Origin: a virus | Length of the DNA stretch: 64,000 nt | Strand: one strand, 5' to 3' | Virus record (IMG/VR): IMGVR_UViG_3300001765_000030 | Coordinates: 64,001-128,000 of that record | Shown here: positions 1 to 64,000 of the stretch, piece by piece | How positions within the stretch are numbered: position 1 is the first letter of the stretch | Layout: each line of letters starts with the position of its first letter | Translations under genes and position numbers: made by a program | The notes under the pieces: model-generated | Database searches by the model: none | Told to the model about the DNA's origin: nothing | What the model saw: the letters and a program-made list of their open reading frames with translations, nothing else

Positions 1-151
1 TTTCTCTTACACAATCTGATGTATACGATTCAAGTGTCGGCTTGTACATTTTCGCAACACTGGCCGCAGTTATTTCACAAAGTGCGCCTGTAACTGGATT
101 GAATACGTGCAAATCTTTGTCAAACATCACTTGTACAGCTTTTATATTCAT
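1..151 (-). CDS. Hypothetical protein, truncated by window edge
   Basis: ATG at 151 overlaps the stop of 148-504; open frame MNIKAVQVMFDK... runs off position 1. Confidence 0.5.
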   Translation of the reverse strand, partial: MNIKAVQVMFDKDLHVFNPVTGALCEITAASVAKMYKPTLESYTSDCVRE

Positions 152-504
152 TGACATGGTATAGTCTCCAATTCAAAATCAATTGTTATACTTTCAACAT
201 GTCCTGTCATACTTGTTGAGACTCTGTAAGATCCACCGCCCTCTATATATATTGCAAAAATATCTTCCAATAGTTCACCATCAGATAACAAATTTACCTT
301 CACATTTACAGAGGTATTTGTTGGGTTGTCGTGAGAATTAGTGGATATTTCCTTAACTGTAACTTCATCAGTCGTTTTCGCACACAATGGTAAGATTATT
401 TTTGAGAATTTCCACGATCTAAAATCATGACCAGACTCGGTTAAAAGATTTCCAGTCGACCCAAGTTTCATAGTAACTTTGGAAGTTTTTATACCAACTG
501 ACAT
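148..504 (-). CDS. Hypothetical protein
   Basis: ORF track; AGGA RBS; tight packing in minus-strand run. Confidence 0.7.
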   Translation of the reverse strand: MSVGIKTSKVTMKLGSTGNLLTESGHDFRSWKFSKIILPLCAKTTDEVTVKEISTNSHDNPTNTSVNVKVNLLSDGELLEDIFAIYIEGGGSYRVSTSMTGHVESITIDFELETIPCQ

Positions 505-517
505 AATAAATCCTATG

Positions 518-1063
518 CTAAATTTTCAATACAAAAGTTGTAAATGCGTTTACTAAAAGTGTAAATATCATAATGAAATTTATAATTAGCATTATAATTC
601 CGAAAGCTTTCCAATGAAATGGTTGTTGAACAACTTCAATGTAATTGTCAGGATCGATATTTTCTTCCTTCGGTTTAACTTTGACAATGTCAAATACTAT
701 CGAAACCGCATTAACAGTGTTGAACTCTCCGATATCACGGAAATAATAATCTCCTGTTTCAACGTTTATACATAGTTTAAATTTCGCGAACTGAAGATCA
801 TTGCCAATCCTGAATGGTTCATTGACATTTATCGATTTCCATACTAGCATATCGGATACAGGATCATCGATTAATTTGATATTTCTATCAACACATCTGG
901 AGAAGTTTGTGATCTTATCAGTTATAATTAATCCTGTTATTTCAAATCCTTCAGGAGACATTCCAAAATCATACGGGTTAAATCCTAGATCATTAAGGAC
1001 ATTTTTTCCTTTACTGACACTACTATCAATACCATCATCAAGTCTCAATATAGCCTTTTCCAT
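518..1063 (-). CDS. Hypothetical protein with C-terminal transmembrane helix
   Basis: Hydrophobic AFGIIMLIINFIMIFTLLVNAF near C-terminus; AAGGA RBS. Confidence 0.7.
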   Translation of the reverse strand: MEKAILRLDDGIDSSVSKGKNVLNDLGFNPYDFGMSPEGFEITGLIITDKITNFSRCVDRNIKLIDDPVSDMLVWKSINVNEPFRIGNDLQFAKFKLCINVETGDYYFRDIGEFNTVNAVSIVFDIVKVKPKEENIDPDNYIEVVQQPFHWKAFGIIMLIINFIMIFTLLVNAFTTFVLKI

Positions 1064-1683
1064 TATTGTTTCCTTGATCGTTTAAATTCTTCACGAAGTA
1101 ATAAATATTGTTCTGTAACCCGCTGAACGTTGGACTTAAAATCAGGATATTGGATGATATTGGTTATGATAAAGTTCGTAAAATTGTTAAATTCTTTTAA
1201 ACATTTGTCAGCTTTTTCTCTAATAATATCACCCTGTCCAACAATGTGATACTTACTTGTATCAAATGGATATTCTCCACGTTTATTGCAATGGGGACAT
1301 TCGAGTTCAAATACTGAGGGAACTTTAACATCAAACACTAAAGATGCCAAATATAATTCCCAATCAACAAATTTATGAAACTCGGATTTTTTCCGAGCTT
1401 CAATATTTATCAAATCGCGAAGTTTTTCCGGACTAAGCTCATACTCAGTGTATATGAGTCTGATAAGAGAATTGTAACGTTCTCTTAACTCTCTTATATA
1501 ATAATCTTTATAATCCCCATTATCATATAAATGCTCAGCTGCTGTACCATACATTATATGGTTTCCGCAATGTATACACGAGAATTGAGCAGTGATTCTT
1601 TCGGAAAATTGAGGAAGATGTCCTGCAGAGAATTGACCTTTAATTTCAGTTATACTTCTATCGTTTATTGCTAAATGTTGCAT
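1063..1683 (-). CDS. Putative zinc-ribbon protein
   Basis: CIHC and CPHC pairs; AAGGA RBS. Confidence 0.65.
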   Translation of the reverse strand: MQHLAINDRSITEIKGQFSAGHLPQFSERITAQFSCIHCGNHIMYGTAAEHLYDNGDYKDYYIRELRERYNSLIRLIYTEYELSPEKLRDLINIEARKKSEFHKFVDWELYLASLVFDVKVPSVFELECPHCNKRGEYPFDTSKYHIVGQGDIIREKADKCLKEFNNFTNFIITNIIQYPDFKSNVQRVTEQYLLLREEFKRSRKQ

Positions 1684-1744
1684 TTATTATCCTTTACGGG
1701 CGTTGTAATTTCAATCATTATAATCTCCTTGTTACTTTTTTTTA

Positions 1745-1993
1745 TTAATATGTAAATTTATCTTCGAAAATGCCTTTCAAAAGATCACTTTCGGATGAGT
1801 CATACCAATCGGTCTGTATAACAACTTCTCCTCGATATGCCACATATAATCCATACCATTGATCATTAGAAGTTACGCAACGGTATAATCTATAGTCTTT
1901 ATCTTCTAACAAACATTTTAGAATTTTCTCAGCGTCGGATATAACCTTTTCACTGAGATTTTTCTTACCTTTTAAATATTTGTCAACTAACAT
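1745..1993 (-). CDS. Hypothetical protein
   Basis: ORF track; overlaps upstream gene end. Confidence 0.6.
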   Translation of the reverse strand: MLVDKYLKGKKNLSEKVISDAEKILKCLLEDKDYRLYRCVTSNDQWYGLYVAYRGEVVIQTDWYDSSESDLLKGIFEDKFTY

Positions 1994-2396
1994 CGAAGAC
2001 AGCTTTCATTGTAGCAGTTTTAGCAAATGTATTGTTACACCATATTGAATCGCATTCCTTACAATCCTTAATCATGTCAACACAAGTTCCATAATCGAAA
2101 TAACCAGGTTTGTTAGATATCGGTTTAGGTTGGAAGAATCTGCATTCAATTCTACCGTTTGATTCTCCCAAACATCTGAATTGGATTTCACATTTATTTG
2201 GAGAATTTACACGAGATTCATCAGACGGATTCTTAAATTTAAGAATTGAGGAGTATGGCGCAGTTAGACATTTTCCTGCAGCGCATTCGAAATTTCCTCT
2301 ATGCGGGATATGACATCCTTGGCAAGAATCTGGAACTTCTTGTGGGGCCTTTTCGTATTTAATTCCTTCAAATTCAACTATATCTCCGTAGGGCAT
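1983..2396 (-). CDS. Cys-rich hypothetical protein
   Basis: Numerous Cys incl. CQGC and CKEC; ORF track. Confidence 0.65.
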   Translation of the reverse strand: MPYGDIVEFEGIKYEKAPQEVPDSCQGCHIPHRGNFECAAGKCLTAPYSSILKFKNPSDESRVNSPNKCEIQFRCLGESNGRIECRFFQPKPISNKPGYFDYGTCVDMIKDCKECDSIWCNNTFAKTATMKAVFDVS

Positions 2397-2416
2397 AATT
2401 TTCTCACTGATTAATT

Positions 2417-2704
2417 TTATGTATTCTTTTCCTTAATTCTCAAGTCACGCTCATATCTCCAAATGTAACCTTTGACCAAAGTCACACTTTTTCGATTACA
2501 ATAACCTTCAATAATCGCTTCATACATATCCATTTCTGATTTATCATTGTTGAATATATCTTCCAATGTATACCGATATGTATCATATATCCCATATACT
2601 GTACCATTTGGATTGATTGCAACGATTCTCTGATGATTTACGATTTTTCCAGTCTCTCTATCGAGCGCAATCATTGTTTTTTCTTTAACGATAGATTTAA
2701 GCAT
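2417..2704 (-). CDS. NUMOD1-like DNA-binding small protein
   Basis: IVAINPNGTVYGIY...YCNRKSVTLVKGYIWRYE resembles NUMOD1/IENR1 modules ending GYxWRY. Confidence 0.5.
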   Translation of the reverse strand: MLKSIVKEKTMIALDRETGKIVNHQRIVAINPNGTVYGIYDTYRYTLEDIFNNDKSEMDMYEAIIEGYCNRKSVTLVKGYIWRYERDLRIKEKNT

Positions 2705-2876
2705 TTAAAACCTTCCCTGCTAATTTTCCAAGGTTTTCTCTAAATATTGCACGGCGAGCTTCTTCATCACGATGAATTATAATTTTCCTTGTAAGATCTT
2801 CATGACCACGTCTGTAATCTTCTTCAGTATTACCATACTGTTTTCGTACGAATTCTTCTTCAGATAAGTATTTCAT
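2697..2876 (-). CDS. Hypothetical protein
   Basis: Start moved to ATG 2876 (MKYLSEEE) behind AAGGA. Confidence 0.6.
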   Translation of the reverse strand: MKYLSEEEFVRKQYGNTEEDYRRGHEDLTRKIIIHRDEEARRAIFRENLGKLAGKVLNA

Positions 2877-3196
2877 GATATTTCCTTCTTTAATGAACAC
2901 TTTTTGCAGAAACTTGGTTTAGGTAACATTGATCGATCTTTGACATGACAAATTTCTGCAAGAGCTTTACCGACAATATTGAAAGGTTTTGTCATAGAAC
3001 CAAACAATCCTGTATCTACCAATCCTTTTATCGACCTAGTGCCTTCTTCTCCGTTGAAGTATTCTATCTTGTACGGAGTAGATCTATATCGTGGATGCTC
3101 ACCATATCCAACATATTTTACAACACAACCAGATTCGCATAATAACAAATCGCCAGGTTTGCAAGATTGCATATCAAATGTTTTATCTTCACTCAT
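2873..3196 (-). CDS. Hypothetical protein
   Basis: ORF track; AAGGA RBS. Confidence 0.65.
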   Translation of the reverse strand: MSEDKTFDMQSCKPGDLLLCESGCVVKYVGYGEHPRYRSTPYKIEYFNGEEGTRSIKGLVDTGLFGSMTKPFNIVGKALAEICHVKDRSMLPKPSFCKKCSLKKEIS

Positions 3197-3198
3197 AA

Positions 3199-3690
3199 TT
3201 ATTTATCGTCCTTATTTTTAGGTCTAAAGAATATGAATGTGATAACTGCACTTTTGAAAGTATCATTATCAAATATCACGTTGAAGTTCCCACTATCTGA
3301 ATCAACAATTACCAATATTTTACGCATCCCTACATTAGTTTCAAGAGATATTGTTGTAAACATATCGGAGTAATTAGTAGTCCCACGAATAGTTTTGGTA
3401 TCTGTTTTAATAACATCAATTGGTGTAGCATGAATATCAGAATCATACGTGACAGTTTTCGCAGTAATGTAAGTTCCAATGTCCCATCTTCTTATATCAC
3501 GATCAGATTCAGTGAACAGATTCTTTCTCACGGAATCGTTGGGAAACGTATTGTGACATTCATAATCGAATTCTTCCTCAACGAAACATTCTTGCAACCT
3601 TGCAAATAAACCTACCAACGCCTCGGGAGAACTCCCATATCTTGCACTACCCTGTCTAGCTATGGGGTGATCTGGTATAAATTTACTCAT
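3199..3690 (-). CDS. Hypothetical protein
   Basis: AAGGAG RBS. Confidence 0.7.
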   Translation of the reverse strand: MSKFIPDHPIARQGSARYGSSPEALVGLFARLQECFVEEEFDYECHNTFPNDSVRKNLFTESDRDIRRWDIGTYITAKTVTYDSDIHATPIDVIKTDTKTIRGTTNYSDMFTTISLETNVGMRKILVIVDSDSGNFNVIFDNDTFKSAVITFIFFRPKNKDDK

Positions 3691-3700
3691 AATTTCTCCT

Positions 3701-4072
3701 TTAAATAAAACGATTTAACATTGGGTTTATTGGAAAATCAAATGCTTTTATAAAACCCATATACCCTGTAAGTCCAGGATTACTTCCATCGTCTTCAAAA
3801 TCTTCAAAGAGTTTAGCAATTCCGTTCATAGCCTTATTGAGAATCGCGGTCTCGTTTAAAATCTTATTTATACGCTGTCTATGAAATTTCATACGATTAC
3901 GTCTACTAACTTTAAGTATAGTGACATTAGAATCGACAAACTTATACTTTGTAAGTTTGTCAAATCTCTTGAATGCTCCGTTAATAGTATTAGCTTTAAC
4001 AATGACGCTAAACTTATCAGTTTGATAAACCAGACTATCTGTCTGTGTAAACTCAATTCTGAACAATGTCAT
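3701..4072 (-). CDS. Hypothetical protein
   Basis: Start moved to ATG 4072 behind GGAGG; early-type motif upstream. Confidence 0.7.
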   Translation of the reverse strand: MTLFRIEFTQTDSLVYQTDKFSVIVKANTINGAFKRFDKLTKYKFVDSNVTILKVSRRNRMKFHRQRINKILNETAILNKAMNGIAKLFEDFEDDGSNPGLTGYMGFIKAFDFPINPMLNRFI

Positions 4073-4102
4073 AATTTCCTCCAACTTAAATATTTACATT
4101 AC

Positions 4103-4119
4103 CGATAGTTAATATATAT
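4103..4119 (-). promoter_or_regulatory. Putative early (virion RNAP) promoter
   Basis: Member of 17-mer family, sense consensus about STMTATATTWARTTATG. Confidence 0.45.
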
Positions 4120-4146
4120 GTAAATACTATATTTGAAAAAAAAGAA

Positions 4147-4166
4147 AGTGGAGATTTCTCTCCACT
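4147..4166 (-). terminator. Intrinsic terminator
   Basis: AGTGGAGA-tttc-TCTCCACT with A-tract on left. Confidence 0.8.
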
Positions 4167-4178
4167 CACAATTTATTC

Positions 4179-4661
4179 TTAACAATTCGACCAAGTAGGT
4201 AGGTTTTCGGATAAACTTCTTGATGTTACGATATCTTTACCAAATCTATAATTGGCTAGGAAATCTTCCATATGAATAATACCAGCAGATTCAAACAATT
4301 TCTCCAATGGTATCCGATCTAGGTAATTAGTGGATTCTTTTTCAATCGAATAATTGAATTCTTGTCTGTTATCATACAATTCTTTTGTGGTTTTCTGAAC
4401 AAAGAAATTTTCCAAAGTCAGAATGTTTTCTTTGAGAGACTCTTCCGAATCATAGGAAACTTTGATAACTGTTGATTTATCGCCATAAGTTACGGCAAAT
4501 TCACAGTAAATCTCTGTATCCGAGACATGCTGGATTGCGGAGATATCGTCAAGTTTTTCAATATCAAGCACAAGTTCCATAATAGGATTATCAATAATAT
4601 TGAAGAATCTTATAACGTTTATGAACTTTCCAGGCTCTCTAATCAATCCTACAGTTACCAT
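4179..4661 (-). CDS. Hypothetical protein
   Basis: ORF track; AAGGA RBS; bounded by terminators. Confidence 0.7.
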   Translation of the reverse strand: MVTVGLIREPGKFINVIRFFNIIDNPIMELVLDIEKLDDISAIQHVSDTEIYCEFAVTYGDKSTVIKVSYDSEESLKENILTLENFFVQKTTKELYDNRQEFNYSIEKESTNYLDRIPLEKLFESAGIIHMEDFLANYRFGKDIVTSRSLSENLPTWSNC

Positions 4662-4728
4662 TTTCGAAATCCTTTGGATAAAATTTATATTCTCAACAAT
4701 GAATTGTTTAACAAAATCTATAAAAAAA

Positions 4729-4752
4729 GTAGTAGGGATTTCTCCCTACTAC
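4729..4752 (-). terminator. Intrinsic terminator
   Basis: GTAGTAGGGA-tttc-TCCCTACTAC with A-tract on left. Confidence 0.85.
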
Positions 4753-4794
4753 CTCTTATCTAATGTAAACTCGCCATTTTGTTTATAAAAACCG

Positions 4795-5648
4795 TCATAC
4801 TGAAACTTTTATCAATAGGTCTCCATCGATATATGTAGAATTCTGACTATAATCTGGCAGATCTCCAGTGAATTTATAACCTTTACCATTTACAATAATT
4901 ACATCTCCAGTTTTGATAAATCTTGAGACTCCATCGATTGTGATATAAAATGGTCGAGGTACAGTTTTCCAAGTTCTATTATAAATTATATCCGTAACAG
5001 ATTGTCTTGATATTCCAAATTTCTTACTTATATCACGTACAATCATACCTTCAAATTTGTAAGCACATAGTATTCTGAATGCGATATTTTCATTTATTAC
5101 TTTATTAGTGCAGTTTACTCTTAAAATTTTAAGATTGTTTCTAAAATCTGCACTTACGTGTCTATATGTTTTGAAAGTTATTATTGCGGCAATACTTTTT
5201 CTATCGTAGTTATATTTTCTAGACAGCTCATTTATACCAATTCCATCGGTATAATAATCATTTAACATGTTTATGATAATCTCATTTGATAACGGGACTA
5301 GAATTCGTCCATTCAATAATGATCTTGATGTTAACATTTTCAATACATTTTCGGAGAGACAATTTTAAGTTTGATAACTTATCATTAGTTTTATCATTAT
5401 CTATATGATCACAAGTTTCTGTGCCTCCATGATTCCTTGTTTTTTAATTTTCTACCTAATGATGATTCAAGTCTCCACGTTGAGGTATTTCTATTAATAA
5501 TGATATTATTCTTCTTAAATCTCAATCTTGTTTTATATCTACCATCACGCTTGTTGAAACTTTCACAATTCCAAATTATGTTATCATCATAAATATTTTC
5601 TAATAATTTTATTTCATTTTTATCAAGTCCCATATTATTTTCTACCAT
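4795..5648 (-). pseudogene. Frame-disrupted HNH homing endonuclease with tandem C-terminal HTH domains
   Basis: Three frames join as RLESSLGRKLKNKE / ETCDHIDNDKTNDKLSNLK / SENVLKM..., then two HTH repeats (ELSRKYNYDRKSIAAIITFKTYRHV; DISKKFGISRQSVTDIIYNRTWKTV). The 4795-5343 part is an intact ORF. Confidence 0.75.
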
Positions 5649-5665
5649 TTTTAATTTATATAAAA

Positions 5666-5696
5666 TATTTACTGCGGGACTATCCCGCAGTAAATA
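5666..5696 (-). terminator. Intrinsic terminator
   Basis: 14-bp stem TATTTACTGCGGGA-cta-TCCCGCAGTAAATA directly after lysozyme stop. Confidence 0.85.
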
Positions 5697-5699
5697 CTC

Positions 5700-6290
5700 T
5701 TAAATGTCAACCATAGCCTTGATAAATGTTGTTAACGGAACACCTGACCCATCCCGAGCAACATTGCCGGTATACAAGAACTGTTTAACTCTGCCAACAC
5801 CGATATGGTGAGCGGCGCCAAGTAACCCAGCTTTAGTTATGGTGTAACCGTGTACTTCTTTACCTACAAACCTTTTAATCTCTTTTTCAAGGTATTGTTG
5901 ATTTTTCAAAGCTAGCTTTTCCAGAGCTAGCAACTGTGCATCCGCTGGAAATATATCAGGATTTCTGATAAACTTCGCCACAGATACATTCTTCATACCA
6001 ATTTCTTTTAAAGCTAAATCCCCAATTTGATACAAACCTATATACATCTTGGAGCAGCTAACAGCACGTGGATCTCCACCAGACTCTTTACTTTCTATAA
6101 TCTTGGCAAATTTCTTGAAATCAAAACCAATTCCAGGGTCAACCTTTACAACAGGAGTTGTAGTGGTATCTATAACCGCAATCGATTTAGACGTATCAAT
6201 AGTTTGGACAATATTATTTACCGGCAAATATTCATTAGCAGATAGTACTGTTAAAGTTGTTAGTAGAAGAACTACTTTGATAGATCGCAT
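5700..6290 (-). CDS. Secreted lysozyme-like / lytic transglycosylase
   Basis: Signal peptide MRSIKVVLLLTTLTVLSA; ESGGDPRA and GLYQI motifs; AAHHIG. Confidence 0.8.
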   Translation of the reverse strand: MRSIKVVLLLTTLTVLSANEYLPVNNIVQTIDTSKSIAVIDTTTTPVVKVDPGIGFDFKKFAKIIESKESGGDPRAVSCSKMYIGLYQIGDLALKEIGMKNVSVAKFIRNPDIFPADAQLLALEKLALKNQQYLEKEIKRFVGKEVHGYTITKAGLLGAAHHIGVGRVKQFLYTGNVARDGSGVPLTTFIKAMVDI

Positions 6291-6428
6291 TAAATTTCCT
6301 TGTTAAGTCAAACCCTAGTTAATTAGAAGTTTTCCTCCCATAGGCATTTCCCCTTTAGTTGATACGGTTTACATTAGATTAGTCTTTCGACTATTGGGTT
6401 GTTCAAACGCATGTTGAACTTGATTAAA

Positions 6429-7283
6429 TCAATCTTTTCCAGGTTCAGTTATATGCACACTGTAAGGATTCTGTGTACCAATTCCAAATAACGTTGGAAT
6501 AGTTTCTTTGTCAATGATTTCAATAAATTTTACCAAAGAAACATGTCCACGTTCAGCCATAGCAGATGCACTTTTTGTATACATTGATTCAGGGTTAATC
6601 TTCAACAACTTTTCAAAGATATGATTGACACCAGTTGTGGAATTTCCATCATACTTATTTTTAGGCAGTAGTTGTGGATCATGAAATGGTTGACCATTCA
6701 TCGCACCATGTATAATACATCTTCTAATTCCGTTGACACCAATAGCATCAAGTTTATCAGCATCCCGAAGAATTGCACACATCATATCTGGTTGATTTAT
6801 AAGATGTAAAGTTTGTCCATTCGATGATCTGTGCGACTTTATTATACATTTTACAACTTCAACATCATCTTTATCGAGCATGATCTCATAAACTAGATCC
6901 TTCTCAACAATAGTAAATACCGATTTTTTACCCGGAACTGTTTCGGAAATATCGCTGAAATAAGATTCAAACAATTTTGCGCCTTCAATTTCATGATTAT
7001 CTTTTCCGCGACAAACATCGTGGAAAGCTGTTGCGATCACCATGATATTAATAATTCTTTGGGTCACAATCAATGTTGGTGCTGGTTTTTCACTCTCCCA
7101 AGTATTGAAATCTACATACAATCTACCATCATCATCGACACGGCTATGTAGTATATTCATACACGTATTGAATACTTCCCTTGTATGATCAATCCCGTGG
7201 ACAGGATCATTAGGTTCCAGCATTACTTCGGCCATAGTTTTAGATATCCCATTATCAAATTTTGGGAAATATAACATGATCAT
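6429..7283 (-). CDS. HD-domain phosphohydrolase
   Basis: HGIDH, FHD, DADKLDAIG and HIFEKLLKI motifs. Confidence 0.9.
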   Translation of the reverse strand: MIMLYFPKFDNGISKTMAEVMLEPNDPVHGIDHTREVFNTCMNILHSRVDDDGRLYVDFNTWESEKPAPTLIVTQRIINIMVIATAFHDVCRGKDNHEIEGAKLFESYFSDISETVPGKKSVFTIVEKDLVYEIMLDKDDVEVVKCIIKSHRSSNGQTLHLINQPDMMCAILRDADKLDAIGVNGIRRCIIHGAMNGQPFHDPQLLPKNKYDGNSTTGVNHIFEKLLKINPESMYTKSASAMAERGHVSLVKFIEIIDKETIPTLFGIGTQNPYSVHITEPGKD

Positions 7284-7293
7284 TTTCCTTTAG

Positions 7294-7788
7294 TTAAATA
7301 AAACTTCCATTAACACACTTGACCATTTTTGGAGGACGTCTCTTCTTCGGATCCAAGAAGCTTTCACAATTATCGATGACTAATACATCAATTGGTTCAC
7401 GTTTACGATCAGCTTCGTCGCTTATCATACCCGCTACAAATTCCAATGAATGGTTTAACAGATCGATTTGGATATACCTTTGTGAAGTTTGAACGTAATC
7501 TTTCCGACTTTTTGTAATCGAATGATCCCACAACATGTCCAAAAATTGAGGAGTTAACCAATTGCCATACGGAATTTCATATGCTCGGCTGAAAGTTCGA
7601 AGATATACTACTTCTCTGTCAATATCTTTAATATTGACAAATCTGAATTGAGCATGCCATCCACCACCGCCAGTATATGAAACAAACATGTCCAATAATC
7701 CGCCAAGAGTATTCTTTTCAAGCCAACATGGAGCATAGAATTCACCTTCAAATTCCCTTACATAAGGATTATCTTTCATCGGGTCCAT
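7294..7788 (-). CDS. Hypothetical protein
   Basis: Start moved to ATG 7788 (MDPMKDN) behind GGAGG. Confidence 0.7.
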   Translation of the reverse strand: MDPMKDNPYVREFEGEFYAPCWLEKNTLGGLLDMFVSYTGGGGWHAQFRFVNIKDIDREVVYLRTFSRAYEIPYGNWLTPQFLDMLWDHSITKSRKDYVQTSQRYIQIDLLNHSLEFVAGMISDEADRKREPIDVLVIDNCESFLDPKKRRPPKMVKCVNGSFI

Positions 7789-8137
7789 ACTGCTCCTCCA
7801 GTATTTGGGATCTTGAAATATGGAAAATCTGTTCTCCGAGCGGTTGAACTTCTTCAACACCATGGTGCAGTGTTCCATCATCTCCCAAGATAATAACCGA
7901 TTGTTTTACAGGTTTGGTGATATTTTCAATCGTTCCACTATCGGTCAAGATAAACGTTTCATCGTCAGCAAATTCCGCAGAGTATCTCACACTCATTCCA
8001 AATGATGGGGCTTTATTTACCAATTCAAGTAATTCCGGACTGGTTATGGTGACTTCTGAAACTCCATTTTCATCAGGAGCTTCACATTCACCAACAACTA
8101 TATCTCCAAGTTTCACAGGGTATTTTTTCTTTTCCAT
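7769..8137 (-). CDS. Hypothetical acidic protein
   Basis: ORF track. Confidence 0.65.
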   Translation of the reverse strand: MEKKKYPVKLGDIVVGECEAPDENGVSEVTITSPELLELVNKAPSFGMSVRYSAEFADDETFILTDSGTIENITKPVKQSVIILGDDGTLHHGVEEVQPLGEQIFHISRSQILEEQYGPDER

Positions 8138-8146
8138 AGTAAATTC

Positions 8147-8410
8147 TCAGTTCTTGTTAAATTTACGCCAATTTCTTCTATCCTGCTTTGTAGGATATCG
8201 AGTATTAGCAATTTTAATTTCATTTAGCTTGCACTCTTCAGCTAAGATATCAAGTGAACGACTTATACTTCGACGTTCACTATAGAGTAAATTAGATTCT
8301 AAACTATCAACTTTTTCAGGTGGACAAATTTCAATTTCAAATTGGTTTGCCAATGCAAATTGTAACAATTTTTGAGACGGATCTCCAATTATTATTATTT
8401 TACAAGACAT
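8147..8410 (-). CDS. Hypothetical protein
   Basis: Start moved to ATG 8410 (MSCKIII) behind AGGT. Confidence 0.6.
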   Translation of the reverse strand: MSCKIIIIGDPSQKLLQFALANQFEIEICPPEKVDSLESNLLYSERRSISRSLDILAEECKLNEIKIANTRYPTKQDRRNWRKFNKN

Positions 8411-8414
8411 AGTT

Positions 8415-8720
8415 TTACCTACACCTATCTCTAATCCTATTACAGATAACATTGATCGATGATTTTGTGTGGGAGTTTGCATCGACATAATATGGAATTA
8501 CAAGATGATCGTATCTGTCAGATAATTCAATACCTTCAAGTCTATGATTTACTTTTATAACCTTAAAATCAATATCAATAAAATTACCATTCTTAAGGGG
8601 AGAATACTTCACAGTTATAATATCCCCAACGTTTGGAATCGATATAACATTGTGCGAAAATGTATGCTCCTTACCGATTTCACTATCTGATAGAGTTAGA
8701 TTTATTGCTATCAACTCCAT
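8415..8720 (-). CDS. Hypothetical protein
   Basis: GGGAGG RBS. Confidence 0.7.
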   Translation of the reverse strand: MELIAINLTLSDSEIGKEHTFSHNVISIPNVGDIITVKYSPLKNGNFIDIDFKVIKVNHRLEGIELSDRYDHLVIPYYVDANSHTKSSINVICNRIRDRCR

Positions 8721-8737
8721 AATGACCTCCCAATTAT

Positions 8738-9115
8738 TTAAACAAATTCAATTACAAATTGTATACCAAGACTAACATCTAATATGAAAGATTTAGGATC
8801 AGGTATTATAACCTGTCTAATCTTCTTCGCATCGATAACTACTGTACATTCATCTGTTTCATCGGGTGTATCTTTATAACACTCATCAATCGTTCTCTGA
8901 GCAGGAAACGATCTGAAACAGAATTTGTCAATCAATAAATCGGAGTTTTTTACAACCGTGAGGATATATTCATCCTTAACGAATGATTCAACTTGTCTGA
9001 TAGAAAGTTTTACATTTCCGCCACGAAGAATCATTTCCAAACATTCAATATTACTCATCCCATAAGGAGTTTTCCATGGTGCACGTATCAATTTATGCTG
9101 ATCAGGGTTACTCAT
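8738..9115 (-). CDS. Hypothetical protein
   Basis: Start moved to ATG 9115 behind GGAGG. Confidence 0.7.
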   Translation of the reverse strand: MSNPDQHKLIRAPWKTPYGMSNIECLEMILRGGNVKLSIRQVESFVKDEYILTVVKNSDLLIDKFCFRSFPAQRTIDECYKDTPDETDECTVVIDAKKIRQVIIPDPKSFILDVSLGIQFVIEFV

Positions 9116-9674
9116 TTGAAACCTCCTCAAGTTTAAGACGTTTGAGAGTAATCAACGTCGGGTAACCATTTTTATTTTCAATAACCGCATGGTGAAATGC
9201 TGCAAACACTTGACCTTTATCGAAAAACCATTTCAGAAGATTTTCATTAGTTATGAAAGTTTCATTCCGGTTGATATATTTCAGTAGCGCCATACACACT
9301 CTTTCGTCGTCTCTGCGACAATTTGAAAGAGCTATGTATTTTGAAGAGTTTGATATAGCTTGTCGTATAGATACAACTCCATCGCCACACATGAAAAATG
9401 GGATATCTAGAGAGCAATTGTTATGTATAAGCTGTAGATCATTTGCAAACTCTCTTGGTAATCCGCCATGTCTAATAAAATCGTATATTTTAGATGAGTG
9501 GAAAAATCTAATTATACGTCGTATAGGAGAATCGTTGCTTTCAGCGTCGATACTTTTACCTTCCCCATATACGAATTTGATTTCGACAAATGTGGTATCT
9601 TGTTCTCGAAAATTAAGCTTAAAGAACTCACATTTATCGAGATTTACTACAGTTTGATATCCTAGAAATTGCAC
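9108..9674 (-). CDS. Hypothetical protein
   Basis: ORF track; GAGG RBS, GTG start. Confidence 0.65.
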   Translation of the reverse strand: MQFLGYQTVVNLDKCEFFKLNFREQDTTFVEIKFVYGEGKSIDAESNDSPIRRIIRFFHSSKIYDFIRHGGLPREFANDLQLIHNNCSLDIPFFMCGDGVVSIRQAISNSSKYIALSNCRRDDERVCMALLKYINRNETFITNENLLKWFFDKGQVFAAFHHAVIENKNGYPTLITLKRLKLEEVSNE

Positions 9675-9676
9675 AA

Positions 9677-9910
9677 TTAACCTCTTTCTTCGGTAGAGCT
9701 ATTATATCCTATTACGTATAGGATAAAAACGTCTATAGCTATTACTATAATTTTAACCCAAATTGGAGCTGGCATTACTAAGAAAAGTAATCCTCCCAAT
9801 GACATTAACCAAAACAATATAAATCCAAATATGGCAGCCAATGCTAGAGATGCTAGACATTGTCCTATTAAATCTCCAAAACCTTTAAGAATTGCTAAAA
9901 TAATCTTCAT
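9677..9910 (-). CDS. Small membrane protein
   Basis: Two long hydrophobic stretches. Confidence 0.7.
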   Translation of the reverse strand: MKIILAILKGFGDLIGQCLASLALAAIFGFILFWLMSLGGLLFLVMPAPIWVKIIVIAIDVFILYVIGYNSSTEERG

Positions 9911-9920
9911 AATTTTTTCC

Positions 9921-10418
9921 TTAAGAGGTTAATAAGATAACTTCAGACCAAAATCTTTTAGCACCCTCTGAACCATTAATATATAAGATGTCAATCTCTT
10001 CAAAAGACAAATTGATAACTCCTGTACGTGAGTGTTCAGTATCATCCAAAATTAATTCGCCATACTCGCGAAGTGTTTTAAGATAGTTTACAACTTTAGC
10101 ACAAATGTCAATTTTGGAATGCTCATCTCTGATAAAGTTGTAGAATCTATCAATTTTTGGGATTACTATCGATACATACTTCTCATCACCTTTGACGATA
10201 TGAATATCAGTCTCGCCAAGTCCTTCTCTTTTATAAAGAGGAATTTTTGCAATTAAGTTTTTAGCACCAAATGTTAAAGTTTCAAGTATCCCTGCACGTT
10301 TCGCATACGTATCAATATCCGGTCTATCCGGATGATGAAATTTTTCATGTATAGAACTATAATATTCATCCAAAGGATTCTTTTGTTCTATGGTCAAATA
10401 ACTAAATGGATTACACAT
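9921..10418 (-). CDS. Hypothetical protein
   Basis: AGGAG RBS. Confidence 0.7.
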   Translation of the reverse strand: MCNPFSYLTIEQKNPLDEYYSSIHEKFHHPDRPDIDTYAKRAGILETLTFGAKNLIAKIPLYKREGLGETDIHIVKGDEKYVSIVIPKIDRFYNFIRDEHSKIDICAKVVNYLKTLREYGELILDDTEHSRTGVINLSFEEIDILYINGSEGAKRFWSEVILLTS

Positions 10419-10659
10419 ATTTTATTTCTCCTAACGAAAATAGAGTTCTAATTGATGTTGAAGGACTCTCTTCGACAACATTTATTATATTATCGAAAGG
10501 AACCACTTCAGTATACTTCTTACTCATTATACCGCCTGTTATAGTCGAGTCTTCTTCATTAACAATTGTGACGTATAACGTTTTTACGTCACCCTCGCTA
10601 GAGTTTACATTGATTATATCTCCAGCATTATATTTCATTGCGAAAATTGTCCGTTTCAC
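10411..10659 (-). CDS. Hypothetical protein (start uncertain, alternative ATG 10638)
   Basis: ORF track; fills gap in operon. Confidence 0.55.
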   Translation of the reverse strand: MKRTIFAMKYNAGDIINVNSSEGDVKTLYVTIVNEEDSTITGGIMSKKYTEVVPFDNIINVVEESPSTSIRTLFSLGEIKYV

Positions 10660-11677
10660 CTCTAAGTTCCATCAACTTCTTATAATCTTCCGCATTCGGA
10701 AATTTTAGTCTATCATATTCTTCATGATTTTTCTCCGAAAAAACTTTGTCAAGATTATCTTTGCCGAATGGATTAATTGAAACTTTATCTGGACCTGGAC
10801 GATCTGTAAGTTTCAACAATAAATCAAGGTACTCATCGAAGAACCCTTCAGGATACCGTTCCAGTTCACCATACTTATCAATTCCTATTGTGGAATGATC
10901 ATTCAGCGCAAGATAATACCCATTAACCCCAAGATCTTTAATTGAATTCCTTACAGATAACAATTGTTCGATGGTTGTAATTTCGCCAATGTATTTATTC
11001 TTTGGGTTATACAATAGAGCATAACTCGAAGTTACAGGCGCTGGAACTACAACTACATCCGGAGTTGGGGTTGCATAGTTTTTAAGTTCAAGTTTACCCT
11101 CATACTTAGTATCACCAATGGAATGTAACACATACCCATCTTCCGTCGATCCGAAATCCATTCCGACAATTAAAGTTTGATCTTTTGAAGATTTACGAGC
11201 TGCTAATTGTTTGAATGCTAGAACTACATCCTCATCATATTTCTCGGTATCTGAGAATGATATGTCAATTTTCAATCCATTTGCAACTTCATCCTCTGTA
11301 CATTCAACTGTACCTGGAGCTTTTTCAGATACGACATGTAGTGATTCAGGATCAGCTTTCGGATCCAATTGCATCAACATTTCTACAATCGAACTGTCTC
11401 TCGAACTGGATACTCCGGCTCCGCTAATATCAACGCCAAGTGTACAATCTTTAACATCGCCAAGATCAATCATTCCAGGAATTGGATTATCTGGGTATTT
11501 TACAATGCGATATCGATATTTTGTATCATTAGTGAAAATTGGCATGGATCCGGAACCACCAAATAGTGTTGGAACATCATCCATCTTTTTCTGAGCGTAT
11601 AAGATTGCCTGTTCCTCATCTTCAGCCTCAATATTCATAATTTGTGGCTGAAAGTCAACTTTTACTTGAAAATTCAT
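10628..11677 (-). CDS. Hypothetical acidic protein, 349 aa
   Basis: AGGAG RBS; long ORF. Confidence 0.75.
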   Translation of the reverse strand: MNFQVKVDFQPQIMNIEAEDEEQAILYAQKKMDDVPTLFGGSGSMPIFTNDTKYRYRIVKYPDNPIPGMIDLGDVKDCTLGVDISGAGVSSSRDSSIVEMLMQLDPKADPESLHVVSEKAPGTVECTEDEVANGLKIDISFSDTEKYDEDVVLAFKQLAARKSSKDQTLIVGMDFGSTEDGYVLHSIGDTKYEGKLELKNYATPTPDVVVVPAPVTSSYALLYNPKNKYIGEITTIEQLLSVRNSIKDLGVNGYYLALNDHSTIGIDKYGELERYPEGFFDEYLDLLLKLTDRPGPDKVSINPFGKDNLDKVFSEKNHEEYDRLKFPNAEDYKKLMELRGETDNFRNEI

Positions 11678-11690
11678 TGTAAACTCCTAA

Positions 11691-12161
11691 TTAAATTCCG
11701 TTTTTACGACTCATTGCTTTTTGAGTAACTTCATTGATAAGTTTTTCAACGCTACTTCTAGTAATTTCAGACTTACCCGCTTGTACAGGCCATGAATCTA
11801 GAATTATAGAAGGTTCATTTATAACGATACCACGACCTCCGAAATTACTTTCGCCAACTTTCCCCATTACAATTCTTGCGATATAATTAGGATTATTGTT
11901 AATTTTTCGTACAAGTTCCATGAGCATATTTTCATAATACACTTTTTGGAAAGCGTTATGGTGTAATGGTTTATACGACTGCCTTGGAAATTGAATAATT
12001 TTATTATTAGCTTCGAGATTACTAAGAAAATCTTCAAAAACCTTCTCAAGATTCGATACTGTTTTACGACCCATTTGAGTAACCTTCGCTGCAGTATCTG
12101 GATCATATGCCGCATAATATTCATTATAACTTGGCGATAAATACATATTCATTGGATTCAT
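11691..12161 (-). CDS. Hypothetical protein
   Basis: AGGAG RBS. Confidence 0.7.
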   Translation of the reverse strand: MNPMNMYLSPSYNEYYAAYDPDTAAKVTQMGRKTVSNLEKVFEDFLSNLEANNKIIQFPRQSYKPLHHNAFQKVYYENMLMELVRKINNNPNYIARIVMGKVGESNFGGRGIVINEPSIILDSWPVQAGKSEITRSSVEKLINEVTQKAMSRKNGI

Positions 12162-12172
12162 CTATAACTCCT

Positions 12173-12538
12173 TTACCAAACATCTTCACTAAATAAATGA
12201 TCAGTTTCTTCTACAAGTTGACCTGAATCCCAAGCAATTTTTGCAGCTTCTTCTCTTGTAACAAAATTGTGTTTATTTGTAATAAACCCTTGAATTTTAT
12301 TGTTGAAATCACTCATACGTTTACCAGTTAGTAAACATATTGTAACTATACAATTACAATGCCTTAAACCTGTTACAACTATTCCCTCTTTAACGTTCCA
12401 AGGTTGTTGAGGAAGTGTAATATCTTCTTCGTCCGATCTAAAATCTTTTAACCAAATAGCTGAACAGATAACTTTTTCGACGACATCATCGTTTAAGAAT
12501 CTTCTTCTATTGACCGGAACGTGAGAATAATCTTTCAT
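12173..12538 (-). CDS. Conserved phage hypothetical protein
   Basis: ICSAIW...GLRH...QGFITN...FVTREEA...LFSEDVW pattern I recognise from many phage ORFs; GGAG RBS. Confidence 0.75.
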   Translation of the reverse strand: MKDYSHVPVNRRRFLNDDVVEKVICSAIWLKDFRSDEEDITLPQQPWNVKEGIVVTGLRHCNCIVTICLLTGKRMSDFNNKIQGFITNKHNFVTREEAAKIAWDSGQLVEETDHLFSEDVW

Positions 12539-12564
12539 ATAATCTCCATTTTCAATTGTTATAC

Positions 12565-12582
12565 CATTATTTAATATATAGT
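12565..12582 (-). promoter_or_regulatory. Putative early promoter
   Basis: CATTATTTTAATATATAG on plus strand. Confidence 0.55.
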
Positions 12583-12647
12583 CATGTGTTTACATTGAAT
12601 TTGCAAAACATTCTAATAGATGTCATGGTTTAATAGGAGTTAAATTG

Positions 12648-12818
12648 ATGAAGGTAGCTTTAGACACTAGATGCAAATGTGGATGTAACAGGGTTGTTGT
12701 GAGAGTAGTTGTTAAAGGAAGTGAAGAACACAAACAACTCATTGAAGATAAAGTTATAGTTCCAAAACGTAAACGAATCACAGAAAAATCTTATCGTGAA
12801 TTAGACTTAAATTTATAA
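12648..12818 (+). CDS. Small protein, 56 aa (MKVALDTRCKCGC...), not in ORF track
   Basis: AGGAG RBS; AACA-N6-TA at 12607-12618; ends at bidirectional hairpin. Confidence 0.6.
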   Translation: MKVALDTRCKCGCNRVVVRVVVKGSEEHKQLIEDKVIVPKRKRITEKSYRELDLNL

Positions 12819-12830
12819 ATAAAATAATGA

Positions 12831-12856
12831 TTAAGTGGGGAAATATCCCCACTTAA
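12831..12856. terminator. Bidirectional terminator
   Basis: TTAAGTGGGG-aaatat-CCCCACTTAA between convergent genes. Confidence 0.85.
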
Positions 12857-12862
12857 AGTTAT

Positions 12863-13375
12863 TTAAAAATCACCATCTCGAACTTGTAAGACTTTATAAC
12901 CTTTATCGCGGAAATGTTTAACCATAACATTTCTATCTTCGAGGATAAACAATGTATTATTTACATTGATACCGTTATCATCCATTAATTTGGTTTTAAC
13001 TTCAGTATCGTGTATTTCACCAAGAGTATCGTCAGGTCTCATTAACAATTTATACTCTGAAATTTTTACATTATTTCCAAGCCATTCTACAGTGATATCT
13101 CTAACACTTTCTGGACGACCTGTGCAAAATACTGTTACGATTTTGAGGTTTTTATCGAGAGTTTCTACAAGCGCGATTGTTTCAGCAATCGGAGTGTCTT
13201 CTCCACATCTCTTAAAGAACTGATCATAATCTTTAGGTTCTTCTTCAATACATTTCAATCTATTTCCTAGTTCGGCAATAGTTCCATCGATATCAACTAT
13301 CATATATAGTTGATTTTCATTACTCTCTCCGAACAATTCGCCAATTGCATCCTCTAACGATTTGTCATTGCTCAT
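12863..13375 (-). CDS. HAD-family phosphatase (PNK 3'-phosphatase-like)
   Basis: IVDIDGT, TGRPE, LLMRP, K, LEDR motifs. Confidence 0.9.
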   Translation of the reverse strand: MSNDKSLEDAIGELFGESNENQLYMIVDIDGTIAELGNRLKCIEEEPKDYDQFFKRCGEDTPIAETIALVETLDKNLKIVTVFCTGRPESVRDITVEWLGNNVKISEYKLLMRPDDTLGEIHDTEVKTKLMDDNGINVNNTLFILEDRNVMVKHFRDKGYKVLQVRDGDF

Positions 13376-13414
13376 TATATCCTCCGATTATAGTTTATCA
13401 ATAAAATGTCCAAA

Positions 13415-13438
13415 AAAAGTGGGAGTTATCCCACTTTT
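13415..13438 (-). terminator. Intrinsic terminator
   Basis: AAAAGTGGGA-gtta-TCCCACTTTT. Confidence 0.85.
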
Positions 13439-13746
13439 CAATTTTTAAATTTTACAACCTTAACTTTGAAGTATTTTTCTTTACCAATCTTTATAAAGTT
13501 CCGAATGTGATCAATAGATATGAAGCACCCGGCTTCAATTTCTACTGAAGCGGCTCTTACCACAATAGATCTATCTATATCTTCAAGATGTGTAAGAATT
13601 TTAACATCTTCAACAACTTTTGGTTCCGGCGATTCGGAGTTGATAAACATCATCGCTGTATCGGCTCTAAGATATAATCCCTCACCTACAGTAAGTTTAT
13701 AACCACCTTTTGGGTTATACTTTGAATAAATGTCAGTCGCAGTCAT
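13438..13746 (-). CDS. Hypothetical protein
   Basis: GAGG RBS; early motif upstream. Confidence 0.7.
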   Translation of the reverse strand: MTATDIYSKYNPKGGYKLTVGEGLYLRADTAMMFINSESPEPKVVEDVKILTHLEDIDRSIVVRAASVEIEAGCFISIDHIRNFIKIGKEKYFKVKVVKFKN

Positions 13747-13798
13747 TTTAAACCTCTTTGTTAATATAATTAAGATAGTAAATATTCATATATCTATC

Positions 13799-13815
13799 CA
13801 ATATTAAATATATAT
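13799..13815 (-). promoter_or_regulatory. Putative early promoter
   Basis: CAATATTAAATATATAT on plus strand. Confidence 0.5.
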
Positions 13816-13869
13816 TCTAATACTATTTTCATTAATGATTAAACATATTAATACATCAAGGAGAGTGTT

Positions 13870-14016
13870 ATGACGTACCCGTTCAAACTTATTGAAAATG
13901 ATCCAGACTATGAAATCGAGCAACTACATAAGACTAATGTAGTTGTAAATCTGTATGAAAAGATCGTCGAAAGAATGAAAAAAGTTATATCAAAACGTAA
14001 GCAGGGGAATAAATAA
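13870..14016 (+). CDS. Small protein, 48 aa (MTYPFKLIEND...), not in ORF track
   Basis: AAGGAG RBS; TAATG overlap with next gene; AACA-N6-TA at 13842-13853. Confidence 0.7.
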   Translation: MTYPFKLIENDPDYEIEQLHKTNVVVNLYEKIVERMKKVISKRKQGNK

Positions 14017-14381
14017 TGAGTTCATCATTTGGTAAAGATTATGTTAATAGTGATCCGGAAATGAGTCGTCTCAATAATTTGCAAAAGATTGCACAACTTA
14101 CTGATCATCCTGAAAGAAGATTTCCATTTGAACACAATTACTTTGAAAATCGTGATTGTATATTCTTCCCATGTCATAGCGTAGATATTGAAAAACATGG
14201 ATTCAATTGTTTATTTTGTACATGCCCGTATTATTACAAAGCAACATGTCCTGGCATTGATGCTGGAGATGCCGTAATTCTTGAGAATGGAGCTAAAGAT
14301 TGTACAAATTGTAGCTACAATCATTGTCATGAAAATCGTATCGAAATGTCATTGGTACACTTATCTAAATCTGAGATGTAA
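14016..14381 (+). CDS. Cysteine-rich small domain (zf-like) protein
   Basis: NRDCIFFPCH...FNCLFCTCPYY...C...G.KDCTNC..H signature. Confidence 0.85.
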   Translation: MSSSFGKDYVNSDPEMSRLNNLQKIAQLTDHPERRFPFEHNYFENRDCIFFPCHSVDIEKHGFNCLFCTCPYYYKATCPGIDAGDAVILENGAKDCTNCSYNHCHENRIEMSLVHLSKSEM

Positions 14382-14383
14382 CT

Positions 14384-14896
14384 ATGTCTCCAAAATTCTT
14401 ACATTTAAGCGATTATTCTAGATCTCCACAATATCAATATTATTCTTCGAATATTAAAGATCATTTGGAAGGTCACGTTAAAGAGTTCTATCCGGATTTC
14501 ACTGAATTCATATCCAAAGTTGTTGAGCATAAAATATTGGTTGATAAAACGCATGATATAATCTTCTTCCCAGGATCGTGTTATGCAGTGGTTAACATGA
14601 AAAAGTTTAAGATAAACACTTTTGTTTGTCTTAAAAAAGGTATTGGACATATGTTATTCGGGTATGTAGTTAATTATATGCGAGATATAATGTATAGTAC
14701 CGTAGGTTCTATTCCAAAAGGGATAGAACTTCATGTTTCGGATGATAATCACGATTCGTTCAAACCTTTACTACGACGACACAAATTTGAATTAACAGAA
14801 GTTAAAAATGGTCTATATAGAGAAGGTGTTAATGAACACTTCTATTTTAGATCATTCATACACGATTTAAATAAGGAATCTTCTAAATGGGTATGA
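14384..14896 (+). CDS. GNAT-like acetyltransferase
   Basis: KINTF...KKGIGHMLF (motif A-like), LHVS..N...F..L...F...GLYREG..E. Confidence 0.6.
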   Translation: MSPKFLHLSDYSRSPQYQYYSSNIKDHLEGHVKEFYPDFTEFISKVVEHKILVDKTHDIIFFPGSCYAVVNMKKFKINTFVCLKKGIGHMLFGYVVNYMRDIMYSTVGSIPKGIELHVSDDNHDSFKPLLRRHKFELTEVKNGLYREGVNEHFYFRSFIHDLNKESSKWV

Positions 14897-15042
14897 GTGC
14901 TGTAGAGTGCGGAGAACACTTCAATAAAACTGGTAAAATTCCACCTGTAAACCTTGTTACTTGGGTTAGCGTTTACAGTATAATTACTTCATGTGGTATA
15001 GTTCCCCCATGTAATAGTATTGTTGAAGGTGGAGACGCATAA
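14887..15042 (+). CDS. Small protein, 51 aa (MGMSAVECGEHF...), not in ORF track
   Basis: AAGGA RBS; overlaps GNAT stop; ends at terminator. Confidence 0.55.
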   Translation: MGMSAVECGEHFNKTGKIPPVNLVTWVSVYSIITSCGIVPPCNSIVEGGDA

Positions 15043-15050
15043 ATAAAAAA

Positions 15051-15077
15051 AAATAGGAGGGATATTCCCTCCTATTT
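15051..15077. terminator. Bidirectional terminator
   Basis: AAATAGGAGGGA-tat-TCCCTCCTATTT. Confidence 0.85.
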
Positions 15078-15083
15078 AAAATT

Positions 15084-15215
15084 TTACCATGCAATGATTT
15101 TACTATCAACAACGCGATGTCTTTCGATTACTTCAACGAGTGCACCATTCATGTTGAATTCTTCAAGGGTTTCCCCAAATCTGTCATATAATCTGTCTGA
15201 GATTTCCGATATCAT
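15084..15215 (-). CDS. Possible small protein (MISEISDRLYDRF...)
   Basis: Fills gap to terminator; weak RBS. Confidence 0.35.
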   Translation of the reverse strand: MISEISDRLYDRFGETLEEFNMNGALVEVIERHRVVDSKIIAW

Positions 15216-15477
15216 AGTCCGCTTCCGCCCGCAAGTTCCAAAGAGTGAAATCAATTTTATCATCACGCTCTTCGAACCATATCAACACATCTGCGGTTGG
15301 GACAACTTTCCCACTATCATTTTTCACGAATACTGCAATCGCCGATACTTGCACATCTTCCTCGATTTTGATACCGACTCGATAATCCTTCTTCACAACG
15401 ATCTCTGGTTTTTTGATTCCGAATTTCATAAACATCTCCCTTAAAAGTTTAATTGTTAGTATAGATATACTTTCCAT
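15184..15477 (-). CDS. Hypothetical protein
   Basis: ORF track; early motif directly upstream. Confidence 0.6.
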   Translation of the reverse strand: MESISILTIKLLREMFMKFGIKKPEIVVKKDYRVGIKIEEDVQVSAIAVFVKNDSGKVVPTADVLIWFEERDDKIDFTLWNLRAEADYDIGNLRQII

Positions 15478-15479
15478 AC

Positions 15480-15496
15480 CATAATGTTATATATAC
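15480..15496 (-). promoter_or_regulatory. Putative early promoter
   Basis: CATAATGTTATATATAC on plus strand. Confidence 0.55.
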
Positions 15497-15515
15497 TCAT
15501 ATTTGTTATTAAAGA

Positions 15516-15528
15516 AACATTGTAATGT
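15516..15528 (+). promoter_or_regulatory. Putative late (non-virion RNAP) promoter
   Basis: AACA-ttgtaa-TGT. Confidence 0.7.
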
Positions 15529-15549
15529 ATAATTACTAAGGAGTACTAT

Positions 15550-16533
15550 ATGGAATGGACTGATACAATTTCATTAGAAAACGATATGGAAGAACTTTTC
15601 GAAGAGAAATCTATCGATTCTGAAGAACTTGATGAAAACGTTAACATTATTCAAATGTCAGAAGAATTTTGGAAATCGTATTATGGTTTGGAAAGCCTTT
15701 TTGGATTTGAGAATTATCTTGATCCAAATAAAGTTTCAGAAGAGGGATTCCTTGATGCAGCTAAAGCATTCTTGGTAAATATTTTACATATGATTCCATA
15801 CTTGGTTGCAGTTCGTCGAATTGCTGATCTCATCTTGAACTTTGAAGAGGCTATCAAAGATGTAAATAGACCTTACATCTATTTCAGACGTGCAAATACA
15901 AGTCTTGTTGAAAAGATCGTTGACGAAATCTTTAAAGATAAAGCTAACACTGATAGATATAATATCATTGGTGTTTATCTTAATGGAAACGTTGGTGAAG
16001 CTATTGAAGGAATGAAGGTTTCATACAAGAAAGTTGAAGCACTTTTCAAATCTTTCAAATCTAGAGTTAGTAGCGGAAATATTTCGGAAATCATATCTGA
16101 TATCAAAGAATGCTCTAAAGAATTGGAAACAATTACTTCAGAGTATAATGAAGATGTTAAGAATACCGAAAAAGGTAAGCATAAACATAAGAATACTATC
16201 GTTGAGATTCTCAAATGGCCTGATACATATATGTATCAGATCAACAGTATTAATGGACTTATGAGAACTAATATTTTCAAAAAAGGTCTTGAAAACGCTA
16301 TCAAACTTGATTCAAAATATGATGGCGATAAGAATGCGAATGAAGCTGTAAAAGGTCTTATCAAACTTGTAAAAGATTATCTTGCACTGTACAAACGTGT
16401 TCAGAAAGATATCGAAAGAACTACCGACCTTGTAAAAGAGATCTATCAACACGTTGATTCTCAGTACAAACGTCGTGCTTCTATCTTTGCAGGTCTTGGT
16501 ATCAACCATCATGTTGATAAATCCGAAGATTAG
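15550..16533 (+). CDS. Putative internal head protein with acidic propeptide
   Basis: SLE, SEE, GLES, SEEG motifs in acidic N-terminus, then helical basic domain; late promoter. Confidence 0.6.
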   Translation: MEWTDTISLENDMEELFEEKSIDSEELDENVNIIQMSEEFWKSYYGLESLFGFENYLDPNKVSEEGFLDAAKAFLVNILHMIPYLVAVRRIADLILNFEEAIKDVNRPYIYFRRANTSLVEKIVDEIFKDKANTDRYNIIGVYLNGNVGEAIEGMKVSYKKVEALFKSFKSRVSSGNISEIISDIKECSKELETITSEYNEDVKNTEKGKHKHKNTIVEILKWPDTYMYQINSINGLMRTNIFKKGLENAIKLDSKYDGDKNANEAVKGLIKLVKDYLALYKRVQKDIERTTDLVKEIYQHVDSQYKRRASIFAGLGINHHVDKSED

Positions 16534-16542
16534 TATTTATAG

Positions 16543-16570
16543 TTTAGTATGGGAGAAATCCCATACTAAA
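16543..16570 (+). terminator. Intrinsic terminator
   Basis: TTTAGTATGGGA-gaaa-TCCCATACTAAA followed by T-rich tract. Confidence 0.85.
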
Positions 16571-16584
16571 TTCTTTTCTTTATG

Positions 16585-16597
16585 GACATCATATTGT
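16585..16597 (+). promoter_or_regulatory. Putative late promoter (GACA variant)
   Basis: GACA-tcatat-TGT. Confidence 0.5.
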
Positions 16598-16626
16598 AGA
16601 AATTTTAATCTGAATAAGGCGGTTAT

Positions 16627-18771
16627 ATGGATCTTGATAGAAATCCTAAGACTAGTAACAACCTGAGAGAGTTTGCATTAACAGGGTTTTTCAATACCTA
16701 TGACTTCAACATCTCTCAGATTTTGCAGAATTATGTTAAAGAATACACTGAGTTGCTAACCAAAGTTCTCAGCGATGAACGTGGTAACAGTGTCAATGAT
16801 GCGGATTATGATGAACTTCTCAAAACATTCTCTTCAAGTTATAATACACTTAGAAGATCTTATGGTTTGAAAGCTGGATCAATTATTCAACCAATTGACG
16901 CATCTACCAACAATGTAAAACTTACTGCGGATTCTGTAATCCCTGGATTCGATGCGATTAAACATTTTTATCGTCTTGATGACAATGTTAGACATCCTAA
17001 GAAGGGTGAAAACGTTTTCACTACACTTCTTAAACGTTTTAAAGCTGTTGAGTTCAGTGATAGCGAATCTGATAAGTTTTCTACAATCCGTCGTGAAATT
17101 GATTGTGAAATCGATGATACACTGATACCACTTTCATACTGTATCCCGATGGCTCGTACAGCTCTTGATAAACCTGAAGATGTTGAGACTCTCAACAAAT
17201 CTGACATTATCAATGTGTACACCCATATCGATAAAGATGATATGTATAGAATCATAACTATCCATGTTTGGAATAAACTCCAAGGCGAAGCACTTAAGAG
17301 TCTTGACACTTCAACGTTTAGAACTCTGTTCAGATCTGTTGTAGGTGAGGTTCTCAGTTATATTTCATCAAGAACTTTCTTGACTGAAATGATGGATAGT
17401 TTCGTTATCAGTACGAAGTTTGCGACATCTATCTTTGTAAGTACCATTGGAAGTTTGAATAAATATTATTCGAACGTATCTTTCAAAGGAACTCGTCAAT
17501 ACGTTGCCGATAAGATGAGATTCTTCGCTAAGAATAGCCCTCTGTATCAGGCTGGTTGGTCAGAAGATCCTAGAACTTCTCAATATGCTGCATCAAGAAC
17601 TTATGCTGGAGTATTGACTGGATCACGTAGTATGGATTTCGTATTCAACTCTATGATTTCAGATATCATGACAAAGAATATCTTTGTTGCTCCTAAAGAT
17701 CAAGATGACGCGATGTTGGAATTCCTTGTGTCGAATTCTATTGTATTCATGGTGTCATTGGCATCAGTGTCTATCGGCAGTAAAGATTTCAACGCTGGAA
17801 TTGAAAACCTCGTTGGAATTCCAAGTCGTTGTTTCGATGGCGATCGAACTCATGATAGTTATGAGATTAATAGAATTTTTGAATATCTCGAAAGTGTAGC
17901 ACCTGATTACACTAAAGTTATCGATGAATTCTACCAATCAGTTGCAGCTATCATTTCCGGATCATTTACTCTTAAATATGTATTTGACATCAAAGATCGT
18001 CTTTACAAATCTAAGAATATCTCTGTAAAAGACTATGAATTTGTCAAAGATATTATGAGATCCGGAGTTAATGGTGTTGAACAAGGTGAACGATATTTGT
18101 ATAGCGTTCAGAAAGACACATTTATCTCAGCTTCTGATAGTAAATGTTGTACTCCTGCAACCGATGGTCCTCGTGAGTGGGACAATGAAAGCGAAGATGA
18201 TAGACAGGGAGATATTAAAGATATCGTAAATAAAAGCGGCCTCTTTGATAAATTCATGAATATTCGTGGACGTATCACAGGTATGGGTACAGTTTACCGT
18301 CTTGTTCGCTACATTGCTTCTATTACAAGTAAGATGTATAGTATGCGTAATGATATGGAAAACAAACTCAACGTTCGTGGTGGACCTAAAACTTCATACG
18401 AATCCGAAGATACTGAAGATCTCAAACAAGGTGGATGGGCATTTGGAAACATTTTCTCTAAGACCTCTCAGAATATGATTTCTCTGTTTATGAGTGATAC
18501 AAAACTCGGAGTAGACATTAAACCATATTGTGATAAGTTGATTTCTGATGCGAAATTTGCTGCTGAGTCTGAAGATGAAGAAGCTCTTGCTGAAGCATAT
18601 AAAGGATCTATTAAACTTTCAATGGTTGTAGATACTGGTAATCTGACTGAAGATGAAGCTGAGGTTGCTCAGACTACTATTAGTAAAATTTCCGATATTA
18701 TCGAGAGTGCTGAAATCTCTTCGAATAATGGCGATTTTAAAATTAGTGTTGGTGAAGAAAATTTTCAGTAG
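16627..18771 (+). CDS. Putative virion protein, 714 aa (916 aa if -1 frameshifted)
   Basis: Long ORF in late module; AAGG RBS; no recognisable family. Confidence 0.75.
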   Translation: MDLDRNPKTSNNLREFALTGFFNTYDFNISQILQNYVKEYTELLTKVLSDERGNSVNDADYDELLKTFSSSYNTLRRSYGLKAGSIIQPIDASTNNVKLTADSVIPGFDAIKHFYRLDDNVRHPKKGENVFTTLLKRFKAVEFSDSESDKFSTIRREIDCEIDDTLIPLSYCIPMARTALDKPEDVETLNKSDIINVYTHIDKDDMYRIITIHVWNKLQGEALKSLDTSTFRTLFRSVVGEVLSYISSRTFLTEMMDSFVISTKFATSIFVSTIGSLNKYYSNVSFKGTRQYVADKMRFFAKNSPLYQAGWSEDPRTSQYAASRTYAGVLTGSRSMDFVFNSMISDIMTKNIFVAPKDQDDAMLEFLVSNSIVFMVSLASVSIGSKDFNAGIENLVGIPSRCFDGDRTHDSYEINRIFEYLESVAPDYTKVIDEFYQSVAAIISGSFTLKYVFDIKDRLYKSKNISVKDYEFVKDIMRSGVNGVEQGERYLYSVQKDTFISASDSKCCTPATDGPREWDNESEDDRQGDIKDIVNKSGLFDKFMNIRGRITGMGTVYRLVRYIASITSKMYSMRNDMENKLNVRGGPKTSYESEDTEDLKQGGWAFGNIFSKTSQNMISLFMSDTKLGVDIKPYCDKLISDAKFAAESEDEEALAEAYKGSIKLSMVVDTGNLTEDEAEVAQTTISKISDIIESAEISSNNGDFKISVGEENFQ

Positions 18772-19376
18772 AGTCGGCTGCAGGCGACTTCATTAAAAAA
18801 CTTCTAGATAATCATAAACTTGAAAAAATCTTAAATAAATATGATGATTTCAAGATTTATGATATCTATGAAGATGTAATATCGACCTACAGTGATAATA
18901 TTCGAAGTTTTATAAATTCGGTAAATGGTATTGATCGTGAAGATTTTGAATACTATAAGCGAGATGGAAATCGTGAGAATTTTAAAGACTTTTCCGAAAC
19001 TATCGCAGATATTACAGGTTATGATTCTGATGATAAAGATCGTATAATTCCATTTACGGATTATAATTTTGATAAAATTGATGATAAATCTAAAATATTG
19101 AAAATTATTAAAATGATAATTGGGAGATATGAATCTTTAGATAAGAGTGTAGTTGAAGTTGAAAATTCTAGAATTAAAGATAGTTTGCATAATACTTCAA
19201 TTATCATATCTGAAACAGCGAAAGCTCAATTCATTGGGAGATTGTTTGTTAAAACTAATTTTTATAAATTCAAATGTTTAACATTTGGAAAAGATTATGA
19301 AAAATTTAAACAATCGATGTCTAGTCTTGAAAAACATAATTTAAATATGTTTAAAAGATTATTATCCGAATTATAA
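18765..19376 (+). CDS. -1 frame extension of 16627-18771 (203 aa, no own start for the first 114 open codons)
   Basis: Frame open 18756-19376; slippery A_AAT_TTT at 18759-65; hairpin 18771-90; includes track ORF 19098-19376. Confidence 0.7.
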   Translation, partial: SVESAAGDFIKKLLDNHKLEKILNKYDDFKIYDIYEDVISTYSDNIRSFINSVNGIDREDFEYYKRDGNRENFKDFSETIADITGYDSDDKDRIIPFTDYNFDKIDDKSKILKIIKMIIGRYESLDKSVVEVENSRIKDSLHNTSIIISETAKAQFIGRLFVKTNFYKFKCLTFGKDYEKFKQSMSSLEKHNLNMFKRLLSEL

Positions 19377-19380
19377 CAAA

Positions 19381-19408
19381 AAAGAGGAGGGTTAATTCCC
19401 TCCTCTTT
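19381..19408. terminator. Bidirectional terminator
   Basis: AAAGAGGAGGG-ttaatt-CCCTCCTCTTT. Confidence 0.85.
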
Positions 19409-19425
19409 CTATTTACTTTACAATC

Positions 19426-19764
19426 TTATTTATAGATTGTAAAGTAAATAACTTCATCGGTAAGCTTTACATTCACGATGAAGCTTCCCATCTGATCTTC
19501 ATAATGGGTTTCCCCATTATCATTTTCTGGATACTCCTCATGAATATCTGTTAGGTTCATTGTAAGTGATTCCCCAAGATCGGGGAACGATAATGTTAAC
19601 TTCAATTTGTACTCATCATCCACAATAACCTTATATTTAACCGGGGTAAGTTCCCCGTTAAATATACATTCCTGCTGCCATATCATGTCAACATTATTTG
19701 CCTTAAAATCAGCGATAGTGAGAGAAAATTTAGATACAGGCTCAGTTGTTGTAAGAGTAGTCAT
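19426..19764 (-). CDS. Hypothetical protein (antisense cassette 1)
   Basis: Start moved to ATG 19764 (MTTLTTTEP) behind AGGA. Confidence 0.7.
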   Translation of the reverse strand: MTTLTTTEPVSKFSLTIADFKANNVDMIWQQECIFNGELTPVKYKVIVDDEYKLKLTLSFPDLGESLTMNLTDIHEEYPENDNGETHYEDQMGSFIVNVKLTDEVIYFTIYK

Positions 19765-19844
19765 AATAAATCCGTTCCTGGTTACTTTGAACCATAGAAA
19801 AATTTTGCGAAGTATAAGAAATCTTATCTTATATCCGACTTTGT

Positions 19845-19863
19845 CATAACTTAATATAGACAT
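19845..19863 (-). promoter_or_regulatory. Putative early promoter, GACAT variant
   Basis: CATAACTTAATATAGACAT, identical to 22371-22389. Confidence 0.65.
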
Positions 19864-19871
19864 CTTAATGT
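19859..19871 (+). promoter_or_regulatory. Putative late promoter for terminase (GACA variant)
   Basis: GACA-tcttaa-TGT overlapping the divergent early motif. Confidence 0.55.
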
Positions 19872-19901
19872 AGTTATTACAGAAACTGGGGAGTTATGTA
19901 A

Positions 19902-22007
19902 ATGATCCATTTTAATACAACGAATGATTCTGCCGTCAAGATGGCGTATCTACTCGGTGAGATGGGTGTAAAGAATAATAAATTTATGCTCAGGTTAGAC
20001 AATCCTGCACTATTGCATGTAGATCCATTCTCTGAAACATTGACTGAATTGGAAAAGGCAATGATTACTCATGAGATTATTAATAATCCGTGGTACTTCT
20101 TCAGAGAAATTGTGAGAATTCCTGCAGGTGGTGGTGTAGCAAGATTTGAGTTCCATCGTGGAACATTAGCCTTAGTATGGGCAGTTATCAATGATATAAG
20201 TGCGTTTGTAGTATGGCCGCGACAGGCTTATAAAACTACAACTATGTGTACTATATACAATTACCTTTATTATTGGGGAAGTGTCCACAATAAAATGGTA
20301 TTCATTGCACACGAAGATGCTATTGTAAAGAAAAACCTTCAAGGTGTAAAAGATATACGAGATAATCTTCCGGATTGGCTTAATCAGTATGATAGCAAGA
20401 AGGATAGAGATAATGAAAGAGAGATGTACAATCGATCTAATGATAATCGTATATCTTGTCGTGCTCCTGCTCGAAATCCTGATGGTGCTAGAAAAGCTGG
20501 TCGAGGACTTACAACTCCTTCTCAGTGGTTTGACGAGATCGCGTTCATTAGCTATATCGGTGAAATGTACGATAGTATCTCTTTCGCATATAGTAAAGCA
20601 TCTGAACTCGCAAGAGAAAATGGTTCTCCTTATCATCAGATCATGACAACTACTGCAGGATTCCTTAATACCGAAGAAGGCAAATGGTCTTATAAATTCC
20701 TTATGAGTTGTGCAGACTTCTCTGAATCTTATTATGATATGGAAATTGAAGTTGTTAAAACAATTATTAACAATACTTCCACTTCAGGATTCATTGATCT
20801 TTCCTTCATGTATTATGACCTTGGTAAAGATGAGAATTATCTTGATGATCAAAAACGTCGTCTTGCTAACTCTCCTACTCCGCAAGATACGCTAGATCGA
20901 GAAGTTCTTAATAAATGGAAAGATATTTCCACTGAACACCCTCTTGGTCAAGAACGTATTGAGAGATTGAATACTCTTATTAAATCTCCATTAGACCACG
21001 CTATTATTAATGATACATATGCAATGCGTATATACGTTGATCTAAGCAAATTTGATTGTAGTAAACAGTTGATCGGTGGTATGGACTTAGGTGGTAACTT
21101 AAAAGGAGACTTCTCAACTTTAGTTGTTATAGATCCTACCAATTTTAAAGTTGTTGCTGTAATGAGAACTAACTCTCAAAGTACAACTCTTTATTCGATG
21201 GGTATCATAAGTATCATGACTGATCTATTCCCTAACTTGGTAATATTCCCTGAGCGTAACTACAATGGTGCAATTATCGATAATATCGTAAGTTACATCC
21301 CTGGTGGAACTCGTAGAGTATACCATGAAGGACCAGATCGCCCAGGTATCTTCAACAGTAAGAAAATTCGCCCTATACTCTTCAATGTATTACTTCGTAT
21401 TGCAGTTGATGAATATGGTGATAGAATTATGGATAAAACTATTATTTCTGAAATATCAGGACTTATCCGTCTTAGAAATGGTAGAATAGACCATAGACCA
21501 GGAAACCATGATGATACACTTATGGCATATCTATTAGGACTATACTTTTTACTTTATGTGGAAGATGTAGGAATGTATATAGATAAGTCTAAAATATTGT
21601 CTGACTTCGATAAAGGTAATATGGTCGGAGTTATTGGAAACTCTGGTAATGCTAAAAAGAAAACTGATAGTAAACTTAGAAGAATCATTGGAGATCAGTA
21701 TAATGATCTCATGAGTCATCAGAATGAGATTCATTCTATTGAAGATCTGTCTAATTTACTTACATCTAAGAAAATCTTTAGAGATGGTATGAAGACTAAA
21801 ATTCATAAAGTTTCTGGAGAGTTTGATGGGGATTCACTGGAAGATAGTGATGATCTTGATAATATTAGATCAAACATTGCAAACGTTAAAGATAACGAAA
21901 ATAGTGTTGTTAAACCTATGTATGTTGAAAATCGTGGAGTTAATCGAACTAACGATTTCAAATCGGTGTTTAATAATTGGGATCGTATATTTGGAAACGT
22001 TGCATAA
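19902..22007 (+). CDS. terL: Terminase large subunit, phiKZ/AR9 type
   Basis: GVKNNKFML...VDPF...NPWYFFREIVRIP N-terminus; Walker A PRQAYKTT; Walker B WFDEIAF; RNase H domain GMDLGG and HDDTLMAY. Confidence 0.95.
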   Translation: MIHFNTTNDSAVKMAYLLGEMGVKNNKFMLRLDNPALLHVDPFSETLTELEKAMITHEIINNPWYFFREIVRIPAGGGVARFEFHRGTLALVWAVINDISAFVVWPRQAYKTTTMCTIYNYLYYWGSVHNKMVFIAHEDAIVKKNLQGVKDIRDNLPDWLNQYDSKKDRDNEREMYNRSNDNRISCRAPARNPDGARKAGRGLTTPSQWFDEIAFISYIGEMYDSISFAYSKASELARENGSPYHQIMTTTAGFLNTEEGKWSYKFLMSCADFSESYYDMEIEVVKTIINNTSTSGFIDLSFMYYDLGKDENYLDDQKRRLANSPTPQDTLDREVLNKWKDISTEHPLGQERIERLNTLIKSPLDHAIINDTYAMRIYVDLSKFDCSKQLIGGMDLGGNLKGDFSTLVVIDPTNFKVVAVMRTNSQSTTLYSMGIISIMTDLFPNLVIFPERNYNGAIIDNIVSYIPGGTRRVYHEGPDRPGIFNSKKIRPILFNVLLRIAVDEYGDRIMDKTIISEISGLIRLRNGRIDHRPGNHDDTLMAYLLGLYFLLYVEDVGMYIDKSKILSDFDKGNMVGVIGNSGNAKKKTDSKLRRIIGDQYNDLMSHQNEIHSIEDLSNLLTSKKIFRDGMKTKIHKVSGEFDGDSLEDSDDLDNIRSNIANVKDNENSVVKPMYVENRGVNRTNDFKSVFNNWDRIFGNVA

Positions 22008-22015
22008 CAAAAAAA

Positions 22016-22041
22016 AATACCGGGGATTATTCCCCGGTATT
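22016..22041. terminator. Bidirectional terminator
   Basis: AATACCGGGGA-ttat-TCCCCGGTATT. Confidence 0.85.
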
Positions 22042-22308
22042 CTTAATTTCATCTCGAACTACTTGTTCGAGATCTTCAGGAGTAATCCCGAATTGGGAAA
22101 ATCTTCCTGATATTTCCCGGAATGATATAACATCATTCCGGATTGAATACCCAACTGTAAGGGATCCCATCCCTATACAGTAAATGCCTTCGCATTTATC
22201 CCATTGAAATGAAATAACTCCAACGATATTATTGCCTGAAAATTTTCTCAGGTAAACGCTCATTCCTGTAAATGAGCTCATTTTTACAATAAGTTCTTCT
22301 TTATTCAT
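22027..22308 (-). CDS. Hypothetical protein (antisense cassette 2)
   Basis: AAGGA RBS; own promoter; stop lies within terminator. Confidence 0.65.
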   Translation of the reverse strand: MNKEELIVKMSSFTGMSVYLRKFSGNNIVGVISFQWDKCEGIYCIGMGSLTVGYSIRNDVISFREISGRFSQFGITPEDLEQVVRDEIKNTGE

Positions 22309-22370
22309 GATAAATCCTTTATTTTAAGTTGTAGAGTTATAAGACACCTTATCTTATTTCCCTAATCTAT

Positions 22371-22389
22371 CATAACTTAATATAGACAT
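22371..22389 (-). promoter_or_regulatory. Putative early promoter, GACAT variant
   Basis: CATAACTTAATATAGACAT. Confidence 0.65.
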
Positions 22390-22409
22390 GATTTTATGAT
22401 TAATACAAA

Positions 22410-22441
22410 AAATAAGGTAGGGAGTAATCCCTACCTTATTT
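22410..22441 (-). terminator. Intrinsic terminator
   Basis: AAATAAGGTAGGGA-gtaa-TCCCTACCTTATTT. Confidence 0.85.
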
Positions 22442-22443
22442 AA

Positions 22444-23133
22444 TTAATGTTTTGGAATGTAGATTTGATAGATAGTTTTTCTAAACAAACCTTTATCATT
22501 GAAGCACAAAGATCTTTCTGGCTCACCGAATACAACACTTCCAGTTTCTTCAATAATGAAGAAGAAGTAATTGAACCCCGCTTTCATAGACAATGACATT
22601 GCGTGTATAAGCATATCATCAATACAATTTCCTGGAATATCTGCAAAGTCTGCAACGTACAATACTGTAGGGAGTTCACCATTTCTATTAACGATCTTTC
22701 CATGAATATCTACATTTCCCTTAGTCGCTCCATCCAACGTTTCGAATACTTTATAGAATTCGTTAAGCGGAACATATTTCCCAGAAGGTTTGTTAATACT
22801 TCGAGTAGACTTTACACGAATTGTATATTCGCTATCGATATACACATTCTCGAAACGAAACTTATCAGATCCATGAGATTCAATAACTTCAACTTTTGAA
22901 GTATTATCTTCAATAGATGTGTCATAGTCTAGTGCAAGAACGTTTGCACGATCATTGTATGACAGTGCCATGCTAGGATCCAACCCTTGAGAAATCTGAG
23001 GATTAGCGAAGAATCCTTGTTGAGCCATAGGATTTCCAGCAGCTGCTCCAAGATTCAAATTGAATGTCATGTTACCGACATTCATTCCAGGAAACATGCC
23101 GCCAAACATGTTAAAAGGATTTTGTTGCATCAT
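22444..23133 (-). CDS. Hypothetical protein with M/N/Q/G/F/P-rich low-complexity N-terminus
   Basis: MMQQNPFNMFGGMFPGMNVGNMTFNLNLGAAAGNPMAQQGFFANPQ; AAGGAGAGG RBS. Confidence 0.75.
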   Translation of the reverse strand: MMQQNPFNMFGGMFPGMNVGNMTFNLNLGAAAGNPMAQQGFFANPQISQGLDPSMALSYNDRANVLALDYDTSIEDNTSKVEVIESHGSDKFRFENVYIDSEYTIRVKSTRSINKPSGKYVPLNEFYKVFETLDGATKGNVDIHGKIVNRNGELPTVLYVADFADIPGNCIDDMLIHAMSLSMKAGFNYFFFIIEETGSVVFGEPERSLCFNDKGLFRKTIYQIYIPKH

Positions 23134-23168
23134 AATAACCTCTCCTTATTATTTAAATAACCTTTATC

Positions 23169-23185
23169 CATTAATTAATATATAT
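23169..23185 (-). promoter_or_regulatory. Putative early promoter
   Basis: CATTAATTAATATATAT on plus strand. Confidence 0.55.
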
Positions 23186-23244
23186 CCTAAATGTAAAGTT
23201 GAAGAATATAATCAATTCATTGTTAACACAAACTTATTAAAGTA

Positions 23245-23257
23245 AACATTTTAATGT
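23245..23257 (+). promoter_or_regulatory. Putative late promoter
   Basis: AACA-ttttaa-TGT. Confidence 0.7.
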
Positions 23258-23280
23258 AAATATCGAATGATGGGGAGTTT

Positions 23281-23931
23281 ATGAATAACAACGAAGATGA
23301 ATTATTTTTGTCAACTGACGACGATTCTTGTCTTGAAAGTGTTGAAATTGTATTTCTAAATAATATTAGAGATCAAATCAGTAATAAATTTGGAAACTTT
23401 ACTGGAGAGTTCAAGTATGAAACCGACTATATTCTAGAGTATGTAAGAACCACGATGGACGGTGATGATAATACTATTGAGAACTTTGAAGATGCATGTA
23501 AAGCATCTGATAAAGAAGCTCAGTATGACACCTTCACAAATGGTTTGATACAGATCTTTGAAGAATGTTTAGGTGTTGTAGTAGATCTGGATAGAGAAAT
23601 TACATATTTCTCAGATCTGTATGATATCTACTTAACATTTGTTTTGTTTATTAAAGAGAATCTTGTTAAGTCTTCTAAGAATTATTATTTCTTCAATGGT
23701 ATTTCCGATAAGATGCCTAAGAATTTCATTACAGAATACGTATTCAGTGATGAATTCTGTGCAGCTGATGACTTTGTGAGATATGCTGCTAAGGGTGATA
23801 ATGTCGATGAATCGTTGAGAAAAGTTGATGACAATTTTGCTCAAATGGTTTACTACATTGAACAAGATAAATTCCTTGAAGTTATTAAAAACGTGATGGT
23901 TAACGGGGATATGGAGGATATCAATGGATGA
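23281..23931 (+). CDS. Acidic putative virion/assembly protein
   Basis: GGGGAG RBS; lies between terminase and sheath. Confidence 0.7.
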   Translation: MNNNEDELFLSTDDDSCLESVEIVFLNNIRDQISNKFGNFTGEFKYETDYILEYVRTTMDGDDNTIENFEDACKASDKEAQYDTFTNGLIQIFEECLGVVVDLDREITYFSDLYDIYLTFVLFIKENLVKSSKNYYFFNGISDKMPKNFITEYVFSDEFCAADDFVRYAAKGDNVDESLRKVDDNFAQMVYYIEQDKFLEVIKNVMVNGDMEDING

Positions 23932-24656
23932 TAATCTTAAAAGATACTTCGAAATAACCGCTGATAAACGTTTTATTGTAAAGCAGGGAAAGTACGTTGA
24001 AGTGAGAATGCCTAATTATTACTTCACGACAAACGTTTCTGAAATAATCGGAGACACAATAAGTACGTTTGGTTTCTTAGATTTATATGTGTGGGATACT
24101 GTTTCTGATGAAAATAAAGACTGTAAAGATTCATTTAAGACTTCCAACTCTTATTTCTACCAAACCTACTCGAATTATCGGTGACAGTAAGAATGATATG
24201 ACGATTCTTGAATACTTTGGAGGAGATGCACTTATAGTTAACACTGTAGTTGCTAAAACTCACAAAGTTGTAGTTAAGTATATCCTTCTTATGCTAAACG
24301 GTAAGATTCCTGACGACATCCCTTATGATCAAATAATCTCATATCTTGAAAAATGTTGTGAGTTAAATAATATCAATATGGGCGTAAATTCGATATTTTT
24401 AGATCTCATGGCAATGATGGTATCGAGAGATCCTCAAAACCCATCAAGACAGTTCAGAGAGGCTCTACGAGATAATCCTAAACTGTCTATGCTTATGAGA
24501 AAGCTTGTAAATGTTGACGCAATTCCGTCACTAACATCTCAATTCAGCGCAATTACAGGAAGTAATCCTAAGTTTGCAATGACTAGTAGTATTGGTGCTG
24601 TAAGAAGTGGTGATATGAAGCTTGAAGAATCGGATATCGAAAAAGCTATTCAATAG
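23924..24656 (+). CDS. Conserved jumbo-phage structural protein split by a +1 frame change (23924-24184 and 24087/24108-24656)
   Basis: Halves match a recalled pre-sheath family: VRMPNYYF...GDTISTFG then LPTLISTKP...GKIPDDIPYD...SRDP...FR...SQFSAITGSN. Confidence 0.6.
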
Positions 24657-24695
24657 AAAGTTATTAACCAAACAACATTGATTAACCCTAGAAAC

Positions 24696-24708
24696 AACAT
24701 CATAGTGT
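24696..24708 (+). promoter_or_regulatory. Putative late promoter
   Basis: AACA-tcatag-TGT. Confidence 0.7.
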
Positions 24709-24742
24709 GATGATGATGTGTGTTTAACTATATGGAGGAATT

Positions 24743-26797
24743 ATGGGTCCAATTACACTGAATTCAGTGAACCATGATGGCCTGGTAAAAACTACACTCC
24801 GGGACGGTTCTATTCTCCCACCAACCCCCGAAGCTACGGTAACTGGCATTGGATATCTTCAACCTTTCTTTTCTAGAAAAGGTCGTGGTAATACAATTAC
24901 TCGTTTTACTGGTATCGGTGCTTTTGATTCAGAATTCGGCTCTGATGTCGATGATGTTCGTAAGTATGGCCATGGTGGATTGATTGCTCGCGAAGTTCTC
25001 GCTGGCGGTGGAATTGTCGATGCGTGTAGATTGATGCCAAGTGATGCTTTGAGAGCATCAAGTGTTCTTAAACTTCAGATTACTGAAGAAGAAGTTGAAA
25101 CGACCGATGCTGCTGGTACAACTACCACAAAAAATGGCGCGACTATTAAACTTCTGCAGACTGCATATAGTTTTGCCGATGGCACAAACTATGCAACAAA
25201 CATGGCTCCAACTGTAGACGTTACTGGTAAAGTTCACACTTTCCCACTCTTTGCGTTTATTTGTGATGGTGCCGGCGAATATGGTAATAAATATTACTAT
25301 AAAATCGTTCCAAGTTCAGACCGTGACGGAAAAAATGGCGATGGTCGTCGTTATGACGTCATTATTTATGAAAAACTCCCTTCTGGTTCATACGAACGTG
25401 TTGGAAGTCCTTTCGAAACGATTACAACTGCTCTCAACCCGAATGCAGTAGTTCTCCCAGGATCAACAGTTCCTGACAGTTTTGATGTAAACTACCCTGA
25501 ATATAAAGAGAAGTATAACCTTCCAGTGTCAATAAATTTTGATGTTGAAAACTACGAAGCCGCTCTTGAAGTTCTTAGAGGTATTGACGACGTTGATACC
25601 GAAGTTCCTGTAATTGAAATGCTTGATATCCTTACATGTAAGACTGTTAAAGGTCTTGAATATGCATCTGTTAAGCTCGATACTGCCGGGATTGTAATGT
25701 CCACCACAATGACAGCTCTTTCAGGTGGTACAGACGGGGATCTTTTCTCAAAAGCTCTTGTTTATATTGATGCTGATGGTGAAGTTATTGCTAATACCAA
25801 CGGTGTTTCAGCTCTTGCTGGAAAAGTGTATTATACCGCTGCGGATATGGCAACTCTTCAAACAGGCAATACTCCTGCAACGAGTTTCTTCCGTACGATT
25901 AGTAAAATTACTACTCGCGGAGAACTTACTCGTAAAGAACTGCTTATCTCATTCTATTCAGGTGAAATCGATCAGAATCTGTTCGATTGTCGCGTTATTG
26001 AATCAGGTATTACACTTGATGCATGGTGGCCTCTTGAAGTTAAAAATGTTATGGCGACTACATTTGGTGAACAAGTTCGTGATGATATTTATGTTGTATG
26101 TGACCTTGGTCCAGACATTTATACCGCAAACGATGCTGAAGCGAATAAAGATCTCATTTCAGTTTCTTCAACAAGTCACGGTCAAGTTACAATCGTTGCT
26201 CACAACGGTAAAACTATAAACCGTGTGAAGAACGTTCGTACTTCTTGTACATATGAACTTGCATCTTCGCTTCCAAAACTATATCGTAACCGTGGTAATT
26301 TCACAGTTCTTTCAGGTTACTTCTCTGGAAAAATCCAGAATATGAAACTTGATTACTACCCACGTGTAGTAAAAGACAACCTTGAAATTGCACCTCTTAA
26401 AGATGCAAAACTCCTCTATGCTCTCCGTTTGGATAGCTCAGATGACCGTTATTGGATGAATGATGAATCAATGTATAATACAGATTACTCGGTAATGAAC
26501 TCATTCCGGAATGGTATCTTCATTGGTGTAATCATCCGTCTTTTCAAACGCATTCTTGCGAAATATTCGTTCCACCCTGGAAATGCTGCTGGAGCAATCC
26601 CTGCTGCAACTCTTGAAATTTCGACAACTCTTTCTAGTGGATATTATCCATCTAGCATCCCTGTCAAATTTACAATCTTCCAGACGAAGAATGATAAGAT
26701 TAACAAAACTGCATCTTGTGACGTTGCGATTTACTTCCCAGATGTAATCGAAGCATTTAATGTGACTATTACAGCTAATCGTCAAGAATCGAAATAG
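24743..26797 (+). CDS. Tail sheath protein
   Basis: 684 aa; FDSEFG...KYGHGGL...DACRLMP N-terminus and sheath-like C-terminus; directly upstream of tube; strong codon bias. Confidence 0.8.
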   Translation: MGPITLNSVNHDGLVKTTLRDGSILPPTPEATVTGIGYLQPFFSRKGRGNTITRFTGIGAFDSEFGSDVDDVRKYGHGGLIAREVLAGGGIVDACRLMPSDALRASSVLKLQITEEEVETTDAAGTTTTKNGATIKLLQTAYSFADGTNYATNMAPTVDVTGKVHTFPLFAFICDGAGEYGNKYYYKIVPSSDRDGKNGDGRRYDVIIYEKLPSGSYERVGSPFETITTALNPNAVVLPGSTVPDSFDVNYPEYKEKYNLPVSINFDVENYEAALEVLRGIDDVDTEVPVIEMLDILTCKTVKGLEYASVKLDTAGIVMSTTMTALSGGTDGDLFSKALVYIDADGEVIANTNGVSALAGKVYYTAADMATLQTGNTPATSFFRTISKITTRGELTRKELLISFYSGEIDQNLFDCRVIESGITLDAWWPLEVKNVMATTFGEQVRDDIYVVCDLGPDIYTANDAEANKDLISVSSTSHGQVTIVAHNGKTINRVKNVRTSCTYELASSLPKLYRNRGNFTVLSGYFSGKIQNMKLDYYPRVVKDNLEIAPLKDAKLLYALRLDSSDDRYWMNDESMYNTDYSVMNSFRNGIFIGVIIRLFKRILAKYSFHPGNAAGAIPAATLEISTTLSSGYYPSSIPVKFTIFQTKNDKINKTASCDVAIYFPDVIEAFNVTITANRQESK

Positions 26798-26807
26798 GAG
26801 AAGTTAA

Positions 26808-27878
26808 ATGGCTAATAATGAAGTAAAATTTGCTGACGGTAACGTATCAGGTGTATTCGGATATCACAAAGATGTCGAATCTGCTAAGGTACGTGGGTGG
26901 GAACACCATACTACCGCTCTCGGTGGATCTGTAGATATTCGTCTTGGACAAGTTCAGGGCGTACAGTCTTTCGATCACAACACCGTATCTATCGATGAAC
27001 CTCTCCGTCTCGGTCGTTTCCTTGGCGTATGGCTTAGAACTCCTCCTTTCTTCAATCCCGTGATTACAAAGTACTTCGTGTACTTCTTCCAGGATAAGAT
27101 TCTTGAAGTTTCTGGTCTTAACGACAATGAAGTTAGCACAATGTCTCGTACAATGGGTGCTAACGGACGTGAAGAAGTTTATGCAGGTAACTACAAAGAA
27201 TCTAACGGTAAATTTACCATTAAGATTCCTGAAGTAAAAGGATCTCCAGTACGTAAAATCATGAAATACTATGTAAGTGGTATCTCTGATCCAGTAACTG
27301 GAACAGGTCACTTCCATGGTAACAAAGAACTTCGTTTCTGTAAGATCAACTATGGTGGGGATTTCCTTTATGCACTTCTTGGACCTACAATGCGTCCGGA
27401 TGACATCGAATTCGCATGTCTTTGGTTGAATGCATTCCCTGTAACTGACTATATCGGTCACCTCAATTCAGGTGCTATCGGTGAACCAGGCGACGCAGGA
27501 TTGTCATTTGATGTCGCGTTTAATGGAACTTATGTACAGAACGACGAAATCAACATGCTTGCAATGTACTGTGTAGAAGCTTATGGTCTCTACAAAGACA
27601 CTGCCGAAGATGTGGTTCTTCCTTCTTACATCTACAAATACTTCCTTAAAGATGGTGGCGTTAATACTGCTGAAGCTGAGAAATATCTCGGTAGCTTCAT
27701 TGGTGGTAACCTTAAGAACCGTCTTACAAAGGGATCAGAAGTTGAAGGTGCTATCGGAGAAGATGTTACAACTATTAGCGAAACTCGCGAAGAGCTTGAC
27801 ACTGCTACTCCTGAAGTCGCTCTTACTATCGATGGAACAGAAGATACTTCTGGCGTTACATTTGATACTGGTGCGTAA
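26808..27878 (+). CDS. Tail tube protein
   Basis: Follows sheath; EFACLWLNAFP tube-fold motif; strong codon bias. Confidence 0.7.
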   Translation: MANNEVKFADGNVSGVFGYHKDVESAKVRGWEHHTTALGGSVDIRLGQVQGVQSFDHNTVSIDEPLRLGRFLGVWLRTPPFFNPVITKYFVYFFQDKILEVSGLNDNEVSTMSRTMGANGREEVYAGNYKESNGKFTIKIPEVKGSPVRKIMKYYVSGISDPVTGTGHFHGNKELRFCKINYGGDFLYALLGPTMRPDDIEFACLWLNAFPVTDYIGHLNSGAIGEPGDAGLSFDVAFNGTYVQNDEINMLAMYCVEAYGLYKDTAEDVVLPSYIYKYFLKDGGVNTAEAEKYLGSFIGGNLKNRLTKGSEVEGAIGEDVTTISETREELDTATPEVALTIDGTEDTSGVTFDTGA

Positions 27879-27888
27879 TTCTGATAAA

Positions 27889-27924
27889 AAAATAAGTACG
27901 GGGTTAATTCCCCGTACTTATTTT
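27889..27924. terminator. Bidirectional terminator
   Basis: 15-bp stem AAAATAAGTACGGGG-ttaatt-CCCCGTACTTATTTT. Confidence 0.9.
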
Positions 27925-27931
27925 ATCCTCT

Positions 27932-28207
27932 TTACGAGGATATGAATATTGAATCGCTAAATGGGTCACGTCTAGCCGGGACCTTCCATCCCGTTGTAAC
28001 CCGAGTCTCATACCCAGAATCCCGACCCTCACGGTCGGTAAACTTGGTTAAGTTTCTATTAATTACATCGAACAGGAAATCCCTTTCCGCCCTCTGAAGC
28101 TCTGGGATAGCTTCAGTAGTGGTTACAAGGTTTCCCAACATGGCGAGTTCTCTCGCCATAATTGGAGTTAAGTTTGCTTTGGTCCCGTTTACGAAATAAA
28201 TAGCCAT
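27932..28207 (-). CDS. Hypothetical protein, GC-rich (antisense cassette 3)
   Basis: AAAGGA RBS; own promoter; about 46% GC by hand count over 27941-28200. Confidence 0.6.
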   Translation of the reverse strand: MAIYFVNGTKANLTPIMARELAMLGNLVTTTEAIPELQRAERDFLFDVINRNLTKFTDREGRDSGYETRVTTGWKVPARRDPFSDSIFISS

Positions 28208-28278
28208 GATAGAGTCCTTTCTATTAAATTTTGAGGTGGTCGATATCTTATCTCCACTTGATTACCTCTAGATCCTAT

Positions 28279-28297
28279 CAATACTTAATATAGACAT
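28279..28297 (-). promoter_or_regulatory. Putative early promoter, GACAT variant
   Basis: CAATACTTAATATAGACAT. Confidence 0.6.
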
Positions 28298-28341
28298 TAA
28301 TAACTCTTTATTACAGAACCATAGTAAAATACCCACCTTAC

Positions 28342-28354
28342 AACATACCAATGT
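28342..28354 (+). promoter_or_regulatory. Putative late promoter
   Basis: AACA-taccaa-TGT. Confidence 0.7.
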
Positions 28355-28382
28355 AACGAAATTAATAGATTAAAGGTTTATT

Positions 28383-29057
28383 ATGGGTAAAACTTCTGTT
28401 GAAATCTCAGGCGTTGTATCCACTCCTACCACAAGTAATGTCATCATTTCTTCGTATAAGAGTGGAGATTTAGTTCCATTCTTTAAGGAAGAAGCTTATA
28501 GTGTTGATAACGCAAGTTTCATTCGATTTATTAAGAATGTTGAATCTCAAGTCCGTACTAGTAAAGAGTATAAAGCGTATATCAAGTATCTTAAAGAGGA
28601 GCTTGATCCGCCTTTAAACCACTGTATGGTATACAGCCAAATCACAGACTCTATGGCTCCTATTGAGATGCATCATGGTCCAATATTTACACTATTCGAT
28701 TATGTCGAGATTGTGATGAATTGGTGTTGGAAAAACCAAGTTGCATTCAGTTCATCCAAGATATATCATCTTGTAATGGAAGAACATCGATTAAACAACG
28801 TTCAAATCGTAATGTTATCTGAGGCAGTTCATAAAGCCGTGCATAACACTAATAAGGGTCAAAAACCTAGATTTCTCGATTACAAGATGGCTCATGGAGA
28901 CGTTGTATCTTTCTTAAATAAATATTATTCAGGTTTAACGTTTCAGCATATCGGTAAGCTTAAATCTTATACCGAGTCATATGAAGAAAATTCTGGTAAA
29001 TCTGAAGGATTCTTTGATGAATTTATAACCAAGTGGAACCAAGAGATAATGGTGTAA
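28383..29057 (+). CDS. HNH-fold conserved jumbo-phage protein
   Basis: HC...IEMHH...NNVQIVMLSEAVHKAVH spacing resembles His-Me finger. Confidence 0.5.
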   Translation: MGKTSVEISGVVSTPTTSNVIISSYKSGDLVPFFKEEAYSVDNASFIRFIKNVESQVRTSKEYKAYIKYLKEELDPPLNHCMVYSQITDSMAPIEMHHGPIFTLFDYVEIVMNWCWKNQVAFSSSKIYHLVMEEHRLNNVQIVMLSEAVHKAVHNTNKGQKPRFLDYKMAHGDVVSFLNKYYSGLTFQHIGKLKSYTESYEENSGKSEGFFDEFITKWNQEIMV

Positions 29058-29070
29058 CGGGAGTTTTAAT

Positions 29071-31563
29071 GTGAATATTGAAGATTTAATGTACGTAAGA
29101 GGAGGCAAAGACTTCTCGAGTATGATTCTTAAGTTCATGGATACCATTGTCGTTAAAAATGAACAAGAACTTAATATGTATGAGGATTCCGATTCCATAC
29201 GTTCATACAGAAAATACGCAAAGTGTTCTAACGAACTAACAACGTTTAGAGACCATGTTTACACTATAGATGATCTCCCTGCTAACTTAAAAGGAAAATC
29301 TCCTGAAGAGTTGGATATTCTGAATAAAGAAGGGGATGTTGAAACTAGAGAATTCATAGCGTCTCTTAGAAAAGAATTTACTGAAAATTATGTCGATAAG
29401 AATCAATATTGTGCAATGTTAATGGGTAAGCCTGTAAATGCTTCACAATTCATTTTTGTCCGTAATGACGATACACCTAATTTGACAGATGAAATTGCTC
29501 TCCATTTAGTAAACCCTATAGATCATCCCAATACATATACTCGTTTGTATGTAAGTGGAGATTTAAGAGAGTTAATCTCTACACACGGTGAACAATGTCA
29601 ATATTTGAAATATATCGGCAAGGATATCTCTATCGAGATGATCCGCGAATCAGAACAGTTTGATCTATTGTGGTATGATAAAAGTATACTTACAGATAGT
29701 ATAGATATTGAGAATTTCTTGAAATCTTACCATACTGTAAAAGAATTTATCATGAAAAATAAGTACATTCGAAATCTTGAATCTATGTATGATCATTATT
29801 CTAATATGGAATTATTGATCATCTTAATGGGAACTTTTCAGAAGATATGTATATCATACCTAGATAAGTACTCACTGAGAAATTACACAGATAGAGAGAT
29901 TTACGATATACTTGAATCCCACAATCTTAAAGATCTTAAACCTGTAAGTATGTCGGTGTTGAGAAATGTTGTTGAGAATATCGATAACCTTCTCGCATAT
30001 AGAGGTACTGAGGAGATTCTTGCTAAGATTGTCGATGTTGTTTCAAAGGATAAATCTAAAGAACTTCAAATTAAGAAGTTCGACCTTGTAAAGACTTTCA
30101 AATCTAGAAGTGAAATTGATCCATCTAAACCGTATGATGAAAGTTTTGATCTTGCATTTATCGGTAGAGAAGTCGCTTCAACATTCAAAGATCGAGACAC
30201 ATTCGAAGAACCAGTTGCGTATACAGATATAGTTCTAAAAGATCCCTCATGGGGAGCTAATGGCCTATATAATACTGAATCTGGTAAACTATTTGCGGTA
30301 AATAAGGTTCGAGATAAGATACTTAAAATGCAATTTAATAAGTTGAATACTAAGTATCTCGGAGTTGTTGGGAGATTGAATCTCAATGAGATTTACGATC
30401 GAATGATTCATAAGATTGGTTTAATAATCCAGTATTATGGAGGATTTAGTAAGATTCCTGACAATTCTGGTTATTTTGAAGATATGCCTGTATCTTTACT
30501 TGATCTATTTAGTTCAGCATATTACGTGCTGAGAAACTTGGATAAGCGTCAAGATGATACAATTCCTGTAAGTGATGTTAATAGCATTGATGCAAGATGT
30601 TGGACATATTTAAACGTAATGAAACTTAATATGATACCTGTGAAAGATACAATTCAAATCTTGAAGAATCTTACATTTATGCCATATTTAAGTGACTATA
30701 CGGTATTCGTTGGAGATTTTTTAACGGATGCTGAAATTGGTAAATACGTTTATTCTTTCAACGACATATCTAACACTTTCAGTTCAATAGTTAATCAGTT
30801 TGACGATGCGTACAATAAGTTTACAGATTTAGGAGTTAGATCTACTGAATCTGATGAATATATGCAAGCAATGTCTTGGAAAACTATTTATGATTGGTTT
30901 AGAGTAACTGCTACTGCTGAAGCTGATTACGCCGGATTTACAGTCTTTCCAAATTTCTTGAGCACTAAAAATCCTCAATTCTTTGGAGAGATAGATAAAC
31001 GTATACGTACAGCTGCTCCAACTGTTGCGGGTGGTTTAGAGATTGAAGCTCTTGGTAAGAGTTTGATTGATACGTTTAAGGATGTTATCTCTCCAATTAT
31101 CGGAGAAGAGAATATTGGAACTGATACGAATATTGTTGAAAACTACAGTAGAGATTTAAATCTTCTGATTAAAGCTTTCGTCTCAATATATGTTGAACTT
31201 AGAGAAATTAATATCTATATTGATTTATCTGACACTCCTTATAATAGGACTCAGGTAATGGATAGATATGATTTCGAGTTCTTCACTTCGTATGAAGATC
31301 TTGTAATGCTCTCTCATGATTTTAGTATATTCGAATTTGATGTATTTAAAGATTATATTGAATTAAATGAGAGTATTCGGAGTGATGATACATCTGACGT
31401 AAATCTTTTCATTGACGTTAATGATGAGTATAGTTTTGAATATAGATCTGAAGAACAACTTCTTGTCGAAATTGTTGATGATTATAATGAAGTTCAAAGT
31501 AATTATCATCCTGAAAAACTGACTTTAACTGATGAGTTTAGTATAGAGGATTATATACCATGA
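29071..31563 (+). CDS. Putative baseplate/tail structural protein, 830 aa
   Basis: GTG start behind GGGAG; YCAMLMGKP and RGTEEILAKI motifs like jumbo-phage wedge proteins. Confidence 0.5.
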   Translation: MNIEDLMYVRGGKDFSSMILKFMDTIVVKNEQELNMYEDSDSIRSYRKYAKCSNELTTFRDHVYTIDDLPANLKGKSPEELDILNKEGDVETREFIASLRKEFTENYVDKNQYCAMLMGKPVNASQFIFVRNDDTPNLTDEIALHLVNPIDHPNTYTRLYVSGDLRELISTHGEQCQYLKYIGKDISIEMIRESEQFDLLWYDKSILTDSIDIENFLKSYHTVKEFIMKNKYIRNLESMYDHYSNMELLIILMGTFQKICISYLDKYSLRNYTDREIYDILESHNLKDLKPVSMSVLRNVVENIDNLLAYRGTEEILAKIVDVVSKDKSKELQIKKFDLVKTFKSRSEIDPSKPYDESFDLAFIGREVASTFKDRDTFEEPVAYTDIVLKDPSWGANGLYNTESGKLFAVNKVRDKILKMQFNKLNTKYLGVVGRLNLNEIYDRMIHKIGLIIQYYGGFSKIPDNSGYFEDMPVSLLDLFSSAYYVLRNLDKRQDDTIPVSDVNSIDARCWTYLNVMKLNMIPVKDTIQILKNLTFMPYLSDYTVFVGDFLTDAEIGKYVYSFNDISNTFSSIVNQFDDAYNKFTDLGVRSTESDEYMQAMSWKTIYDWFRVTATAEADYAGFTVFPNFLSTKNPQFFGEIDKRIRTAAPTVAGGLEIEALGKSLIDTFKDVISPIIGEENIGTDTNIVENYSRDLNLLIKAFVSIYVELREINIYIDLSDTPYNRTQVMDRYDFEFFTSYEDLVMLSHDFSIFEFDVFKDYIELNESIRSDDTSDVNLFIDVNDEYSFEYRSEEQLLVEIVDDYNEVQSNYHPEKLTLTDEFSIEDYIP

Positions 31564-31751
31564 CTATCTTAGATGAAGAAATGATTGCATCTGCCGAATC
31601 GTCGGGTGTTAATCATAATATTGTCGATGAAGAAAATCGCATAGTGACATGTATCAATTCAAATGGGGTTGATAAAGTTAGATCTATGATAGAAGCACGA
31701 GCACCTCTAAAAGGTGTTGAAATTTTTACAATAAGCGATTATAAACCTTAA
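31560..31751 (+). CDS. Small hypothetical protein
   Basis: GAGG RBS; ATGA overlap. Confidence 0.6.
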   Translation: MTILDEEMIASAESSGVNHNIVDEENRIVTCINSNGVDKVRSMIEARAPLKGVEIFTISDYKP

Positions 31752-31762
31752 GGAGAAATTTT

Positions 31763-32677
31763 ATGTTTTCTGAAAACTTGAAACATAATACCATCGTTGA
31801 AATCTTTGATACAGATAAGAATGGTATCCAAACCCATGAGCAAACGACTCATAATACCACAGTTCTTGGCGGTAGAGCTGCTACTCTCGAAATGGTGTTT
31901 AGAAACGGGTTTACCCCATCTCAACACCTTTCACTTGAAACTACGCTTCGTCTTAAAAAGACTGAAGGTGGAGCTGACAACTATGAAAATCCAACATCTG
32001 CAAGTGCAATGGATACAACAGTTGCTGCGGACTGGAATGATAGACATATCAGTTATTTCTGTGTAGGAAATAGCGGCATTAACTATGAAAGTCCTCTCAC
32101 AATGGCTGAACCTGGAAATTACGAGACTCGTCTCTATAATATGATTCCATTCCGCTGTGTACCAATTGCTAATGATTCCACGATCATGACATCGATTGAA
32201 CGTGCAAAATATGCAATGCGTCGTAAAGAAAAAATCGGAAATTCGTGGTATTATACTTATTACCTGAAAAAATTCGATCCGGGCGTATTGCATATGATCG
32301 ATGCAAATGGAGTTCCATATACTCCAGTTGATGCGAATAACGCTGCAGTTAATCCTGGTTCTGCAACTCAACACCCTCTTCAGAATAATGCGATCTATAC
32401 TCATTATAAATTTGAGCTTCTCGTTGAACCTACAGATTTTAAAGAGTATTTTAAAGTTATGTTTGGAAGTCTTAACGGCGCGAAGATTACCGAATTTGGA
32501 CTCTGTATGGTAAATACCACTGCAGGTACAGCTAAAGATGGTATGGTTACTGAGCCTAATGGTCCAACTTACAAAGAAGTTCGTAACGTTGAACTTTACA
32601 GTAAGATTGTACATGCTCCTTCTTACATGAATATCGAAGAGAATGGTAAACTTATCAGATATTCAATTCTTTCATAA
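31763..32677 (+). CDS. Putative baseplate structural protein
   Basis: HNTTVLGGR..LE..F, YFCVG..G, MIPFR, YYLKKF, ITEFGL pattern of phiKZ-like virion proteins. Confidence 0.55.
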   Translation: MFSENLKHNTIVEIFDTDKNGIQTHEQTTHNTTVLGGRAATLEMVFRNGFTPSQHLSLETTLRLKKTEGGADNYENPTSASAMDTTVAADWNDRHISYFCVGNSGINYESPLTMAEPGNYETRLYNMIPFRCVPIANDSTIMTSIERAKYAMRRKEKIGNSWYYTYYLKKFDPGVLHMIDANGVPYTPVDANNAAVNPGSATQHPLQNNAIYTHYKFELLVEPTDFKEYFKVMFGSLNGAKITEFGLCMVNTTAGTAKDGMVTEPNGPTYKEVRNVELYSKIVHAPSYMNIEENGKLIRYSILS

Positions 32678-32687
32678 GGATTGAAAA

Positions 32688-33890
32688 ATGAAAATTGAGG
32701 AGATACTTGCAATTCTCAATAATCCAAGTGGTATATCTGCAAAAGATATATTAGTGTTTAGAAACGTTGTTCCAGAGGTTAAACCTGACGGATCATTTGC
32801 GGTTAAAAAGAATGATTTTACTTTAGCTAGTAAAATCATTCTTAATCCGGGAGATGTCATAAATCTGGATAAACAAATCGAAACCACAATTGGACGAGCT
32901 ATTGTTAACAGGCTTATTAGAATTGATCCATTCGGTAAATATTTCCCATATGTCGATGGTCCAGTATTGATCAATGATTTTATTAATGAATGCACTGTTC
33001 ATCTTATGAATGGTAAGATTAATACTGATCAAATGATTAAACTCTTCGATAACGCTGTATGGTTGACACGTTTTGCAGATATGGCTCTTCCAAGTCTTTC
33101 TAGAAAGATATTGGTAACGCCTAAGAAATCTATAGCTTTACGTGAAAAATTGGTTAAAGAGCATGCTGATGTAATTGCTAATGGCGATATATCTTATGTA
33201 TCTAAAGTTGAAGATCCTGTACTTGCGTCTATAGTTGATGAGATTAAAGATGATCCTAGTTACATATTGTATAAGTTGGGTAAACCTGATAAAGGTAACC
33301 ATCTTAAACAAACTGTTGGAACATTCTCGCCGATTGCAGACCCTACTACAGGGAAGTATGGTATTCCTGAAGGAAATTTGATGACCGGACTGAATCCTGA
33401 AGATTATAACTTGTGGGCAAATATGAATATTAATGGTTCATATGGTCGAGCAGTTCAGACTCAGGATGGTGGATCTATCGTTAAATCTCTATACGGTTCG
33501 ATGAACTCGGTATCGGCTGGTCCTAAAGATAGTGATTGTAAAACTACGATCTACAAGAAAGTTTTACTTACAAAAACTAATAAGAAACTGTATATGTGGA
33601 ATTATTTCAATGATGGTGGTAAACTTACACTTCTAACTCCAGATAATTTTAAAGATTATGTCGGTAAGATATGTATGTTTAGATCTCCATTATTCTGCAA
33701 AGAACAAAATCCTTTCATTGTTTGTAATAAATGTTGTGGGGAGATTCCATATAGAACAAACCTTCTTTCTATAGGAAGTTTAACTTCACGAGTTGGATTT
33801 AACTTCGTACAGTTAAGTTTGAAAGGTTTCCACAATAATACGATTAGTCTATTAGAGTTGAATCCTTTTGAATTCATGACGGTTAAATAA
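32688..33890 (+). CDS. Virion RNA polymerase beta-prime C-terminal subunit (phiKZ gp80-like)
   Basis: TTIGRAIVN; GRAVQTQDGG bridge-helix region; SDCKT, RSPLFC, CNKCCG Zn site; SLKGFH trigger-loop-like. Confidence 0.9.
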   Translation: MKIEEILAILNNPSGISAKDILVFRNVVPEVKPDGSFAVKKNDFTLASKIILNPGDVINLDKQIETTIGRAIVNRLIRIDPFGKYFPYVDGPVLINDFINECTVHLMNGKINTDQMIKLFDNAVWLTRFADMALPSLSRKILVTPKKSIALREKLVKEHADVIANGDISYVSKVEDPVLASIVDEIKDDPSYILYKLGKPDKGNHLKQTVGTFSPIADPTTGKYGIPEGNLMTGLNPEDYNLWANMNINGSYGRAVQTQDGGSIVKSLYGSMNSVSAGPKDSDCKTTIYKKVLLTKTNKKLYMWNYFNDGGKLTLLTPDNFKDYVGKICMFRSPLFCKEQNPFIVCNKCCGEIPYRTNLLSIGSLTSRVGFNFVQLSLKGFHNNTISLLELNPFEFMTVK

Positions 33891-33893
33891 AAA

Positions 33894-33924
33894 AAAAGAG
33901 GAGGGCCAATGTCCCTCCTCTTTT
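33894..33924. terminator. Bidirectional terminator
   Basis: AAAAGAGGAGGG-ccaatgt-CCCTCCTCTTTT. Confidence 0.85.
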
Positions 33925-34147
33925 AATTTAGATGCATGTATGGTTTATACTTGCACGCGTCTTTTACTACTGCAAAGATGTCCATAATGGACATCTCCGC
34001 AACGCCGCGCATATCCACGTCTTTTCCATGTAGATATGCGATGATTGCATCCTCCGCAGAGAATGCTTGCTCATTCGGGATTTTTCCCGAATGAACCTGT
34101 CGAGCGGCAGCCTGTACAACCCACTCGATAATTTCTAAACTGGCCAT
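33923..34147 (-). CDS. Hypothetical protein, GC-rich (antisense cassette 4)
   Basis: AGGAG RBS; own promoter; about 45% GC by hand count over 33921-34140. Confidence 0.7.
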   Translation of the reverse strand: MASLEIIEWVVQAAARQVHSGKIPNEQAFSAEDAIIAYLHGKDVDMRGVAEMSIMDIFAVVKDACKYKPYMHLN

Positions 34148-34180
34148 ATATAACTCCTATATGTTTATTATACTAAGTGC

Positions 34181-34199
34181 CATAATAGTATATAGACAT
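34181..34199 (-). promoter_or_regulatory. Putative early promoter, GACAT variant
   Basis: CATAATAGTATATAGACAT. Confidence 0.6.
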
Positions 34200-34226
34200 C
34201 ATCAATTGATTAATACAAAAAAAAGA

Positions 34227-34248
34227 TAATGGGGATTTCTCCCCATTA
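34227..34248 (-). terminator. Intrinsic terminator
   Basis: TAATGGGGA-tttc-TCCCCATTA with A-tract on left. Confidence 0.85.
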
Positions 34249-34256
34249 CCAATATT

Positions 34257-34742
34257 TTACTTAAGTTCATATTCTGTAGGGATGTGATCTTCATCACATC
34301 CTTCAGCTGGTGTAGTTGATACATCAGCTTCATATGTACAGTGATTATCAAGAGAATATCCGCATTTTGTAGGTGTAAGGTAATTTGTACCATTTTCTAT
34401 GACAATAGTTGCAACAAACGTAACTGGAACTTCAACTTTGATTTCAAACCCGCCAAATAGTGCGGTTTCAAGAACTTCAATAAGTTCTCTATATCCAAAC
34501 TGAGAAGGTAAACACTCGTCATGTGAGAAGTTTGGAGCGAACTCACCTTCCATAGACCCACCACAATAAGGACAGTTTTTACCATGATTGTCATCATAGA
34601 TGCGTGAAAATACTACATCTCTTTCTTCGTCAGGACTCTTGAAGAAATGGATCATTCCGTTAGGATGGTTTATGATAATATGATCATAATCATCAGCGAA
34701 TTTTTCAATTACAACGTCTTCTCTCTTTGCAAATTCAGACAT
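34257..34742 (-). CDS. Hypothetical protein with CPYC motif
   Basis: GGAGG RBS; early motif upstream. Confidence 0.75.
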   Translation of the reverse strand: MSEFAKREDVVIEKFADDYDHIIINHPNGMIHFFKSPDEERDVVFSRIYDDNHGKNCPYCGGSMEGEFAPNFSHDECLPSQFGYRELIEVLETALFGGFEIKVEVPVTFVATIVIENGTNYLTPTKCGYSLDNHCTYEADVSTTPAEGCDEDHIPTEYELK

Positions 34743-34790
34743 AAAGTCTCCTCCATAAAATAATTATACTTAGTAGATTGTCTACTTATT

Positions 34791-34830
34791 CATTATTTAA
34801 TATATAGTTTAAACTATATATTAAATAATG
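34791..34830. repeat. Perfect 40-bp palindrome formed by two back-to-back early-promoter motifs
   Basis: CATTATTTAATATATAGTTT-AAACTATATATTAAATAATG. Confidence 0.9.
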
Positions 34831-34894
34831 GTAAGACAATTGATATAGTATTCAGATAGTATACTATATAAACTTTTTAAAAATGGAGAGAGAT

Positions 34895-35857
34895 ATGAAA
34901 TCTCAAGGAAGAAGTATCATTAACGAAATCGGATTCGCATTGTACTCGAAGTTCGATGAACTCTACTCAATCGGATACAACAGAACTGTAAACAGATTTT
35001 ATGAACCATCAAGTCATGTGATGCGGGATATACAACGTCGAAACAAGGTTATATTCTATAAGAATATAATCAAACATGCTTTGAAGACACGCAAATTCAA
35101 AATTGCCGGAAAACTTCAACTCCCTAAAGGTGTTGACGGTGGCCATTATGTCAATCCTGCATACCTCAAGAATCCAATTCACGATATTACATTGGATATG
35201 TGTAAAACGTTTCTTTCACAATCAATTATGGACGAACGCCTTACGGAAAGTGATTTGAATATTGTTGAGCACTTGTACAACGTCGTAAAGGATATCAACG
35301 ATGAAGAACTTACTGAAAGCGTATGGTCAAGTACGGTATCTGTAGCAGATTCTGTGCCAGATCTCTATGATTCTGTCAAAAGTAGTATGAAGATTTCCGA
35401 CGTGGAGAATAAATTTGCAGACATGACGATGTATGAATACCCTGACAGCTACAATCTGTTCTATGATGAAATGGTTAGTGATATTAACCTTATATCTCGT
35501 ACGGAAATATTCTGTGAGAGTTCGAATATGGACGTGGCTTGGAAATTCCAGGTAAGATCTATACTGATCGTGATGATGTCAATCGTTTACAGATTTGCTG
35601 AGACTCGTATGGGGGTTGCCGCAAAGATATTTGTATATCGTCCGAAAGCTGATAGTGCAAGTGCTGTTTCAGATTATCGTTCAAAAGCGTTTCTCAACAC
35701 TGTAAAAGAAGCTGAAACGATCATTGAAAAATCTAAAAGACAAACCTCAAATACTGCCTTTGGAATGGTTGAAGATATCATTGATACACAACCTGTTACA
35801 GCTAGAATTGAGGCTGCAAAAAGTGATAGTGTCGAATTGTTTGGAATTTTGAAGTAA
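34895..35857 (+). CDS. Hypothetical protein
   Basis: Start moved to ATG 34895 behind GGAG; downstream of palindromic promoter. Confidence 0.75.
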   Translation: MKSQGRSIINEIGFALYSKFDELYSIGYNRTVNRFYEPSSHVMRDIQRRNKVIFYKNIIKHALKTRKFKIAGKLQLPKGVDGGHYVNPAYLKNPIHDITLDMCKTFLSQSIMDERLTESDLNIVEHLYNVVKDINDEELTESVWSSTVSVADSVPDLYDSVKSSMKISDVENKFADMTMYEYPDSYNLFYDEMVSDINLISRTEIFCESSNMDVAWKFQVRSILIVMMSIVYRFAETRMGVAAKIFVYRPKADSASAVSDYRSKAFLNTVKEAETIIEKSKRQTSNTAFGMVEDIIDTQPVTARIEAAKSDSVELFGILK

Positions 35858-35860
35858 TAG

Positions 35861-35888
35861 AATAGTAGGGGATTTCTCCCCTACTATT
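35861..35888. terminator. Bidirectional terminator
   Basis: AATAGTAGGGGA-tttc-TCCCCTACTATT. Confidence 0.9.
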
Positions 35889-35893
35889 TTTTT

Positions 35894-37624
35894 TTATCGC
35901 GCTTTACGAACTAGTTCTTTAAGCTCTTTAGTACCAATAATACCCAGAGCTTCAAGTGACTTATAATAACCAGCATGTACCGCAGCATATGCTTTAATAT
36001 TACGCTTATCGTTTTCATCGAATGATCCGTGACTTTCAGTTGCAATTTTCATTGAACTCTTAAACGCAAATACTTCGTAAAGATTCTCTTCAGAAAGATG
36101 AGATCCTTTAGGGTTTCCGCTAAAGAAATCGTCAACGATATCAGAATAATCTTTTGTAGAATAAGCAGTTTCAAGCATTTCCTTAACTCGTGTAGCTTCT
36201 TTACCGAAGTCGACAATGAGTTCAGGTTTAACAATCTGAGCAGTTTTGTAGTAAATAGATTTAAGTCTATTTGCATTCATCTGTCTAAGACCGTCAGCAG
36301 CAGCCGCAGATTTAAGTCCAGAGTTGATCTCTTTAAGACGTTTTGCACGTTCAGCTGGAACATGTTCCATACCTGCAACAACGTATTCTTGAAGAACTTC
36401 TTCACGAACGTCAACCGCTTTAACATACTCATCATAACTAATAACTTCATCAGCTTTCGCAGATTTAAGTTCAAAGTTTTCAAGAGCCATCTGAAGGAAA
36501 GATTCGGCAGATTCGATAGGAACGACACTCTTCTTTACAAGAATTTCAATGTCGTTGATACGTTTAGCTTTGTCATTCTCATCAGTCTTCATGTTTGCCA
36601 TTTTAGCAATCACTTGAAGAGTATCTGCATCACGTTTAGCAGCAGGCTCATCTCCACGTCCGAAACCAAGATTACGGAATGAAGAGAATACTCCATCGAC
36701 ATCACCCTGAGCTTCAGAGAAGATTTTGTTGAAAGCATCTACACTTGACGTATCAAGTTCACGAGTTTCAATCGCATCAGCTTTAACAGCTTCAATACGT
36801 TTCTGTACGAAATCAACGTCAGCTTTATAGCTACCGTTATCTTCGCATGTAAGAAGCATATCAACGAGTTTATGTTTCGTGAAACTTCCTTTTTCCATTT
36901 CAAGAGCAAATCTTGTAGCAGTTACAGGAATACGACTCTTGATGAACTCAGTTGAATCGAAACGAGCAGCTTCGATTGCAGCTTCAGGATCTGGAGCAAG
37001 AGCTTTCTTTTGTTCTTCAGCGGCATCATTTACCTTTTGGAATTCAGTAAGTACCACACGAGTTGCAGCAGATTTTTCTTCAGCATCAGAGATAGACTCT
37101 TTTACTTCATCAGAAACTGATTCAACAACATCATTTTCTTCAGGTTCAAGCTCTACTTCAGTCTCTTCATTCATAGATTCTGAAAGCTCAAGATTGAGAT
37201 CATCACTTTCGAATGCAGAAACAATTTTAGAAATTACAGCTTTACGATCATCAAATGATTCAGCTGCAATGAAAAGTTCTTTTTTGAGTTCATTTACACG
37301 GAAAGAAGATTCCTGCGATACGAATTTGTGGATCGTAGAAGCAAGTCTTTCAGCATAAGTTGACATCAATCCGCCACTTTCAAGAGCCTGGGCAATGCGT
37401 TTGTTCGATATATTTGGAAGAACTTCACTTGTAAAGTTCTTAGCAATTACCGAAACTGCGCTTTCAGTTCCGAGAGCAGGGTTAACTTTAACCATTACTT
37501 TAGCAGTAATTCCAGCAATTCTTTTACCAAATATTGCTCCGGAAGCACGTTTTTGGAATTTAGAACTCTCTTCAGAAATAATAGAAAGAATTTCTTCTCT
37601 ATTAATAGATGTAATACTCATCAC
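35894..37624 (-). CDS. Putative processed head/scaffold-like protein
   Basis: Helical, acidic; ALES, SQES, AAES, AFES, ATES motifs; strong codon bias. Confidence 0.55.
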   Translation of the reverse strand: MMSITSINREEILSIISEESSKFQKRASGAIFGKRIAGITAKVMVKVNPALGTESAVSVIAKNFTSEVLPNISNKRIAQALESGGLMSTYAERLASTIHKFVSQESSFRVNELKKELFIAAESFDDRKAVISKIVSAFESDDLNLELSESMNEETEVELEPEENDVVESVSDEVKESISDAEEKSAATRVVLTEFQKVNDAAEEQKKALAPDPEAAIEAARFDSTEFIKSRIPVTATRFALEMEKGSFTKHKLVDMLLTCEDNGSYKADVDFVQKRIEAVKADAIETRELDTSSVDAFNKIFSEAQGDVDGVFSSFRNLGFGRGDEPAAKRDADTLQVIAKMANMKTDENDKAKRINDIEILVKKSVVPIESAESFLQMALENFELKSAKADEVISYDEYVKAVDVREEVLQEYVVAGMEHVPAERAKRLKEINSGLKSAAAADGLRQMNANRLKSIYYKTAQIVKPELIVDFGKEATRVKEMLETAYSTKDYSDIVDDFFSGNPKGSHLSEENLYEVFAFKSSMKIATESHGSFDENDKRNIKAYAAVHAGYYKSLEALGIIGTKELKELVRKAR

Positions 37625-37632
37625 AATCTCCT

Positions 37633-40620
37633 CTATTTGATAATTTTAATATCTATGTCTGGTTTAAATATGATATTCCCGTTTCGGATATCCTCGAGAT
37701 TTTCATTGGCAACTTTATTTTTTATGGTAATAACACCATCGTCAACAATATCATTATCATGGTAAACTGTATTACATCTACCGTATGGGATATCGTTAAC
37801 TTTATACAATTCAAAATACTTTACACCAATGACTTTAGATCTTACATAATCTAACATTTCCACAAAAGAAACTTCATTTGATGTAGATGCACTTCGAATG
37901 TATTTGACAATTTCTGCAATTATCGCGCTTTTAATAATAGTTTCATCAAGGTCGTCAGTTTCAAGTTTAACTCCAATTTTTAAAGTCAGAGCTAACGATT
38001 TCAACAACTCTTTTTTATTATTGTCGACGTCGATGTAGTAGTAATTACCTGCTACAGTATTGTACACGCCAAGCTTTGCAGAAGAACCTGTTGGACTGAC
38101 TGATAACCATGAATCGACTCGCGATACCATATCATTCAACGCATTCATTACGGTTTCATAACCGCTACCGAAATAGATTCTATCAATAAGAGGGATCTCT
38201 CTTACTTCATAAATCATATCAGTGAATACTGGAATTTGGTTTCCGTTTTCATCAACTTTAACATCGCCAATGTCATATTTAAACTTTGGTAATCCGGCAT
38301 CATTAAGTTTTATCTCACCTTTTCTATGAAGAACTTTATTCATCTCATATTCTCGAGGAACATTGTTCGAATCGATTATAAGATTTTTATCTTTCTTTAT
38401 AGAACCGTCAGGATTTGTATCATAGACAATACTATCATATCTTTCATACATACTATCTGTTGGATTTTCAAAATCCTCCGCAGTATACTTCAAATATTCA
38501 GTATTGTTAGATTTTAAATCCACAATAGGTCTAATGATATCCGTTAAGTCTTTGAAGAGAGAAATATTTGTGACAGAGTATACAACTGAGATATCTCTGA
38601 ACCCCATAGCTCTATCTGATAAAGATAGATAATTTGAGTATTTAGGATTATCTTCAGGAGTTGTACCAATAAATGATACTACGATATCAACATCAATTTC
38701 TGAATCAATGTAGTATTTGTCTTTAATACTATAATCATTCTTTGGAAACTCTTCAACGCCATCGGTAATTGCGAGACCTTCGAGAGAGTTGAAAGTATTA
38801 TCTGTCACGACAGATCCTTCAACTTTATAAAACCCATCTGAAATTTCAGTGATTAATATATTATCTCGTTTTATAGAATATTTATAATCTTTATAAACAC
38901 TCTTAATAACGATTTTAATATCGATCTGCTCTTTATTGAGTATCTGATCGGGATTAAACAACTCACTTATCTGCAGATTAAATACAAATTTGTAAGTTTC
39001 ACTGTCATTTCCAGAGATCATACTCAACGGATTTCGACGAACTGCAAGAAGATTGATACCAGCTTCAGAAACAGATCCCTCATTATAATATTCAAAGATT
39101 GTAGGATATGTTTGATTAATAGCCATATCCAATACTCTTGAATTCACATAATGGTTTTCAACGTTGAAAAACATGAAATAAGGGAAGAAGTATTCTCTAT
39201 TTGATAAGCTAGTGTTGTTGAAATCCTTAACATAATCTTCAGGCAGAATTGTTACAGTGGATTGTTTAAATACGCCATCTTGTCCAGATCTGAAGAAATT
39301 CTTAGGAGTTATCAAACTATTGCTATCTGATACACGAACTGTGCCGGGAATTGTTAAGATTTGAGACCCTTGATATTCCAAAAAACCAATGGTTTTGAAA
39401 TATATATCCAGAATGTCAAATCTTTCTTTGGTAATTCTCATACCATATTCTTTAGCAATCAATTCCAATTCTGAGAGTGTAACATTCTTACTGTCAGATT
39501 TACGTATCACGTAATTTCTGAGATCATCAAGTTCCATCTCATTACGACCATTTACAGCTTCTGGGCCGTTTATAGATACAGCTGGATACATAAGGAATAT
39601 TGCATCTTGTTCAGGAATATCTCTTTCTTGAACAAAAGTTATTTCATTGATAGGAGGCGTCTCAGTATTCCAATTGTTAATGAAGAAGTTTCCATCTTCA
39701 CCTTTAGTTGTATACGTAACAATCTTTAGAAAAGATCCTCTAGCAGGCGAGAAGTTTGAACTATCTCTATGAAATTTTATAGTGTAGGATTTGTTGCTGA
39801 GAATTCTATCGTTTAAGCTGAAGTTATAACCTCCAGTATTTACAACACCATCGGGAGTTCCCTTAAGTATTCTAAATTCATTCTCAAACTTTTCTTTGTA
39901 TAGAACTTCAAAAGCATACAAATTGTCCATATATGGCACATTTATTTCATATTCCTTTTGAGAAATATTCATAGATTCCATATCTATAATTTTTCTAGAG
40001 TATTGTTTCATTTGAATTTTCATCATGAAATGATCAACATTGTCAATTCTCTGGAAGTAACTCTTTACAAAAGGATTTGATAAAGGAGGAGTAACATCAC
40101 TCACATCATCTACATACTTCGCAAAGTAAGTATACTTGGCAGGATCTAAACGTTCTGCAGGATTACTAAGATTTCCAGCAAATCGTATATAAATATCAAT
40201 ACCATAATCCATTGTAAATTCTGGTTTATCCATCAATGAAATAATAGTATTTTTATTTATTGTAACCTTTTTAAGATTCTCATTTTGAGAAACTCCTCCA
40301 TCGAGAAGTTCTTTTATAGGAAACCCTACCGTAAATGTAAATACTGAAGGGTTTCCAAATATCCCTGTAAGCTGGGTTGAATCTAAGTTTCTGACAAGAC
40401 TCCTGCGAGTCTTAGCAGTATACTTTGTTGATTCTTGTTTAACCATCAAAAACTCGTAGAAATTTGCTGAAACCATAGATCCAATTTGATCTAGATATAA
40501 ATTCATAAACGAAGTTGGATTTGTAGATCCAACTTCGTTCTTTCCGAGTAACGAAGATGATACCGCTTCGGTAAAATGATTTATAGTACCGGCAGTACTT
40601 TTAATATCTCCTATTGCCAT
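37633..40620 (-). CDS. Putative baseplate wedge protein, 995 aa
   Basis: TAKTRRSLVRN and NGRNEMELDDLRNYVI resemble baseplate-J/gp6-like motifs. Confidence 0.55.
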   Translation of the reverse strand: MAIGDIKSTAGTINHFTEAVSSSLLGKNEVGSTNPTSFMNLYLDQIGSMVSANFYEFLMVKQESTKYTAKTRRSLVRNLDSTQLTGIFGNPSVFTFTVGFPIKELLDGGVSQNENLKKVTINKNTIISLMDKPEFTMDYGIDIYIRFAGNLSNPAERLDPAKYTYFAKYVDDVSDVTPPLSNPFVKSYFQRIDNVDHFMMKIQMKQYSRKIIDMESMNISQKEYEINVPYMDNLYAFEVLYKEKFENEFRILKGTPDGVVNTGGYNFSLNDRILSNKSYTIKFHRDSSNFSPARGSFLKIVTYTTKGEDGNFFINNWNTETPPINEITFVQERDIPEQDAIFLMYPAVSINGPEAVNGRNEMELDDLRNYVIRKSDSKNVTLSELELIAKEYGMRITKERFDILDIYFKTIGFLEYQGSQILTIPGTVRVSDSNSLITPKNFFRSGQDGVFKQSTVTILPEDYVKDFNNTSLSNREYFFPYFMFFNVENHYVNSRVLDMAINQTYPTIFEYYNEGSVSEAGINLLAVRRNPLSMISGNDSETYKFVFNLQISELFNPDQILNKEQIDIKIVIKSVYKDYKYSIKRDNILITEISDGFYKVEGSVVTDNTFNSLEGLAITDGVEEFPKNDYSIKDKYYIDSEIDVDIVVSFIGTTPEDNPKYSNYLSLSDRAMGFRDISVVYSVTNISLFKDLTDIIRPIVDLKSNNTEYLKYTAEDFENPTDSMYERYDSIVYDTNPDGSIKKDKNLIIDSNNVPREYEMNKVLHRKGEIKLNDAGLPKFKYDIGDVKVDENGNQIPVFTDMIYEVREIPLIDRIYFGSGYETVMNALNDMVSRVDSWLSVSPTGSSAKLGVYNTVAGNYYYIDVDNNKKELLKSLALTLKIGVKLETDDLDETIIKSAIIAEIVKYIRSASTSNEVSFVEMLDYVRSKVIGVKYFELYKVNDIPYGRCNTVYHDNDIVDDGVITIKNKVANENLEDIRNGNIIFKPDIDIKIIK

Positions 40621-40629
40621 TTTATCATC

Positions 40630-41916
40630 CTATATAAATAAAAGTTTATTTCCGTTAATAAAAGGAGTTCTAGCCCATATCGTCGCATTTTCCAATTCTC
40701 TTTCATAATCCATAGAATCATCAAATTTTCTTGGAAATTGAAGATTAAATCTATCGATCAATATTCCAATATTGTTTTCCTCAAGAGGCATTACCGCATT
40801 GAAACCTCCTGCAGGAGTTCCTTTGGTCTTATTAGCAAGTGTAGTTGCACCATAATTTGTAAATGCAGTCTGCATTGCCAACCAATTGAAGTCTGCAATA
40901 ATTTTAGGATTCATTGGCTCGTACGAGTTGTATGCATACGATATACTTACTTCATCAAACTCATCGAGCTTATTTTCTCTACTATGATTCAATGTATTCA
41001 TTGGCACACTTATTGGAAAACAACCTGTCAACTTTGCAAATCTAAGTATAGTCTTATTATCCTCGGCAAGTTTAAATACATACATTGAAATTGTATAATC
41101 TATACATCTTTCTTGGATATATCTAAGTCTTGGAGAAATAGTTCCTCTACAAACTTCTTGAATATACTGCAAGTGTAAATAATGTGATAGAAACATTGGA
41201 GATCTATACGCATCTTCAAACGTTACAGTAACTTCACCTATAGAATCATATCCGTCAGCACCTGAAGCATATGTTAACTGACGACCCATAAAGTCACCTT
41301 CAGTTTCATACTTATCCAATGTAAAGTCTTTCAATCCAGTCAATTCTTTACACAAATTACTTTTAAGAGGATCAAAGAATGAATCGGTTGAAAACGATGA
41401 ATCTAATTTTTTCGCATCTCCTCCGTCGGTAGATGGATCATAATCCATAGTTTTATCTCTTGTAGGATACTGTAATAAGTCCACAACAAGTTGTCCGACT
41501 TCGGATTGCATTGAATATTTCAAAAATGCCATTCGATTTACAGTAGATGCGCTTAGATTCAAATCTGGTCTAGTGAAGAACACATACGAATTTCCAGGCT
41601 TTTGAGGATCGAGTCCAAGAGTTTGCATATTTCTATTGAAATTCGTAGAATACGTTTTCAAAGGATCATCAAAATTTAACCCTACACTCGTGAGAGCATT
41701 TGAATATCGTTTAATTATATTATTGATGAGGGTACTGTCTACTCCGGATCCTTCACTATACTGCTTTCCGAATGTTGAGACATTTTCAACTATTGATTTA
41801 CGTATATGCTCCGTTAAATCATCGTTATCTAATGGCCGTTTCACACTACTTGTGGAAGATGCAGTAGTAATTCCAGGAATGACATTACTGAAATCAAAAT
41901 TGTCTTCAAGTGCCAT
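40630..41916 (-). CDS. Tube-fold baseplate/tail initiator protein
   Basis: YVFFTRPDLNL and DYTISMYVF...FAKLTGCFPISVP motifs. Confidence 0.6.
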   Translation of the reverse strand: MALEDNFDFSNVIPGITTASSTSSVKRPLDNDDLTEHIRKSIVENVSTFGKQYSEGSGVDSTLINNIIKRYSNALTSVGLNFDDPLKTYSTNFNRNMQTLGLDPQKPGNSYVFFTRPDLNLSASTVNRMAFLKYSMQSEVGQLVVDLLQYPTRDKTMDYDPSTDGGDAKKLDSSFSTDSFFDPLKSNLCKELTGLKDFTLDKYETEGDFMGRQLTYASGADGYDSIGEVTVTFEDAYRSPMFLSHYLHLQYIQEVCRGTISPRLRYIQERCIDYTISMYVFKLAEDNKTILRFAKLTGCFPISVPMNTLNHSRENKLDEFDEVSISYAYNSYEPMNPKIIADFNWLAMQTAFTNYGATTLANKTKGTPAGGFNAVMPLEENNIGILIDRFNLQFPRKFDDSMDYERELENATIWARTPFINGNKLLFI

Positions 41917-41946
41917 ATTACATCCTTAATTGTTCATGACTGTTAC

Positions 41947-41959
41947 ACATTGTAATGTT
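41947..41959 (-). promoter_or_regulatory. Putative late promoter
   Basis: AACA-ttacaa-TGT on minus strand. Confidence 0.7.
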
Positions 41960-41981
41960 GTGCGTGATTTATCCTCTAAAG

Positions 41982-41994
41982 AACACACTAATGT
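41982..41994 (+). promoter_or_regulatory. Putative late promoter
   Basis: AACA-cactaa-TGT. Confidence 0.7.
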
Positions 41995-42024
41995 GTAATG
42001 ATTACTTATAAATAGGAGTTTACA

Positions 42025-43275
42025 ATGAGTCTGCTATACGATATAGCGAAGAGCCTATTTGAAAAACATACCGAGAATGAGAACCAGGATATTGCAAAAA
42101 ATCTTACCAAAATGCAAGGTAAGATGAATGCTATTACAAAAATGGCTAAAGATGCAATCTTCTCATATCCTGTACTGTTTTCAGAAGGTATTGTGGCAAA
42201 CGATGAAGATCTTATGTACGCTATTTGCGGATATTTGGAGACTCAATACGCCGCATTTACAATGATCGCAATGGGTTTAAACCCAGTGTTTGCAGGTAAT
42301 GATCCAAAATCTCATATCGCAACATTCTACTCTGAGGAAAATCTTGCAGACTTTGAAAGATTTGAACTTAAACCTAATGCTACAATTAGCGTTGGTGGTG
42401 GAAAGTTTAAAAATAAAGTAACTGAAGAGCATCTTAAAGAGTACCAAAGTTTTGAAGGTGTAGATTCTGGTAGTAAAGAAATTATCAAAGAAGAAACTGG
42501 AGATTTCAAACGCGATAAACGTGGAAATCCTCTCATAGGTACTGATGGAAAAAAGATTCGTGAAACTCGCGAAATCGAACTTGGTATCTCTGCAAGACTT
42601 GCTAAACTTGAAACAAAAGTTAGATCTAGCGATCCTACAATTGTCAATGTTAAGCTTAAGATGGCTGAAAATCAACATGAAGTTGAGTTTCCTATCGCAG
42701 TTAAAGCAATGCCTCGTTTCGTAACAACTGGTGAATCTACACGGATTTTCTCATATCTTCGTGATGATAAACCTCTTGTACGTATCGTAAAACTTCTTTC
42801 TGGCGAAATCGGTCTGTTCAAAGATATTATTCTTCAAATGGAACGTGCTAAGAAAGATAAAGAACTCTATGCTAAGCTTGGAAGACATCCTTGGTTTAGA
42901 GAGATGATGGAACGTAGAACTGGTCGCAAATGGAATGGATTAGCACAGCTTATTCCAGGAATTTCCGATTTTGTTAAAGGTAGACCTGATGTACTCCCAA
43001 TCTGTTCTCTTTGTGTAACTAAAGATGAAATCGAAAAAGGTTTCAGTAATCTTTGGGCAAACATCAAGAAATCCGATGAGAATATCATGGATAAACTGAT
43101 GCTCCTGTGTCTTTGTATCGTAGATACAACTACACGAACTGTTGAATTTGACTTCTATGGTCTTAAAAACAATACCGTTATTCGTGCAGATAGCCTTATC
43201 AAAGACTATGCTGGTGGAAATAAAGATGGTAAAGATATGGAAAAATTGATCCAATCCCTTATTTATAAAGTTTAA
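42025..43275 (+). CDS. Putative virion structural protein
   Basis: Late promoter; AGGAG RBS; SEE and SFE motifs. Confidence 0.6.
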   Translation: MSLLYDIAKSLFEKHTENENQDIAKNLTKMQGKMNAITKMAKDAIFSYPVLFSEGIVANDEDLMYAICGYLETQYAAFTMIAMGLNPVFAGNDPKSHIATFYSEENLADFERFELKPNATISVGGGKFKNKVTEEHLKEYQSFEGVDSGSKEIIKEETGDFKRDKRGNPLIGTDGKKIRETREIELGISARLAKLETKVRSSDPTIVNVKLKMAENQHEVEFPIAVKAMPRFVTTGESTRIFSYLRDDKPLVRIVKLLSGEIGLFKDIILQMERAKKDKELYAKLGRHPWFREMMERRTGRKWNGLAQLIPGISDFVKGRPDVLPICSLCVTKDEIEKGFSNLWANIKKSDENIMDKLMLLCLCIVDTTTRTVEFDFYGLKNNTVIRADSLIKDYAGGNKDGKDMEKLIQSLIYKV

Positions 43276-43287
43276 TGGAGAATTAAA

Positions 43288-44463
43288 GTGACTAAAACAT
43301 TTTCGTTTGAATCATTTGCAGATCTTTTGAAGAGTGATCCTTCCAAGCTTATCGATTCAGCTTTCAAAAAGGCTGAAAAGAATAAAAAAGATGGTGAAAA
43401 AACAGGATTTTTATCTAATGTAAGACACAACACCATCGTGGCGAATATAACTGTAAAACGTTATATCGATCTCATTGAAGGTAAAAATGGTCCAACTCCA
43501 AGACGTTATATCGACGAGATTGAACAGACTGAAGGTATTTACGGTAAACGTAATTCAAAAATTCGTTTCTCTGTAAAATCTATGTCAGATCTTATCTCTA
43601 AAGCTAAACGAGTTTCTAAGAGCGGATACACTGTGCTCGATCTTCATGAACGTCTCTATAAACAGGTTAACAGTTCTAAATGGGGAGATGCTTTCAACAA
43701 AGCATATAAACTCCATAAGAAAGGTGTTAAATCTGCAACTATGGTTTTCATGAAGTATGTATTCATGGTATATGCTCTTGAATATCTAACTCTTACTCTT
43801 AGAGAGTATGCTAAAGATATTTCGATTGGATTGTTTGATGAAGTTAACAAAGCTTACACTTCAAAATATCGTTCATTCGTATCCGCTACTGCAGAAAACG
43901 TTGTGCCTATCGTAGTTTCTTGCGAAAACACTTCAGATCCTAAAAAATATGTAGACGGTGTGATTAAAATCGAAAAGAAGAAATCTTCTGAAGAAAATTA
44001 TCATATCGATACTATTAATCCTGATCTGGATAAAGTTTCTCAGGAAGATGCTATCGGTGCGGCTGTAATGTATGGTGCTCTTAGTATTGTAGTTGCAATC
44101 GCTGTAGTTCATGGTTTGAGATATATCATTTACTCATTATCATGCCTTACAGTTGATATCTCCAAATCTCTTATCGATCAATCTTATACTCTTCTTGTAG
44201 GGATTGAGCATCTTGAAACTAAACTTTCAGGATTGAAACCAGATTCAAGAGAATATAAAGAGCTTCAGACTACAATCGAGAAACAGAAGCAGATGACTGC
44301 AGTACTGATCGATGTTGCTCGGCAGCTTTCTGGGGATGACATTGAAAGTCTTGATGACATCCGTTCCAAAGAACTCCAGGATAATGACACTATTGAAGAT
44401 TCTGAATCTGAAGAGGATGAAGATAATTCTGGAAATAGTGGTTCTGGCGGTCTTGATATCTAA
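43288..44463 (+). CDS. Putative processed virion protein with hydrophobic helix
   Basis: GTG start behind GGAG; SFES, SSEE, SQED motifs; AAVMYGALSIVVAIAVVHGL segment. Confidence 0.6.
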   Translation: MTKTFSFESFADLLKSDPSKLIDSAFKKAEKNKKDGEKTGFLSNVRHNTIVANITVKRYIDLIEGKNGPTPRRYIDEIEQTEGIYGKRNSKIRFSVKSMSDLISKAKRVSKSGYTVLDLHERLYKQVNSSKWGDAFNKAYKLHKKGVKSATMVFMKYVFMVYALEYLTLTLREYAKDISIGLFDEVNKAYTSKYRSFVSATAENVVPIVVSCENTSDPKKYVDGVIKIEKKKSSEENYHIDTINPDLDKVSQEDAIGAAVMYGALSIVVAIAVVHGLRYIIYSLSCLTVDISKSLIDQSYTLLVGIEHLETKLSGLKPDSREYKELQTTIEKQKQMTAVLIDVARQLSGDDIESLDDIRSKELQDNDTIEDSESEEDEDNSGNSGSGGLDI

Positions 44464-44488
44464 ATAATGAATATATACTGATATTAAT

Positions 44489-44501
44489 AACATATTAGTG
44501 T
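44489..44501 (+). promoter_or_regulatory. Putative late promoter
   Basis: AACA-tattag-TGT. Confidence 0.7.
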
Positions 44502-44606
44502 ATGAATAAACCGTATGATATTCGATAAAAGCTTTGACGGGTTTCAATTATCGTGTTGAGTACAACGATTTACAAAACAAATATCGTAATTTTGTGGAGG
44601 AAAAAG

Positions 44607-45707
44607 ATGAATGATCTTTCTCTTGAGAGCATGATTGGCAGCCTGTTTCAGGAAACTGCTAAATTCGGCCTTGAATCAGAAGACCTTGTAGATGAAACTG
44701 GTGAAGTTCCTGCGGAAATCACTGACGTTATCGAATCTGACGAATATGAAACTGGTACTGTTGCTGATGAAGTAACTGGAACAGACGAACCTGACGGTGA
44801 TGAAGTTGTAACTGGTGATGTTGCTACATCTGAAGTTCCTGCTGGCGACTCTCCTGCTCTTGCTGAAGAATCTGCTCGCCACCTGGGTGATGCTGCTCTT
44901 ATGGCATTTGCACTCCGTACTGCTGAATCTTATCAGTGGTCTAACGAGTCTGAAGACAACGTGTTCAAAAAATTCTGGGCATGGATCAAAAAGATTTTTG
45001 AAAAAATCAAACTTGGTCTTGTCACTTTCTTCCGTCGCGTTTCTATCTGGATCGCCGGCGACATGAAGAAATATGAAAAATGGGCTCGTGAAAACAAATC
45101 AGATCTTGCAAAAGCTGAAGGTAATGCTAAAGCTATGGAAGTTACAATGAAACTGAAACTCCCTCAGGCTGGTGCGCTTAAAGAAACTCGTGCGAGCATT
45201 GTAACTTTTGTTGACCTTGTTACCAAAAAATCTGGCGCGATCGCTAGTGACAATGCTGATGAGTTTAAATCCATTCTCGAAACTGCTGACAAAAACACAG
45301 TTAAGAAAATGAATGAAACTATGTATGGTAAAGATGCATCTGCTAAAGAAGTTAAAGCTTCTGAGTTCCTTAAAACTCTTGAAAATGGAACATCTGGTTT
45401 CGGCGCAGCTCTTGCGACTATTTCTGCTGACATTCGTAAACAGAATGAAGGTAATGCAAAGCTCATTAAAGATGCATCTGAAGCAGTAAAAGTTGCAAAT
45501 ACTAATGCTAATGGTAATTCGAATGCTACTGATGATCAGAAAAAGAACCGTAAGAAAAACGCTCAGGCGTTCCAGATTATGCTTAACAATGCAACCCAGG
45601 TGAACATTTGGGCTACATCAGAGCGTATCAAAATTGCTGGTAACGCGCTTCGTTTTGCTCAGAAAGTTCTCGCGAAACATAAAGGTTCTGCTGAGAAAAA
45701 AGATTAA
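44607..45707 (+). CDS. Abundant internal head protein (paralog A)
   Basis: Start moved to ATG 44607 behind GGAGG; acidic propeptide with SLES, GLES, TAES, SNES; very strong codon bias. Confidence 0.65.
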   Translation: MNDLSLESMIGSLFQETAKFGLESEDLVDETGEVPAEITDVIESDEYETGTVADEVTGTDEPDGDEVVTGDVATSEVPAGDSPALAEESARHLGDAALMAFALRTAESYQWSNESEDNVFKKFWAWIKKIFEKIKLGLVTFFRRVSIWIAGDMKKYEKWARENKSDLAKAEGNAKAMEVTMKLKLPQAGALKETRASIVTFVDLVTKKSGAIASDNADEFKSILETADKNTVKKMNETMYGKDASAKEVKASEFLKTLENGTSGFGAALATISADIRKQNEGNAKLIKDASEAVKVANTNANGNSNATDDQKKNRKKNAQAFQIMLNNATQVNIWATSERIKIAGNALRFAQKVLAKHKGSAEKKD

Positions 45708-45733
45708 TCTTTTATCGGCATTATCAATATCTG

Positions 45734-45759
45734 AGAGACTGCGGGAAACCGCAGTCTCT
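45734..45759 (+). terminator. Intrinsic terminator
   Basis: AGAGACTGCGG-gaaa-CCGCAGTCTCT then T-tract. Confidence 0.9.
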
Positions 45760-45772
45760 TTTTATTCTTCGA

Positions 45773-45785
45773 AACATATTAATGT
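45773..45785 (+). promoter_or_regulatory. Putative late promoter
   Basis: AACA-tattaa-TGT. Confidence 0.7.
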
Positions 45786-45815
45786 GATAAATAGATACTC
45801 TAATTGGAGATTAAT

Positions 45816-47090
45816 ATGAAAAGACGATTCCTTACAGGCGATGTATCTCTGGAAGATGCTATTGTTCAAGTAACACTCAAACGCGATAGAATTCTTGGTC
45901 TTGAATCAAATGACCTCACATCTGTTGATGATGATGGTGTTGAAGAAGAAGATTTCGGTATTACAAATATTCTTGAAGATGATATCACTTACAATTCGAT
46001 AACTCTCTCACAAGAAACACAACGATACCTTACAGACGCAAAACTTCTCGATTATGCTCTTCGTGCTGCAGAAAATCATCTATGGGCTTCAGAGGGTGGT
46101 GGCGCAATAGCTGCTATGCGTATGAGACGTAAGCCTCATGGTACTGACAGTAACGTAGGAGATTCACATTCAAATCATTCCAATAATATGGAAGATGAAG
46201 AAGATCTTCTCAAACTTCCATTAGGTACAGATGAAAATGAGCCTGTTGAAGGTGAAAAAATCTCTACAGAAGCTGAATCTGACACTGCAGTAAACAATGA
46301 TAGTGCTTGGAGTAAATTTTGGAAATTCGTTAAACGGATATTCGAAAACATTCGTATTGCAGTAGTATCCTTCTTCAAACGTGTTTATATTTGGATTGCC
46401 GGAGATATGGCGAAATTTACCAAATGGTATAATGAATATGAACCTAAGTATGGTAAAGAGATTCGTGAGAGCGAAGTAACTCTTAAGATTAAACCTATCA
46501 AACTTAAGTTTGAAGAGTTTAATTCTACTACTCGTAAAGATTTCGATGAAGTTATTAAAACTGCTGAAGATGGTGCTAAAGTTCTTGAGGCTGGTATGAC
46601 ATCACAAGTTGTGTCAACTAGCATAACAACTGGACGTTTCTTCAAGAAAGTTACAGTAACTTCAAACTCTATCGATTATAAAGAGATTGGTATCGCTTAT
46701 AAAGAAGAAGCTGATAAAGTTTCTCTTAAAACTCTAAGTGAAAAACTCTATGGAGATAATCGCGTAAGAGAAGTTAAAGCTTCTGAATTCTTTAAACTAT
46801 TTCCTTTGGATATGCTCGCTAAAGGGAATGAAGTTAAAAATATTCTTAAGACTTCCGAAGATACAATCCGCACAGCTTCACGAGGCATTAAAAGCTCCGT
46901 CAAGGCGACAAAGGTTGAAAATAAGGAGAATAGAAAACTTATTAAGACTGTTGCAAGTAACCTGCAGGTAGGTCTTAACACCATTTCAACTGGATTAGTT
47001 TGGTCTACTTCGGCTCATATTACATTGATGAATGTATGTTTGAGATACGGTAAAAAAGCTGTTAAAAAGATTCAGGGTGAAAAGAAATAA
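45816..47090 (+). CDS. Internal head protein (paralog B)
   Basis: Start moved to ATG 45816; shares KFW..KxIFE..V.FF.RV.IWIAGDM.K and EVKASEF with paralog A. Confidence 0.65.
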   Translation: MKRRFLTGDVSLEDAIVQVTLKRDRILGLESNDLTSVDDDGVEEEDFGITNILEDDITYNSITLSQETQRYLTDAKLLDYALRAAENHLWASEGGGAIAAMRMRRKPHGTDSNVGDSHSNHSNNMEDEEDLLKLPLGTDENEPVEGEKISTEAESDTAVNNDSAWSKFWKFVKRIFENIRIAVVSFFKRVYIWIAGDMAKFTKWYNEYEPKYGKEIRESEVTLKIKPIKLKFEEFNSTTRKDFDEVIKTAEDGAKVLEAGMTSQVVSTSITTGRFFKKVTVTSNSIDYKEIGIAYKEEADKVSLKTLSEKLYGDNRVREVKASEFFKLFPLDMLAKGNEVKNILKTSEDTIRTASRGIKSSVKATKVENKENRKLIKTVASNLQVGLNTISTGLVWSTSAHITLMNVCLRYGKKAVKKIQGEKK

Positions 47091-47099
47091 CTCTAGGTT

Positions 47100-47127
47100 A
47101 ATATAGGGGGAGATATCCCCCTATATT
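47100..47127 (+). terminator. Intrinsic terminator
   Basis: AATATAGGGGG-agatat-CCCCCTATATT. Confidence 0.85.
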
Positions 47128-47135
47128 TTAACTTA

Positions 47136-47148
47136 AACATCTTATTGT
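47136..47148 (+). promoter_or_regulatory. Putative late promoter
   Basis: AACA-tcttat-TGT. Confidence 0.7.
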
Positions 47149-47170
47149 AATAAAAAATAAGGGAGCGTAT

Positions 47171-48982
47171 ATGTCTATTCCATTATATGATCAATTAGAT
47201 GAATTGGAAACTAACTATAATAGTTGGTTAAAACCTTTTATCTATGACATACTTAAGAAGATCTCAAATAATGAAAACTTCTATCTGAAAAGTACTGCAG
47301 AGCTTCGTAAATATTTTGACACAGTGTGTGTATCACCAATAAGCGTTACAGATGCTATGGAGAGATTGATAATAGAGGATGACGACTCTAATTTCAAGAA
47401 AATGTACATAACTGGTGTAAAACATGATGAACACATTGTTAGTATACGCCACGTGTTCTATGAGGATAACTTTACTAACATTATCAAAGTTATCGAGTAT
47501 CTCATATCAGTTAAGGATATGGTTAAATCTAAGCATAGAAATTATGTAAATGCTGTAGGTTATCTTGAATCTTTCCTCAATAATATCAGAATGTTATCTA
47601 TCTTTGTGGATGATAAAGATATACTAAATTCAAATATTAAAGATGGTCTTGAACGCATGCTTGATAGCGTTATGGATCGTGTATACTTTGAAGAGACTGA
47701 TGGAAAGTTTCAGTTAGTTGACGATAGCGAACGTAGTAGTGAAAGTATATGGGCGTATTCATTTGAAGAAGATAAATCTCCGGATGAAGGGAATAAAGAA
47801 ATTGATGATGTTAAAAGTGATAGAGAACGTACAAAATCTATCGGTAAAGCAGCTTTGAAAGTAAAGAATGCTATAGATACAGGTAGATTGAAAGTTAAAA
47901 ACTTCTTCGATAAATTCAATATTCCTAGAGATTTATTCTATAAGAATAATATTGGGAAGATTGATCACCTGTATAAACATTACGCTGGCGAAGCTACAGT
48001 TGTTGAGAATGACCTTCTCGGAGATCCAGTTGAAATACTGATGGAAAAATGTGGCCCATATCTAGCTGGTTTGATTGATAAGATCTTAGGGATTTATCAC
48101 AACTATAATAATCATATGAATAAACTATTCCAATCTAAAAGTTACAGTGATATGATTAAAGAAGTTGAAAGTTACCTTTCATTTAAAGGTATACAGTTAA
48201 ACGATAAATCTCCTACAAGTGATGTTAAAAAGGCTATAGCGATGGACGTTCGTCATAGAGTTGCGAAAGCATTGCTTGACGGAGTTGAAGTATATGGATA
48301 TACTGTTGCAAGTATAACTGAGAAGAAGTATCCTCCAATACATCATGTTATGGTGTCATTGTTTATGGAAAAACCTCACGAAAAACCTACAGAACGTTCC
48401 GTTGGAGATGTTTTCAAATCTGCCGATTCATTCAAGTTGATGGGTCGTGAAATGAAAAAGATCGTAATGGAATCATCTCAGATTGTTAATCAAAAACTTG
48501 CAGGTGTAAGTGTTGAAAATGATTTCAAAAAGATTACAGGTCATATGAAATCGTTTAAACAACACATGAACCATAGTAAACTTGAGGTTAATAGTAAATC
48601 TGAAGATGCTTCTGGATCAGATAAAGAGAAGAGTCGTGATTTGAAAAAGATGCTTTCAATCCTTAAGGATCATAAAAGTATACTTGAATCATTTATTCCT
48701 CTATTTATCTACGTATCTGAAGCCGGGAATGTAATGTATGATATTGCGATGAAGATAGATTTCACATGTCAAGATGCTCTCAAATCTCTATTGAATATTG
48801 AAAGATCTAAATCTGACCCACGATATCGATACGATACATCTCGTAATAAAGATATGGTTACAAGTGTTGATAAAGAAAATGGTACAAATCAAGTCAATAC
48901 AGGAAGTAAACGTAGAAAAATACTAAATGAGGCTCGTCAGAAACAAGTGTCAGATAGTGGAACTACAGAGTTCAATTACTAA
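47171..48982 (+). CDS. Putative virion protein, 603 aa
   Basis: Late promoter; GGGAG RBS; internal SSES and SFEE motifs. Confidence 0.6.
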   Translation: MSIPLYDQLDELETNYNSWLKPFIYDILKKISNNENFYLKSTAELRKYFDTVCVSPISVTDAMERLIIEDDDSNFKKMYITGVKHDEHIVSIRHVFYEDNFTNIIKVIEYLISVKDMVKSKHRNYVNAVGYLESFLNNIRMLSIFVDDKDILNSNIKDGLERMLDSVMDRVYFEETDGKFQLVDDSERSSESIWAYSFEEDKSPDEGNKEIDDVKSDRERTKSIGKAALKVKNAIDTGRLKVKNFFDKFNIPRDLFYKNNIGKIDHLYKHYAGEATVVENDLLGDPVEILMEKCGPYLAGLIDKILGIYHNYNNHMNKLFQSKSYSDMIKEVESYLSFKGIQLNDKSPTSDVKKAIAMDVRHRVAKALLDGVEVYGYTVASITEKKYPPIHHVMVSLFMEKPHEKPTERSVGDVFKSADSFKLMGREMKKIVMESSQIVNQKLAGVSVENDFKKITGHMKSFKQHMNHSKLEVNSKSEDASGSDKEKSRDLKKMLSILKDHKSILESFIPLFIYVSEAGNVMYDIAMKIDFTCQDALKSLLNIERSKSDPRYRYDTSRNKDMVTSVDKENGTNQVNTGSKRRKILNEARQKQVSDSGTTEFNY

Positions 48983-48986
48983 AAAA

Positions 48987-49014
48987 AAGATATGGGGAGT
49001 GATCCCCATATCTT
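48987..49014. terminator. Bidirectional terminator
   Basis: AAGATATGGGGA-gtga-TCCCCATATCTT. Confidence 0.9.
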
Positions 49015-50386
49015 AATCGTTTAATTCTGCTAACATTATAGTCTCATAACTTATGAAAACATTATCCGAACTAATATCATTATCTCTCACAAATTCTTGA
49101 TTGAAAGATAAAATAGGAAATAATTTATCAACAAATCTATTATTGTCAACTTCTTTGTCACTATTCATACGTATAGAGAATATCACATTTGGACGGAGAC
49201 AATCTAAATCCATACCTTCAGTATTTACAACATATGTTTTAGTTATACCGAGTTCTTCGAGTACACTAAACATATTGAAACTATTATTTAGTTCGTCATA
49301 TTCAAATGACAATCCAACTCCAGTTTTTGAATGACTTAGAGTATTCCTTAAGAATTCCCTAGATGCAGGTTTTACACTTGCGAGTTTACCATCCTCAAAA
49401 TAGAAAGCTTCAGTTCCAATACCAAAGTTCGTGAATACTATACTATCTCCAAACACTTCACCTGCAGCAATACCTATAGAATTATCCTCTAATTCTTTAT
49501 AGTTATAATGCTGTATGACAGCGTCATCTAAGTATATCATTGAACCATGAGCAGTTTTTTCACGATTTGTATCAATTACTAACTCACATTTTCTTATACG
49601 ACCTTCTTCATATTCGTGAGATTTCGAATATCTGTTCAAGATATACATCCGATTATCCATATCATAGAATGATAAAATGCCTTTCAAATATACTCCATAT
49701 AACATTTGAAGCATATCGATACTATTTTTGACATTTCCAGGAGGAATAACGATATTCTCATATGGTAGCATATTGTCCGGCATATCCAATATATACCCGC
49801 CAACATTTATATTCTCACATATAAATCTAAGAGCAGTGTCAACTGTTATAATCGATGAGTCTTTTCCACCACGTAATACGAAATTTAAGTTTCTCTTATA
49901 CATTGTATAGTAATCTATTGTATTCATATAGAATCTGACCTGATAAAGGTTCATATTTCTACTTAAATCGTTAGAATACATTTCATCAATTTGCTGAGGC
50001 TCTCCTTCAGGAATTGGCACAGTATCTTCGTTCTCACGAAGATTCATTACATCTTCAGTTTCAATTATTGGAACAAGTACCGTATCATACAATATAGTTT
50101 TTTCTACTACAACACGGTCTTTAACGTCTGAAGAATTAGTATATTTAAGCTTATAAAGGATGAATTTGCACATCATAGTGTTTTCATTATTCTTTATAAT
50201 CTTAACGTGACCAGTATTCAACATCGTCGTAATTGTAAGCATAGGGGTAAAATGTTTAGCATAATCAATATATCTAGACATACCTTTAATACGTACAGGT
50301 TGAAATGACTCATTTCCCGATTCAGTATATAGAGTCATTTCAACTTCATATCTGATTCTAAAACTTTCTTTAGGTTCTTCAGCCAT
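49013..50386 (-). CDS. Putative baseplate hub-like structural protein
   Basis: IVIPP...I..LQ..YGVY.KG..SFYD pattern of jumbo-phage virion proteins. Confidence 0.5.
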   Translation of the reverse strand: MAEEPKESFRIRYEVEMTLYTESGNESFQPVRIKGMSRYIDYAKHFTPMLTITTMLNTGHVKIIKNNENTMMCKFILYKLKYTNSSDVKDRVVVEKTILYDTVLVPIIETEDVMNLRENEDTVPIPEGEPQQIDEMYSNDLSRNMNLYQVRFYMNTIDYYTMYKRNLNFVLRGGKDSSIITVDTALRFICENINVGGYILDMPDNMLPYENIVIPPGNVKNSIDMLQMLYGVYLKGILSFYDMDNRMYILNRYSKSHEYEEGRIRKCELVIDTNREKTAHGSMIYLDDAVIQHYNYKELEDNSIGIAAGEVFGDSIVFTNFGIGTEAFYFEDGKLASVKPASREFLRNTLSHSKTGVGLSFEYDELNNSFNMFSVLEELGITKTYVVNTEGMDLDCLRPNVIFSIRMNSDKEVDNNRFVDKLFPILSFNQEFVRDNDISSDNVFISYETIMLAELND

Positions 50387-50387
50387 A

Positions 50388-51422
50388 TTAATTACCCATT
50401 AACCAAAAAGTGTTAAGTGTCAAATCATCATACTTCGAGAAATCATTATATGAATGTATCGCATTTGTATGCAATTTACTGCTCCATATTTTTAGTAATG
50501 TTTTCCCTAATGAAAATGTTTTATTTTGAAAGTCTGGATCAACCTGTTTAAGTCTAATTCCAAACAATTGTACATCACTATCCGATAATCCTAATCCTTC
50601 AACAATAGATTCAAAATTATCTTTATCAACGATCTCTCTGCAGTTCTCAAATATCTTTGAGTATACTATACTAGACTGCTTTCTCTTGAGGGATTCCAAT
50701 CTAGGAAAACCGTTATGAAATCCTAATAGGGATAACATAGATGATATTAATCCTACGTTTCGAGATGATATAAATACATCATCTTTCTCAACTTTAAGAT
50801 AATCAGAATTGAAGAATACGTCTGTTCCACCTGTTATATGACCATGCTTGATATTAATCATTTCAGGATCAATTCTCAACAATTGGAACATCATCGTATT
50901 GTTTCCAATATAAACAATACGATTAGTTCTCTTACTCTCACTATTAAGGGAGAATATATTCATTGCAGTGAAGTATGCTACATTTTGATATATAAACTTA
51001 GTTTCATCTTCCAATCTTTCAACGAAGATTGTTTTTCTGAATAAGTTTAATAATCTACCTATAAGCGCAAATGTCTTCTGATATTTAACATAATGAGAAC
51101 CATTTGAAGCATACATTATCAATACTGAGGCACATTTAAGGGATGTAGACGAATGATGTCTATAATGTCCAGCAACGTTCAATATTCCATATACTAATGC
51201 AGTGATAGTCTTATCATCTAGATCAGTATCAGTGAATCCTGAATCAGGAGATATATTTGCAATACGTTCAATAATAGATATCATATAACTAATATCTATC
51301 AGATAAACATACTTATTTTGAGGATTATTTATGAGGTTTTTAGAAGCAAAGAATTCATTAAGTTTTGAATATTGCATCTTTGCACTGTTACAACCGATAT
51401 CAATATTTTCAATTTTCATCAT
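50388..51422 (-). CDS. Degenerate 5'-3' exonuclease (FEN/PIN)-fold protein
   Basis: YLIDISY, LNVAGHYRH, EDE, GNNTMMFQLL (in place of SxDxDxxQL), LLGFHNGFP. Confidence 0.45.
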   Translation of the reverse strand: MMKIENIDIGCNSAKMQYSKLNEFFASKNLINNPQNKYVYLIDISYMISIIERIANISPDSGFTDTDLDDKTITALVYGILNVAGHYRHHSSTSLKCASVLIMYASNGSHYVKYQKTFALIGRLLNLFRKTIFVERLEDETKFIYQNVAYFTAMNIFSLNSESKRTNRIVYIGNNTMMFQLLRIDPEMINIKHGHITGGTDVFFNSDYLKVEKDDVFISSRNVGLISSMLSLLGFHNGFPRLESLKRKQSSIVYSKIFENCREIVDKDNFESIVEGLGLSDSDVQLFGIRLKQVDPDFQNKTFSLGKTLLKIWSSKLHTNAIHSYNDFSKYDDLTLNTFWLMGN

Positions 51423-51439
51423 TATTCCTTTGAGTATTT

Positions 51440-51452
51440 ACATTAGAATGTT
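51440..51452 (-). promoter_or_regulatory. Putative late promoter
   Basis: AACA-ttctaa-TGT on minus strand. Confidence 0.65.
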
Positions 51453-51480
51453 TAGGGGTTTATATATAGACATTACATAC

Positions 51481-51493
51481 AACAATAGAATGT
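51481..51493 (+). promoter_or_regulatory. Putative late promoter
   Basis: AACA-atagaa-TGT. Confidence 0.65.
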
Positions 51494-51515
51494 GGGAAAC
51501 ATTATTGGAGGAATT

Positions 51516-52388
51516 ATGAAATTACCTGAGCATTTAACGATAAAGAATTTTAATAACCCTACCGGAACTGCCGTAAGTACTGTACCAATTATACGGGATT
51601 TAACCAATAGATATAACCTTGTTGTATCAAAAACTGGCATAAGTATGAAGGTCTATAACGACCATAAATCTATAGTATTCGTTGTCAAAGTTCCTTCTGA
51701 AAAGAATTTTAGATATAAGAAGAATATTTTCTATGATGTGATAGTTGAGTTTTATCCTATAGCATCGCTTGATCAGGAAGAAGATAAGAGTGTTCGTGAA
51801 TATGGTATGCGAGTTTATTCGAATTGTCCATCATTTACATACACATTTACTCATGTTTATGGGAAAATGAATTCATTGTATCGTAAGATCGATCAATCGA
51901 TGTATAGTGAAAAAGCTCTTAAAGAACCTGCTAATATTAAAAACCCTTACAAATTGTCTGGTATAGAAAAAACTCTATGGTATGCATTACGTTATGTACA
52001 GGATAAAACAGGGTTTAATAAAAAATCTATTGAAGGTTATATCGAAACGGTTCCTGCAAATTTTAAATTTCCTGGCAATATATTCGATGGAATTGTATCT
52101 CAAGAAGGTAAGATTCAAGAGATACATGATACTGAAATGATAAAGCTTAAGAGTAGAAAGTCTAAAGCTCAGTCAACAACCAGAGAGTTTGTTATCGATG
52201 GTAAAACTATTGGCGGCAGAGAAGAAAGATCTAAATCCAATAAACAGGGTAACTTGGCAACTACTATAAATAATAGGTTGGATGACTCTAAAGCTATAAT
52301 GCAAAATAGACTCTCTAAAGATCAATCTAACAAATTGGATTCCAAAGCTACAAATAGTAGCATATTCAAATCACGACTAAAGAAATAA
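51516..52388 (+). CDS. Conserved jumbo-phage hypothetical protein
   Basis: Start moved to ATG 51516 behind GGAGG; VKVPSE...YDVIVEF...VYSNCPSFTYT pattern. Confidence 0.7.
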   Translation: MKLPEHLTIKNFNNPTGTAVSTVPIIRDLTNRYNLVVSKTGISMKVYNDHKSIVFVVKVPSEKNFRYKKNIFYDVIVEFYPIASLDQEEDKSVREYGMRVYSNCPSFTYTFTHVYGKMNSLYRKIDQSMYSEKALKEPANIKNPYKLSGIEKTLWYALRYVQDKTGFNKKSIEGYIETVPANFKFPGNIFDGIVSQEGKIQEIHDTEMIKLKSRKSKAQSTTREFVIDGKTIGGREERSKSNKQGNLATTINNRLDDSKAIMQNRLSKDQSNKLDSKATNSSIFKSRLKK

Positions 52389-52415
52389 TATAGTGGGGAA
52401 TATCCCCACTATATT
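52387..52415. terminator. Bidirectional terminator
   Basis: AATATAGTGGGGA-ata-TCCCCACTATATT. Confidence 0.9.
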
Positions 52416-52417
52416 TA

Positions 52418-52993
52418 TTACGCTGCAGCATTGAAATCTTTGATAAGTTCTGGTTTTTCAGGGTGAAACTGTTTAAGTTTGCTAAACCCTTTAAGCCATG
52501 ACTTGTTTGGATCAATCTCTCTATATCTACGTTTAGCAAACAACAATCCAAACTCAGATAATAAAATTACTCCAACAGGAGCCTTTCTATATCTTAAGAG
52601 TTGAGAATATATTTCATTTGCTTCGGAGAATGAGAAATACTTATTGCCGTAAATAGTATCATGTATAAGTGATGCGATTATAGAATAAGGACTAACTCTT
52701 GACAGATTCCCTATATTTACAGGAGTACTTGAACCATCCCATATAGTTCCTTTAAGTATTATAAGTTCATAATGATAACCTTTGTATTCAAAATAAATTC
52801 TGAAATCTTCGGTTAAAACTATGAGATCTACTTTGTTCAATCCTAACTTATTAAGATCCTTATATGGTGGAAGAACTATTCCATCGTTTAAAAACTCTTC
52901 ATATAGTTTTAATCTTGAAATAGTTTCTGCAGGTATGAATTTAAATTCGGGTTCACCACAAACCATAACTTTAAAACGTTTACGAAATTTCAT
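52418..52993 (-). CDS. DUF1353 family protein
   Basis: KGTIWDGSSTP...SPY..ASLIHDTIY...EANEIY. Confidence 0.75.
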   Translation of the reverse strand: MKFRKRFKVMVCGEPEFKFIPAETISRLKLYEEFLNDGIVLPPYKDLNKLGLNKVDLIVLTEDFRIYFEYKGYHYELIILKGTIWDGSSTPVNIGNLSRVSPYSIIASLIHDTIYGNKYFSFSEANEIYSQLLRYRKAPVGVILLSEFGLLFAKRRYREIDPNKSWLKGFSKLKQFHPEKPELIKDFNAAA

Positions 52994-53016
52994 TTACCAT
53001 CTCCATTTAATACAAA

Positions 53017-53040
53017 AAGAAGAGGTAAATTCCTCTTCTT
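53017..53040 (-). terminator. Intrinsic terminator
   Basis: AAGAAGAGG-taaatt-CCTCTTCTT. Confidence 0.8.
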
Positions 53041-53044
53041 CAAA

Positions 53045-54178
53045 TCAGTTGTCATAGTATGACATTAAACGCTCCCGTTCTGGAAAAGGATAGTTCACAC
53101 CCTCTATTCCAGCATATTTGTGTACCATAATACCATCATCAGCATCCAACTTCTCACCTATAAACTCAGTTACTTCATAACTACTATCTTTAGAAGCTTT
53201 TGACAAATTATCTGATATAGCATTGTTATAATCCTTATAGATTATTCTACATTTGGAACCAGTCAATGATGGAGAATACAGCATATAAATATTACCGTGT
53301 TCTTTCTCAATAGCTCTTCCACGAACTTCCAACATTGTAAGAAATGTTTGAAGCTCTACACCAGCATTAGTCTCTGTCATATACTTCTTATTGATAATAG
53401 AAGCATCTTTGAAATTTAGACCAAGTTGTGAATCATAAACAAACAAACCTCCGTTTACCATTGAATCACATCCGATTGATTGATTTATACGACATATAGA
53501 ATCTGCCGCACTTGATTCAATCTCACCTCTAGGTCCAAACAACGTTTCGTTATCACTGATCATCATTGTATCACGTATAGTCCTGAAAGAATCCGGACTT
53601 TGTTGATAGATTTCAGTTATATCGTCGATGATGTCCATACCTATAAGGTTTATCGAAAAGTCTTCAATAATTGAATTTCCTTCGGGATATTCACCTGTTT
53701 CATAATACTCTTGTTCAAATGTGTAGTACTTCGGATTAGGCATCATTCTAGATTCGACATAGTCGCTTACAGAATAATTCTTAAAACATGTACTATATAC
53801 TTGAGCTGCATCACTTGAATAGGTTTCATTGCTATTGAAGTTTGTCTCTCTGTCCAATCGTTTCGCTGAAAGTACAGTTAGATTACCGTGTTTAAATTGA
53901 TCTACAAGAGTTTTATCAATCGTATTGAGTTTACAATCATAGACATATACTCCAACAAATGACAAATTTCCATTATCTTTACTGATAAATGTATTGTCAA
54001 ACGTTACGGAACTGCCGACCGTTGTTGATATATTTATCTGAATGACTTTACAATTGAATGGTAAAGCGGGGTCATAAAATATATGGATAACTCTTCTACG
54101 ATCAATTATACCAGCTTTATTGATGACAGAATTATCAAACTTCAAATCATCAATAAATTTACCAGTTGCGATATACAT
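53045..54178 (-). CDS. Hypothetical protein (paralog of 54216-55313)
   Basis: AGGAG RBS; N-terminus MYIATGK...GIID..R.I.I....PFNC.VIQINIS. Confidence 0.75.
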   Translation of the reverse strand: MYIATGKFIDDLKFDNSVINKAGIIDRRRVIHIFYDPALPFNCKVIQINISTTVGSSVTFDNTFISKDNGNLSFVGVYVYDCKLNTIDKTLVDQFKHGNLTVLSAKRLDRETNFNSNETYSSDAAQVYSTCFKNYSVSDYVESRMMPNPKYYTFEQEYYETGEYPEGNSIIEDFSINLIGMDIIDDITEIYQQSPDSFRTIRDTMMISDNETLFGPRGEIESSAADSICRINQSIGCDSMVNGGLFVYDSQLGLNFKDASIINKKYMTETNAGVELQTFLTMLEVRGRAIEKEHGNIYMLYSPSLTGSKCRIIYKDYNNAISDNLSKASKDSSYEVTEFIGEKLDADDGIMVHKYAGIEGVNYPFPERERLMSYYDN

Positions 54179-54215
54179 AGTTCTCTCCTACTATTGTTAT
54201 CATTAAATTGTTCTA

Positions 54216-55313
54216 CTACATCCCAATATTGTTGACCCAATGACTAGCATGGTAATGCTGATCATTTCTAAAGTTTCCAATTTCAAAATTGAAATCTTTA
54301 GTTATAAATCCACCATTATGGACATCATACTTCAAAACACTCACTGTGACAGAACTGATTGTCGATTTAACCATTAGTCTAAATCTCCAACCTACACTCT
54401 CTCTAATATATTCCATCGCAGATAGAAATGTAGATAGTTGGTTATCATGTATCTGTTGCATATAGATATTATTTGTTGGGAAAACATGATCAGTTTTATA
54501 CTGAACTCTAGATATCCCGTCAACACTATCGTATACGAAATTTGCAGAATTCACCAATAAACCTAATATGAAATCTGTCACAGGTCCTACGATCAACATT
54601 GAGAGATTATTTAAATCCAAATACTCAATCATCTCGGCAGTAGAGTGTTCAGTCTCAAATACACCATGTGCATAATCTTCATCATAAGCATTATAGTTGC
54701 TGTAGTTAGACGCTTTTGTAACAATGATTGTGGTATATGAATCAATCATATCCCTAAAAGGGACTAATTCCACATACTTTACAGTATCTTTATCTACCTT
54801 AGGGAGATACATCTTACCGATACTATACTCATTTCCAGAGATATCCTCATTAATAACGTGATGAGTTCTGTTATAGAATCTCACGTTTGGTAATGCGCTA
54901 TATCTAGATGGTGATGAAAATAGATCATCATATGAAGTTGAAGTTTCGAGTTCACCAAACTTAGTTTTACGTAAATCATAGTTATGGATACCGTATGAAA
55001 CATCATCAACTGTTATCATTGAATCCAAATTGATAAGTTTCTTTGTTTCTTCCCAAGTATTCGTTTCAGGAAACTTTGAGAATACCATACCTTTGCAATG
55101 ATAAACGTTTGTATTTTGAAGTTTTTGTAGATCCTTCATAAATCCTAACGAATCTCTATCTGTGAAAGATGAGATATTCATGATGGTTATATCACATTCA
55201 AACATCATACTTTGTGGAATCTCGATGAGTATATACCGTTTACAATAATCGACATTTCCACATTCGAGTATATTGCCAGACGAACGATTTGATTTTCCAG
55301 TATTTATATACAT
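54216..55313 (-). CDS. Hypothetical protein (paralog of 53045-54178)
   Basis: Start moved to ATG 55313 (MYINTGK) behind GAGGTG. Confidence 0.75.
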   Translation of the reverse strand: MYINTGKSNRSSGNILECGNVDYCKRYILIEIPQSMMFECDITIMNISSFTDRDSLGFMKDLQKLQNTNVYHCKGMVFSKFPETNTWEETKKLINLDSMITVDDVSYGIHNYDLRKTKFGELETSTSYDDLFSSPSRYSALPNVRFYNRTHHVINEDISGNEYSIGKMYLPKVDKDTVKYVELVPFRDMIDSYTTIIVTKASNYSNYNAYDEDYAHGVFETEHSTAEMIEYLDLNNLSMLIVGPVTDFILGLLVNSANFVYDSVDGISRVQYKTDHVFPTNNIYMQQIHDNQLSTFLSAMEYIRESVGWRFRLMVKSTISSVTVSVLKYDVHNGGFITKDFNFEIGNFRNDQHYHASHWVNNIGM

Positions 55314-55341
55314 TTTATCACCTCTCTTTGATAAAATATAA

Positions 55342-55364
55342 GGAGTGGTCAAATAGACCACTCC
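55342..55364 (-). terminator. Hairpin / probable terminator
   Basis: GGAGTGGTC-aaata-GACCACTCC. Confidence 0.7.
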
Positions 55365-55373
55365 CCTATAATT

Positions 55374-56990
55374 TCACACAATAACTCTGATATAATAATC
55401 AAGGACCGCATTGATAATCTCATCATCAGAATGTTTTATGGTCTCGCCAAAGCGGGGGTCCATAAATCCATTATATTTGAAGAGATTATTTGCCAAGAAT
55501 ACCGCATCATCACGGATAAAATTCTTACTCTCGAGTTTATCTCGAATGTATCGATATTTACCATTGATCAATTCAATATATCTTGGATCTTCGAACAATT
55601 TTCTATCAGAGACTTTTCCACCCCATCTGTTTTGGAATGAGTATCCAATACAATCTGAGGAAGTATAATCTGCAATAATGTTAAGTCCAATACTCCGTAG
55701 ATACTTATCCGTAAGTAAGAGGAGTCTTGAGTAATTATGCCGATTATTATCAAACATATTTTCATATCCTCCATATTCGTTATGGAAGCACTGGAATATG
55801 ATTCGATTTTGATACTCATGAAGATTCATGTTTTCAACAGTAAATCTCCATTCGTCAATTGAACTGATTCCAATATTGTATCGAATTGATATCTTATTAA
55901 TTGTATCATCACAAGTATTTTTGCGAATAACTTTCAATAATTCATCAGGTCTTGCAATACGAGATTCAGCTCGTTCAGCTTCAGTTACAACTGAATCATC
56001 CCCACCACTATGAACGTAGTCATCTGAGAAACCGTTCAATCCCCCATCATATCCATCATTTTCACGAGGTTTATACTGGGAAGACGAACGTTTAACTGTT
56101 TCGGCAATGAATGCAGGAACAGTTCCAGATGGTTCAAGTTTAGTGATAATTGTCGTCAGAATCTTAGAAAAGACATCTTCTACTTCAGAATCTTTTGTTG
56201 TACCACTAATACTCATACGGTCATAGATCTTCTTATTTGATTTGAAAGATCCACTTACGATCATTGTAACGTATCTGTGAAGTTTGTCGATACAATTCAT
56301 TCCTTGAGAAACTACAGATACTCTGTTGAAGAGTTCTTTGTAAAGTTCAAGGAAGAACTCTTTTGGATCTACATCACGAGACATGATATTACAATAATGA
56401 GTACACAGAGGCACAATGAGATTTCCAGCGAATTTCACATGACAAAGTTGTTTAATTTCACTGTCGTAGAATGTTGTATCTTTATCAAACGATTTATTAA
56501 TAACCTCATCCATTTCCATATCATATACGGAATCGACATAGTTTGAGATTATTTTGAGAATGTCATCGTCGAGAATATTCATCAGTTCCGTAATAAATAC
56601 GATGTAATCGGTTCTTGTTAAGTCACCACCATCGTCAAGGTTCATTTTGAGACTGAAATAGTTTAAGATAAACTTCTCAGCAACTTCACCTTTTTTATTG
56701 TAGGATTTCACTCTAAGTTCATCAGTGTTTACATCGATGAGTTTTTCGTTAAAGTGATGATTTAGAACACGGTTATTATCATCTTCGATAGATAATATTG
56801 ACCGATTGAAAGTTCGTTTAGAGCTCAATGACATTTTGAAACTCTCATAAACTTTACCGAAGTTGAAAGTTTTTCCGAATGATGGGATGTTCATCACACT
56901 TTCTTCTTTCACTCCAACGAAAAAGAATTTACCTTTAAAAGGTTTTTTCTTTTTCGCCATTTTGACTTCATCATCTTTTTCCTCAGCCAT
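55374..56990 (-). CDS. Non-virion RNAP promoter-specificity (sigma-like) subunit, AR9 gp226 / phiKZ gp68 homolog
   Basis: Colinear by-eye match to recalled gp226: SKRTF; ILKIISNYVDSVYDMEMD; LIVPL; DKLH; ITKL....V..FI...VK; DDSVVTEAERAE...R.DE; LF.DPRY..L. Confidence 0.75.
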   Translation of the reverse strand: MAEEKDDEVKMAKKKKPFKGKFFFVGVKEESVMNIPSFGKTFNFGKVYESFKMSLSSKRTFNRSILSIEDDNNRVLNHHFNEKLIDVNTDELRVKSYNKKGEVAEKFILNYFSLKMNLDDGGDLTRTDYIVFITELMNILDDDILKIISNYVDSVYDMEMDEVINKSFDKDTTFYDSEIKQLCHVKFAGNLIVPLCTHYCNIMSRDVDPKEFFLELYKELFNRVSVVSQGMNCIDKLHRYVTMIVSGSFKSNKKIYDRMSISGTTKDSEVEDVFSKILTTIITKLEPSGTVPAFIAETVKRSSSQYKPRENDGYDGGLNGFSDDYVHSGGDDSVVTEAERAESRIARPDELLKVIRKNTCDDTINKISIRYNIGISSIDEWRFTVENMNLHEYQNRIIFQCFHNEYGGYENMFDNNRHNYSRLLLLTDKYLRSIGLNIIADYTSSDCIGYSFQNRWGGKVSDRKLFEDPRYIELINGKYRYIRDKLESKNFIRDDAVFLANNLFKYNGFMDPRFGETIKHSDDEIINAVLDYYIRVIV

Positions 56991-57062
56991 TTAAAACCTC
57001 TCGATAAATGGTTATATATTTGCTAAAGTTAGATATATACTCAACGATAGCTTTTGAAAGAT

Positions 57063-57089
57063 AGGATGGTGCAAACGATGCACCATCCT
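57063..57089 (-). terminator. Hairpin / probable terminator
   Basis: AGGATGGTGCA-aacga-TGCACCATCCT after gyrB stop. Confidence 0.75.
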
Positions 57090-57095
57090 CTTGGA

Positions 57096-59453
57096 TTAGT
57101 CAGCACTATTATCTATAAACATCTGTTTCTTCTGGTCAGAATTCGTAAACAAATACCGAATCCAATCAGAAGTATGAACAGGGTCTGTAGCTACTAGTTT
57201 TATAAGGCATCTTGTTTTTGGATCCATTGATGTAATCTTAAGCTCCTCAGGAGTATTGGCTCCAAGTCCTTTACTACGTTTTACATCAGAACCAGCTGAA
57301 CTACTGAAGAAACTATTATTCACAAGCTTACCTTGATTATAATAAAACTCACTATATCTCAACTTAGTTCCACGACCAACAAGTCGAATTCTGCAAAGTT
57401 TGATAGTTTCAGTAATGTATTTAACGATTGGAGCTATGATATTAGTCATAAACTCTCTATCGATCTGAATATAATACTGTTCATATCCTCTACCGATATT
57501 CATTTTTCTATTACCATTTTTGAGAACTTCAAATGTTGAGCATACAAAACCATATGTTTCGAGACATTTGGTTTTACCTGCCATAATTTGTTTGAAATTC
57601 ATCGCGATGGCTTCAAGAAGCAATGGATCGATAGATAATCTTTCTGCCATAGGTTCGAGAATCTGTTCAGAGTAGTACGGGAGATTTTTAATATATTCTC
57701 TCGCAACGCCTTTTGGAAGAATTCTTCCATCTTTATCGATGATATCGAAAACTCTAATAGCTTTCTCACTCATGATTTTATACAGTTCTCTTTGAGATGA
57801 TATAAATACATCACCTTGTTTTGTAGAAAGAGTATACAGTGGCGGTTTCGCAATAAATACGTTACCATTTGCAATCAATTCCGGATAGTGAGTGTGGAAG
57901 AATGCCACAAGTAAAGATGAAATATGATACCCGTCAACGTCCGCATCTGTAAGAATAATAATTCTTTTATACCGAAGTTTACGAATATCTTTATCTTTAC
58001 CATATCCTATTCCGAGAATTTCAACAAGAGTAAATAACTCATCCGAAAACTCTTCACTTTTAATAACATTTTTAACTTTACCACGAAGTGCATACACTGC
58101 TTGGAAGTCACGATCACGGGCAGATCTCACTGTACCTGCTGCTGAATCTCCTTCGCAAAGGAATATTTCCCCACGTTCAGGATCAGTTTTGTTACAGTCT
58201 GAGAACTTCTTAACATCGATTTTACGGAAAAGATCTGTACGGCTTGAAGATCCTGCTTTAAGAATGTTATTCTTAATCTTAGACGCTTCATATTTTGCAA
58301 TCGCTAGTTTTGCACAATATTGTCCGATTTTATCAATTGATTCTTTATCAGATTCAATCCAACGCTTGATCTCTTCCTTAATGATAGGAACTACCGTAGG
58401 TCGATATTCAAGAGAAGTAAACTCGGTTTTCTGTTGAGATCTATATTCAGCGTGTTGTTGTTCAGCAATCACGATAAAGAATAAACAATCTGAAATCTCA
58501 TTTCCAGTAATTTTCACTTTACCGAGAAGAGATTTAGGAATGTAATTACATTTATTGAGATGGGATGTTAGAATTCCCATTGCTTCTGACAAAGATTTGA
58601 CGTGTTCTCCACCATCTTTTGTAAAGATACCATTCACATATGAAATGTTTCCGGCACCTTTTTGAGTAAACCCAAACATGATGTTATACCCTACAGTACG
58701 ACGATCATTAATATATGAAATATTACAAGGTTTTCCGATAGGTTTGAGATCACGACGTTTGTGTTCTTTATTGTAATAATCTACAACTCCATTTGGATGA
58801 TAAAAGGTTTCAGCCTTTTCATCATTCCATTTGAAAGTAAGTTTTACTCCAGGAGTTACCATTGATGTAACTTCAATAAAGTTTCGATATTCTGAACGTT
58901 TACTCGAGATATCGATTTCTCTCATAACTTCAATATCAGGGATCCAACTCACTATAGTTCCAGATGGCCCATTATATTTCTCAATGTGAACAGGTTCTAT
59001 TTGGACACCGGCATCAAATTTTGCAGTATGAGATTCGCCATCTCTTTTGGAAGTTGCTACAAAGTTTCTAGATACCGCTGTCACAAGAGTTATTCCTACA
59101 CCATTAACGCCACCAGATATTTGATAACCTGAATTTTCTTGACCGGCAATATCTCCCATTTTACCAGAAGTATTCATTTTCGTAAGAATTCTTACAAGTT
59201 TACCTTGAGGAATTCCGCGCCCTCTGTCTCTAACAGTGAATACTGGACCAAGTGGGTTGATATTTGTATTTATTTCGATGTCGATCGTATCGCCAAAGCC
59301 AACAATAAATTCGTCAATAGAGTTTGCAAAAACCTCTTGTAATAGGTGAAATACACCGTCAAGACCAATCTTACCATTCAGCATTGGACGTTTTCTTAGA
59401 GCTTCTAATTCTGAAAGCTCTACGATATGGTCGTCAGTATAATTTGAACTCAT
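57096..59453 (-). CDS. gyrB: Type IIA topoisomerase subunit B (GyrB-like)
   Basis: Start moved to ATG 59453 behind AAGGAG; GHKL EVFANSIDE, DRGRGIP, GGVNGVG; TOPRIM EGDSA, LRGK, DADVDG; C-terminal KGLG. Confidence 0.95.
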   Translation of the reverse strand: MSSNYTDDHIVELSELEALRKRPMLNGKIGLDGVFHLLQEVFANSIDEFIVGFGDTIDIEINTNINPLGPVFTVRDRGRGIPQGKLVRILTKMNTSGKMGDIAGQENSGYQISGGVNGVGITLVTAVSRNFVATSKRDGESHTAKFDAGVQIEPVHIEKYNGPSGTIVSWIPDIEVMREIDISSKRSEYRNFIEVTSMVTPGVKLTFKWNDEKAETFYHPNGVVDYYNKEHKRRDLKPIGKPCNISYINDRRTVGYNIMFGFTQKGAGNISYVNGIFTKDGGEHVKSLSEAMGILTSHLNKCNYIPKSLLGKVKITGNEISDCLFFIVIAEQQHAEYRSQQKTEFTSLEYRPTVVPIIKEEIKRWIESDKESIDKIGQYCAKLAIAKYEASKIKNNILKAGSSSRTDLFRKIDVKKFSDCNKTDPERGEIFLCEGDSAAGTVRSARDRDFQAVYALRGKVKNVIKSEEFSDELFTLVEILGIGYGKDKDIRKLRYKRIIILTDADVDGYHISSLLVAFFHTHYPELIANGNVFIAKPPLYTLSTKQGDVFISSQRELYKIMSEKAIRVFDIIDKDGRILPKGVAREYIKNLPYYSEQILEPMAERLSIDPLLLEAIAMNFKQIMAGKTKCLETYGFVCSTFEVLKNGNRKMNIGRGYEQYYIQIDREFMTNIIAPIVKYITETIKLCRIRLVGRGTKLRYSEFYYNQGKLVNNSFFSSSAGSDVKRSKGLGANTPEELKITSMDPKTRCLIKLVATDPVHTSDWIRYLFTNSDQKKQMFIDNSAD

Positions 59454-59512
59454 TCTACTAAACTCCTTAAGTTTGTTACGTTTCAATGTTTAAGCCATTT
59501 TACATTTATATC

Positions 59513-59529
59513 CATTATCTTATATATAA
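59513..59529 (-). promoter_or_regulatory. Putative early promoter
   Basis: CATTATCTTATATATAA on plus strand. Confidence 0.5.
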
Positions 59530-59556
59530 TCCAACCGCCATTTCAAGAAATAAAAA

Positions 59557-59586
59557 AAAAGATGAGAGAATTAACTCCCATCTTTT
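59557..59586 (-). terminator. Intrinsic terminator (one mismatch)
   Basis: AAAAGATGAGA...CTCCCATCTTTT with A-tract on left. Confidence 0.75.
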
Positions 59587-59590
59587 ATAA

Positions 59591-60100
59591 TCATACACTC
59601 CGAAGAACTGTATGGAATTCTCCAAATCTACGATAACGGTATTTCATTTGGTTCAGAGTAATCACAAGTTTGTTCCCAAGAACGTTCAATTCAATTGTAT
59701 CGCCCTCAAGCTTTCCTTCGAAATATTCGCGAGGAAAATACGTATTCATCCGTTTACATGGGAAATCATCCTGCTCATACTGAGCACCATTTCCAGGAAG
59801 AACTTCATCGGGAATGAAATGATCCTGCCAGTTCTCTGAACCAAGACCTGTGATCCAGCATTGGACAACGTCCTCTCCCGCGGAAATTTCGATTCGACCA
59901 TCTTTGTCGAGATCCTTATCATAAACTTTCATATCCCACAAAGGATATTGACGTGTCGGACGGGTTTCATTTTCCGCTCTTATATGACTTTGTACATTAG
60001 GGATGATAAAGATATCAACCCCGGTAATGATTTCATAATTTTTAACATCACCATTTGAATTTGCGGTAGCAGGTTTTGTTGGGTCGTAAGTAAATTCCAT
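59591..60100 (-). CDS. Hypothetical protein
   Basis: Start moved to ATG 60100 (MEFTYDP) behind AAGGAG. Confidence 0.75.
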   Translation of the reverse strand: MEFTYDPTKPATANSNGDVKNYEIITGVDIFIIPNVQSHIRAENETRPTRQYPLWDMKVYDKDLDKDGRIEISAGEDVVQCWITGLGSENWQDHFIPDEVLPGNGAQYEQDDFPCKRMNTYFPREYFEGKLEGDTIELNVLGNKLVITLNQMKYRYRRFGEFHTVLRSV

Positions 60101-60172
60101 AATAAGCTCCTTATTTTGTTTTATAATATAGGTGTAAAACATTCGATTTACACCTACGTGAATTGGTACTGG

Positions 60173-60442
60173 TTATGCACAATATCTTGTAAATTTAACA
60201 CTTGATGTTGAAATTGAAATATTAGCAATTGTTTTAATATACAATATTTTCATCGCATCGACAATTTCATTCGACTTTGCGACTGATACAATTAGAAGCA
60301 TTGATTCTTTTGAGAGTTTATCCTCATACGTGTGAGCACCTTCATAATCATTTCTAAATGCACAATGCTTCACATTATTGTATAAGCCGCTCAGAATATC
60401 AATCTGATCATTGACCTCATCGACAGTTATAGATTTTTCCAT
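60173..60442 (-). CDS. Hypothetical protein
   Basis: Start moved to ATG 60442 (MEKSITV) behind AAGGAG. Confidence 0.7.
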   Translation of the reverse strand: MEKSITVDEVNDQIDILSGLYNNVKHCAFRNDYEGAHTYEDKLSKESMLLIVSVAKSNEIVDAMKILYIKTIANISISTSSVKFTRYCA

Positions 60443-60452
60443 AATAAACTCC

Positions 60453-61541
60453 TTAAATGTATTTTGAAACGGTTCCAGCAGATGCGAAGATATACCCGTT
60501 ATAAGGCTTAACATCATCTTCACGGATACGTCTGTAAACTGTAGACTTGTCAAAATCAGCAGTATCTAAAACAGCCACTCTCATAGCTTCTCTAAGAGAT
60601 GGTTCATTCGCAATTACAACCGCACCTTCTCTTGTTACTTCGAGAATCACAACCCAATCTTCAAGTTTTGCGATTGATTTCACAACAAGTCCGACTTTAA
60701 GTTTATTCTTAATAATCTCGGGTTCCGGAGAATACAATCCTGAGAAATCAAAATCAATTGGCACATCTTTAGATTTCGGACCAGCAATGAATGCTCCCGG
60801 AAATTTATCAATTTGTCGATTCTTTTCTTCAGGTGTAAGTGTTGAAAGCCCGTATTGTTTTTTACTTTGATCTATATGATCACCAATACGTAATCGTTCA
60901 GAATCGTCAATAATACGATTTTTCTTCTTAGTTGTCAAAGTTTTAATAATATCTTTTGGTTCAACTTTGAACATCTCCTCAAGAGTTGCAACGTTCATAG
61001 ATTCATTAAGTTTCACCTTTTTGAAACTCATCCAAACGGTATCATGACCTGTTCTTGATACATTCAACTGAGTGTCTATACAGTTCAAAATCTTTGTAAC
61101 AGGAATCTTTGTCACCTTAGATGCTTCAAAGATATTTGGAAATGAAGCTTTTGATACAGGGTTTATGCACCCATCTTTGTATGTAATAACTTCAATTCGA
61201 TCCATTTGTTCGATCGAAATTCCTTCTGTAAGAGTTTCTTCATCTCCGAAATGCATCGGAATGTTAAACCGTTTGAAGTAATCTCTCAAGTCTCCAGCTT
61301 CTGCATCAAACATTATGCACATATCTGAGAAGCTCATTTTAAGAGCATATGCATCTCTTACGTCTGCGTAAAACTTTGATCTTCCTCCCGAATAGTATCT
61401 TAACTCAATGCCTACAACTTTTTCAACAATTTCTTTCGAAGTTTTAAGTTGTACACAAACCTGTTTAACGGATTTCCCAGATTTTAAAAGATCTAGAATA
61501 ATCCCTTTGTCATTCTCGGTAACATTAGCTATACGACCCAT
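60453..61541 (-). CDS. Multi-HTH / NUMOD1-like DNA-binding protein
   Basis: Start moved to ATG 61541 behind GGAGG; N-terminal HTH; SFPNIFEASKVT...I..C and PSLREA...STVYRRI...YNGYIF modules. Confidence 0.6.
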   Translation of the reverse strand: MGRIANVTENDKGIILDLLKSGKSVKQVCVQLKTSKEIVEKVVGIELRYYSGGRSKFYADVRDAYALKMSFSDMCIMFDAEAGDLRDYFKRFNIPMHFGDEETLTEGISIEQMDRIEVITYKDGCINPVSKASFPNIFEASKVTKIPVTKILNCIDTQLNVSRTGHDTVWMSFKKVKLNESMNVATLEEMFKVEPKDIIKTLTTKKKNRIIDDSERLRIGDHIDQSKKQYGLSTLTPEEKNRQIDKFPGAFIAGPKSKDVPIDFDFSGLYSPEPEIIKNKLKVGLVVKSIAKLEDWVVILEVTREGAVVIANEPSLREAMRVAVLDTADFDKSTVYRRIREDDVKPYNGYIFASAGTVSKYI

Positions 61542-61602
61542 ACACGCCTCCACGTTATTTGTTTATTTGTAGAACCATAGAAAAACTTACTATATCTCTA
61601 CT

Positions 61603-61619
61603 CATAATTAAATATATAC
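61603..61619 (-). promoter_or_regulatory. Putative early promoter
   Basis: CTCATAATTAAATATATA is identical at 61601, 62912 and 63929. Confidence 0.65.
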
Positions 61620-61642
61620 TCAAAAATAAAATTGAAAAATCG

Positions 61643-61668
61643 ATAGTAGGGGATCTCTCCCCTACTAT
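61643..61668 (-). terminator. Intrinsic terminator
   Basis: ATAGTAGGGGA-tctc-TCCCCTACTAT. Confidence 0.85.
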
Positions 61669-61673
61669 ATAAT

Positions 61674-62309
61674 TTACGCAAGATTCTTTTTTACGATCGG
61701 GAGCAACTTTGTATAATTGGCAATACGCTTTTCAAGACCGTGATATCCGCCATTTATCGCTTTAGTCTGACCTTTGATGTCATTCTTATCAATATACGAA
61801 TTACAATTTCCACGTTCATTCCAGAACCAAATAGCTGACCGGAAGATACCTTCAAGAGTCTCACAATATACTGTAGTTTCATCGAGAGTTTTACCCAAAG
61901 ATTTTGCAAGAGCAGTATAGTTAGATTTACCAGTTATTTGAATTGCTCCACGACCACGGAACTTCCACCCGTCACCAGATGCTTCATTTCCATTACCAAG
62001 ATTAGCACGCCCATATACTTTGTTCGCAATAGCCTGAGAATTGCGAGCATATTTAACCGCTTGTTCGGGAGTAAAATATTTTGGAAATATTTCAAGAAGA
62101 CGCGGTGCAGAATAGTTAAGATTTTCAACATATCTTGTAAAGTTACCGGATTCAACAGCAGTTTGCGCAATAAATGATGCAGCACGTTCAGGAGTATCAA
62201 TACCATTTGCGATCAAAAGACTGTTGAATTGAGCTGTAGTATCGATTGGATCTTTACATGCCTTGAACAATGATTTGAATTGTTCAACAGTAATTACTTG
62301 TTTTGACAT
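61674..62309 (-). CDS. Glycoside hydrolase family 19 endolysin
   Basis: FIAQTAVES, ENLNYS, GNGNEASGDGWKFRGRGAIQITGKSNY, WFW, INGGYHGL. Confidence 0.95.
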   Translation of the reverse strand: MSKQVITVEQFKSLFKACKDPIDTTAQFNSLLIANGIDTPERAASFIAQTAVESGNFTRYVENLNYSAPRLLEIFPKYFTPEQAVKYARNSQAIANKVYGRANLGNGNEASGDGWKFRGRGAIQITGKSNYTALAKSLGKTLDETTVYCETLEGIFRSAIWFWNERGNCNSYIDKNDIKGQTKAINGGYHGLEKRIANYTKLLPIVKKNLA

Positions 62310-62335
62310 AATATCCTTCTTTCTAAGAAAAAAAA

Positions 62336-62581
62336 TTAAAGTTTGAAAATAGAGAGTTCGCCATTTAGGACTTTGAATCTATTACCGAAAGTTATAAAAT
62401 AACTTCCGGGATTAAGATTTGGTTCGAGCTCTCTGATTTTTCGAATTAAAACTGCGAGGAGCCCATCGTTATTCTCAACGATAGGCTCATATGAAACTTC
62501 TTTATTTGGATGTCCATTCTCTAGAACAAAGAATTTGTCACCCTCAAGCTTGATAATTTCCTGTTTCATCGCATAACTCAC
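62336..62581 (-). CDS. Hypothetical protein (probable start ATG 62569)
   Basis: ORF track; GGTGAG RBS before ATG 62569. Confidence 0.6.
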   Translation of the reverse strand: MSYAMKQEIIKLEGDKFFVLENGHPNKEVSYEPIVENNDGLLAVLIRKIRELEPNLNPGSYFITFGNRFKVLNGELSIFKL

Positions 62582-62876
62582 CGGTTAAATTGTTTATTCG
62601 TAACGTCTTCCAGTCTCCTGTTGAGATGTTTTCATCCGCATACTGAGATATTAAAGACTCACCTTTTTTGGTCAATTTGAATGATACAATCTCGTCATTC
62701 ACACTTTTAATATTTACGAGTTCACCCTCATTTGAGAACTCAACATTTGAAAAGATTTCAAGTTTCCCAGGAACAGTTGATTCTGGTCTGAACCATGTAT
62801 CAGGGTTAGCTTCAGTTGACAAAGCTATACGGAGTCGCTCAGGGAATTTGGTAATTTTTAGATTAAAAATAGACAT
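62544..62876 (-). CDS. Hypothetical protein
   Basis: Start moved to ATG 62876 behind GGAG. Confidence 0.7.
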   Translation of the reverse strand: MSIFNLKITKFPERLRIALSTEANPDTWFRPESTVPGKLEIFSNVEFSNEGELVNIKSVNDEIVSFKLTKKGESLISQYADENISTGDWKTLRINNLTGELCDETGNYQA

Positions 62877-62913
62877 ATATTTCTCCAATTGTTGTTTTAT
62901 TGTTATACTATCT

Positions 62914-62930
62914 CATAATTAAATATATAG
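62914..62930 (-). promoter_or_regulatory. Putative early promoter
   Basis: CATAATTAAATATATAG on plus strand. Confidence 0.65.
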
Positions 62931-62960
62931 TTCAAAACGAAGTTCAAAAATGTAAAAAGA

Positions 62961-62976
62961 TGAGGACGAATCCTCA
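62961..62976 (-). terminator. Intrinsic terminator
   Basis: TGAGGA-cgaa-TCCTCA with A-tract on left. Confidence 0.7.
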
Positions 62977-62982
62977 CCATAT

Positions 62983-63525
62983 TTATTGGAATTTTGTATT
63001 CAAATATGATATAATGAAATCATATTCTTCTTTATCCATCTTCAATCCCCACTTATATTTGACAGTTACCCAATCAATTATATAGGAATCTTTGTTTATT
63101 TTAGGCATCCATTTAGATGGATCTTTGGCACCCTTAGACCTATTCGAAGCGATTGACACAGCATGTAAATGTTTTGTATCGCTAATATTATTGAAGAAAT
63201 TAATCTTTTTATTCTTATCCCAAAGATACCCGCCAGACATATTCGCTTCAGATACTGGAACAAAATGGTCAATGTCTATAAGACTTGCACCTCTAATAGT
63301 ATCTCCACTGTAGATATCTATCCACATTCCTTTAACAATCTTTCCATTGACATATGTAGTACTTTCCGAAGATGCAATATTATCTCGAATCAAAACTTCT
63401 TGTCTTGTATTCTGACCATCTTTATCGGAATCTATCCAAGTTCCCCATGAAGATCTATCATACGTTGGCATCGTTTGACACAGTATACTTGAGAGTAATA
63501 CTAAGATTGATAAAATAACTTTCAT
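62983..63525 (-). CDS. Secreted DUF1524/HNH-family nuclease
   Basis: Start moved to ATG 63525 behind AAGGAG; signal peptide MKVILSILVLLSSILC; W.D.D.DG.NTRQEVL.RD, DIDHFVP, LHAVS..SNRSKG.KDP..WMP. Confidence 0.9.
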   Translation of the reverse strand: MKVILSILVLLSSILCQTMPTYDRSSWGTWIDSDKDGQNTRQEVLIRDNIASSESTTYVNGKIVKGMWIDIYSGDTIRGASLIDIDHFVPVSEANMSGGYLWDKNKKINFFNNISDTKHLHAVSIASNRSKGAKDPSKWMPKINKDSYIIDWVTVKYKWGLKMDKEEYDFIISYLNTKFQ

Positions 63526-63540
63526 AAATATCTCCTTGTT

Positions 63541-63890
63541 AAAAAAATAAGGAGGGTGAATAACCGCCCTCCTATCTCTCGCACCGTTCGACCGTACGAT
63601 GTTGCGAAAACCATCTTGGTACGGTAAGTGATGGTCCACTAAAAATGTCCGTCACCATAGGACTCATCTATGGATTTGGGTTGAGTAATTATTATTTACG
63701 AATACTCAGACTAGACTCAACACATCTGATCGCACCCTGTCTAGGCGGGTTATAATGACCAACTTTATCCATTCACACGACTGGAATCGTAGAAGCTAGT
63801 TGGAACTCTACAGCAACATCAAATGTATCTAGACATACAATTGATTGATAAATGATTATTAATCAGCGAAAAAACTAATCATTTATCAAT
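63541..63890 (-). ncRNA. Candidate structured non-coding RNA (about 350 nt)
   Basis: No credible long ORF; GC above background; nine helices incl. two crossing pairs; flanked by promoter motifs and an intrinsic terminator. Confidence 0.55.
63550..63573 (-). terminator. Intrinsic terminator
   Basis: AGGAGGG...CCCTCCT with A-tract on left. Confidence 0.8.
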
Positions 63891-63930
63891 ACATTGTTTA
63901 AGCAGATATACATATAAATATACATCTACT

Positions 63931-63947
63931 CATAATTAAATATATAA
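63931..63947 (-). promoter_or_regulatory. Putative early promoter
   Basis: CATAATTAAATATATAA on plus strand. Confidence 0.65.
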
Positions 63948-63978
63948 CCATAAATTCGATTTAAATAATAAAAAAAAT

Positions 63979-63990
63979 AGCCCGAAGGCT
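63979..63990 (-). terminator. Probable terminator of a gene beyond the window
   Basis: AGCC-cgaa-GGCT with A-tract on left. Confidence 0.55.
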
Positions 63991-64000
63991 CTTATTTTAA

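What the first reader, a model, noticed from the sequence alone, without database searches (positions are those of the whole stretch)
18753..19376. Candidate programmed -1 frameshift adds 203 aa to a virion gene and puts a protease motif at the junction
Seen: ORF 16627-18771 ends GAA GAA AAT TTT CAG TAG. The -1 frame is open from 18756 to TAA 19374-76 but has no ATG, GTG or TTG for 114 codons (first is TTG 19098), and it reads as ordinary protein (FSVESAAGDFIKKLLDNHKLEK...). An in-phase X_XXY_YYZ heptamer A_AAT_TTT is at 18759-65. A GC-rich hairpin GAGTCG-GCTGCAGG-CGACTT (18771-90) starts 5 nt later, which is canonical spacing. The 916-aa product has the junction EENF-SVE-S, a prohead-protease-type motif, and what follows resembles SEE-GFLDAAKAFL in 15550. 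Inference: frameshifting sets the copy number of a second head protein that is then cut free. I know of phage frameshifts in tail chaperones and capsid or tail extensions, but not this pairing with proteolysis. Caveat: losing one T from a T5 run in the assembly would give the identical protein.
Basis: partly seen in the sequence, partly recalled or inferred. Interest (0 to 1): 0.85.

Follow-up and report, generated by a model that had tools for sequence, protein, structure and literature searches.

The report
Possible ribosomal frameshift in jumbo phage
A late gene of an uncultured phiKZ-like giant phage stops just after a classic slippery sequence and is followed by a 203-codon reading frame with no start, so some ribosomes probably slip back one base and make a longer protein. 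No relative carries the added piece, so this rests on sequence signals alone, and the proposed link to a head protease is not supported.

Summary
ORF 16627-18771 (714 aa) ends GAA GAA AAT TTT CAG TAG. The -1 frame is open from 18756 to 19376 and has no ATG, GTG or TTG for 114 codons. A_AAT_TTT lies in phase at 18759-65, and a -7.6 kcal/mol hairpin starts 5 nt later.

It is not an assembly slip. Two Logan assemblies from other SRA runs carry the same T4 junction, and one of them differs from the window elsewhere.

The extension has the codon usage of a real gene and no Shine-Dalgarno-backed start. It ends 4 nt before a terminator. In the only two relatives (about 30% identity), the same terminator follows the homologue's stop directly.

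The extension is an orphan: the only match among 1.84 billion representatives is to itself. Conservation, the decisive test, therefore cannot be run.

- **Best reading (about 0.58):** a -1 programmed frameshift yields an 81-kDa and a 104.5-kDa protein.
- **Main rival (about 0.25):** a fixed one-base deletion in a formerly continuous gene.
- **Protease idea:** not supported. S/A/G-x-E occurs 11 times against 10.5 expected, and the claimed likeness to gene 15550 is not significant.
- **"Virion gene":** rests on synteny alone.

Earlier notes of this scan describe similar frameshift-appended domains on jumbo-phage head proteins in other genomes. If this one is real, it is a new member of a known kind.

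The parts
16627..18771 (+). 0-frame ORF (P0001, 714 aa, 80.7 kDa). Fast-evolving, predicted all-helical late protein of unknown function, just upstream of TerL.
   Evidence: Only two homologue clusters exist (P0003, P0004, 28-30% identity). No Pfam, PHROG, PDB or Atlas hit. AF2 pLDDT is 34.5.
18753..18755 (+). TGA that closes the -1 frame just before the slip site. The two frames overlap only over 18756-18768.
18759..18765 (+). In-phase slippery heptamer A_AAT_TTT (X_XXY_YYZ).
   Evidence: The class H_HH.U_UU.Y is among the most efficient in E. coli (PMC4066793). It is the only in-phase heptamer in the genome followed by a long start-less -1 frame.
18769..18771 (+). 0-frame TAG stop, one codon after the heptamer.
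   Evidence: A stop 3 nt after a G_GAU_UUU site matters in pea enation mosaic virus (PMC5009743); this is an analogy only.
18771..18790 (+). GC-rich hairpin GAGTCG-GCTGCAGG-CGACTT, 5 nt after the heptamer.
   Evidence: -7.6 kcal/mol. The downstream fold of -8.3 is in the best 4.6% of 50,808 in-phase coding positions. Region z-score is -2.37.
18765..19376 (+). -1 frame extension: 203 codons plus TAA, read from the re-read T at 18765 (SVESAAGDF...LLSEL). Orphan, predicted helical.
   Evidence: Codon usage is gene-like. No start with an SD. No homologue in 1.84e9 representatives apart from the 87-aa gene call from this same frame (P0005); none in IMG/VR, PDB or the Atlas. AF2 pLDDT is 36.8.
19381..19408 (.). 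Bidirectional intrinsic terminator that ends the P0001-plus-extension unit. The same terminator sequence follows the homologue's stop directly in relatives.
   Evidence: compare.
16541..16572 (+). Terminator upstream of P0001, marking the start of the unit.

Best explanation
The transcription unit 16573-19408 carries one cistron read in two ways.

Most ribosomes translate 16627-18771 and stop at TAG. This gives a 714-aa (81-kDa) protein of the same extent as the full-length homologues in related phages.

A minority slip back one base. This happens with tRNA-Asn and tRNA-Phe on A_AAU_UUU (18759-65), while the ribosome is held up by the hairpin 5 nt downstream and perhaps by the nearby stop. These ribosomes continue through 203 more codons and end 4 nt before the terminator, giving a 916-aa (104.5-kDa) protein with a lineage-specific helical C-terminal domain.

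Shown:
- the anatomy;
- that the sequence is real;
- that the extension is coding-like;
- that the extension lacks any initiation signal.

Inferred:
- that the slip occurs and is selected;
- its efficiency (probably a few per cent, given the weak hairpin);
- any role of the longer form.
For: - Heptamer in phase, within the 13-nt overlap of the two frames. Its class is highly efficient in E. coli.
- Hairpin at the canonical 5-nt spacing, with its fold in the top 4.6%.
- No ATG, GTG or TTG for 114 codons, and no SD before any canonical or near-cognate start. By contrast, 124 of 187 genes have an SD-like 4-mer.
- Extension codon usage is 0.334 bits/codon, like genes. Off-frames are negative.
- No terminator lies between the stop and the extension. 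A terminator follows the extension directly, and it is the terminator that follows the homologue's stop in L002 and L003.
- The junction is identical in assemblies from SRR21758068 and SRR931349. Both contigs run through it unbroken. The SRR21758068 population differs from the window at other sites.
- Simulated 1-nt deletions in homopolymer runs of 5 or more give such a heptamer in only 8-11% of cases. Heptamer and hairpin together are therefore roughly 100-fold likelier under a programmed site than under a chance indel; this factor is my own estimate.
Against: - No conservation evidence. The only relatives (P0003, P0004) end about 18 aa earlier and have no extension. All copies that do have the extension are identical in sequence.
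- The extension is an orphan with no confident fold.
- The hairpin is weak (-7.6 kcal/mol) and no pseudoknot was seen.
- In-phase AAATTTT is not avoided in this phage's genes: 11 in phase against 9 and 6 in the other phases.
- The window's record carries two other frame-breaking deletions relative to a sibling assembly, so frame-breaking indels do occur in this lineage.
- The host and its tRNA set are unknown.
Confidence: 0.58

Rival explanations
1. Fixed frameshift mutation. The ancestor had a continuous gene of about 917 codons (A4T5 or A5T4). One base was lost from the run, and the gene now ends at TAG. The extension is then a young untranslated remnant, or is rescued only at an incidental low level by slippage on the same run.
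For: - Indels favour homopolymer runs, and the break lies in A4T4.
- The window's record has two other frame-breaking deletions, of 5 nt and 8 nt, relative to SRR21758068 contigs.
- The truncated product equals the full length of the relatives' proteins, so the loss could be tolerated.
- All copies are nearly identical, so an intact downstream frame says little about selection.
Against: - Only 8-11% of simulated run deletions create an in-phase heptamer in the overlap.
- Only 4.6% of positions have as good a downstream fold.
- The state is fixed and unbroken in two other read sets, including the population that has the other two genes intact.
Confidence: 0.25
2. Separate downstream gene. The extension, or only its last 87-92 codons from TTG 19098 or ATG 19113, is translated by its own initiation, possibly at a non-canonical codon such as ATT 18792.
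For: Gene callers annotate an 87-aa ORF here (P0005). ATT 18792 has an AGG 8 nt upstream.
Against: - There is no SD before TTG 19098, ATG 19113 or any near-cognate codon, whereas most genes here have a clear one.
- 114 upstream codons stay open at 33% GC and have gene-like codon usage.
- The AGG before ATT lies inside the hairpin.
Confidence: 0.07
3. Gene remnant. A deletion removed the 5' part and the start of a once independent downstream gene. The rest sits by chance in the -1 frame and is not translated.
For: Relatives have nothing between the homologue's stop and the terminator. This region of the genome is a site of insertions: an antisense cassette lies at 19426-19863.
Against: The heptamer, the hairpin and a frame that opens 3 codons before the slip site would all be coincidence, roughly 1% x 5%.
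Confidence: 0.06
4. Sequencing or assembly error. The true sequence has five T (or five A) and one continuous ORF.
For: The window's record differs by indels from other assemblies at two other sites.
Against: Three assemblies from at least two SRA runs agree base for base at the junction.
Confidence: 0.04

Closest known systems
-1 programmed frameshifts that add a C-terminal extension to a phage structural protein (T7 gene 10A/10B; Lactobacillus phage A2 gp5A/gp5B; Ig-like domains added by frameshift). These examples are from my own knowledge; the general class is reviewed in PMC5009743.
   Same: The heptamer lies at the very end of the 0-frame ORF, with a start-less -1 frame behind it. A short major product and a longer minor product share the N-terminal body. 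The added piece is lineage-specific.
   Different: The carrier protein here has no known function and is not shown to be in the virion. The extension is an orphan rather than a recognisable domain. No conservation and no protein evidence is available.
Lambda gpG/gpGT-type tail assembly chaperone frameshift
   Same: The recoding logic is the same: a slippery heptamer near the stop and a fixed low ratio of long to short form.
   Different: The genomic place is wrong: upstream of TerL, not between the tail tube and tape measure genes. The size is wrong too: 714 aa against about 100-150 aa. It is not a member.
E. coli dnaX and IS-element -1 frameshift sites (heptamer rules of Sharma et al. 2014, PMC4066793)
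   Same: X_XXZ_ZZN heptamer of the efficient H_HH.U_UU.Y class, with a downstream hairpin after 5 nt.
   Different: There is no upstream SD-like stimulator at the 10-14 nt spacing. The hairpin is much weaker than the dnaX stem-loop or the IS3 pseudoknot.
Prohead-protease processing of phiKZ-like and SPN3US head proteins (A-X-E, or S/A/G-X-E, cleavage; PMC10052503)
   Same: The phage is phiKZ-like by TerL and by a phage RNA polymerase beta subunit. S-V-E|S at the junction fits the motif, including the preferred Ser at P1'.
   Different: The motif occurs at the background rate. The reported cleavages remove N-terminal propeptides, not a 714-aa body. No protease gene was found here.

Membership tests
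-1 programmed ribosomal frameshift site (X_XXY_YYZ type) | Slippery heptamer in the 0-frame phase, inside the overlap of the two frames | tested here: met
   A_AAT_TTT at 18759-65; the overlap is 18756-68. The class is efficient in E. coli.
-1 programmed ribosomal frameshift site (X_XXY_YYZ type) | Downstream -1 ORF that is coding and cannot be started on its own | tested here: met
   203 codons with gene-like codon usage. No start for 114 codons and no SD at any start or near-cognate codon.
-1 programmed ribosomal frameshift site (X_XXY_YYZ type) | Stimulatory RNA structure 5-9 nt downstream | tested here: met
   Hairpin at 18771-90 with a 5-nt spacer and -7.6 kcal/mol, in the top 4.6% of positions. 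It is weak, and no pseudoknot was found.
-1 programmed ribosomal frameshift site (X_XXY_YYZ type) | Two-frame layout, heptamer and structure conserved in diverged relatives | tested here: inconclusive
   Only two relatives exist, and both lack the extension. The copies that have it are identical in sequence.
-1 programmed ribosomal frameshift site (X_XXY_YYZ type) | Both protein products detected, or reporter activity shown | not testable with these tools
   Needs proteomics or a dual-reporter assay.
Lambda G/GT-type tail assembly chaperone | Small gene pair between the tail tube and tape measure genes | tested here: not met
   The gene is 714 aa and lies directly upstream of TerL. The sheath and tube genes are 6-8 kb downstream.
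Substrate of a phiKZ/SPN3US-type prohead protease | Cleavage motif [S/A/G]-x-E enriched or conserved at the proposed site | tested here: inconclusive
   SVE|S is present at the junction, but there are 11 motifs against 10.5 expected. The junction has no counterpart in relatives. Two other motifs (S590-x-E592|S/N and [A/G]645-x-E647|S) are conserved in all three homologues.
Substrate of a phiKZ/SPN3US-type prohead protease | Phage encodes the protease, and the protein is a head component | tested here: inconclusive
   PF03420 gives only a sub-threshold hit (E 0.014) in a 69%-complete record. Synteny matches annotated structural proteins in BpSp and Goslar, but there is no significant similarity.

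The most novel reading that the evidence does not exclude
The 714-aa protein is a fast-evolving head (ejection or inner-body type) protein of a phiKZ-like phage. The frameshift attaches a small, set fraction of a start-less 'cargo' domain to it, so that the domain is carried into the capsid. The prohead protease then frees the domain at S-V-E|S. This would be one more instance of a frameshift-dosed, protease-released cargo device, which earlier unchecked notes of this scan describe in other jumbo phages.
Probability: 0.1. Interest if true: 0.65.

Novelty: new member of a known kind. Interest (0 to 1): 0.35.

Why it matters
If the slip is real, public annotation of this phage misses a 104.5-kDa protein and instead calls a spurious 87-aa gene. 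It would also add a case of recoding to phiKZ-like jumbo phages. I found no paper describing a C-terminal extension made by frameshifting in that group; one literature search turned up nothing.

The site is compact, about 35 nt, and easy to test in a reporter. Because the carrier and the extension are both orphans and no diverged relative keeps the layout, the case adds little beyond one more candidate until protein data exist.

A practical by-product concerns the 'split' pre-sheath gene nearby. That split is an 8-nt deletion in this record, not recoding.

Tried and rejected
- **Relatives of the extension.** I searched phmmer against 1.84e9 representatives, IMG/VR, INPHARED by tblastn, PDB, PHROGs and Pfam and the ESM Atlas. 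The only matches were the 87-aa gene call from the same frame and one marginal PHROG hit (E 0.0085).
- **More relatives of the carrier.** Profile searches of 5.8e9 proteins, IMG/VR, JGI metagenomes and GTDB genomes gave only P0003 and P0004. An exact-pattern scan for indel variants of the junction in JGI metagenomes found none.
- **Structure.** AF2 of the extension alone gave pLDDT 36.8, and of the carrier with its 3-row alignment gave 34.5. Both are too poor for fold searches, so I ran none.
- **Likeness to the 15550 protein.** Not significant.
- **Stop-codon reassignment.** Reading TAG through in the 0 frame meets TAG and TAA within about 25 codons (output), and the coding density under table 11 is 93%.
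- **Second heptamer case.** The only other heptamer with a long -1 ORF in the genome (C1:39168-39420, minus strand) is an ordinary ATGA start-stop overlap.
- **Transcriptional slippage.** Runs of four are too short by what is known of slippage (my own knowledge).
- **SRA run numbers.** None of the four appears in the paper library.

Full report
**What is there**

The window is bases 64001-128000 of a 181-kb IMG/VR virus record, 33% GC and estimated 69% complete. The phage is a distant phiKZ-like jumbo phage.
- Its TerL (19902-22007) matches Goslar, Bacillus phages BpSp and Goe21, RP12 and phiKZ-like phages at about 30% identity.
- The window also holds a tail sheath gene, a tail tube gene and a phage RNA polymerase beta subunit.

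ORF 16627-18771 (P0001, 714 aa) ends GAA GAA AAT TTT CAG TAG. The -1 frame is closed by TGA at 18753-55 and then stays open from 18756 to TAA 19374-76. Its first ATG, GTG or TTG is TTG 19098, at codon 115. The two frames overlap over only 13 nt, and that overlap holds A_AAT_TTT in phase at 18759-65. A hairpin (GAGTCG / 8-nt loop / CGACTT, -7.6 kcal/mol) starts 5 nt after the heptamer. Slipping there gives a 916-aa, 104.5-kDa protein with the junction EENF|SVESAAGDF.

**Is the sequence real?**

The exact 714-aa product and the 87-aa gene call are on record from several sources. Two Logan assemblies contain the junction.
- L004/L005 from SRR21758068 covers window 14978-19535.
- L006 from SRR931349 covers window 17788-19803.

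Both carry the same A4T4 junction, and both contigs run through it unbroken.

The SRR21758068 population is not the window's record. Compared with it, the window lacks 5 nt at about 15190 and 8 nt at 24120/21, and differs by a base at 25276. An assembly slip is therefore very unlikely. The two-frame layout is also present in the population whose neighbouring genes are intact.

**Is the extension coding, and can it start on its own?**

At this base composition, a 206-codon open frame is very unlikely by chance (about 1e-7, my estimate). The codon-usage score of the extension is 0.334 bits per codon. Genes score 0.31 +/- 0.115, off-frames score -0.22 +/- 0.085, and the extension's own other two frames score -0.16 and -0.09.

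Most genes here have a clear AGGAG-type SD: 124 of 187 have an SD-like 4-mer. TTG 19098, ATG 19113 and every in-frame ATT, ATC, ATA or CTG in the extension lack one. The only exception is a bare AGG, inside the hairpin, before ATT 18792.

Terminators lie at 16541-72 and 19381-19408, with none in between. P0001 and the extension therefore share one transcription unit.

**Relatives**

P0001 has only two homologue clusters among 5.8 billion proteins: P0003 and P0004, at 28-30% identity. Nothing more turned up in IMG/VR, JGI metagenomes or GTDB genomes. L002, which encodes P0004, is a true relative, since its TerL is 60% identical. P0001 is therefore a fast-evolving protein.

Both homologues end about 18 residues before P0001 does. 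Each is followed at once by an intrinsic terminator whose sequence matches the one at 19381-19408. In L002, TerL comes next. The extension thus sits exactly between the end of the core protein and the conserved terminator.

With only one sister lineage, gain and loss cannot be told apart. The extension itself has no homologue at all. The decisive comparative test is whether relatives keep the two frames, the heptamer and the hairpin, and it cannot be run.

**Weighing the readings**

In-phase XXXYYYZ heptamers occur at 0.35% of codons. This one is the only heptamer followed by a long start-less -1 frame; the runner-up is an ordinary ATGA overlap. A_AAU_UUU belongs to the H_HH.U_UU.Y class, which Sharma et al. 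list among the most efficient in E. coli (PMC4066793). The downstream fold is in the best 4.6% of 50,808 equivalent positions.

The main rival is a one-base deletion in a run, which would naturally fall in A4T4. I simulated such deletions in all runs of 5 or more within genes. An in-phase heptamer fell inside the frame overlap in 59 of 515 cases, and an efficient-class heptamer in 41 of 515. Heptamer and hairpin together are then roughly a hundred times more expected under a programmed site (my estimate).

Three things weigh on the other side.
- The record carries two other frame-breaking deletions.
- The hairpin is weak.
- There is no conservation or protein evidence.

I put the programmed frameshift at about 0.58, a fixed mutation (possibly with incidental rescue) at 0.25, own initiation at 0.07, a remnant at 0.06, and error at 0.04.

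One point is well supported in either of the first two cases: the 203 codons are, or very recently were, a C-terminal domain of P0001.

**The protease idea and the 'virion gene' label**

[S/A/G]-x-E occurs 11 times in the 916-aa fusion, against 10.5 expected from the genome-wide rate. SVE at the junction therefore carries no weight. In SPN3US the motif is A-X-E with Ser favoured at P1', and the reported cleavages remove N-terminal propeptides (PMC10052503). A Pfam search for a T4-type prohead protease gave only a sub-threshold hit in this incomplete record. The claimed likeness to the 15550 protein is not significant.

Two other motifs, at 590-592 and 645-647, are conserved in all three homologues. 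That is a hint and no more.

The gene just upstream of TerL is annotated 'structural protein sp46 precursor' in BpSp and 'virion structural protein' in Goslar. P0001 shows no significant similarity to either (hhalign E 0.067). AF2 models of both parts are unusable, with pLDDT 34-37 and an all-helical prediction.

**Comparison and verdict**

This works like the known -1 frameshifts that give phage structural proteins an optional C-terminal extension. It is not a G/GT-type tail chaperone. Notes from this scan on other genomes describe similar frameshift-appended domains on jumbo-phage head proteins. Those notes are unchecked and I did not use them as evidence, but they mean this is not the first such candidate in the scan, and several of them are reported there as conserved across relatives.

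If real, this is a new member of a known kind, with moderate to low interest until a reporter assay or proteomics is done.

Noticed in passing
window 24103-24130 (genes 23924-24184 and 24087-24656): The 'split' pre-sheath gene is not recoding. The window's record lacks 8 nt (TTCAGATT) between 24120 and 24121 that the SRR21758068 contig L007 has. In L007 the gene is one 246-aa ORF, like the 245-aa gene of relative L002. The SRR931349 contig L008 ends at 24109, just before the site, which may mean both variants occur in that sample.
   Followed up: yes
window 15189-15190 (minus-strand gene about 15084-15429): The window lacks 5 nt (AAACA) that contig L004 (SRR21758068) has. L004 encodes a 116-aa minus-strand protein, and the window's copy is cut short at 15184. 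This is a second frame-breaking deletion in this record.
   Followed up: partly
L007:1-800 versus G000:C1:5471-6270 and window 22304: The Logan contig L007 joins genome bases 5471-6270 directly to window 22304 onward, at the leader of an antisense mini-cassette. This is either a mis-join through the repeated cassette promoter or leader, or a real rearrangement or cassette exchange between strains.
   Followed up: partly
P0001 residues 590-592 and 645-647 (window about 18394-18402 and 18559-18567): Two [S/A/G]-x-E motifs followed by Ser or Asn are invariant in all three homologues, despite about 30% overall identity. They may be conserved prohead-protease sites in the C-terminal part of this family.
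   Followed up: no
window 19381-19408; L002:7985-8015; L003:3070-3100: The terminator hairpin after this gene is conserved in sequence (AAAGAGG...CCTCTCTTT) across phages whose proteins are only 30-60% identical.
   Followed up: no
window 16627-18771 versus 19902-22007: P0001 is 28-30% identical to its homologues, while the adjacent TerL is 60% identical. The gene evolves unusually fast for a late-region gene.
   Followed up: partly

Follow-up and report, generated by a model that had tools for sequence, protein, structure and literature searches.

What is the role of a long stretch of phage DNA that encodes no protein, is headed by promoter motifs and ends in a terminator just before a gene? 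The stretch in question belongs to a single 181,190-bp virus record (35% G+C) that was assembled from a microbial-mat metagenome and whose completeness is ~69% (CheckV). The window is the 64,000-nt piece of this record from base 64001 to base 128000; positions given here are window positions unless they are marked as genome positions. A preliminary description of the window had proposed that the stretch gives rise either to an unassigned large structured RNA or to a riboswitch-like attenuator of the adjacent nuclease gene. Our tentative interpretation is that it is a leader RNA of the 5′UTR premature-termination type, ~347–390 nt long, with leaky read-through into the nuclease gene. That the stretch is transcribed, where its transcripts begin and that some of them pass the terminator are inferred from the DNA features described below, as is any role of the terminated RNA.

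The phage and its largest gene-free stretch

Few of the phage's proteins have matches in PHROGs or Pfam. Among its genes are two RNA polymerase (RNAP) beta-like genes of the Rpb2_6 type (genome 178983–180239, minus strand, and genome 5091–5882, plus strand, the latter with one in-frame TGA within the match), which is the pattern of jumbo phages with two multisubunit RNAPs. Two classes of promoter-like motifs recur in the genome. The early-type class, represented by TATATATTTAATTATGAG, has 14 genome copies at up to three mismatches and resembles the early consensus of phage AR9, AAATATATATTAT-(6N)-G. The late-type class, AACA-N6-TG, has 132 genome sites, 35 of which lie in non-ORF DNA; such DNA makes up 6.3% of the genome, so that the motif is enriched ~4-fold there, and its local consensus in this genome is AAACATnnTAATGTA. 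According to the AR9 report, the early consensus and a late consensus of the form AACA-(6N)-TA/G, whose last base is the transcription start site (TSS), were mapped experimentally (PMC5312081). The 14 early-type copies, the 35 intergenic late-type copies and the two RNAP beta-like genes place the genome in the AR9-type promoter class. Because both promoter classes match the AR9 consensus, the record probably represents a jumbo phage of the AR9/phiKZ type that encodes its own RNAPs for early and late transcription.

On the minus strand, the stretch precedes a gene for a 180-aa nuclease of the GmrSD_C/DUF1524-type HNH family (62983–63525; weak HNH_4 match, E 0.0023), the N-terminus of which looks signal-peptide-like by eye. 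Sequence reading and a Shine–Dalgarno scan place AAGGAG at 63532–63537 (minus strand), 6 nt before the ATG at 63525; a longer GTG ORF that reaches 63639 was rejected as an artefact. The gene is followed on the same strand by a terminator recovered in the terminator scan (62959–62978) and by the next early-type promoter copy (62912–62929; genome 126929). In the other direction, no credible ORF occurs from 63526 to the next credible start, which lies past the window edge. What had been described as the largest gene-free stretch of the window is in fact the largest ORF-free gap of the whole record. TAA, TAG and TGA are all present in each of its six frames, and a stop-recoded gene was rejected because every frame is closed by all three kinds of stop. 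The non-coding core (63576–63842, minus strand, 267 nt) has 42.3% G+C compared with a genome mean of 35.0%, which bears out the earlier observation that it is richer in G+C than its flanks; among genome windows of equal size it ranks in the top 4.6%. The adjoining interval from 63843 to 63946 is very A+T-rich (19% G+C).

Homologues of the nuclease (n = 26, 37–54% identity) mostly carry PF07510, and the DNA upstream of some of them can be compared with the present locus. In three contigs with homologues of 48–54% identity, the gene upstream either adjoins the nuclease start or overlaps it, and there is no long leader; a fourth contig has a 230-nt upstream gap. Because nuclease homologues on other contigs occur without such a leader, the leader is not a conserved regulator of the nuclease family. 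A 10.5-kb contig carries neighbouring genes for NADAR (PF08719) and Acb5 (PF26761) and, ~2.7 kb downstream of them on the same strand, a homologue with 49% identity (locus coordinates 1416–2345); it is therefore possible that nucleases of this family move together with anti-defence genes.

Promoter motifs, terminal hairpin and terminator

The two promoter motifs noted earlier at the far end of the stretch belong to the recurrent classes, and both point into the stretch on the minus strand. The early-type motif (TATATATTTAATTATGA, 63931–63947) is an exact copy of the recurrent 18-mer and its commonest variant; the other 13 copies of this class lie ~11–73 nt upstream of a same-strand ribosome-binding site (RBS) and start codon. 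The late-type motif (63887–63898) is a member of the class that is enriched in non-ORF DNA and is somewhat off-consensus, with TATTGA in place of the TAATGT preferred in this genome. Most of the 35 non-ORF sites of the late class lie 11–43 nt before a start, and nearly all copies of the two classes (14 early-type, 35 intergenic late-type) are oriented toward a nearby start. Elsewhere in the genome, both motif classes are mostly found 11–80 nt from a gene start, whereas here they are followed by ~360–405 nt of non-coding DNA. An early transcript is expected from the sequence to begin near 63930, and a late transcript would begin at 63887, the final G of the motif, if the AR9 rule applies.

Directly upstream of the stretch, and already beyond the window, lies a 21-codon ORF (MIKELFEAMMREIKSLAINLK; genome 128003–128068, minus strand) that is preceded by a GGTGG RBS and by a variant of the early-type motif. 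Together with a UUCG-loop hairpin and U-tract downstream of it (63971–63993, minus strand; identified by sequence reading rather than by a tool score), this ORF forms a tiny complete unit. The hairpin is predicted to close the unit and to insulate the early promoter of the stretch from upstream transcription.

A perfect 15-bp A+T-rich hairpin with a 17-nt loop and five possible additional outer pairs occupies 63844–63890 (minus strand), and its arms were confirmed. It has a folding energy of −18.8 kcal/mol (z −5.3), and none of 200 shuffles was as stable. The hairpin would be internal to the early transcript and 5′-terminal, with 12 bp, in the late transcript. The genome has a few other A+T-rich perfect repeats of at least 13 bp. 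The 10-mer GATTGATAAA occurs in one hairpin arm and, inverted, in the other (63843–63852 and 63882–63890), and occurs again at 63505–63514, within codons 4–7 of the nuclease gene; the nuclease mRNA could therefore pair with the 5′ arm of the leader over 9 bp. The 9-mer of that pairing is common (22 genome copies compared with ~10 expected), and the pairing may be due to chance.

An intrinsic terminator (T1, 63541–63573), with the stem GGAGGG(C)GG / CC(A)CCCUCC followed by UUAUUUUUUU, closes the stretch at its nuclease-proximal end, as had been proposed, and acts on the minus strand only. T1 has a folding energy of −17.1 kcal/mol (z −4.6), is intact in the full-length minimum free energy (MFE) fold and was recovered by the genome-wide terminator scan (T-run at genome 127549). 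Its U-tract is separated from the nuclease Shine–Dalgarno sequence by 3 nt, and there is no room for a promoter between them. The nuclease gene lacks a promoter of its own and can be reached only by transcription through T1.

The position of T1 has parallels across the genome. Among the 24 terminators that the genome-wide scan placed ahead of a gene, about 8 are just 18–26 nt from its start, which makes terminator read-through look routine in this phage. Two of the 24, T1 and a terminator before a GyrA-like gene, are alone in lacking an ORF of at least 45 aa in the 205 nt upstream. What sets the T1 locus apart is that no coding sequence fills the interval in front of the terminator.

The unit before the GyrA-like gene (genome 177754–177931, minus strand, outside the window) has an AACA-N6-TG motif, which is followed by ~145 nt with three clean hairpins and 41% G+C. 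Positions 177790–177930 fold at z −4.5, the terminator has a folding energy of −20.6 kcal/mol, and the RBS and ATG of the 798-aa GyrA/ParC-like gene (PF00521, E 1e-81) come 33 nt after the start of the T-run. This unit has the same layout as the nuclease leader with far better predicted structure, and it is the better candidate for a non-coding RNA (ncRNA). A third long leader (genome 62570–62850, minus strand, outside the window) is gene-free over ~265 nt with 41% G+C, follows a variant early-type motif (TCTATATTAAGTGATGAT) and contains a 13-bp perfect hairpin; its 5′ half folds at z −3.5, and there is no terminator before the 102-aa ORF that follows. No motif shared among the three long leaders of the genome was found.

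Folding of the core and the search for relatives

Folding of the full 360 nt gives z ~−3.8 on both strands, and this value derives entirely from the 15-bp 5′ hairpin and the terminator. The 267-nt core has no excess stability relative to shuffles (z −0.99 on the minus strand, +0.04 on the plus strand), and its sub-windows of 100–150 nt range from z +0.57 to z −0.79. Two further gene-free regions of this genome served as controls and do fold significantly (z −4.5 and z −3.5). There is no apparent need for a complex fold in the core. A comparison of folding energies with those of dinucleotide shuffles had been suggested in the preliminary description, together with the statement that an energy no better than the shuffles would speak against a structured RNA, and this is the result obtained for the core. 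All nine helices listed there are perfect complements, and the 15-bp hairpin is exceptional in its stability; the internal helices are at chance level, and perfect helices do not outnumber those of dinucleotide shuffles at any of four minimum lengths (5 bp, p 0.24; 6 bp, p 0.09; 7 bp, p 0.11; 8 bp, p 0.38). Two pseudoknots had been drawn from these chance-level helices; they have no independent support. Of the notion of a large structured RNA, an unassigned non-coding minus-strand unit that has genuine promoter motifs and a terminator of its own is well supported in its architecture, and the high structure is not supported.

Known RNA families provide no assignment for the stretch, in agreement with the earlier failure to recognize a signature by eye. 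At the gathering threshold, Rfam searches of the window and of the remaining genome yielded zero matches (including riboswitches, T-box, ribozymes, tmRNA, RNase P, group I/II introns, GOLLD, ROOL and HEARO), and ARAGORN found neither tRNA nor tmRNA in the whole record. Searches for relatives were likewise negative: blastn against a phage collection gave nothing in the region, exact-pattern scans of viral, metagenome and genome contigs returned 17 chance 18-mer matches only, and no close relative of the phage emerged when the nuclease, the GyrA-like protein and a neighbour of 991 aa were used as protein anchors. No homologue of the stretch was found in the phage, viral, metagenome and genome collections, and no paralogue of the core was found elsewhere in the genome. 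A divergent 155-aa neighbour has a sole homologue with 45% identity, on a contig that has a different gene at the corresponding place and a 135-nt spacer.

Public sequencing runs contain the stretch unchanged in mat samples; no RNA runs occur among the listed runs that hold it. A 151-nt contig from a wastewater library, which is labelled RNA-Seq but rated as probably DNA, matches 63597–63748 at depth 3 and differs from it by three substitutions and two deletions of 1 nt each. We regard this contig as a strain variant and count it neither for expression nor for conservation. Its deletions, which lie at 63645 and 63647, would, if real, remove the ATG of a 36-codon plus-strand ORF and shift a 31-codon minus-strand ORF. 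In the full-length fold, three of its four position-listed changes fall at mostly unpaired bases and one at a paired base, a sample too small to use. Mat sample X2 also contains 151-nt contigs that are only ~81–84% identical to the gene for the 155-aa protein, and a more distant relative of the phage therefore coexists in that sample; none of these divergent contigs was seen over the non-coding stretch.

Competing readings and known systems

The following scheme would account for the arrangement as a leaky leader. The early and late promoters would both fire into the stretch on the minus strand, from near 63930 and near 63887, and with two promoter types the RNA would be made throughout infection. 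Most transcripts would stop at 63573–63541, giving RNAs of ~390 and 347 nt with the very stable 15-bp hairpin at or near their 5′ end, while a minority would read through T1 into the nuclease gene. The unit would thus be a long 5′ leader whose leaky premature terminator keeps the secreted DNase low, with the terminated RNA as its main product. Several observations count against this reading, namely the lack of a thermodynamic signal in the core on either strand, the lack of a homologue, the off-consensus late motif, the occurrence of nuclease homologues without such a leader and a length beyond that of the RNAs catalogued in the Pseudomonas jumbo phages (<250 nt). We favour it tentatively over the alternatives that follow.

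A somewhat unlikely alternative is that the stretch is transcribed filler, either an eroded lost gene or acquired DNA caught between a promoter and a terminator, whose RNA has no role. A core that folds like its shuffles, with helix counts at chance, is what filler would show, as are the lack of a homologue in the collections searched and the occurrence of related nucleases without the element; the layout of promoter, intervening sequence and terminator is also that of ordinary genes of this genome. The sequence nevertheless bears no sign of a dead gene or pseudogene. Six-frame read-through translations matched nothing in Pfam or PHROGs better than E 0.03, a tblastn search with the proteins encoded beside nuclease homologues gave no match to the region, and no similarity to any gene of the phage itself was found. 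Base composition also argues against neutral filler, because the G+C content of the core is far above that of the other long gaps (26–32%). At 42% it even exceeds the coding mean of 35% rather than drifting to the A+T-rich intergenic level, the reverse of what decay would be expected to produce where the genome is A+T-rich. The unit before the GyrA-like gene, which shares the layout, also speaks against filler.

An unlikely reading is that the unit specifies a stand-alone phage RNA of ~350–390 nt that acts in trans, as an mRNA regulator or a protein sponge, and that its adjacency to the nuclease is incidental. The unit is complete in the sense expected of such a gene, with predicted upstream insulation at 63971–63993, two promoters, a stabilizing 5′ hairpin and a strong terminator; its raised G+C content is like that of structured RNAs in A+T-rich genomes, and intergenic and 5′UTR-derived small RNAs (sRNAs) are known in phiKZ-like phages (PMC10914365, PMC11512511). 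Against this, the core has no structure signal and no target can be named; the sole complementarity noticed, the 9 nt between a hairpin arm and nuclease codons 4–7, involves a common 9-mer.

A conditional attenuator, of which the preliminary description had proposed a riboswitch-like form, fares worse and is improbable; here a ligand, a protein or the state of a phage RNAP would switch T1 off, in the manner of a riboswitch or of processive antitermination, and so time the nuclease. Its appeal is that T1 lies directly before the Shine–Dalgarno sequence of a potentially harmful secreted DNase, behind a long leader for which alternative pairings had been reported. The pairing proposed between 63745–63752 and the terminator region 63561–63567 proved to be imperfect, and the best duplex of the core with the 5′ arm of the terminator (−12.6 kcal/mol) is weaker than the shuffle mean (−13.2 kcal/mol), with 62% of shuffles as good or better; T1 itself is undisturbed in the MFE fold. 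Even at E up to 10, an Rfam search of 63300–64000 detected neither a riboswitch nor any other family and gave noise only (best E 0.4 or worse), no conserved motif is common to this and the two other long leaders, and the related nucleases have no such leader. Promoterless genes spaced closely behind a terminator are common in the genome, and plain leakiness therefore suffices.

A broader proposal is that the ~350–390-nt RNA and the 145-nt unit before the GyrA-like gene represent a new class of jumbo-phage regulatory RNA that acts on the non-canonical multisubunit RNAPs, for example by setting terminator read-through in cis, or that acts in trans, and is not a passive leader; we regard this as a long shot. 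A DNA-level element (replication origin, packaging site or operator cluster) is very improbable, because the perfect 15-bp inverted repeat in very A+T-rich DNA and the third copy of its half-site at 63505–63514 are offset by the half-site being a common 9-mer, by the lack of iterons or tandem repeats in the stretch and of a turn in cumulative GC skew there, and by a G+C-rich core that would be left unexplained.

The leaky-leader reading has counterparts in known phages. In phage lambda, the pR′–tR′ region produces 6S RNA, a short terminated RNA made from a constitutive promoter directly upstream of genes that need read-through, by means of the host RNAP and the Q protein loaded at the qut site. 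The present unit resembles lambda 6S as a terminated RNA that would lie directly upstream of a read-through-dependent gene, and differs in the polymerase, which in lambda is that of the host, and in having no recognized counterpart of Q and qut.

The closest parallels are in the Pseudomonas phages phiKZ and 201phi2-1, in which ONT-cappable-seq revealed many terminators inside 5′UTRs that yield abundant short RNAs (PMC10914365, PMC11512511). More than 90% of transcripts abort at the phiKZ terminator T102; there are 29 candidate 5′UTR-derived ncRNAs across the phages of PMC10914365, and 8 of 11 sRNAs of 201phi2-1 are of the premature-termination type (PMC11512511). Published examples include T102 upstream of PHIKZ221 and TU237 upstream of PHIKZ302 in phiKZ, and sRNA005 in 201phi2-1 (PMC10914365, PMC11512511). 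These units and the present one have the same order of phage promoter, non-coding stretch, intrinsic terminator and gene start, in phages with their own multisubunit RNAPs. The locus has two features of the class: a promoter with no coding sequence between it and the terminator (with the start site placed by the AR9 rule), and a terminator inside the 5′UTR, upstream of the nuclease start. The published RNAs are 71–141 nt long and the RNA predicted here would be 347–390 nt; it exceeds the <250 nt filter of the published catalogues, which is an operational cut-off and not a biological definition. They were also seen as transcripts, one of them conserved across genera, whereas the present unit is a prediction with no detectable relatives, and unlike the published examples it has two stacked promoters.

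A further parallel is Bacillus phage AR9, which has the same early and late consensus types. The available text of the AR9 report states that genes with both promoter types are continuously expressed, that 5′UTRs span 26–491 nt, a range that includes the length of the present leader, and that the AR9 RNAPs terminate strongly at predicted terminators (PMC5312081). In that text, no terminators are described inside the long leaders of AR9, and the present leader has no sequence similarity to AR9. The kind of leader RNA proposed here is already known from phiKZ-like phages, and no long-standing question is opened by it; if true, it would explain how the phage holds a secreted DNase at a low level. 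If transcribed as predicted, the unit would rank among the longest non-coding units from promoter to terminator that have been proposed for any jumbo phage encoding its own RNAPs, and it would extend the premature-termination leader RNAs of Pseudomonas phiKZ-like phages to an AR9-type phage from a microbial mat.
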